Notes under the pieces: generated by a model
The model's database searches: none
Seen by the model: only the letters and a program-made list of their open reading frames with translations
Told to the model about the DNA's origin: nothing
Made by a program: the position numbers and the translations under genes
DNA from: Okamejei kenojei
Lineage: Eukaryota
NCBI GenBank assembly: GCA_035221665.1
Contig: CM069169.1
Location: forward strand, 16,740,001-16,804,000
Reading direction: 5' to 3'
DNA: 64,000 bases
Shown: piece by piece, positions 1 through 64,000 of the stretch
How positions within the stretch are numbered: position 1 is the stretch's first letter
Layout of the letters: the number at the start of each line of letters is the position of its first letter

Positions 1-543
1 GAAACACTGGTGTGAGCTAATGATGAATTGATGATTACAGCCTGATGACAAGCACCACGCAAACACTCTCTCCTGTAATCCCCTCTGTCAATCTTCAATA
101 TGGCATCATATTTAAAATCCAGAAAAATGCACATATATCAGCACTCTGTTAACACGTGATAAAATGCCAGACTTTGTACCTTCTATAACTAGCAAAGGCT
201 GGACCCAAAGTAAGTGAATCGAGAACCAGAGGACATAGGTTTAAGGTGAAGGGGGGAAAGATTTAATAGGAATTTGAGGGGTAACCTTTTCCACACAGAG
301 GGTTTGTGGGTGTATGGAACGAGCTGCCGGAGGAGGTAGTTGAGGCAGGGACTATCGCAACGTTTCAGAAATATTACAAATGCATCTTGGATGGTCGGTT
401 AATTGGCCCCAGTGTGTAGGGTGGGGATGAGAAAATGGGATGAGATAGAACTAGTGCGAACGGGTGATCGATGGTCGGCATGCACTCAGTGGGCCAAAGG
501 GCCTGTTTCCACGCTGTATCTCTGAGCTATAAACTAAACTAAA

Positions 544-649
544 CTTCTTCTTGCCTATGGCGTGCACTGCCTAAAGATGTCCTATTTGATTGTGCACGCC
601 GGGTTGATTGCACTCGTCGAAGCTGGGCGGTCCTCGTGAAGGTTGCAAT
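544..649 (-). mobile_element. Degenerate, 5'-clipped copy of the ribozyme-headed short element
   Basis: CTTCTTCTTGC tail, GGCGTGCAC motifs and a partial ribozyme (P1 5' strand missing, several substitutions). Confidence 0.65.
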
Positions 650-654
650 GGTGA

Positions 655-1100
655 AGAATTATCCCAGGAATGAGTGGGTTAACCTGTGATGAGCGTTTGA
701 TGGCACTGGGCCTGTACCCACTGGAGTTTAGAAGAATGAGGAGGGAACCTCATTGAAGCGTACAGAATAGTGAAAGGCCTGGATAGTGTGGATGTGGAGA
801 GGATGTTGCCACCAGTGGGAAAGTCTAGGACTAGAGGACTCTTTTAGGAAGGAGACAAGGAGAAATTTATTTCGGCAGAGGGTGGTGAATCTGTGGAATT
901 CTTTGCCACAGAAGGCTGTGGAGGTCAAGTCAGTGGATATTTTTAAGGCAGAGATAGATAGATTATTGATTAGTACGGGTGTCAGAGGTTATGGGGAGAA
1001 GGCAGGAGAATGGGGTTAGGAGGGAGAGATGGATCAGCCATGATTGAATGGCGTAGAGTTAATGGGCCGAATGGCATCATTCTACTACCATCACATGACC
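655..1100 (+). mobile_element. CR1 LINE 3' fragment
   Basis: QRVVNLWNSLPQKAVE motif and 3' UTR. Confidence 0.85.
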
Positions 1101-1262
1101 TTATTATAGAACTGGTGTCATGGATGCTTGATGGTCAGAATGGACTTGATGGGCCGAAGGGTCTGTTTTGATGCTGTATAAGTCTGTGACTGAAGCTCTG
1201 GCTCTGTGATAGAATGAGACAAGCGGCGCACACAACATAACTGCGATTACTTTCAAACATAC

Positions 1263-1295
1263 CTGTCCTTGCTTCCGTATCTCCCGCACCATCTT
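1263..1295 (-). CDS. CD276: CD276/B7-H3 first cytoplasmic micro-exon (33 nt): EDGAGDTEART
   Basis: Acceptor tttgtttaattgcag|AA, donor ACAG|GTATGT, phase 1-1 and in frame. The acidic peptide resembles human AEDQDGEGEGSKT at the equivalent position. Confidence 0.8.
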
Positions 1296-3906
1296 CTGCA
1301 ATTAAACAAACAACCCTTGTTAAACATGGATGTCCAAGAAGACCTCATCAAACAAAAAAATGTCAACATGAATCTCCCCGTGACCCCGAGAACTTCAGTT
1401 TCCTCCCACACTCCAAAGACGTACAGGGTTGTTGGTTAATTGGCTTGGTGTAAGTGTACATTGTCCCCAGTGTGTGTAGGGTAGTGTTAGTGTGCGGGGA
1501 TCGCTGGTCGGTGCGGACTCAGTGGGCCGAAGGGCCTGTTTCCACGCTGTTTCTCTAAACTAAACTAAATATCTATCAATCCATGTCTATCTCTCCCTAC
1601 CAATCCAAATAATCTATCTATCTAATGACAACGTCACTGGTGACCCTTGGACTATCCTTCATCAACTTTGCTGGCTTTACCTTGCACTAAACGTTATTCC
1701 CTTATCATGTATCTGTACACTGTAAATGGCTCGATTGTAATCATGTATTGTCTTTCCGCTGACTGGTTAGCACGCAACAAAAGCTTTTCACTGTACCTCG
1801 GTACACGTGACAATAAATTAAACTGTAAACTATCAGTCTACCTATATCTATTTCTCTCTCCATATCTATCTCCATGTCTCTCCAACTGTCTGTCTATCCA
1901 TCACTCCCTGCCTCAATCCACTCAAACCATGAAAATCACAGACGATCAAAGTTATCTTCTAGTCAATAGGTGGACTCAAAAAGCTGGAGAAACTCAGCGG
2001 GACAGGCAGCCTCTCTGGAGAGAAGGAATGGGTGACGTTTCGGGTCGAGACCCTTCTTCAGACATGTACCCACAGTTGACCATCAAAAACAAGTTCATAT
2101 ACTCATGGAGTTTGTGAGTTCTTGTCATTTTAAAATCACACCACGATTTTTTAAATTTAGAGTAACACCATCCGTAGTTGAGAAGTTTGTCTCCCTGCTT
2201 GTGATGTACTTTGGGATGTTCTGAGATGCTGTGTCTAAATTCAATTACCTGGAGATAATGAGATGACCAGACATCACTGCAGCACAGGGTCAATGCAAGA
2301 AGAATGCAGGCTCTGTGATAGTAATTACAGCTCAAAGATGCTTTCATTAGCGACTGTGGCCCAGTGAAGAGCTCTTCATACAAGGGCTTGAACACAAACA
2401 GTGTAGTACCTGGTAGGTGCTGCTCTGTTAATCTGCCCTCTCAGTGCATGCAATGCGATCCATGGCACTGCACGAAGGCGCAGCGGCAGAGTTGCTGCCT
2501 CACTGACCCGTGTTAAATCCCAATTAGATCACGGGTGCTCTCTGTACGGAGTTTGCACGTTCTTCCCGTGACCTGCGTGGGTTTTCTCCGGGTGCTCCAG
2601 TTTCCTCCCACACTGAATGCATGCAGGTTTGTAGGTAAATTGGCTGTGTCTAATTGTAAATTGACCCACGTGTGTAGGATAGTGTTGATGTGCGGGGAAC
2701 GCTGGTCGGTCGGTGGGCCGAAGGGCCTGTTCGCACGCTGTATCGCATGGGAACTAAAATGCACGAGTCGCCATATTTTGGTGCCAGAGGAGGCACGTTC
2801 TATGATATAAATGTTGTCATGCTGTGAACAGCTAACAAAAATGTTGGGAAGGTAGTCTTTGGAGTTTCGAAGAACAAGGGGTAATCTTACTGAATCGCAT
2901 TGGACTATTGTTGCATTCTGTTGAAACATCAAGGCTGGCCAGCAATGACAGTCAAGTCCATTCACAGCCTTCACTTTCCACACAGACCCTAGTCCACCAC
3001 CTCAGAACACACAAAACCAGAGAGGAAACAGGTCACCATTACTACTGAGGGACTGCCCAAGGGGAAGACTCCACAGGAGTGTCATAGTCATAGAGTGATA
3101 CATTGTGGAAACAGGCCCTTCGGCCCAACTTGCCCACACCGGCCATCATGTCCCACCTGCCTGTGTTTGGTCCATATCCCTCCAAATCTGTCCTATCCAA
3201 TTTTGGATTGGTATTGTGTAAGTATTGTGCTGGAGTAACTCAGTGGGTCAGGCAGCATCTGTGGAGAACATGAATAGGTGACGTTTCACAGAGTGCTGGA
3301 GTAACTCAGCGGGTCAGGCAGCATCTGTGGAGAACATGGATAGGTGACGTTTTGGGTCGAGACCCTTCTTCAGACTGACTACATTGCTACATTTCACTGC
3401 TCCATCCACTAAAGCTCTCCTCAATATAAGCCCACTTTGAAGACAATGTTTTAAGAAGGGCCAGACCCGAAAATGCACGTAACTATGATCTTCTGAGATG
3501 TTTCAGTCAGAGGGTGGTGAATCTGTGGAATTCTTTGTCACAGAAGGCTGTGGAGGCCAAGTCAGTGGATATTTATAAGGCAGAGATAGATAGATTCTTA
3601 ATTAGTACGGGTGTCAGGGGTTATGGGGAGAAGGCAGGAGAATGGGGTTAGGAGGGAGAGATAGATCAGCCATGATTGAATGGCGGAGTAGATGTGATGG
3701 GCCGAATGGCCTAATTCTACTCCTATCACTTGTGACCTTATGCTGCCTGACCCGTTAAGTTACTCCACCTCCTCGCTCTGACTGTTATCTTGCTTTTCTG
3801 GCCTCTCCACGTGAGCTGATTGGTAAACAGCGTGCGGGTTTGTGGTTTAATTGGCCCTAGTGTGCAGGGAGTAGATGCAAGAGTGGGAAGACATTGAACT
3901 AGTGTG

Positions 3907-4077
3907 TTTAAGAAAGAACTGCAGATGCTGGAAAAATCAAAGGTACACAAAAATGCTGGAGCAACTTAGCGGGTGAGGCAGCATCTATGGAAGGGTCTCG
4001 ACGCGAAACGTCATCTATTCCTTTGCTCCATAGATGCTGCCTCACCCGCTGAGTTTCTCCCGCATTTTTGTCTACCT
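3907..4077. mobile_element. Inverted pair of pLTR units inserted in an HE1 SINE
   Basis: 13-bp TSD TTGAACTAGTGTG at 3894-3906 and 4078-4090; internal inverted repeat. Confidence 0.78.
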
Positions 4078-4254
4078 TTGAACTAGTGTGAACGGGACTC
4101 GCCAGCCCAGGGCCCTGTTTCCGTGCTGTATCTCTAAACTAAACTAAACGCCACAAACAAACTTCAGTCTGAAGAAGGGTTTCAGCCCGAAACGTTGCCT
4201 ATTTCCTTCGCTCCATAGATGCTGCCTCACCCGCTGAGTTTCTCCAGCACTTTT

Positions 4255-7200
4255 TTTTTTTGTTAAATATTTTTATTAGACGTAAGTACATATTAATAGA
4301 GTATACTTCTCACATACATTCGTAATTTTATTAATATTAACAATTATGTCCTATACATTTCTATACTTTTTTTTGCAGGTAAGAAAAGATAGAGAAAAAT
4401 AAAGTAAGAGTAGGAATGAATGGAGTATTAAAAAAGTTATCCATCATTGGAGATATATCCATGATTTGTTATACGTGATTCTTCATCTATTCCATTATTC
4501 AGGCTTCAGTCAGGCTCTCGTACCGAGAAATTTTGACCCTTTAGATATTCAATAAATGGAGACCATATTCCTCTGAAAAGATCCAACTTGTCCAATAGGA
4601 CAAGCCTTAATCTTTCCAGATGAAGTGTCTCCGACATTCCTGTAATCCACATTTTGATTGTGGGGGATGTAGGACCTTTCCAGAATTTCAATAATAATTT
4701 TTTCCCAATTATTAAACTATAATCAATAAAAATTCTTTGATTCGTTGTTATTAATTGATCTTTTTCTAATATTCCCAGTATTATTAACTTTGAGTCAGGG
4801 ATCAGATTCATATTAACAACATTCGAAATTATCGTAAATATCTGTCCAAAATTTAGTAATTTTTACACAATTTGTAAATGAGTATGTTAAGTTAGCTTCT
4901 AAGTGCTGCCATTCATCACATATGGCAGATACATTTGAAAAAATACTATGTAGTTTGGATTTTGAATAATGTAGTCTGTGTAATATTTTAAATTGTATAA
5001 GAGAGTGTCTAGCATTTAACGAGCAGTGGTGTATATGTTGTAAACTTTCATCCCATACGTCAGGTCTAATGAATTGACCTAATTCGTTTTCCCATGATTG
5101 CCTATATATTTCTGTCATTGGGACATCGTTTTCCAGTAAAATATTATAAATATATGATATCAATTTTTCTGTGTTTGGGTGTTTATTTAGGCATTTACCT
5201 AAAATTTCTGTCTTTCTATTTCTAATTTCATGTGTATTTGCTTTTACATAGTCTCTAATTTGTAGATATCTAAAGTAATCTTTTGAATGTAATCCATAAA
5301 TTTGTTGTAATTCTTGAAATGAAAGGAAAGAGTTTTCCCTGTAGAGATCTCCCATCTTATTAATTCCATAGTTTTTCCATTGTAAAAAACCTTTGTCCAT
5401 CGTTGAGGGTTTAAATGTAACATTATTTACAATGGTAAGGGCTAGTGGTATACATTCCAATGTTAGTGTTTTCTTTATTTGTTTCCAGATACGTATTCCA
5501 CTTTCTATTATAAGGTTTTCACTATAGGTTTTCTTACCTATTTTAATATTGGCAAATAAAATCGAACTAATTTCAAAAGGCGAACAATCTTCTTTTTCCA
5601 TTTTTAACCAGGTTGGTTGTTTATCTGTCTCTACTAACCAAAAATTCATATTTTTAATATTAACTGCCCAGTAATAAAACATAAAGTTTGGCAGTGCTAA
5701 ACCTCCATTTATTTTTGGTTTACATAAATGTTTTTTGTTTATTCTATGGCTCTTATAATCCCAGATAAAGTTGGTGACTATAGAATCAATTGGAAAAGAT
5801 ATAGTAATTGCGGGAGAAAAATCATTTTTATTGCATTAATTCTACCTAGCATTGAGATAGGTAATGTTTTACAATATAAAATGTTCTTATTTAATTTATT
5901 CAATAAAAGTGGAAAATTGGATTTAAATAAAGAGTCAAATCTTTTTGTTAGATGAATTCCAAGATATTTGATTTTTTCGTTTGCTATCTTCAAAGGAAAT
6001 TGTTGTAGTATATGTAAGTTATTTACCATTATTGGCATAAGTTCACTTTTATTCCAATTAATATTATATCCTGAAAATAATCCAAATTCAGATATTAATT
6101 TTAGTAAATTTGGGATACTAATTTCCGGCTTTGTAGTATAAAGTAATACATCATCCGCATATAAAGAAATTTTATTTTCAGTATCTCTGGTGTCATATCC
6201 TATATATTTCAGGATGTAATCTCACCCGTTGAGCTAAAGGTTCTATTGCAAGTGCAAACAGTAATGGGGATAGAGGACAACCTTGTCTGCAGCCTCGGAA
6301 TAGATTAAATTTAGTTGATAGCATTTGATTTGTTATTATTCTGGCTGTTGGATTAGGGTATAATAATTTAACCCAAGTAATAAACTTCTCTCCCATCTTA
6401 AAAGTTTCCATAACCGAAAACAAATAAGACCATTCCACCTGGTCAAAGGCTTTCTCCGCATCTAACGAAATAATTACTAGGTCTTTATTAATATCTCTCT
6501 TTGAATATATAATATTGTATAATCGTCTCAGGTTATATGAGGAATATCGTTTTGGTATAAATCCTGTTTGATCGGGGTGAATTAATTTATTAATAACTGT
6601 ACTTAGTCTTTGTGCTTAGTCTTAGTATCTTTTGATCAGTATTTAAAAGAGCTATAGCTCTATATGATCCTGGGTCATCCAGGTCTTTGTCTATTTTAGG
6701 TATAAGTGTTATAATAGATTCATTTAACGTTTCTGGTAGTTTCTGGTGGATATAAATGTATTCATAGAGTATCTTCAAACGTGGTGCAATCAGATCATAA
6801 AATGTTTTATAAAATTCCGAGCCAATACCATCTGGTCCCGGTGTTTTACCATTTTTTAATGATCTGATAGATTCTTCGATTTCTTTTACTGAAATTTCAG
6901 CATTTAATGATTCTCTATTTTGTGAATCCAACCCATTCAAATTACATTTTTTTTTAAATGTTTCTATTCCTATCTTGTTTTCTGTCGTTTTAGCTGAATA
7001 TAAATTTTTATAATATTGCAAAAATGTCTCATTAATATCTTTAGGTTGTACTAATGGTTCGCCATTATATGATTTAATCCTATGGATTATTTTTTCTCCC
7101 TCCATCTTTCTTAATTGACGAGCCAATAATTTTTGAGGTTTATCTCCAAATTCAAATTGTAATTGTTTAGTGTATTGGTTTTACAATTTGATCTGAGTAT

Positions 7201-7566
7201 ATTTTATTTAATTTGTATTTCAGTGCAGCGATTTTATTAAGTGTTGTTATGGATGGATTAGCAGCGTTCTCTGTGTCTAATTGTTTAATCTCCTTTTCCA
7301 ATTCCTGTTGTTCCCTCCGATTCTTTTTATTATAAAATGCTTGAGAAGAGATCATAATTCCACGGGCATATGCTTTAAACGTTTCCCATAACAGGGAAAA
7401 GGATATTTCCGGTTTATCATTTATTTCAAAGAAAATCTTGATCTGTTCTATAATATATTCCTGAGTTGCTTTGTTTTTTAAAATTTGTGGATTAAATCTC
7501 CATTGTCCCCGTTTTTCCGTTTTACCATTTATTTTAATCATAAATGTTAAAGGTGCATGATGATTA
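4255..7566 (-). mobile_element. 5'-truncated, frameshifted L1-clade LINE (ORF2: end of endonuclease, RT, C-terminal region)
   Basis: ORF pieces with HAPL, WRFN, KTPGPDG, PGSYRAIALLNTDQKIL, LDAEKAFD, RQGCPLSPLLFALAIEPL, ISLYADD, KYLGI. Poly(A) tail (T-run 4251-4261). 9-bp TSD AGCACTTTT at 4246-4254 and 7567-7575. Confidence 0.93.
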
Positions 7567-7949
7567 AGCACTTTTGTCTACCTTCGATTTTCCGTCATCT
7601 GCAGTTCCTTCTTAAACATTTAACCACAAACAAACTTGACTGGATTTTAATTCGTGGATATTGGAAAGTCTCTCGCTATTATGCATGGTATGATTTGCAG
7701 CTTTGATGTTTTTGCAGCTTGTTTCAAAGGCCAGTTCAAGCTCGCTGATTTTGAAGTACTTGAGAAAAAGTGTGGGGGTTAAAAATGTAACAGGTCTGTG
7801 GACTACAATGGATGTGGGCTTGGGGGACAAAGCGACCTCTTTCCTTGTTCGAGCAATCTTTTGATTTGTGTTTGCTTTCATGTGACAACCATTAACATAT
7901 GTTGTCCTCCAGCCACCACATTGTATCTGGCAGAAGATATCTTTAGATA

Positions 7950-8331
7950 TAGACACAAAAAGCTGGAGTAACTCAGCGGGTCAGGCAGCATCTCTGGAGA
8001 GAAGGAATGGGTGACGTTTCGGGTCTCGACCTGAGTTACTCCAGCTTTTTTGTGTCTATCTTTGGATTGAATATTTCGGGTCGAGACCCTTCTTCAGACT
8101 GAGAGTCAGGGGAAAGGGAAAGGAGAGATATAGACGGTGATGTAGAGAGATATAGAACACATGAATGAAAGATATCCAATAAAGTAACGATGGTAAAGGA
8201 AGCTGGTGAGCTGTGAGTTAGGTGAAAATGAATTACACACAATGAGACTCAACAAGACGACTTTGAAACAAGTACAATGACTTGGGTGGGGAGGGACGGA
8301 GAGAGAGGCGATGCAAGGGTTACTTGAAGTT
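7950..8331 (-). mobile_element. Penelope-like 3' UTR/pLTR fragment
   Basis: AACTTCAAGTAA end motif, pyrimidine-rich UTR, hammerhead-like core and pLTR repeats. Confidence 0.65.
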
Positions 8332-8353
8332 CACAAGATAATAAGGATAGGAT

Positions 8354-8585
8354 AGTAAGTAAGTTTATTGGCCAAGTATTCACATACAAGGAATTTACCT
8401 TGGTGCTCCGCCCACAAGTAGCGACATGACATACAGTGACAGTTACGAATTACTCCGAAAACACTAAACATTAATAATAATAATAAGACATTCATGATAA
8501 AACACCATTGATCAAGCATGTGAACCAACTAAATACCAGATTTTGTTGGTTCACACGCAGGGAGGCTACAGATTTTTGGCTCATT
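8354..8585 (-). mobile_element. Rex1/Babar-like LINE 3' UTR
   Basis: Same 3' UTR and tail as 55002-55318. Confidence 0.7.
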
Positions 8586-9549
8586 AGCTTTTCATTGGCT
8601 TTTTACAGATCATAAGTGATAGGAATAGAATTAGGCCATTCGGCCCTTCAAGTCTACTCCGCCATTCAATCGTGGCTGATCTATCTCTCCCTCCTAACCC
8701 CATTCTCCTGCCTTCTCCCCATAACCCCTGACACCCGTACTAATCAACAATCTATCTATCACTGCCTTAAAAATATCCGCTGACTTTGCCTCCACAGCCT
8801 TCTGTGGCAAAGAATTCCACAGATTCACCACCCTCTCAGTTAGATAAATTAATATTCATTCTGCTGGGTTGTAAACGGCCCCAAGTGAAATACGAGACAA
8901 AAGCGAGACATCTTTAGGTCTGAGTTATCTTGTCCACTTTGCACATTCCCACCGTGGATGTTGTTTCTTCTGTAGTTTGTACCATCGTGTTGCTCCAATT
9001 CTGGGATGATCTGACAAAAGTCTCGATCCGGAACGTCACCCGTTCCTGCTCTCCGGAGATGCTGCCTGTCCCGCTGAGTTACTCCAGCTTTTTTGTGTCT
9101 GTCTAACCGGCTGTGGAACACAACAGCCAAACCGACAGGAACTACCAAAGGCTACATCGCAATCTCTCCCTCCCTTGGGAAGATGCAGATAATTTTTAAA
9201 AAACTTTCATCAAAATCGCTTCCTCCCAGCAGTGTTAATGAGTCGTTGAACACAATAGGAGGAAGGGATGTTAATGATACATTGGGCCAGATGCTCTTGT
9301 TTATCTCCAAAGCTGAGATCTCGCTGCCATCGCCCTGTGAGCTTTTGACAATTTAATGCAAAAATGACAGGGCAATGAGCGATCGGTACAAATGCATTTA
9401 GTGCTGTGTTAAACATGATGCCAAGTTACACTGATCTCATCTGCCTCTACACCATCCATAACACAAAGGGTGGTGGGTGAATGGAACGAGCTGTCAGAGG
9501 CTGGGACTATCCTAGCGTTGAAGAAACAGTTAGATGGGTACATTGATAG

Positions 9550-9943
9550 AGACATAGAAACATAGAAAATAGGTGCAGGAGTAGGCCTTTCGGCCCTTCG
9601 AGCCTGCACCGCCATTCAATATGATCATGGCTGATCATCCAACTCAGTATCCTGTATCTGCCTTCTCTCCATACCCCCTGATCCTTTTAACTACAAGGGC
9701 CACATCTAACTCCCTCTTAAATATAGCCAATGAACTTGCCTCAACTACCTTCTGTGGCAGAGAATTCCACAGATTCACCACTCTCTATGTGAAAAATGTT
9801 TTTCTCATCTTGGTCCTAAAAGACTTCCCCCCTATCCTTAAACTGTGACCCCTTGTTCTGGACTTCCCCAACATCGGGAACAATCTTCCTGCATCTAGCC
9901 TGTCCAACCCCTTAAGAATGTTGTAAGTTTCTATAAGATCCCC
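9550..9943 (-). mobile_element. CR1 LINE 3' fragment
   Basis: GDLIETY...SRTRGHSLRI and (TTTCTATG) tail. Confidence 0.85.
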
Positions 9944-10089
9944 TGTGGACAGGTTTGGAGGGATAGGTGGGACTAGTGTAGCTGGGACAGGTAGACAGCA
10001 GCATTTATATAAGCGGGTGTTTCCCACAAAACCCTTCTCCCGCTGGACACTGCCGGAACACCGAGGGACGTACGGCGAAATCCGGGGTT

Positions 10090-10119
10090 GGGGGGGGAGG
10101 GGGGGGGGGGGGGGGGGGT

Positions 10120-10168
<49 letters not shown>

Positions 10169-10330
10169 GGTGGGGGAGAAGAAAGGAGAAAGGAAGAAGA
10201 GGAGCCTGAGGGCTGAGATGGAGCTGAGAAGGGGAGGAGACAGCAAGGGCTACCGGAAATTGGAGAAGGCAATGTTCATGCCGTTAGGGTGCAGACTGCC
10301 CAAGCGGAATACGAGGTGCTGCTCCTCCAG
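10090..10330 (-). mobile_element. Penelope-like element C-terminal fragment and 3' UTR with a long G-run
   Basis: LEEQHLVFRLGSLHPNGMNIAFSNFR* is homologous to the 38251 end. Confidence 0.75.
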
Positions 10331-11036
10331 GTTGGCCAGTGTGGGCAAGTTAGGCTGAAGGGCCTGTTTCCACGCGGTATTGTACCCATATGCCTCCACT
10401 CCCTGTCCGGGGGACATCAGTCCGTTGGGTATTAAATGAAGCTGCCCACATGGAGAATTCCACAGATTCACCACCCTCTGACTCAAGAAATAGTGTATGG
10501 CCGATCGCTGGTCAGCGTGGATTCGGTGGGCCGAAGGGCCTGTTTCCACATCGTACCAAATATAACAATTCTTTGCTTTTTGTTGTTGTTTGCTGATTGT
10601 AAGAACACAAAATTCTTCGAACAGATGGGTTATTCAATGTAACACGCGGGAAGAAAGCTGTCACTATCTATTTATCTCTTTTGAAGAAAACAACAAACGT
10701 TATTTTTCAGGGAGCAATCAAAATATTGCGGCTTTTCCAACAAGATGGCGTACAAACCATCCCAATGGGAAATGTCCACCTCTTCTGTGGACCAGTGTAA
10801 GTCCTGTTCATAGAGTCACACAGTACGGAAACAGGCCCGTAGGCTCAACCTGCCCACTGTCACAAGGAGAACGTGCAAACTCCGTACAGACAGCACCCGG
10901 AGTCAGGATCGAACCCGGGTCTCTGGCGCTGCAAGGCGACGGCTCTACCTTCTGCGCCACCCACTTTGTATTTGAATCACTGGAGCAAAGCTTGAAATTA
11001 AATTTTCTGATCTGACACAACCACCTCACACAGTGG

Positions 11037-11500
11037 GATGAGTGGGTCAGCATACGATGAGCGTTTGACAGCACTGGGCCTGTACTCGCTGGAGTTTAGA
11101 AGGTTGAGGGGGGACCTCATTGAAACTTACAGAATAATGAAAGGCATAGATAGAGTGGATGTGGAGAGGATGTTTCCACTGGTGGGAGAGTCTAGGACCA
11201 GAGGTCACAGCCTCAGAATTAAAGGGTGTCACAGCCTCAGAGGTCATAGCCTGAGAATTTCAGAAAGGAGGTGAGGAGGAACTTATTTTGTCAGAGGGAA
11301 GTTATTCTGTGGAACTCATTGCCACAGGGGGCTGAAGAGGCCAAGTCAGTGGACATTTTTAAGGCAGAGATAGACAAATTCTTGATGAGAACGGGTGTCA
11401 AGGGTTATGGGGAGAAGGCAGCAAAAAGAGATCAGCCATGATTGAATGGCGGAGTGGACTCGATGGGCCGAATGGCCTAATTCTACTATAACTTGTGAAC
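11037..11500 (+). mobile_element. CR1 LINE 3' fragment
   Basis: YDERLTALGLYSLEFRRLRGDLIETY...SRTRGHSL. Confidence 0.85.
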
Positions 11501-11887
11501 AAGAGCGATAAGAAGTTTCCGTTCCAGTTTAGTTTATGTCACGTGTACCGAGGTACCGTGAAAAGCATTTGTTTTTAACAATACAATTATAATGAGAGGT
11601 ACAGATGGAGTAGACAATCAGAACCTTTTTCCCTGGGTGGAAAAATTACAGGCTTTAATGGTGAGAGGGCAAAGTTTAAAGGAGGTGTGCGGGGCAAGTT
11701 TTTTTTTACACAGAGGGTGGTGGTGCTTGGATCGCGCTGCTGGAGTAACTCAGCGGGACCGACAGAATCAATGGCGAAAAGAAATGGGTGACGTTTCGGG
11801 TCGAGACCCTTCTTCAGAACTCAGACAGGGTCCACAGAACGTCACCCCTCCATGTTCTCCAGAGATGCTGGCTGACCCGTTGAGTAA

Positions 11888-12070
11888 AAGGCCTGCCCCT
11901 CTTGGGCGTCATTTGTGCGTAATGTACGCTGCATCATTTACGCATGGTGCGCATTACGCGCGGCATTGTGCGTGGTGACGTAGGCGGTGACACGCAGTCG
12001 CGCGCGGCGCCCAAGGATTTTGGGATGTACTAAATCTTTGCGCGCCATTTGCCCAGGTGGGACAGGCCCT
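11888..12070. mobile_element. Shorter relative of MITE family A, inserted in a pLTR unit
   Basis: Ends AGGCCTGCCCCTCTTGGGCGTCATTTG...CCCAGGTGGGACAGGCCCT; splits GAGT/TACTCCAGC. Confidence 0.7.
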
Positions 12071-12390
12071 ATACTCCAGCACTTTGTGTCTTTGTTTGTG
12101 AGGGGGGTGATTGTCCGATGGGTGGAGCAAGTGACAAAGGGGACAAAAGGTTTTCAGATTAGAGAAAATGAGGAGTAAAATGCCAGGCCGGAGGGAGGTA
12201 TGTGGGTGGAAGGGATCTCTGTGTTCCTCCTCTTGAACATTCACACAAAGATTATATCAACATGGCACCGATCGTGGCAGCTTTCTGTCAGGAATCCGTT
12301 GCAATGTTTCCTACATTACACCACAGACTGTACTTCAAAGCTCAGCTGTGAAACACATTGGAATAGTTGAAGCCATAAAGGATGCTACTT

Positions 12391-12708
12391 AGTTCGGTTT
12401 AGTTTAGAGATACAGCGCGGAAACAGGCCCTTCGGCCCACTGAGTCGGCGCCGACCAGCGATCCCCACCGTGCATTAGCACTATCCTACACACACTAGGG
12501 ACAATTTCTACATTTACACCACGCCAATTAACCTACATACCTGTACGTCTTTGGAGTGCGGGAGGAAACCGAAGATCTCGGAGAAAACCCACGCAGGTCA
12601 CGGGGAGAACGTGCAAACTCCGTACAGACAGCACCCGTGGTCGGGATCGGACCCGGGTCTCTGGCGCTGTGAGGCAATAGTTCTACCGCTGCGCCACCGT
12701 GTCGCCCC
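12391..12708 (-). mobile_element. Full-length HE1-type V-SINE
   Basis: tRNA-like head (TGGCGCAGCGG, GGGTCCGATCCC), V-domain GTTCTCCCCGTGACC...TTCCTCCCGCACTCCAAAGA, CR1-like tail GGGCCGAAGGGCCTGTTTCC and (CTAAA)n. Confidence 0.88.
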
Positions 12709-13351
12709 AGTTTTTATATATTTATATTGCATTCCCTCTCTCTCTCTCAGTCCCTCCCCCACCCTAGACATCCTGCTAGTTCCACTGTTTGTACCCTTCA
12801 TTATCACCCACAGCCAACAATGGACCATTGTGGGCTCCACCCTTCCTGAGCCATCGGTGCCGGCTTCGATTTATGCTGAACATTTTCATAGTAACTTCAT
12901 AAGGTCAGAAGTGATAGGAGCAGAATTAGACCATTCGGCCCATCAAGTCTACTCCGCCATTCGATCCTGGCTGATCTATCTCTCCCTCCTAACCCCATTC
13001 TCCTGACTTCTCCCCATAACCCCTGACACCCGCACTAATCAAGAATCTATCTATCTCTGCCTTAAAAATAGCCACTGACTTGGCCTCCACAGCCTTCTGT
13101 GGCAAAGATTTCCACAGATTCACAACCCTCTCACTGAAGAAATTCGAAGAGTTTCACAGTCAGTTAGAAGAAGGGTCTCGACCCAAAACATCACCCATTC
13201 CTTTTCTCCAGAGAGGCTGTCTGTCCCACTGAGTTACTCCAGCTTTTTGTGTCTGTCTACAGTGCAAACCAGCTTCTGTAGTTCCTTCCTGCACGAGTTA
13301 TATACAAGTCTTTCTCTTTCCGCCTTCAATGCAAATCACTGCATTATTGTG

Positions 13352-13680
13352 TGGCACGCTGGCGCAGCAGTAGAGTAGCTGCCTCACCGAGCCAGAGACC
13401 CCGGTTCGATCCCGACTACGGGTGCTGTCTGTATGGAAGTTTGTACGTTCTCCCCGTGACCTGCGTGGGTTTTCTCCGGGTGCTCCAGGTTTCCTCCCAC
13501 ACTCCAAAGCCATACAGGCTTGTAGGTTAAGTGGCTTGGTAAAAATTGTACAAATGTAAAAATTGTCCCTAGTGTGTCCAGGTAGTGTGTTAGAGTTCGG
13601 GGATCGCTAGTCGGCGCGGACTCGGTAGGCCGAAGGGACAGTTTCCTCGCTGTATCTCTGAAACTAAAAACTAAAAACTA
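13352..13680 (+). mobile_element. Full-length HE1-type V-SINE
   Basis: Same head, V-domain and tail. Confidence 0.88.
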
Positions 13681-14519
13681 TTGCGAGTACTTCAATGTTT
13701 GCAAATTTATTCTGTGGATTCATGAAGCACATCAACCTCACATCCAACTCTAATAGGCAAGTGTTTTGATGTGAGCTCTCTGATAATTAATAATTTGTTA
13801 ATTCGTGAGAAGCTCCAGTTCCTGAGCAGTCAGGCCTGTGGGATTTGCATCAAAGGACTCTTTGCTTTCTAAGTGTGTACAAGATATGTACATATATAAG
13901 CATTATGCATGCATGGAGGGCATACACATATTTACACCATCAACCCAATTTTTGAAGTGAAATAATTTTAAAACATTAAATGAAATAATGCAAATAAATA
14001 TGTCAGACTTTTTCTTGTGAAGATTTGCATCTTTAAAATCATTTAAAAATAGAATGTGTCTGTACACATGCGAATGTCAGTTCCAAGTCTTTCTCTTTCT
14101 GTCTGTAATTATTATTCAATGCAAATCACTCCATTATTGGGCGGCACGGTGGCGCAGCGGTAGAGTTGCAGCCTCACAGCGCCAGAGACCCGGGTTCGAT
14201 CCTGACTACGGGCGCTGTCTGTACCGAGTTTGTACGTTCTCCCCGTGACCTGCGTGGGTTTCCTCCGGGTGCTCCGGCTTCCTCCCACACTCCAAAGACG
14301 TACAGGTTTGAGGAAGGGTCTTTACCCGAAACGGCACCCATACCTTCTCTCCAGAGATGCTGCCTGTCCCGCTGAGTTACTGCAGATTTTTGTGTCTACT
14401 TCAGTTAAAGTGCTTGAAGGAGGAACTTGTTTATTCTAAACTTCATTACCACTGGGTAATAAATCACAGCTGATCCATGCCATGCGATGGCAATCTGATA
14501 TTTAGTTCAGTTTTTGTTC

Positions 14520-14828
14520 TATTTAGTTTGGTTTAGTTTAGTTTAGTGATACAGCACGGAAACAGGTCCTTCTGCCCACCGAGTCAGCACCGACCAGCGC
14601 TCACCCCGTACACGAGCACTATTCTACACATGAGGGACAATTTACAATTTTTACTGAACTAACTAACAAACCTGCACGTCTTTGGAGTGTGGGAGGAAAC
14701 CAGAGCACCCGGAGAAAACCCCAACGGTCAGAGGGAGAAAGTACAAACTCCGTACAGACAGCAGCTGGCTCAAACCCGGGTCTCTGGCGCGGTGAGGCAG
14801 CAACTCTACCGCTGCGCCACCGTACCAC
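14520..14828 (-). mobile_element. HE1-type V-SINE
   Basis: Same head, V-domain and tail. Confidence 0.85.
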
Positions 14829-15481
14829 CAATTTACTGATAACTAATAAGCCGATACTATTGCTTAAGGTGAGCTTCAAACGTGGTAAAAATCTGATGAC
14901 TTTGGGACTTGTTGTCACTCAATGGTGTGTTATTAAAGTGGCGTCAATTTTTGTTGATTAATTTTACAAAAGCATTCAGTTGCTACTGTGTGAGTGATTG
15001 GCGCTACATCTATGAGCAACCTCTTTTGTCATTTACTGGTGGCCTGAAGTTTCGTGAACTGCATCCCTTTCCACTCATTCAATCACAATCTACTTTTAAA
15101 ATCAACCATATTGATCAAACTAAGGAAGCTGAAGAATGGCTTAATTTAGTTATTTATTGATATTCCAATATCTCGAGGGTAGGTGAACAAAGGGGGAGCT
15201 GGTGTGGATAATGTGTACACTTTGTGACTTTGTCCTTTATGTGGCGACTATTCGCATACCTTGGGTAGGCAAGCAAAGAATTTCATTGTGAATTGTCATC
15301 AGTTCATTCATTCGGGAGGAGCTGGGAACTTTCATCAGGCTTACCTGTCAGAGGTAACGGGGAGAAGGCAGGGGAATGGGGTTGAGAGGGAGAAGGAGAT
15401 CAGCCATGATTGAACGGCGGAGTAGAATTGATGGGCCGAAGGGACTAATTCCGCTCACGTCACTTACAAACATGGACTCAC

Positions 15482-15613
15482 CTCCCTCGTCCTTGCAGCT
15501 CTGCTGAATCTTCCTCCTGCACACGTAGCCCAGGGCAGCCAGCAACGCCAGCAGGCAGACGGTCAGGCCAACTGTCAGCCACAACGCCACGGCTGGGAAC
15601 CGCAGGTGTTGAC
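15482..15613 (-). CDS. CD276: CD276/B7-H3 transmembrane exon (132 nt, phase 1-1)
   Basis: GQHLRFPAVALWLTVGLTVCLLALLAALGYVCRRKIQQSCKDEG compared with human GQPMTFPPEALWVTVGLSVCLIALLVALAFVCWRKIKQSCEEEN. Acceptor ccaccacag|GT, donor GGAG|GTGAGT. Confidence 0.96.
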
Positions 15614-15979
15614 CTGTGGTGGAAAGAGACAGAGAACAGGTGGGTCACATCGCTGGGAAGATTCACAGCACAATAGATCATGGAAGAGTTCAGACTGAAG
15701 AAGAGTCTCGACCCGGAAACGTCGCCCATTCCTTCTCTCCATAGACGCTGCCTGTCCCGCTGGGTTACTCCAGCATTTAATGTCTATCTTCGGTGTAAAC
15801 CAGCATCAGCAGTTCCTTATGTTTAAGAAAGAACTGCAGATGCTGGTAAAATCAAAGGTCGACACAGAATGCTGGAGAAACTCAGCGGGTGAAGCAACAT
15901 CGATGCTGAGTTTCTCACCCGCTGGGTTTTTCCAGCATTTTGTGTCTACCATCTGCAATTCTTCCCACACTCTGTAATT

Positions 15980-16260
15980 TTAGTTTTGTTTAGAGATAAA
16001 GCGTGGCCCACAAAGTCCATGCCGACCAGCGATCACCCGCACACTAGATATATCCTACACGCACTAGGGGCGATCTACAGAAGACAATTAACCAACAAAC
16101 TTGCACGTCTTTGGAGTGTGGGAGGAAACCGGAGCACCCGGAGAAAACCCACCCAGGTCACGGGGGTGAACGTACAAACTCCGTACTGACAGCACCCGTG
16201 GTCAGGAGCGAACAGGGGTCTCTGGCGCTGTGAGGCAGCAACTCTACCGCCGTGCCGCCC
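15980..16260 (-). mobile_element. HE1-type V-SINE
   Basis: Same motifs. Confidence 0.82.
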
Positions 16261-17346
16261 TATAGGTTAGCCCGAGCTGTCATTGCTGGCACTGACACAC
16301 CGCGGGGGGGACATCCTTGTCTGTGAGTCGGCAGGGTCTGAGTACATGAGCCAGACCAGGGATGGGGGGGAGGGGGACCTGGTCGGATCGGAGCACCGTG
16401 TGAACAACAGACATTTCACTGAGCTCACTCACGGCCGCTCCCTACGGTGGGGTCCTTCGTGAAGACGAGCTTGGTAGTCCAGTCCGCCCACTGTCCTGCA
16501 CAACACACACTTCCCTCAACCAATGGTCGGCACGAGCTCGGTGGGCCGAAGGGCCTGTTTCCGCGATGTATCTCGAAACTAAACTAACTAAACCAGCATC
16601 TGCAGTGTGCGGCGATCGCTGGTCGAGAGGAATGTGAAAACAACAGACTCCAATAACAATGAAGGACGATTTATATTTCAACAGATCCATCGGTTACAAT
16701 CAGAAATTGACAATAAATACATTCATTATTGATTATTTAACTACGTCCCTGAATGATTTTGTTGCACAAAGAAACTGCTTTATTTTACACATCAGGATTG
16801 ATGTGGTCGGGCTACTAATCTATTCCCGGGACACTCAAGCCACATTGGTCCTCGGAGCACGATTATCCGATTAAAGGCAATTTGGAGCCAGTGTTTACTG
16901 CAGCACAGACTCTCACCTGGTAGAAATTGGACAGGAATTTAATGCAACAGAACGTCAGAGCAACACGTCAGAAGGAAGAGAACCAAGACAGACGCAAGGA
17001 GGGAGTAACTCAGCGGGACAGGACGCATCTCTGGAGAGAAGGAATGGGTGACGTTTCGGGTCGAGACCCTTCTTCATAAGAGGTGTGTTGATAGTTGATA
17101 GTTGAAGGTTCAATGACAGGCACGGTGGCGCAGCGGTAGAGTTGCTGCCTCACAGCGCCAGAGACCCGGGTTCGATCCTAACTACGGGTGCTGTCTGTAC
17201 GGAGTTTGTATGTTCTTCCCCCGTGACCGAGCGAGTTTTCTCCGGGTGCCCTGGTTTCCTCCCACACTCCAAAAACGTGCGGGTTTGTAGGTTAATTGGC
17301 TTTTGTACATTGTCCCAAGTGTGTGTGGGACATAGACCCAGTGTAC

Positions 17347-17400
17347 GGGGTGGGAGATTGTGACCTTCACGTGGTCCGCCCTGTTTCGACTAATGCAATC
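17347..17400 (+). ncRNA. Minimal HDV-like ribozyme fold, second copy
   Basis: Same architecture. The P2 5' strand GAUUGUG still pairs through two wobbles; J4/2 is CUAA. Confidence 0.75.
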
Positions 17401-17487
17401 AACTCGACGTGCACAAACGGAAGATCAAATAGAACAAGTTGTCCAACAGCTTTAAGCTGTGCATGCCACATGCAAGAAGAAGAAGAA
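17347..17487 (+). mobile_element. ~140-nt ribozyme-headed short retroelement inserted in an HE1 SINE
   Basis: Homologous to 25253-25390; ends GCAAGAAGAAGAAG; the HE1 sequence resumes afterwards, with a diverged duplication (gacccagtgtac / gaactggtgtc). Confidence 0.75.
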
Positions 17488-18005
17488 CTGGTGTCGGGGG
17501 TGATCGATGGTCGGCGCGATCTTGTTGGGCCTATTTTCACACCATAACACGAAACTAAACTGAACAAAACTACTCGAAAATGGCTGAAATGACTAAAGAA
17601 AACTCAATCGGTGAATCAGTCAGACATCCTTATCGGGAAACCCTGCAGCAAATCACCACGGCAACAGAATACGGAATAAAAGCATTCAGAAACCAATGGA
17701 GCTTTTTTATAAAACTATGCAAGGCTATGAAAGGTTCAGTCATGCCCCACAACTGGAAAAGATAAACAATCAGTAGAAGGCCACGGATGGAGACCGATTG
17801 TGTGGAGAATCTTCCCCTGCACGCACCGGAGATGCAACACCGGTCCTTACACCTTCTCTTCTACTCACTCTACGGCTATCAGGTCTGACTTTATGAGCTT
17901 TCTGCGCAGACTGCACCTGCAGTCAGGATCAAACCCAGGTCTGTGGCGCTGTGAGGCAGCAACTCTACCGCTGCGCCACCGTCAGATGTTTTACACACCA
18001 TGTGC

Positions 18006-19052
18006 AGTCAAGTCAAGTCACTTTTATTTCTATAGCACATTTAAAAAACAACTCTCGTTGGCCAAAGTGCGTTACATTGGTGGAGGTACTAACGTTATAC
18101 AGCAGTGGTTCATAGATTAAATACAAACATCACTACATACGTATAGCCCTCGCTCAGAGGACGTCAAGAAAAGCTTAGAAACATAGAAAAATAGGTGCAG
18201 GAGTAGGCCATTCGGGACAAGTTAATTATTGTGACTCCAATAATTAACGTGCGTTACCATGGTTACGGCAAATTACAGGCCCTTCGAGCCTGCACCGCCA
18301 TTCAATATGATCATGGCTGATCATCCAACTCAGTATCCTGTACCTGCCTTCTCTCCATACCCCATGATCCCTTTAGCCACAAGGGCCACATCTAACTCCC
18401 TCTTAAATATAGCCAATGAACTGGCCTCAACTACCTTCTGTGGCAGAGAATTCCACAGACTCACCACTCTCTGTGTGAAAAATGATTTTCTCATCTCGGT
18501 CCTAAAAGACTTCCCCCTTATCCTTAAACTGTGACCCCTTGTTCTGGACTTCCCCAACATTGGGAACAATCTTCCTGCATCTAGCCTGTCCAACCCCTTA
18601 AGAATTTTGTAAGTCTCTATAAGATCCCCCTCAATCTTCTAAATTCCAGCGAGTACAAGCCGAGTCTATCCAGTCTTTCGTCATATGGAAGTCCTGCTAT
18701 CCCAGGAATCAGTCTGGTGAATCTTCTCTGTATTCCCTCTATGGCAAGATTGTCTTTCCTTAGATTAGGAGACCAGAACTGTACACAATACTCCAGGTGT
18801 GGCCTCACCAAGACCCTGTACAACTGCAGTAGAACCTCCCTGCTCTTGTACTCAAATCCTTTTGCAATGAATGCCAACATACCTTGGGAGTAGAGATGAG
18901 TTTTAAGTCTCGACTTAAAGGAGTCGATGGAGGGGGCTGTTCTGATGGGAAGAGGGATGCTGTTCCACAGTCTAGGAGCTGCAACCGCCAAGGCGCGGTC
19001 GCCCCTGAGCTTACGCCTGGACCGCGGGATGTTCAGTAACCCCAAGTCGGCT
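18006..19052 (-). mobile_element. L2-clade LINE 3' end (interrupted by CR1)
   Basis: LLNIPRSRRKLRGDRALAVAAPRLWNSIPLPIRTAPSIDSFKSRLKTHLYSQ (18885-19045) and a (TTGAC)n tail near 18006-18022. Confidence 0.8.
18176..18884 (-). mobile_element. CR1 LINE 3' fragment nested in an L2 3' end
   Basis: [15 protein letters not shown]...WNSLP plus tail; L2 sequence on both sides. Confidence 0.88.
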
Positions 19053-19614
19053 GTGTAGGAGGAGCAAGCTTCTGCACAGATCCCAGCGTGGATTTACCAG
19101 CCGTGACTTTAGATGGGTCAATGCCCCTTTAAGAACAAGTCAATGTGTGAACAAGCTAATTAAATGAAATAAAAGACAAGAAATTATTCAATCGCTCAAA
19201 GAACGGAAAATAAATTAATTTCAACGGCTGGGAACTAAAATTATTCATATCTGAAATACCAGATAAAACATTTATTAGCACTGCAGATATTGAACCTGTG
19301 AATGTCTGGAATGAACAGAATCCTTCCCTGCTTTGTGACTCCAATAATTAACTTGCGTTACCATGGTTACGGCAAAATTTGAAGACTTGTAAATCAACGT
19401 TTAATGGCACGGTCACGCAGTAAATAACTCTCCTCCACAGAAGCAGCGACTTATAATCTGCCATTCTGGTTATTTTGAGAAATAGGTTGCATTGTTAAGG
19501 CCGCATTCTATGATGACCTTGTAGAGGTGAGGCGGTCTCATGTGTAAACTCTGCTATTATCAAATCGCTGATATACTCTTTCACCTATTTCTGTAGTTTA
19601 CAGATACCTTTGGT

Positions 19615-19905
19615 TGGCACGGTAGAGTTGCTGCCTCACAGCGCCAGAGAACCCGGGTTCGATCCTGACCACGGGTGCTGTCTGTACGGAGTTTGCACGT
19701 TCTCCCAGTGACAGCGTGGGTTTTCTCCGGGGGCTCCGGTTTCCCCCCACACTCCAATGACGTGCAGGTCTGTTGGTTAATCGGCTCATGTAAAGTTGTA
19801 AATAGTCCCTAGTGTGCAGCATAGTGCTGGCATACAGGTAGATCAGTGGTCAGTGCGGTCTCAGTGGGCCGAAGGGCCTGTTACCATGCTGTATGTCCAA
19901 AGACT
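19615..19905 (+). mobile_element. HE1-type V-SINE
   Basis: Same motifs. Confidence 0.82.
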
Positions 19906-21052
19906 CAAGTCTAAAATCGAGTCCACTCTGCCATTCAGTCATGGCTGATCTATCTCTCCCTCTCAACCCCATTCTCCTGCCTTCTCCCCATAACCCCTGA
20001 CGCCCGTACTAATAAAATATCATTCGATCTCCACCTTAATAATACCCAATGACTTGGCCTCCACAGCTGTATGCGGCAATGAAACCCACAGATTCACCAC
20101 TCTCTGGCTGAAGAAATTCCTCCTCATCTCCAGGTGTGTCCCGAACAAATACCCATTGGCTTGGCCTCCACTGTTATGAGAGTCTTGAACGGACCAGAGA
20201 TGCATCTCAGTTTGTTTATATCGGAGATCTGCTGCAATTAGTTCAAGCATTCTGATCATGCAGAATCTTTCCACTGGAGAACGTACACAAGTAATTAAAA
20301 ATGTTAAGAATGAGTAAGAATTCATTCATACGAAATGCAAGGAGTCTGTGGCTTGAGTTATATTTTTATGCCATTTTTGTGAAACATTAATGTTTTACCT
20401 ATTTTCTTGTTTATGAAATTTTTTTTAATGCTCTGGTGAGTTTTATTGGAATTTTTCAGCTGCTGCCATATAGTTTTTAATGTTTTACAACCCATTGACG
20501 AACCATAAGAGTATGAATAAATAATTAATAACCCAATGTGACGCGGCAATCACAGAAAATTAGTTTCACCATTAGAACTGGTCATTAATATTATGAGGAT
20601 TGGATATTGTGACCCAAATTGATATTCTAGGAGAGAATTCGGGCAATTTTACCAATAATCTCCAATCCAAGCAGACATGCAAACAATGTTTTAAGCTACA
20701 CCGAATGGTCTAACTCGCGAAAGAAACTGCGTTATATTCAAAACTAAATTTAGTGTAGTTTAGAGCTACACCATAGAAACAGGCTCTTTGGTCCACAGGG
20801 CCCACCGATCACCCGTTCACACTAGTTGTATGTTATCCCAATTTCTTATCCATTCCCTGCGCACAGGAGAGGCAATTTAGAGAGGTCAATGAAATTACGT
20901 CTTTGAAAGGAAACCGGAGTACCCAGAGGAAACCACACAGTCACAGGGAGAACGTGCAAACTCCACTCAGACAGCACCTGTTTGACAAAAATTGTCCCTA
21001 GTGTGTGTAGGGTAGTGTTGATGTAAGTAAGTGTGTGTAGGGTAGTGTTGAT

Positions 21053-21352
21053 GTAAGTAAGTAAGTTTATTGGCCAAGTACTCACATACAAGGAATTTGC
21101 CTTGGTGCTCTGCCCACAAGTAACAACATGACATACAGTGACAGTTACGAATGACTCAGAAAACACTAAACATTAATAATAATAAAACATTAATGATAAA
21201 ACACCATTGATCAAGCATGTGAACCAACAAAATACCAGATCAAAGGGAGGCTACAGATTTTTGGCTGTTGAGCAGAGCAACAACTCGTGGATAAAAACTG
21301 TTTTTATGTCTGGCTGTGGCAGCTTTGACAGTGCGGAGTCGCCTTCCAGAGG
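21053..21352 (-). mobile_element. Rex1/Babar-like LINE 3' end
   Basis: Near-identical to 55002-55318; inserted in an HE1 SINE. Confidence 0.75.
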
Positions 21353-22337
21353 ATCAGTTAACTGTGCGGGGATCGCTGGTCGACGTGACCCAGTGGGCAG
21401 AAGGGTCTGTTTCCCCGCTGTATATCTAGACTAAACTAAACAAGATAACTCCCTTCATAAACTATTCCCTTCATACACACTGCGCTTTGTACAAGAAGAA
21501 CAACGTCCCCTTAGTTTTGCAGTATTGATTAATGTCAACCAACTGGAACATGAAGAGAGCAGCAACATATGCCGTCCCCATGTTTCCAGTGAGTGGGGAC
21601 CTTAAGCATACGAATCAGTGTCATCCAGAAATGGAAACAATTCCAATGAGCTGTAGTGCGGGAGCAGAGAGAATTAGCGGATGATATGCAGCAGAACCAA
21701 CACTGTCAACAGTAGTAATGACTTCCATTAAGCTGCCGTGTGAAGCTCGTCGCAAACAAAACAACAGGCATGTTTCTTAAACCCTTCTTCATCGGAGAAA
21801 TGTGGGAGTTTCTGGCACCAATTGTTGTCATTACTAGAACCCATCAAAATGGAGATAATTGGGCAAATTCCCCCATCAATCCAGCTGTAAATTAATACAA
21901 TGATCTTGGCCTCATGCAAACATCCTCTATTCTCTACATTTTTATGAAGATATTATTTTTGCTCCTCCTATGAAATGTTGCTCTACTCCTGTATCATCTG
22001 CTCATTTAGTTTAGTGACTCGTAGAGTAATTGGACTCTTTGCCACAATTAAAAATATTAAATTTACTTTAGAGGCATACAACAGGGAAACAGGCCCTTCG
22101 GCCCAACTTGCCCATGCCGACCAAGATGCCTCATCCATACTAGTCCCACCTGCCTGCCCATATCCCTCTAAACCTTACCGAAGGGAGGCAGGGGTTATAG
22201 GGAGAAGACTCGATGGGCCGAATGGCCTAATTCTGCCCCTTTCATGACCTTATGAACTTCTGAAGTGTAAAAGTGTCAAAGTTCAAATCGCATAGCCAAG
22301 ACAAAACAAAGGACATCCCCTCAATCTAATGAAGATA

Positions 22338-22890
22338 GACCTTGGTGAGATGCCATTTAGAGTAGTGTGTTCAGTTCTGGGCACCATGTTATAGGAACGA
22401 TATTGAAAAGCTTGAAAGGGTTCAGAGAAGATTTACGAGGATGTTGCCAAGACTAGAGGGTGTGAGCTATAGGGTGAGGTTGAGTAGGCTGGGTCTCTAT
22501 TCCATGGTACGCAGGAGGAGAGGGGTGATCTTATAGAGGTGTACAAAATCATGACAGGAATAGATTGGGTAGATGCACAGAGTCTCTTGCCCAGTGCAGG
22601 GGAATCGAGGACCAGAAGTTCAAGGTGAAGGGGAAAAGATGTAATAGGAATCTGAGGGGTAACCTTTTCACACAAAGGGTGGTGGGTGGGTGGAACAAGC
22701 TGCCAGAGGAGGTCGTTGAGGCAGGGATTATCCCAAAGTTTAAGAAACAGTTAGATGGGTACATGGATAGGACCAGTTTGGAGGGATAAGGACCAAACGC
22801 AGGCAGGTGAGAGTAGCGTAGTTGGGAGATGTTGGCTGGTGTGGGCAAGGTGGGCCGAAGGGCCTGTTGTCATACTGTATCACTCTATGA
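22338..22890 (+). mobile_element. CR1 LINE 3' fragment (subfamily sharing its tail with HE1)
   Basis: NLRGNLFTQRVVGGWNKLPEEVVEAG; GGGCCGAAGGGCCTGT tail. Confidence 0.82.
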
Positions 22891-23029
22891 CTATAAAGGC
22901 TAAATGCTGGAGTCACTCAACGGGACAGGCGGCATCTCCAGAGAGATGGAATGGTAGACGTTTCGGGTCGAGACCCTTCTTCAGACCCCTCAATCTTTCC
23001 AGCTGACGATGGTTCCTTTGATGATCACA

Positions 23030-23470
23030 CAGACAATAGACAATAGATGCAGGAGTAGGCCATTCGGCCCTTCGAGCCAGCACCGCCATTCAATGTGATC
23101 ATGGCTGGTCATCCCCAATCAGTACCCCGTTCCTACCTTCTCCCCATATCCCCTGACTCCGCTATCTTTAAGAGCCCTATCTAGCTCTCTCTTGAAAGTA
23201 TCCAGAGAACCGGCCTTCACCACCCTCTGAGGCAGAGACTCACAACTCTCTGTGAGAAAAAGTGTTTCCTCGTTTCCGTTCTAAATGGCTCACCCCTTAT
23301 TCTTAAACTGTGGTCCCCGGTTCTGGACTCCCCCAACATCGGGAACATGTTTCCTGCCTCTAGCGTGTCCAAACCCTCGACAATCTTATATATTTCAATG
23401 AGATCCCCTCTCGTCCTTCTAAACTGCAGAGTGTACAAGCCCAGCTGCTCCATTCTCTCAGCATGTGACA
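23030..23470 (-). mobile_element. CR1 LINE 3' fragment
   Basis: LGLYTLQFRRTRGDLIEIYKI; (TATTGTC) tail. Confidence 0.85.
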
Positions 23471-23925
23471 TAGACTACGTGCCAGAGACTGCACGCTGGG
23501 TCCTACTCATTCATCTCCAGCCTGGGTAAATCTTCAATCCAGTTGTATAATAAAGGTATTCTATAACAGACAGCATACTCATAAAGCAGTGACAAGATCC
23601 ATAATATAAAGTGGATAATGATGCCAAGGAATTCATCAAGTACTGATGGAATAATCCCCGTTCCTTCAAACCAATTGCGGAGATGGGGTAGCTGGCTGAG
23701 ATTATGAATCCCATTTTGTATACCACATTCTAGGATCACTTGACCAGCCTAATATTAGCATTTCCACTAAGCTTCATTTATTTAATAGCTTCCAAAAATA
23801 TACACTGCAGGAATTTATTTGCAGGGCACTTTATTGAATGTGGCTGCTGTGTAGTTAAAGGGAAAATCTTGCATTTGGTTTAGTGGGTTTCATCGGGTTT
23901 TTTTAAAGCAGGGAACGACAGGTTG

Positions 23926-24222
23926 GGGCGGCACGGTGGCGCAGAGTTGCTGCCTCACAGCGCCAGAGACCTGGGTTTGATCTACGGAGTTTGTACGTTC
24001 TCCCTGTGGGCTTTCTCCAAGATCTTCGGTTTCCTCCCACACTCCAAAGACGTGCAGGTTTGTAGGTCAATTGGCTTGGTATAATTGGAAAATTGCCCGC
24101 AGTGTGTGTGTGTGTGTGTGTGTGTGTTGTGTTTATGTGCGGAGTTGTGTTTATGTGCGGGGAACACTAGACTCGGTGGGCCGTAGGGCCTGTTTCCGCG
24201 CTGTACCTCGAAACTAAACTAA
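23926..24222 (+). mobile_element. HE1-type V-SINE with internal (TG)n
   Basis: Same motifs. Confidence 0.82.
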
Positions 24223-25252
24223 GGTTCTAGATTAGCACGGGTGTCAAAGGTTACGGGGAGAAGGAAGGATAGTTCAGCCATGATTGACGTGATGGCCCGT
24301 GGTCAGGATGGAAGCCAGGTCTCTGGCGCTGTGAGGCAGCAACTCTCCCGCTGTGCCACTGGGATGCTTCAGTCTCTGCTCTCAAGCAGGGAGAGGGAGC
24401 ATGGGCTGGTTTTCCCAAACGCGGGCGCGTGATGAAACGTTCGGCGAGTTTGACGGGACCACGTGTGGGAGTAATTCATCAATGATGAAGACAAGAGGTG
24501 TGCCTCAGGGTTCGGCGCTGGGCCATTGCTGTTTGTCACCAAACGCGGGCAGGTGGGACGAGAGTAGCTGGGACATGTTGGCCGGCGTGGGTAAGTTGGG
24601 CCGAAGGGCCCGTTTCCACGCTGTATCACTCTATGACTAATTATCTTTAAAACGATTGGATTGAACAACTTGCAGAGATGAGCAAGAACTTGGGACTTGG
24701 GGGATGAGAATCGTAAAGCACGGAAACAGGCCCTTCGGCCCAACACATCCATGCCAACCAAGATGCCCCACCTAAGATAGTCTACCTAACGTGCAATTTG
24801 GCCCCTGCACCTCTAAACCGGGCACGTGTAGGCAAGGCAGGCATGGAGTAAAATTATAAAAAAAGTGATTATTAAATATAAATAGTAAAGATTTCCAATT
24901 CATTTACTAAATTCAGTATTTATTATTAAATGGTTGTTATTTTAATATTTTAATTTTAGGTAGGCATAATTCTCACGTGCCTCTCATCTGCAGTACGCGT
25001 AACGATATTGAACTCGCGTGCCGTGGGCCTTCACTTGCAACGGGCAATAATGGCAGCTGAAATCCTGCCTTTGCATCACGCTAGGTGCAGCGCATGCCCG
25101 CTCGACAGGAGACCAATCTGCGCATGCGCGGTTTTTAACATGTTTTAAAAGTCGACTGACTGCCCACAGGACCGATCTGCGCATGTGCGTTTATTTACGA
25201 TGTTTAAAGGTCGCCTGACTGCCCAGTGCCTACCCCGAGTAATTTCACGGCA

Positions 25253-25390
25253 CTTCTTCTTGCGTGTGGCGTGCACGCCCTAAAGTTGTCGGACAACTTG
25301 TTCTGTTTGATCTTATTTGATTGTGCACGCCGGGTTGATTGCATTCGTCGAAACAGGGCGGACCACGTGAAGGTTGCAATCTCCCACCCC
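25253..25390 (-). mobile_element. ~137-nt ribozyme-headed short retroelement with (AAG)n tail (Ingi/Vingi-like, non-autonomous)
   Basis: Starts at ribozyme G1 and ends CCACACGCAAGAAGAAG. Near-TSD TCACGGCA/TCATGGCA. Inserted next to the right TIR of a hAT element. Confidence 0.75.
25337..25390 (-). ncRNA. Minimal HDV/CPEB3-like self-cleaving ribozyme fold (54 nt), sense to the CD276 pre-mRNA
   Basis: GGGGUGG-GA-GAUUGCA-ACC-UUCACGU-GGU-CCGCCCU-GU-UUCGA-CGAA-UGCAAUC: P1 of 7 bp with a G1-U wobble, P2 of 7 bp, P3 of 3 bp, 7-nt L3, vestigial P4, J4/2 CGAA. Confidence 0.8.
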
Positions 25391-27068
25391 CACTCATGGC
25401 ACGTGCCTGCTCTAAACCTTGCTGATCTATGCACTGACACCAATGTCTTTTAGACGAGGCGTTGGTACTTTATTTGTCCTTTGTGGGAACGTTTGCGTGC
25501 AGAGTTTGGCGGCCAAGTTGGATGACAGTGACTGCGACTGGATCGTCGAGCAGGGTTAACAAAGTGATAAAGGACTTGATGTTTGGAAGGACTTTGTTTC
25601 ACACAATCAATGTTCTAATTGATTTGTGGGGACGTGGATGTCAGTGTGTGGTGCGGCATCTGTGGACGTCCAGAAAGTGCATTGAAGATGTGGAGCTGAC
25701 CTGCCTCCAGTGCACTCGCTGGAGTCACCATGACATTGAGTAATTGCACAGTGCGGCTGACTGATCGTTTGGCCACTAACATCACTGGTTCACTCCCATT
25801 CAATACATCCTGCGCCAAGCAAAACAGAATGATAACTCCCCTCCTCATGTTGAAGTGGTGCAGCGATAACATGTGGTCGAAGAGAGACACAAAAAAGCTG
25901 GAGTAACTCAGCGGGACAGGCAGCATCTCTGGAGAGAAGGAATGGGTGACGTTTCGGGTGACCCATTCCTTCTCTCCAGAGATGCTGCCTGTCCCGCTGA
26001 GTTACTCCAGAATTTTGTGTCTATCTTCAGTTTCAAAAAAAAAAACAAAAACAAAAAAATGGGGATCAGAGGGTATGGAGAGAAGGCAGGTACGGGATAC
26101 TGAGTTGGATGATCAGCCATGATCATATTGAATGGCGGTGCAGGCTCGAAGGGCCGAATGGCCGACTCCTGCACCTAATTTCTATGTTTCTATGTAAAGC
26201 AGCACCTGCAGTTCCTTCCTGCACAATAAAATGAGGCCATTGAGTCTTCTGAAGAAACTATCCCTGGACTGTTCCGTTGCCAGGCTCTCTAACTCCACAT
26301 AGACTCGACGACCTTTTAAAAAAAAAAAAATCAACGTGCATTTCTCAAAGAATATGTCTTTAATGGATGCAACTGAATGTGTCTTTAATGAGTTTAGAGA
26401 TCTAGCACAGAAACAGGCCCTTCGGCCCGCCATGCCCGCACCAAGGATAAGTATCTCCCCAACATTCTGCATGGGAGCCCATGCACAGAATTGTGTTTCA
26501 TTCCCCCAGTCTATGTGGGGTGATGCAGTCTGGCAACGGAACAGTCCAGAGATAGTTCCTTCAGAAGACCGAACGGCCTCATTTTATTGTGTGGGAAGGA
26601 ACTGCAGATGCCGGTTTACACCGAAGATGGACAAAATACTGGAGTAACTCAGCAGGTCAGGCAGCGTCTCTGGAGAGAAGGAATGGGTGACGTTTCAGGT
26701 CGAGGCCTGGTCTGAAGTCTGAAGAACGGTCTCGACCCAAAACATCACCCATATTCCTCCTCTCCAGAGACGCTGCCTGTCCCGCTGAGTTGCTCCAGCA
26801 TTTTTTGTGTTTACCTTCGGTGGAAAGCAGCATCTGCAGCTCCTTCCCACAGAGCACGGAGACAAATCCAGGGGGTGGGCTGCGTGATTAGCATCAGTCT
26901 CTTCAGCAGTTAGTGAAGGCTGCCGCTGGGAATGTGAGATGAGTCAGGGAGGAGACAGGTCCCGAGTGTAATAACACAGTGCTAATTTAACTGAGAAGTC
27001 AGTGTAATTACAAAGCCCAGCCATGTCTTGTCGGCAAAGAATGAATCTTGCTCATGCTGGCTTCCGTA

Positions 27069-27362
27069 TAGCCCTGTCCCACGGTGCGAGTTCATTCCAA
27101 GAGCTCTCCCGAGTTAAAGAAAATCAAATCGTGGTAAGCACGGAGAATGAACGTAGCGGGTACGTCGGAGCTCGGGGACGTCTCTTAGCGCTAACGGCAG
27201 GTACTCGGGAAGACTCGCTAACGGCAGGTGAGCACGGGAAGACTCGTGAAGTTTTTTCAACGTGATGAAAAATGTCCACGAGAGCCCCGAGTACCGACGA
27301 GTGGCCATTACTGTAAACCCGGGAGAGCTCTTGGAATGAACTCGTACCGTGGGACAGGGCTT
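27069..27362. mobile_element. MITE family B copy
   Basis: Highly similar to 41825-42145, same TIRs. Confidence 0.82.
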
Positions 27363-28507
27363 TTACTGATCACACTGTTACAAAGCTTTGCATTGAATTT
27401 GATTAGTACGGGTGTCAGAGGTTACGGGGAGAAGGCAGGAGAATGGGTTTTGGAGGGAGAGAGATGGATCAGCAATAATTGAATGGCGGAGTGGACTTGA
27501 TGGGCCGAATGGCCTAATTCTGCTCCCATCACCTATGACGTATAATGAAAGAATGGGTCGACTGGGAATTTGGAAGGATGAGAGGGGATCTTACATAAAC
27601 ATATAAAATTCTTCAGGGATTGGACAGGCTAGATGCAGGTAAAATGTTCCAGATGTTGGTTGAGTCCAGAACTAGGAATAAGGAATAAGGGGTAGGCCAT
27701 TTATGACTGAGATGAGGATAAAGAAACATAGAAACATCGAAAATAGGTGCAGGAGAAGGCCATGGCTCTTCGAGCCAGCACCGCCATTCAATATGATCAT
27801 GGCTGATCGTCCAAAATCAGTACCCCGTTCCTGCTTTCTCCCCATATCTCTTGATTCCGTTAGCACCTAAGAGCTAAATCTAACTCTCTCTTGAAAACAT
27901 CCAGTGAATTGGGGGTACACAAAAGGCTGGAGAAACTCAGCGGGTGCAGCAGCATCTAAGGAGCGAAGGAGATAGGCAACGTTTCGGGCCGAAACCCAAT
28001 TCTCTGCCACAGAAGGCAGTGGAGGCCAATCATAACAGTGAATCGGCCTCCACTGCCTTGTGTGGCAGAGAATTCCACAGATTCGCAACTCTCTGGGTGA
28101 AAAAGCTTTTCCTCATCTCAGTCCTAAATGACCTGCCCCTTATTCTTAAGCTGCGTGACCCCTGGTTCTGGACTCCCCCAACATGGGAAACATTTGTCCT
28201 GCATCTAGCCTGCCCAACCCTTTAAGAATCTTATATGTTTCTATAAGATCCCCTCTCATCCTTCTAAATTCCAGCGAGTATAATAAGGCCAGTTGACCCT
28301 TTCTTTGTCAGCGTCCCTTCTACCTCAATAACACAACCAGGGTTACTAATGCCCGTTACTAGGCAACCTAAAAGACCATCTAAATTAGATGTACAATCAT
28401 AACTGGGTAGGTCAGAGATTTATTACTTGGGTTTAGCAGTGACAGTCTCATCAGAAAGGTGGGTCACACTTCAGTCACCAGTGATTACATCAAATTATAG
28501 CGTTGTG

Positions 28508-29216
28508 AACCTGGAGTATTGTGTGCAGTTTTGGTCCCCTAATTTGAGCAAGGACATTCTTGCTATTGAGGGAGTGCAGCGTAGGTTCACCAGGTTAAGT
28601 CCCGGGATGGCGGGACTGTGATACGCTGAGAGAATGGAGCAGCTGGACTTGTACACTCTGGAACTTCGAAGGATGAGAGGGAATCTTATTGAAACATATA
28701 AGATTATTAAGGATTTGGGCACGCTAGAGACAGGAAACATGTTCCCGATGTTGGGGGAGTCCAGAACCGGGGGCCACATTTTAAGAATAAGGGGTAAGCC
28801 ACTTAGAACGGAGACGAGGAAACACTTTATCACCCAGGGTACAGAAAAGGCTGGAGAAACTCAGCGGGTGCAGCAGCATCTAAGGAGCGAAGGAGATGGG
28901 CAACGTTTCGGGCCGAAACCCTTCTTCAGACTGATGGGAGGTGGGGGGGGGGGGGGCGGGGAGAAGAAAGGAAAAAGGAGGAGGAGGAGCCCGAGGGCTG
29001 AGGGAGAGGTGGGAAGGGGAGGGTTCAGTTGTGAGTCTGTGGAATTCTTTGCCTCAGAGGGCGGTGGAAGCCGGTGAAAGCCGGTTCACTGGATATTTTC
29101 AAGAGAGAGCTGGATAGGGCTCTTAAAGATAGCGGAGTCAGGAGGATCGGGGTACTGATTGGGAATGATCAGCCATGATTACATTGAATGGCGGTGCTGG
29201 CTCGAAGGACTACTCC
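28508..29216 (+). mobile_element. CR1 LINE 3' fragment with an inserted pLTR/hammerhead unit (~28837-29025)
   Basis: [10 protein letters not shown]...RRMRGNLIETYKI; interrupted by a minus-strand pLTR. Confidence 0.82.
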
Positions 29217-29457
29217 NNNNNNNNNNNNNNNNNNNNNNNNNNNNNNNNNNNNNNNNNNNNNNNNNNNNNNNNNNNNNNNNNNNNNNNNNNNNNNNNNNNN
29301 NNNNNNNNNNNNNNNNNNNNNNNNNNNNNNNNNNNNNNNNNNNNNNNNNNNNNNNNNNNNNNNNNNNNNNNNNNNNNNNNNNNNNNNNNNNNNNNNNNNN
29401 NNNNNNNNNNNNNNNNNNNNNNNNNNNNNNNNNNNNNNNNNNNNNNNNNNNNNNNNN
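29217..29457. other. Assembly gap (241 N)
   Basis: N run. Confidence 1.
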
Positions 29458-29989
29458 TCTCCCTCTCCATGTCTATATCTATATCTCTCTCCCCCCTCCC
29501 ACACAATCCTTCCCTCTCCCTTCCCCTACTTCTCTCTCTCTCTCTCTCTCTCTCTCCCCCCCCCCCCTTGTTGCATGCCCATCAAATCCCCTTTGCTTGT
29601 AGTACTGAGATATTGAACGTAGTTGAAATGCATGAAACCTAGTCACGTGCCAGCGACTGTTTAATGTCCGTGGAATATTATCCTGGGGAGAAGGTAGTTG
29701 AAGAGCTGGCAGATGTCCAAATCCCAGCTTGGACGAGCTGGGCTTGAAATCAAGACATCTATATGTTCTTTCTCATTGCTTTAAAAGCCCAACATAATTT
29801 AAAGGCACCCCTTCATTTTGAATTATGTACATTTGACACTCATAAAACATGTCGTAACTAAATCACACAAATGAGACTGCTCCTACATGTAACACATATT
29901 AATTCATCCTAAAACAATAAATCTTTACTCGACCATTTCACTCAGAGAATATTCCCAGACACGAGTGAACTTGTGCAAAAGTTTGGGTT

Positions 29990-30290
29990 AGTTTTTTAGT
30001 TTAGAGATACAACTCGGAAACAGGCCCTTCGGCCCACCGAGTCTGTGCCGACCTGCAACACTAACACTATCCTACACAACCTAGGGGCAATTTGCAAATT
30101 TACCCAGCCAGTTAGCCTACAAGCCTATATGGCTTTGGAGTGTGGGAGGAAACCGGAGCTCCCGGAGACAACCCACGTGGTTACGGGGAGAACGTACAAA
30201 CTCCGCACAGACGGCGCCCGAGGTCAGGATTGAACCGGGGTCTCTGGCGCTGTGAGGCAGCAACTCTATCGCTGCGCCACCGTGCCGCCA
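29990..30290 (-). mobile_element. HE1-type V-SINE
   Basis: Same motifs. Confidence 0.82.
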
Positions 30291-30904
30291 ATTGGCTTGG
30301 TATTGTCACATGTACCGTGACACGGTGAAAATGTTTGCCTGCCACCCATCAACCCACGGGTACAATGATCCCAAGTACGGGAGTCCGGAGCACCCGGTTT
30401 AAAATATTTGCAGGTCAGATGGAGAATGTGTGAAAATCCACACAGTAACGAGGTCCGCACCGAACCCAAGGCCCTGGGGCTGTGAGGCAGCAGCACTAAC
30501 TGATGCACACCAAGCTGCCAGCTGCAATAATGAAAGGAAGCAAAAACAATATTCATTTGTCTTCCCGAGACCTTCAAATGTGATAATTAGAAAATTACAA
30601 ACTGTTCAGGCAGCAGAGAAATGCGGTGTCGGAAGGAACGGCAGATGCTGGTTATGCACCGAGGATAGACACAAAACGCTGGAGTAACTCAGCGGGACCG
30701 GCAGCATCTCTGGAGAAAGGGAATGGGTGACGTTTCGGGTCGAGACCCTTCTTCAGACAAGTGTCACCAGAAGATGCAGCGGAATGGTCCAAATAATGAG
30801 GTGTTTCAGATTTAGGGTCAAACTGGAGAAGCTAGACATGGAGTCATACAACATCCGAGCAGGCCCTCGGCCCAATTATGTAGGATGGAACTGCAGATGC
30901 TGGT

Positions 30905-30958
30905 GGGGTGGGAGATTGCAACCTTCACGTGGTCCGCCCTGTTTCGACAAATGCAATC
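30905..30958 (+). ncRNA. Minimal HDV-like ribozyme fold, third copy (element body lost just downstream)
   Basis: Identical helices; J4/2 is CAAA; followed directly by CR1 sequence. Confidence 0.75.
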
Positions 30959-30962
30959 AACT

Positions 30963-31330
30963 CTCAAAAGGATTTGAGTATAGGAGCAGGGAGGTTCTAC
31001 TTCAGTTGTACAGGGTCTTGGTGAGACCGCACCTGGAGTATTGCGTACAGTTTTGGTCTCCAAATCTGAGGAAGGACATTATTGCCATAGAGGGAGTGCA
31101 GAGAAGGTTCACCAGACTGATTCCTCGGATGTCAGGACTGCCTTATGAAGAAAGACTGGATAGACTCGGTTTATACTCTCTAGAATTTAGGAGATTGAAA
31201 GGGGATCTTATAGAAACTTACAAAATTCTTAAGGGGTTGGACAGGCTAGATGCAGGAAGATTGTTCCCGATGTTGGGGAAGTCCAGGACAAGGGGTCACA
31301 GTTGGATGATCAGGGGGAAATCCTTTAAGA
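30963..31330 (+). mobile_element. CR1 LINE fragment
   Basis: [32 protein letters not shown]...SRTRGH. Confidence 0.88.
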
Positions 31331-31861
31331 CCAAGTTGGATGATCAGTTCTCTCTCTCACACACACATATCACCACCACACCACACACCAAAGTGGGTGA
31401 ATCTAAGACTAGAGGTCACAGCCTCGGAATAAAGGACGTTCCTTTAAGAAGGAGATGAGGAGGAATTTCTTTAGCCAGAGGGTGGTGAATCTGTGGAATT
31501 CTTTGCCACAGAAGGCCGTGGAGGCCAATGGATATTTTAAGGCAGAGATAGATAGATTCTTGATTAGTGCGGGTGTCAGAGGTTATGAGGAGAAGGCAGG
31601 AGAATGAGGTTAGGAGAGAGAGATACATCAGCCATGATTATTGAATGGTGGAGTAGATTAGATGGGCCGAATGATCACACTCACTACTCCCCCTTCTGTT
31701 GTGGGGTGGACTCACTCCCCTCCACCCACCCCCCCCCATTCCAAATCTTTGCACATCCCCAATCCTTTCCACTCATCCCATTAATCTCATGTTTCATGTA
31801 TCTTGTTGGAAGATCAATTTCCCTCCTGGGATAAATAAAGTTCTATCGTATCAAGTACATA

Positions 31862-32183
31862 GCACACGCGCACACGTACACACACACACACACGTACACA
31901 CACACACTCGCACACACACGCACTCACACTCACACACACGCACTCGCACGCACGTACACACACGCACTCACATGCACACACATGTACACATACGCACACA
32001 CACACCCACTCGCACACATACAAAAACACACACACACCCACGCAGTCGTACACACACGCGTACACACACACGCTCGCACACACGCACACACACCCACAAA
32101 GGCACACACACACTCACTCGCACACACACACTCACTTGCACACACTCACTTGCACACACGCACACCCACACGCACACTCGCAC
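31862..32183. repeat. Degenerate (CA)n low-complexity tract
   Basis: Direct inspection. Confidence 0.92.
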
Positions 32184-32821
32184 GGCTGAGCACTTCTGAC
32201 CTTCCTCTTTTTATTTTTAGATTTCCAGCATCTGCTTTTTCTTCCCCTACAAAGTACTTCAGCAAAAATAACTTGAGTGAAGGAAGATAAAGGTGCAAAA
32301 CGTCAATTTTCTGTCAGAACCTGCGGGCAGGTTTGACCGGATCATGCAGCCTATTTTTAGTCTTTGTCTATTGACCTCTGACGAGGGTTCTGGGTCGACA
32401 CAGCAGGCGGGAGTGGATTGAGAACAGGTGAAGTCTGTCACTTTTTGCAGAATACTCTGATAAATCACAGTTTAGTGCCAGTTTGCCAAGTTAAGCGAAT
32501 TTAGAATTATATCTGAACTAAGATATAGCAAAGACGAAAAGGGAAACAGTAAAATTAAAGGATTGAATCCCACTAAATCCTCTGACACAGCTTCAATAAC
32601 CAGAGACACTGTGCTTCCAAGGTATGGTTTATCAGTCGGCAAACAAAGACTTTGCACTCCATGTTGACCAAGCCGAGGCCCATTGCTTGAAAGATAGGCT
32701 GTCTGAGGCTGCAGATTAACCTGGCACAGCACTGACTGCAATGAATTCTCTGCCTCAGAAGGCAGTGGATGCCAATTCTCTGGATGCTTTCAAGAGAGAG
32801 CTAGATAGAGCTCTTAAAGAT

Positions 32822-33350
32822 TGTATTGTGTACAGTTTTGGTCTCCTAATTTGAGGCAGTGCAGCGTAGGTTCACGAGATTGATCCGTGGGATGGCGGGA
32901 CTGTCATATGAGGAAAGATTGAAAAGAGTTTTGGCTTGTATTCACTGGAGTTTAGAAGGATGAGGGGGGATCTTATAGAAACATATACAATTATAAAAGG
33001 ACTGGACAAGCTAGATGCAGGAAAAATGTTCCCAATGTTGGGCGACCCCAGAACTAAGGGCCACAGTCTTAGATAAAGGGGAGGTCATTTAAGACTGAGG
33101 TGAGAATTCACTTTTTCACCCAGAAAGTTGTGAATTCGTGGAATTCCCTGCCACAGAGGGCAGTGGAGGCCAAATCACTGGATGGATTTAAGAGAGAGTT
33201 AGATAGAGCTCTAGGGGCTAGTGGAATCAAGGGATATGGGGAGAAGGCAGGCACGGGTTATTGATTGGGGACGATCAGCCATGATCACAATGAATGGCGG
33301 TGCTGGCTCAAAGGGCCGAATGCCTCCTCCTGCACCTATTTTCTGTGTTT
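32822..33350 (+). mobile_element. CR1 LINE 3' fragment
   Basis: Homologous to 63460-64000. Confidence 0.82.
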
Positions 33351-34504
33351 CTAAAGATAGCGGTCAGGGGATATGGGTAGAAGGCATGAACGGGGTACTG
33401 ATTGTGGATGATCAACCATGATCACAGTGGATGGCGGTGCCGGCTCGAAGGGCCGAATGGCCTCCTCCTACACCTATTGTCTGTCGTACTCAAACAACAC
33501 TTCCCTGAAAAGAAGATAGACACAAAAAGCTGGAGTAACTCAGCTGGACAGGCAGCATCTCTGCGGAGAAGGAAAGGGTGACGTTTCGGGTCCAGACACT
33601 TCTCTCCAGAGATGCTGCCTGTCCCGCTGAGTTGCTCCAGCATTTAGCGCCTATCTTCGGTGTAAACCAGCATCTGCAGTTCCTTCCTAACAACATTCTT
33701 CGTGGAGAGGGTGGGTTAAGAAAAGCCAATAAACTCTGACCCTCTCGATGATACGAACATGAACGTCAGAAAATACACAGTGACAGGACAAAGCCTTCCT
33801 TCCAATGTGACAGATTACCCAGTAGTTTTCTCTACAATATGAAATCCATCAATAATCCCCGCTGATCAAAAGGAACAATGCCATATTTCAAGGCAAACAA
33901 AAAATCATTGACAGCTTCAAAAGTGAATGCACAAAAGCTGCATCGACTCCCGGCGATAAATATCCATTAGTTCCCCTCACTCAGTCCGCCAGAGCCCAGC
34001 CTGTGAATGTGGAGCAGAACAACAGACAGCCAACCGCATCATCGCTGGGTGCCCGCTCTACCACCCACCAAATGGCTCTCAGGGCCTGGCAGACATTGAT
34101 GCCAACAGAGACAACAACCTGGCTGCTCAACACCCGGCTTGGGATCTAACTATTCCTTTGGTTTATGGTTCATTTCACAAGACGAAGAATAAGCCCACCT
34201 AGACCATCACACTAGACAGCACAATTGTCTACCTCACTGGTGACCCTCGGACTATCCCTGATCGGACATTGCGGGCTTTACCTTGCAGTAAACGTTATTT
34301 CCTTGTCATGCATCGGTTCGATTGTAATCATGTATTGTCTTTCCGCTGACTGGTTAGCACGCAACAAAAGCTTTTCACTGTACCTCGGTACACGTGACAG
34401 GCAATAATGTAAACTTTCACATCCACTCCCTACGCACTAAGGGCAAAGCACAGTAGCCAATTAACCTACAAAACAAACTAAGAATAATTAACCTACAAAC
34501 TTGA

Positions 34505-34940
34505 AGGGCCTGTCCCACTTGGCCGTCATTTGCACCTCATTTACGTGTCATGTGTAAATTAGATCGTCGCGTTGTGGCGCACGGGTAGCGTGTGGGTAGC
34601 GCGGGACGGGCTCATGGAGAGGCGTGGAGGAATGTGGAGTTGCGCGCGGTATCGCGCGGCGCACTAGGATTTCGTCCTGTATGAAATCCTCGTGGGCCAC
34701 CTGCGTGACGTATCGCGTACGCACGCTGACACATTGGTGTCGCACGCTGACATCCCGACGTGTCACGTGTATCGCGTGGTGACGCATGGTTACGTCGCCG
34801 CGTGCCGCAGGGCATTCTAATGACGTCACGCGCACTAGACGGTATGATGACGTGCGATCTACGCGCGACGTCGAGCGTAACGACGTGTTGACCTATTTTA
34901 CATATGAGGCGCAAATGACGCCCAAGTGGTCACAGGCCCT
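34505..34940. mobile_element. CpG-rich PIF/Harbinger-like MITE (family A)
   Basis: Long TIRs AGGGCCTGTCCCACTTGG(C/G)CGTCATTTGC...; 3-bp TSD TGA. Confidence 0.8.
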
Positions 34941-35250
34941 TGAGTTAGAATAACCTGTACAGCCAGGTATATTCCAGTTCAATATCCATCGAGTCTTTGT
35001 TTGTTTATTCATTCATTGCAAATGGCGATGTTGATTATCCATCCCTGATCCAGTTAGCTTCAGCGCGCCACAGTGGCGCAGGGGGTAGTGCCGCTGTCTC
35101 ACATCACCATAGACCTGGGTTCACTCCCGATCTCGAGTGCTGTTGAGAATACAGCCATTCGGCCCTTTGAGCCTGCACCGCCATTCAATATGATCATGGT
35201 TGATCATCCAAAATCAGTTCCCGTTCCTGCCTTCTCCCCACTTCCCTTAA

Positions 35251-35566
35251 TGGGGCTGTCCCACTGTACGAGTCCATTCAAGAGCTCTCCCGAGTTTCCC
35301 CTGATTCGAACTTGGAGAATTACGGTAATGGCCGCTCGTCGGTACTCGGGGCTCTCGTGGACATTTTTCAACACGTTGAAAAATCTTCACGAGTCTTCCC
35401 GAGCTTACCGCGTTTCCCGAGAACCTGCCGTTAGCGTTACGAGCCGCTAAGAGACGTCCCGAGCACCGATGTACCCGCAACGTACATTCGACGTACTTAC
35501 CACGAGTTTGTTTTTTTTTTAACCCGGGAGAGCTCTTGAATTAGCTCGTACAGTGGGACAACTCCA
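35251..35566. mobile_element. MITE family B subfamily copy, opposite orientation, inserted in a CR1 tail
   Basis: TIRs GGGCTGTCCCACTGTACGAG; internal sequence homologous to 41825-42145. Confidence 0.78.
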
Positions 35567-37068
35567 TTATTCCTTTAGCCCCAAGAGCTAAATCGAATTC
35601 TCTCTTGAAAACATCCAGTGAATTGGTCCCCACTGCCTTCTGTGGCAGAGAATTCCAGATTCACAACACTCTTTTCCTTTTTACATATCTATAGAAGCTT
35701 TTAGAGTCCGTTTTTACATTCACCGCTGGTTTTCCTTCATGCTCTTTTTTCCCCCTCTTAATTAACCCCTTTGCCCTCTAAATTTCTAAAGTTCTAAATT
35801 TCTCCCAGTCCTCTGGTTTGCTGCTTCCTCTGGCCAATTTATATTACTTTTCCTTGGATTTAGACGGGGATGTAGAGAGAGATATGCAAAATGAATGAAG
35901 GATGATAAAGGCAACAGGCCATTGTTAGCCATTGTGCTAGGTGAGAACGAGAAGCTGGTGCGACTTGGGTGGGGGAGGGATGGAGAGAGAGGGAATGCAG
36001 GGGTTACTTGAAGTTAGAGAAATCAATATTCATACCACTGGGTTGCGAGCTCTCCCGCTGAGTTACTCCAGCATTTTGTGTCTATCTTCGATGCGTTGTG
36101 TGAAGTCAGGAATGCAATGTGCATGGGCGAGGGAACGTGTTGATAAGGTACCTGTTTCTCAGTGATACGGAGATGTTTGCAACAGTGATTCTAACATCAC
36201 ACTGTCAGGAAAAACAGATGGCTCCATATGAGACTACAACTGAAACAGTTCCAAATATTTACACCGAAGCAACTTAACTGCAATAATTAGTCACTCGGTA
36301 TTAGATCCCGACAACGATTTTAAAAAAAATTTGGACAGGAACATGGATCGGACAGGTTAAGAGGGATATGGGCCAAATGCAGGCAGGTGGGATTAGTGCA
36401 GCAGAGGCATGTTGGTCGGCATGGACAACGAGTAACTAATCGGGTCAAGCGCATTTGTGAAGACAGGTCCCAACCTAAAATGCCATCTCTCCATTTCCCT
36501 CCACAGATGCTGCCCGACCCACTGAGCTGCTCCAGCAGTTTGTTTTTTGCTGAAAGGTTGGTGTTCTGGGGAGTAGCGAGCAAGGTTGTGCAGAAGGAGA
36601 AAATGCGAGGGTTTAGTTTAGTTTGGTTGAGAGATACATTGCGGAAACAGGCCCTTCGGCCCACCGAGTCCGTGCCGGCCTGCCCCCCCCCCTCCCCCCG
36701 CCAACACTGTCCTACACACACTAGGGACAATTTACAATGTTACCAAAGCCAATTAACCTACAAACCTGTACGTCACAGGTCAGGTGGAGAACGTACAAAC
36801 TCCGTACAGACAGCACCCGTAGTCAGCATTGAGCACGGACCTCTGGCGCTGTGAGGCAGCAGCTCTACCGCTCTTGTCGTGTGAAGTGTGAAGTAAGAAT
36901 GGTAAAATGTGTGAAATAAGAATGGTAAAATGTTACTTTGAATGCCAGAACTGAAAACTCACACTGTCCGGTCTAGGCCAATGAATCAGTGGGACTCTCA
37001 CATCCAACACTAACATATGGTGAGCGTTTGACGGCACTGGGCCTGTACTCGTTGGAGTTTAGAAGAAT

Positions 37069-37069
37069 A

Positions 37070-37113
<44 letters not shown>
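37069..37113. repeat. Poly-G run inside a CR1 fragment
   Basis: ~45 consecutive G at a position where other CR1 copies have a short G-run. Confidence 0.85.
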
Positions 37114-37114
<1 letters not shown>

Positions 37115-37752
37115 TCTCATTGAAACGTAAGAATAGTGAAAGGCTTGGATAGAGTGGATGTGGAGAGCATGTTTCCACTAGTGGGAGAGTCTAGGACTAG
37201 AGGTCAGAACAAAATAATTAAAGGATGTTCTTTTAGGAAGAAGACGAGGAGGAATTTATTTAGTCAGAGGGTGGTGAATTTATGGAATTCTTTGCCACAG
37301 AAGGCTGTGGAGGCCAAGTCAGTGCAGATTTTTAAGGCAGAGATAGATAGATTCTTGATTAGAACGGGTGTCAAGGGTTATGGGGAGAAGGCAGGAAAAT
37401 GGGATTAGGAGACAGAGATCAGCCATGATTGAATGGCGGAGTGGACTCGATGGGCCGAATGGCCTACTCCCATCACTTTTGATCTTATGATCCAATGAAT
37501 AGGCTCATCCCCAACACTGGATTGGAAGGGATTCATCGCGCAAGGTATGATGTGGCACTGACATCTACTGTTAATGATCAGTACTGCAGCTGTCTTCATG
37601 TTTCCTCAGAAAAGACAGTGACTGCTCTTTGACAAAACCCCCGCACATGAACGACATAAAACATAGAACACCTTCGGCCCACAATGTCCGTAGCGAACAC
37701 GAAGGCCGAACCAACTCTTTTCTGTCTGTGCAAAATCCATGTGCCTCCACAG

Positions 37753-38445
37753 ACACACACAGTGCTGGAGCATCTCAGTGGGACAGGCAGCATCTTTGGA
37801 GAGAAGGAATGGGTGATATTTCAGGGTCGAGACCCTTCTTCAGACCTGAAACGTCACCCATTCCTTCTCTCCAGAGATGTTGCCTGTCCCGCTGAGTTAC
37901 TCCAGCACTGTGTGTGTCTATCTTCAGTTTAAACCAGCATCTGTAGCATCCTCCAACCTCATCTACTGTATCCGCTGTTCCGGGTGTCAACTTCTCTACA
38001 TCGGTGAGACCAAGCGCAGGCTCGGCGATCGTTTCACTGAACGCCTCCGCTCAGTCCGCCTTAACCTACCTGATCTCCCGGTGGCTCAGCATTTTAACTC
38101 CCCCTCCCACTCACAATCTGACCTTTCCGTCCTGGGCCTCCTCCATTGTCAGAGTGAGGCCCAGCGCAAATTGGAAGAACAGCACCTCATATTTCGCTTG
38201 GGTATCTTACACCCCAGCGGTATGAACATTCACTTCTCTAACTTCAAATAGCCCTTGCTTTCCCTCTCTCTCCATCCCCTCCCCATTCCCAGTTCACCCA
38301 CTAGCCCTACTGTCTCCGACTACATTCCTTCCTCGTCCCGCCCCCTCCCCCGACATCAGTCTGTAGGAGGGTCTCGACCCGAAACGTCGCCCATTCCTTC
38401 TCTCCAGAGATGCTGCCTCACCCACTGAGTTACTCCAGCATTTAA
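37753..38445 (+). mobile_element. Penelope-like element 3' fragment (GIY-YIG endonuclease, probably Neptune-type) with pLTR copies
   Basis: NLIYCIRCSGCQLLYIGETKRRLGDRF...VAQHFN...H...LEEQHLIFRLGILHPSGMN (~37946-38251). A hammerhead-like pLTR follows, and an inverted/direct pLTR pair precedes it. Confidence 0.88.
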
Positions 38446-38843
38446 AATATATATATACATTGACATGGCCTCCACAGCCTTCTGTGGCAATGAATTAGAC
38501 AGATTCACCGCCCTCTGACTAAAGATATTCCTCCTCATCTTCCTAAAGGAACGCCCTTTAATTCTGAGGCTATGACCTATGGTCTAGACTCTCCCACTGA
38601 TGGAAACATCCTCTCCACGTCTAATCTATCCTGTCATAAGTGATAGGAGCACAATTAGGCCATTCGGCCATTCAGTCTACTCTGCCATTCAATCATGGCT
38701 GATCCATCTCTCCCTCCTAACCCCATTCTCCTGCCTTCTCCCCATAACCCCTGACACCCGTATGAATCAAGAATCTATCCGTCTGCCTTAAATATATCCT
38801 TTCATTCCATTAGCGTGTTAAAACCAGAGGGAATCCAATTGGA

Positions 38844-38939
38844 GGTAGACAAAAATGCTGGAGAAACTCAGCGGGTGCAGCAGCATCTATGGAGCGAAGG
38901 AAATAGGCAACATTTCGGGACGAAACCCTTCTTCAGACT
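38844..38939 (-). mobile_element. 96-bp hammerhead-bearing pLTR unit
   Basis: 17-bp TSD GAGGGAATCCAATTGGA at 38827-38843 and 38940-38956. Confidence 0.82.
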
Positions 38940-63459: not shown

Positions 63460-64000
63460 AACATAGAAAATAGGTGCAGGGGGAGGCCATTCGGCCCTTC
63501 GAGCCAGCACCGCCATTCATTGTGATCATGGCTGATCGTAACCCATGCCTGCCTTCGCCCCATTTCCCTTGACTCCACTAGCCCCTAGAGCTCTATCTCT
63601 CTCTCTCTTAAATCCATCCAGTGACTTGGCCTCCACTGCCCTCTGTGGCAGGGAATTCCATAATTTCACAACAAGTTTTTTCCCACCTTAGTCTTAAATG
63701 ACCTCCCCTTTATTCTAAGACTGTGGTCCCTGATTCTGGACTCGCCCAACATTGGGAACATTTTTCCTGCATCTAGCTTGTCAAGTCCTTTTATAATTTT
63801 ATATGTTTCTATAAGATCCCCCCTCATCCTTCTAAACTCCAGTGAATACAAGCCTAGTCTTTTCAATCATTCCTCATATGCCAGTCCCGCCATCCCAGGG
63901 ATCAATCTCGTGAACTGCCTCAATCACAAGGATGTCCTTCCACAAATTAGGAGACCAAAACTGTACACAATACTCCAGATGTGGTCTCACCACAGCCCTA
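63460..64000 (-). mobile_element. CR1 LINE 3' fragment
   Basis: LGLYSLEFRRMRGDLIETYKI motif and 3' UTR. Confidence 0.88.

What the first reader, a model, noticed from the sequence alone, without database searches (positions are those of the whole stretch)
17347..17487. A ~137-nt mobile element that is a minimal HDV-like ribozyme plus a LINE-type tail
Seen in sequence: four related copies (544-649 -, 17347-17487 +, 25253-25390 -, 30905-30961 +). The three with an intact 5' end begin exactly at GGGGTGG, and their first 54 nt fold as the HDV nested double pseudoknot: P1 GGGGUGG/CCGCCCU with a G1-U wobble, P2 GAUUGCA/UGCAAUC, P3 ACC/GGU, L3 UUCACGU, then GU, a vestigial P4 (UUCGA) and J4/2 C-N-A-A. 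Differences between these copies fall where the fold tolerates them: N is G, U or A, and the P2 changes become G-U wobbles. The 3' half has two nested inverted repeats (GGCGTGCAC..GTGCACGCC; AAGTTGT..ACAACTT) and an (AAG)n tail. I see no pol III A/B boxes. Established knowledge: L3 UUCACGU and J4/2 CGAA match the mammalian CPEB3 ribozyme; the P3-L3 segment resembles the Pr77 HDV-like ribozyme of trypanosome L1Tc/ingi; HDV-like ribozymes process the 5' ends of R2, RTE and Ingi-type retrotransposons. Inference: a non-autonomous, internally deleted Ingi/Vingi-like element that cuts itself out of host transcripts instead of using a promoter, carrying an unusually small, almost P4-less vertebrate HDV-like ribozyme. 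I cannot tell whether it has been described.
Basis: partly seen in the sequence, partly recalled or inferred. Interest (0 to 1): 0.92.

Follow-up and report, generated by a model that had tools for sequence, protein, structure and literature searches.

The report
Mini retroposon headed by HDV-like ribozyme
A roughly 140-base mobile element, scattered in very many copies through this vertebrate genome, begins exactly at the predicted cut site of a 54-base, stripped-down HDV-type self-cleaving RNA fold, so it could trim itself out of any host transcript; the cutting itself has not been tested.

Summary
The window has four independent copies with unrelated flanks: 17347-17487 (+), 25390-25253 (-), 649-544 (-, 5'-truncated) and 30905-30963 (+, head only).

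In the three 5'-intact copies, the first 54 nt form every pair of a nested double pseudoknot. They split into the same 13 segments as published P4-less "minimal" HDV-like ribozymes. A descriptor built on those published hits finds only these three sites in the window and none in 400 simulated windows.

Contigs from four public runs, under four coded organism labels, lose similarity exactly at G1 (491, 72, 36 and 18 contigs). The element's 5' end is therefore the predicted cleavage site family-wide.

Rfam support is weak. HDV-type models are the only hits for two of the three copies, at E about 0.5-4, far below gathering scores. There is no covariation in the window, no RNA evidence and no partner LINE, so the Ingi/Vingi assignment is untested.

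My best reading (about 0.65) is a promoterless non-autonomous non-LTR retroposon that defines its 5' end by self-cleavage. That makes it a new variant of a known kind (R2 SIDEs, NARTc/SIDER).

First readers flagged the same family on at least seven other pieces of this genome; those notes are unchecked.

The parts
17347..17400 (+). Copy 1, 54-nt minimal HDV-like ribozyme fold. P1 17347-17353/17376-17382; J1/2 17354-17355; P2 17356-17362/17394-17400; P3 17363-17365/17373-17375; L3 17366-17372; G-U 17383-17384; 5-nt linker in place of P4 17385-17389; J4/2 CUAA 17390-17393, with the candidate catalytic C at 17390.
   Evidence: Rfam gave no hit for this copy.
17401..17473 (+). Copy 1 body (3' module). 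The outer stem is degraded here.
17474..17487 (+). Copy 1 (AAG)4AA microsatellite tail
25337..25390 (-). Copy 2 ribozyme fold, close to the family consensus. G1 is at 25390 and J4/2 is CGAA.
   Evidence: (RF02682 spans exactly 25390-25337). One search shows the family boundary at 25390.
25262..25336 (-). Copy 2 body: a 9-bp outer stem GGCGUGCAC/GUGCACGCC enclosing an 8-bp hairpin AAGUUGUC/GACAACUU.
   Evidence: (z-score -3.3, none of 200 shuffles folds as well)
25253..25261 (-). Copy 2 (AAG)3 tail. Contigs from other loci continue with further CTT units here.
25394..25402 (-). Candidate target-site duplication of copy 2, upstream arm GTGCCATGA. It lies 3 nt before G1.
   Evidence: 9 nt, 1 mismatch, p about 0.1 without using its position
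25245..25253 (-). Candidate target-site duplication of copy 2, downstream arm GTGCCGTGA. It abuts the tail.
544..649 (-). Copy 3: older and 5'-truncated at element position 11, so it lacks the P1 5' strand. It has a 22-nt internal deletion but keeps the outer 3' stem and the (AAG)3 tail.
30905..30963 (+). Copy 4: the first 59 nt only, with an intact ribozyme (J4/2 CAAA), joined directly to a CR1-like LINE fragment.
30964..31675 (+). 5'-truncated CR1-like LINE 3' part fused to copy 4. It is not part of the family and is listed because it forms the junction.
   Evidence: sequence; ORF carrying the motif [10 protein letters not shown]

Best explanation
This is a family of about 140-nt non-autonomous non-LTR retroposons, a 'bipartite' or SIDE-like element without a promoter of its own. 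Its 5' 54 nt are a minimal, P4-less HDV-like self-cleaving ribozyme.

**Proposed cycle**
1. A copy is transcribed passively as part of a host transcript, such as an intron or read-through RNA.
2. The ribozyme folds co-transcriptionally as P1/P2 and P3/P1.1. It cuts 5' of G1, using C44 of J4/2 as the general acid and the G1.U36 wobble.
3. This leaves an RNA that starts exactly at G1 with the folded pseudoknot at its 5' end.
4. The 3' stem-loop plus the (AAG)n tail is recognised by the reverse transcriptase of an unidentified autonomous LINE, which copies the RNA by target-primed reverse transcription.
5. A full-length cDNA therefore regenerates a complete ribozyme at each new locus.

**Shown here:** the fold match, the exact family-wide 5' boundary, the tail, a 5'-truncated copy and the dispersed independent insertions.

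**Inferred:** catalysis, host-driven transcription, the role of the 3' module and the partner LINE.
For: - **Fold.** All 18 pairs of the double pseudoknot form in the three intact copies. The nested minimum-energy fold gives P1 plus P3.
- **Match to a published family.** The 54-mer splits as |GGGGTGG|GA|GATTGCA|ACC|T|TC|ACGT|GGT|CCGCCCT|GT|TTCGA|CGAA|TGCAATC|. These are the same 13 segments, segment lengths and core letters (T-NC-NCGY, G-N, C-N-R-A) as the published phage minimal HDV-like ribozyme hits. Minimal drzs lack the P4 domain, and the paper's tRNA-associated subgroup self-cleaves in vitro (PMC10879173). Linkers of 5 nt and J4/2 of CTAA, CGAA(T) and CAAA all occur in that list.
- **Chance rate.** A descriptor modelled on those hits finds only 17347, 30905 and 25390 in the window, and 0 hits in 400 simulated 64-kb windows. 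A looser descriptor gives 0.15 chance hits per window, or 0.03 with P2 of at least 7 bp.
- **Rfam.** For copies 2 and 4, the only hits among 4227 families are HDV-type. RF02682 aligns end to end from G1 to C54 at 14.4 bits, E 0.53. RF00622 (CPEB3) gives E 0.97 and 4.2.
- **5' boundary.** Contigs from four public runs lose similarity to copy 2 exactly at 25390, which is G1: 491, 72, 36 and 18 contigs, whose onward sequence agrees no better than chance. Far fewer contigs end at the neighbouring positions. At the 3' end the contigs run on into CTT repeats.
- **Core identity.** The single-stranded core (L3 UUCACGU, G-U, CGAA) matches the CPEB3 consensus. This includes its one G-C plus U-U P1.1 (PMC4836649).
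- **Conservation.** The ribozyme differs less than the body between copies 1 and 2: 3 of 54 against 14 of 72 positions, Fisher p = 0.03.
- **Retroposon hallmarks.** The flanks are unrelated. (AAG)n tails occur only at these elements. One copy is 5'-truncated. Copy 2 has a candidate 9-bp TSD.
- **No pol III features.** There is no A or B box, no tRNA and no small-RNA family match.
- **Independent copy.** A public Logan contig carries an ORF that runs through a copy. Similarity starts at the codon holding G1, and the changes fall in J1/2, the linker and the N of J4/2.
Against: - No experiment and no RNA data. All runs offered were contigs, and none is on record as RNA, so neither expression nor a 5'-OH end at G1 is shown.
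- No compensatory covariation. Only two one-sided changes to G.U were seen, and shuffles do as well.
- Rfam scores are far below the gathering thresholds (14.4 against 44, 11 against 35). Copy 1, the finding's own copy, gives no Rfam hit at all.
- P1.1 has only one Watson-Crick pair and there is no P4. Both could make the ribozyme slow or dependent on conditions.
- TSDs are unclear for copies 1 and 3.
- No autonomous partner was found, so the element's mobilisation is inferred only.
- A 5' boundary at G1 would also arise from an internal promoter that starts transcription at G1.
Confidence: 0.65

Rival explanations
1. The head adopts, or merely resembles, the HDV-like fold but does not cleave. 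The 5' end at G1 is set by an internal promoter that starts transcription there. The pseudoknot then serves as a promoter element, a 5' protective structure or a protein-binding site.
For: The Pr77 head of L1Tc/NARTc is both an internal promoter and an HDV-like ribozyme (PMC3383444 abstract), so a promoter role for such heads has a precedent. The element has no run of four T, so pol III transcription is not excluded. P1.1 is weak and P4 is absent. There is no covariation.
Against: Every catalytic-core position of the published minimal HDV-like ribozymes is present, including the C of J4/2 and the G.U at the cleavage site. There are no recognisable A or B boxes, with at least 3 mismatches each. 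A promoter alone would not require the 7-bp P1, the 7-bp P2 and the exact L3.
Confidence: 0.17
2. It is an ordinary pol III SINE with an unrecognised small-RNA-derived head, and the HDV-like match is coincidental.
For: It has SINE-like size, abundance and a LINE-type tail.
Against: ARAGORN finds no tRNA. Rfam finds no tRNA, 5S, 7SL or snRNA match even at E up to 10. The best A-box and B-box matches each have 3 or more mismatches. The descriptor's chance rate is below 1 in 400 windows, yet it hits all three intact copies at their first base.
Confidence: 0.05
3. This is the reader's specific version: the element is an internally deleted Ingi/Vingi-clade LINE. It is a sub-hypothesis about the partner and is compatible with the best explanation.
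For: Ingi-clade elements carry 5' HDV-like ribozymes, and both Ingi and Vingi produce bipartite non-autonomous derivatives (PMC5786205; PMC4035085).
Against: Nothing in the window links the element to any LINE clade. No LINE here shares its 5' or 3' end. RTE, R2, R4, R1 and LOA elements also carry 5' ribozymes. No ribozyme is reported for Vingi itself in the papers read.
Confidence: 0.15
4. It is not a retroposon but a DNA-level repeat: a MITE, a satellite fragment or segmental duplication.
For: TSDs are unclear for two of the copies.
Against: There are no terminal inverted repeats. The ends are asymmetric, with a microsatellite tail on one side only. One copy is 5'-truncated. The flanks are unrelated. 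Thousands of contig pieces share sharp ends.
Confidence: 0.02

Closest known systems
Minimal HDV-like ribozymes (minimal drz, including phage theta ribozymes; Riccitelli 2014 as cited in, and Kienbeck 2024 = PMC10879173)
   Same: Length of 52-55 nt. No P4, with a 5-7 nt linker in its place. Identical segment order. P3 is ACC/GGU, L3 is U-NC-NCGY, a G follows P1, J4/2 is C-N-R-A, and P1 and P2 are 6-7 bp.
   Different: The published ones are about 99% confined to Caudoviricetes phages, often at tRNA 3' ends. This one heads a retroposon in a vertebrate genome. Its P1.1 second pair is U.U, whereas the phage examples covary there (CC/GG, TC/GA, GC/GC).
Mammalian CPEB3 ribozyme (Rfam RF00622)
   Same: Identical numbering and letters for L3 UUCACGU, the G-U after P1, J4/2 CGAA and the U that follows. 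G1.U36 is the same, as is P1.1 with one G-C plus U-U.
   Different: CPEB3 has a 7-bp P4 hairpin and is a single-copy intronic element. The helices P1, P2 and P3 differ in sequence. The Rfam score is 9-11 bits against a gathering score of 35. The F. prausnitzii model shares similar core letters, so the identity may reflect constraint rather than descent.
R2 SIDEs, the short internally deleted R2 elements of Drosophila (PMC3414825)
   Same: A non-autonomous non-LTR element that keeps a 5' HDV-like ribozyme and the 3' end needed for reverse transcription (abstract).
   Different: R2 SIDEs insert site-specifically into 28S rDNA and are cut out of the rRNA co-transcript, with larger ribozymes. The present family is dispersed and has a minimal ribozyme.
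NARTc, RIME and SIDER1/2 of trypanosomatids, with the Pr77 / L1TcRz head (PMC4035085, PMC3383444)
   Same: Short dispersed non-autonomous elements whose first roughly 77 nt are an HDV-like ribozyme that cleaves at +1.
   Different: They occur in protists and have a longer ribozyme with P4. Pr77 also acts as a promoter, and the partner LINEs (L1Tc, ingi) are known. Sequence similarity to Pr77 was not tested here.
Bipartite non-autonomous LINEs (Kojima 2018, PMC5786205)
   Same: The architecture is the 5' end plus the 3' end of a LINE without an ORF. A 5' ribozyme is proposed there as the reason these elements keep the extreme 5' end.
   Different: Reported for RTE, Ingi, Vingi and R2 with known parent LINEs, and typically a few hundred bp long. 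Here the parent is unknown and the 5' part is only the ribozyme.

Membership tests
HDV-like (delta-like) self-cleaving ribozymes | Nested double pseudoknot: P1 and P2 cross, with P3 and P1.1 inside (PMC4908430, PMC4836649) | tested here: met
   All pairs form in the 3 intact copies. The minimum-energy fold gives P1 plus P3. The P2 inverted repeat is present.
HDV-like (delta-like) self-cleaving ribozymes | The cleavage site is the first nucleotide of P1, with a G.U wobble closing P1 | tested here: met
   G1.U36 is present in the 3 copies. The family's 5' boundary falls at G1 in contigs from 4 runs. This is met for position only, not for chemistry.
HDV-like (delta-like) self-cleaving ribozymes | Catalytic cytosine at the start of J4/2 (C-N-R-A), directly before the 3' strand of P2 | tested here: met
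   CGAA, CUAA and CAAA at positions 44-47. The same variants occur in the published hits.
HDV-like (delta-like) self-cleaving ribozymes | L3 core with U20...G25 and a C that forms P1.1 | tested here: met
   UUCACGU is invariant in the intact copies and identical to the Rfam CPEB3 consensus.
HDV-like (delta-like) self-cleaving ribozymes | Two-base-pair P1.1 | tested here: inconclusive
   Only C22-G37 is Watson-Crick and U21.U38 is a mismatch. CPEB3 has the same arrangement (PMC4836649).
HDV-like (delta-like) self-cleaving ribozymes | P4 helix | tested here: not met
   A 5-nt linker UUCGA stands in its place. This puts the element in the 'minimal drz' subgroup, which lacks P4.
HDV-like (delta-like) self-cleaving ribozymes | Score at or above the Rfam gathering threshold for an HDV-type model | tested here: not met
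   No hit at gathering thresholds. The best score is 14.4 bits against 44 (RF02682), and 11 against 35 (RF00622), for copies 2 and 4. Copy 1 has none.
HDV-like (delta-like) self-cleaving ribozymes | Mg2+-dependent self-scission that a C-to-U change of the J4/2 cytosine abolishes | not testable with these tools
   This needs in vitro transcription and cleavage assays.
Non-autonomous non-LTR retroposon (SIDE / bipartite non-autonomous LINE) | Dispersed independent copies with a common 5' end and occasional 5' truncation | tested here: met
   (copy 3 lacks positions 1-10).
Non-autonomous non-LTR retroposon (SIDE / bipartite non-autonomous LINE) | 3' microsatellite or A-rich tail | tested here: met
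   (AAG)3-4 at all three 3'-intact copies and nowhere else in the window. Contigs continue with CTT units.
Non-autonomous non-LTR retroposon (SIDE / bipartite non-autonomous LINE) | Target-site duplications | tested here: inconclusive
   Copy 2 has GTGCCATGA/GTGCCGTGA. Copies 1 and 3 show none above chance.
Non-autonomous non-LTR retroposon (SIDE / bipartite non-autonomous LINE) | 5' and 3' ends shared with an autonomous LINE | not testable with these tools
   No such LINE is in the window.
Ingi/Vingi clade derivative | Ends homologous to an Ingi/Vingi element, or a head homologous to Pr77 | not tested
   No Ingi, Vingi or Pr77 sequence was available from a tool, and the papers held give it only in figures.
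Pol III SINE (tRNA, 5S or 7SL head) | Internal A and B boxes, or homology to a small RNA | tested here: not met
   The best A-box and B-box matches each have 3 mismatches. ARAGORN finds 0 genes. Rfam finds no small-RNA hit.

The most novel reading that the evidence does not exclude
The family is a catalytically active, P4-less HDV-like ribozyme amplified to a very high copy number in vertebrate genomes. It would be the first eukaryotic home of the 'minimal drz' class, so far seen almost only in gut phages. It would also belong to the retroposon lineage from which the mammalian CPEB3 intronic ribozyme was recruited, since the two share the whole single-stranded core and the unusual G-C plus U-U P1.1. 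Sense-oriented intronic copies, possibly including the one on the same strand as the B7-family gene here, would then cut host pre-mRNAs on a genome-wide scale.
Probability: 0.12. Interest if true: 0.9.

Novelty: new variant of a known kind. Interest (0 to 1): 0.7.

Why it matters
**A promoterless route to high copy number.** If the head cleaves, it shows how a vertebrate SINE-like element can spread without a promoter. Any transcript that runs through a copy would release a defined, structured 5' end.

**A new home for minimal HDV-like ribozymes.** It would move these ribozymes from an almost purely phage context (PMC10879173) into animal genomes.

**A possible source for the CPEB3 ribozyme.** Its origin is unknown, and this family offers a concrete candidate pool to test.

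**Effects on host genes.** Many intronic copies could act as built-in RNA cutters. That predicts a strand bias of copies within genes, which can be tested.

**A compact design for gene writing.** A 54-nt self-processing head plus a roughly 80-nt 3' recognition module is the layout now being engineered for retrotransposon-based gene writing (PMC13708176).

Tried and rejected
- **Rfam at gathering thresholds on the whole window:** nothing. At E up to 10 on 221 nt around copy 1: only two unrelated chance hits. On 63 nt of copy 1: nothing.
- **Covariation:** none can be had from four copies.
- **Metagenome scan** with a core pattern that left the 3' strand of P1 free: one hit, a coding sequence matching by chance.
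- **RNA evidence:** The look-up of sequencing runs offered only Logan contigs, and no holder is on record as RNA. Read laying therefore shows no starts, strand or expression. The depth gradient along the element is not usable, by the tool's own warning.
- **Peptide route to more copies**, using the frame that stays open through the whole element. The word-index search found nothing. The full HMMER search found one real copy in a Logan contig (P0003) plus two unrelated repeat proteins that match by chance. The cluster has one member and no name.
- Word searches for an autonomous partner returned nothing.
- **Weak nhmmer similarity** of the element body to a CR1-like LINE region (E 0.33, with the same LINE region hit three times). 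Judged unconvincing.
- **The repeat with core GCCGACCATCGATCACCC** lies next to copies 1 and 3. It occurs 9 times in the window and in opposite orientations at the two copies, so this is coincidence.
- **Papers not held:** Ruminski 2011, Webb 2009, Webb and Luptak 2011, and Kojima 2011.
- **Prior description:** no paper describing this family was found. Repbase and Dfam could not be searched.

Full report

Yes. Reading the four places, aligning them and running blastn with the finding's stretch against the window gives four related copies:
- copy 1, 17347-17487 (+);
- copy 2, 25390-25253 (-), 87% identical to copy 1;
- copy 4, 30905-30963 (+), 95% identical over the first 59 nt;
- copy 3, 649-544 (-), 71% identical, aligning only from element position 11.

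An nhmmer profile of the four finds nothing else. A 20-nt core pattern occurs 4 times against 0 in shuffles. The flanks upstream of the three intact 5' ends are unrelated, so these are separate insertions and not duplicated segments.

**2. The fold.**

Numbering from the first G of GGGGTGG:

| Element | Positions | Notes |
|---|---|---|
| P1 | 1-7 with 30-36 | closed by G1.U36 |
| J1/2 | 8-9 | |
| P2 | 10-16 with 48-54 | |
| P3 | 17-19 with 27-29 | |
| L3 | 20-26 | UUCACGU |
| G-U after P1 | 37-38 | |
| Linker | 39-43 | 5 nt, UUCGA |
| J4/2 | 44-47 | C-N-A-A |

All 18 pairs, including C22-G37, form in all three intact copies. A nested-only energy minimisation of the 54-mer returns exactly P1 plus P3. 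The P2 arms show up as a perfect 7-nt inverted repeat.

The copies differ at C15U and A16G, which both leave G.U pairs, and at the N of J4/2, which is G, U or A. These changes are one-sided. There is no compensatory change, and the shuffle control does as well as the data.

**3. Does the fold match a defined family?**

- *Rfam.* At gathering thresholds there is nothing. When only the 63 nt around copy 2 or copy 4 are searched, the only two hits among 4227 families are HDV-type. RF02682 (F. prausnitzii HDV ribozyme) aligns end to end from G1 to C54 at 14.4 bits, E 0.53. RF00622 (CPEB3) gives E 0.97 and 4.2. Copy 1 gives no hit. These scores are far below the gathering scores of 44 and 35, mainly because the models expect a P4 hairpin and cannot score P2. 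The E-values are multiplied by the number of families, while the HDV hypothesis was stated beforehand, so they understate the agreement. It remains weak evidence.
- *Published minimal ribozymes.* These give a stronger comparison. PMC10879173 states that minimal HDV-like ribozymes lack the P4 domain and that the paper's tRNA-associated theta ribozymes self-cleave in vitro. Its Supplementary Data File 4 lists hits cut into 13 segments. The element splits the same way: |GGGGTGG|GA|GATTGCA|ACC|T|TC|ACGT|GGT|CCGCCCT|GT|TTCGA|CGAA|TGCAATC|. Each segment's length and conserved letters fall within what that list shows: P3 ACC/GGT, L3 T-TC-ACGT, 5-nt linkers, and J4/2 CTAA, CGAA(T) or CAAA.
- *Chance rate.* A descriptor I wrote after that segmentation finds only 17347, 30905 and 25390 in the window. 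It finds nothing in 400 simulated 64-kb windows, both strands, from a first-order Markov model. A looser descriptor gives 0.15 chance hits per window.

**4. The 5' end of the family.**

This is the most telling result. Contigs from four public runs, under four coded organism labels, were laid on 24900-25900. Several thousand contig pieces match the element. Their similarity stops at 25390, which is G1, in 491, 72, 36 and 18 contigs in the four runs. The onward sequence agrees no better than chance. Far fewer contigs stop at 25389, 25391 or 25392. At the other end they stop at 25253 and run on into further CTT units, that is, a longer (AAG)n tail.

The family therefore starts, in most copies and in several genomes, at the nucleotide where an HDV-like ribozyme would cut. 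The ribozyme of copy 2 is close to the family consensus. Only one position in the element, in the body, shows a majority difference.

All these runs are contigs and none is on record as RNA. They say nothing about expression or RNA ends.

**5. Retroposon hallmarks.**

- (AAG)3-4 tails occur at the three 3'-intact copies and nowhere else in the window.
- Copy 3 lacks the first 10 nt, as expected from incomplete reverse transcription. It has a 22-nt internal deletion yet keeps the outer 3' stem.
- In copy 2 the 3' module folds into a 9-bp stem enclosing an 8-bp hairpin (z-score -3.3).
- A 9-nt candidate target-site duplication flanks copy 2. The other copies show none above chance.
- The head is not tRNA-like, matches no small-RNA family, and has no acceptable A or B box.
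- Between copies 1 and 2 the ribozyme differs at 3 of 54 positions and the body at 14 of 72 (p = 0.03). This fits constraint on the head in the source elements.

**6. One more copy from outside the window.**

One reading frame stays open through the whole element. A full HMMER search with that 45-residue peptide found a Logan contig ORF (P0003) ending in GWRIATFTWSALFQQMQSTLRAQSNKIK. Similarity begins at the codon that holds G1. The amino-acid changes fall in J1/2, the linker and the N of J4/2.

**7. What it most likely is and does.**

It is most likely a promoterless non-autonomous non-LTR retroposon. Transcription through a copy would give an RNA that folds and cuts itself 5' of G1. The 3' stem-loop and the (AAG)n tail would recruit the reverse transcriptase of a LINE, and a full-length cDNA would rebuild the ribozyme at the new site.

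The fold match, the boundary, the tail, the truncation and the dispersal are shown. Catalysis, the source of transcription, the role of the 3' module and the partner are inferred. I put this at about 0.65.

The main rival, at about 0.17, is that the head does not cleave and that an internal promoter sets the 5' end. Pr77 of L1Tc combines both roles.

**8. Comparison with what is known.**

Ribozyme-headed non-autonomous LINE derivatives are already described:
- R2 SIDEs (PMC3414825);
- NARTc, RIME and SIDER (PMC4035085);
- the general class of 'bipartite non-autonomous LINEs', for which a 5' ribozyme was proposed as the reason they keep the extreme 5' end (PMC5786205).

The kind is therefore known. 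What differs here:
- a vertebrate host, inferred from B7-family IgV and IgC exons and from CR1-like reverse-transcriptase fragments;
- a dispersed, very abundant family of only about 140 nt;
- a ribozyme of the minimal P4-less type, which PMC10879173 found almost only in phages.

The single-stranded core is letter for letter that of the CPEB3 ribozyme, including its weak P1.1. The F. prausnitzii consensus shares most of these letters too, so shared constraint explains much of the match.

No LINE in the window shares either end, and several other clades carry 5' ribozymes.

I found no paper on such an element in vertebrates or cartilaginous fishes. Repbase and Dfam could not be searched, and several key papers are not held.

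**9. Verdict.**

This is a new variant of a known kind, with interest 0.7.

First readers of this scan noted the same family on at least seven other pieces of this genome. Those notes are unchecked, and I used them only as a sign of abundance.

Noticed in passing
window 30905-31675: Copy 4 is a chimera. Element positions 1-59 are joined through 3 nt (TCA) to a 5'-truncated CR1-like LINE 3' part, and the rest of the element does not follow the LINE's 3' end. It could be a nested insertion with a deletion. It could also be a template switch of a LINE reverse transcriptase onto an element RNA whose 5' end was G1.
   Followed up: partly
window 42641-42222 (-) and 40237-39842 (-): These are B7-family exons. 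One ORF is an IgV domain (Pfam V-set, E 1e-7) and the other an IgC domain (C2-set_3, E 1e-15; CD80-like C2-set). Copy 2 of the element lies about 14.5 kb downstream on the same strand. I did not check whether it sits inside an intron of this gene, as another first-reader note says.
   Followed up: partly
window 462-479, 16021-16038, 17498-17515 and six more: An abundant unrelated repeat with core GCCGACCATCGATCACCC occurs 9 times in the window (0.03 expected). Two copies lie next to element copies 1 and 3, in opposite relative orientation.
   Followed up: partly
window 24900-25900 as laid: Summed contig depth falls from the ribozyme core towards the 3' end of the element in all four runs. This is the opposite of what 5' truncation would give. 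It might mean that the head is more conserved, or that it is shared with other families. The tool warns that contig depth cannot rank the parts of a stretch.
   Followed up: no
window 25314-25321 (element positions about 70-77): Contigs split into two variants in the middle of the body, ACAATCAAATAAGATC against ACAAACGGAAGATC. They match copy 2 and copy 1, so there are at least two subfamilies.
   Followed up: partly
window 47526-47649: Another first-reader note (s1-880103) reports hammerhead-core units here. The whole-window Rfam scan at gathering thresholds found no hammerhead or any other family.
   Followed up: no
window 4506-7571 (-) and 62214-62840 (-): There are LINE-type ORFs. 62214-62840 has an RVT_1 match (E 6e-8) and the CR1-type motif [10 protein letters not shown]. 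Two ORFs at 4813-5682 and 6590-7126 have no Pfam hit. None ends in an (AAG)n tail.
   Followed up: partly
window 25337-25390 within the full-length fold: In the 138-nt minimum-energy fold of copy 2, GGGU of the P1 5' strand pairs with ACCC at positions 56-59, just after the ribozyme. This is a possible competing fold, and copy 1 (ACTC) lacks it.
   Followed up: no
   Followed up: no
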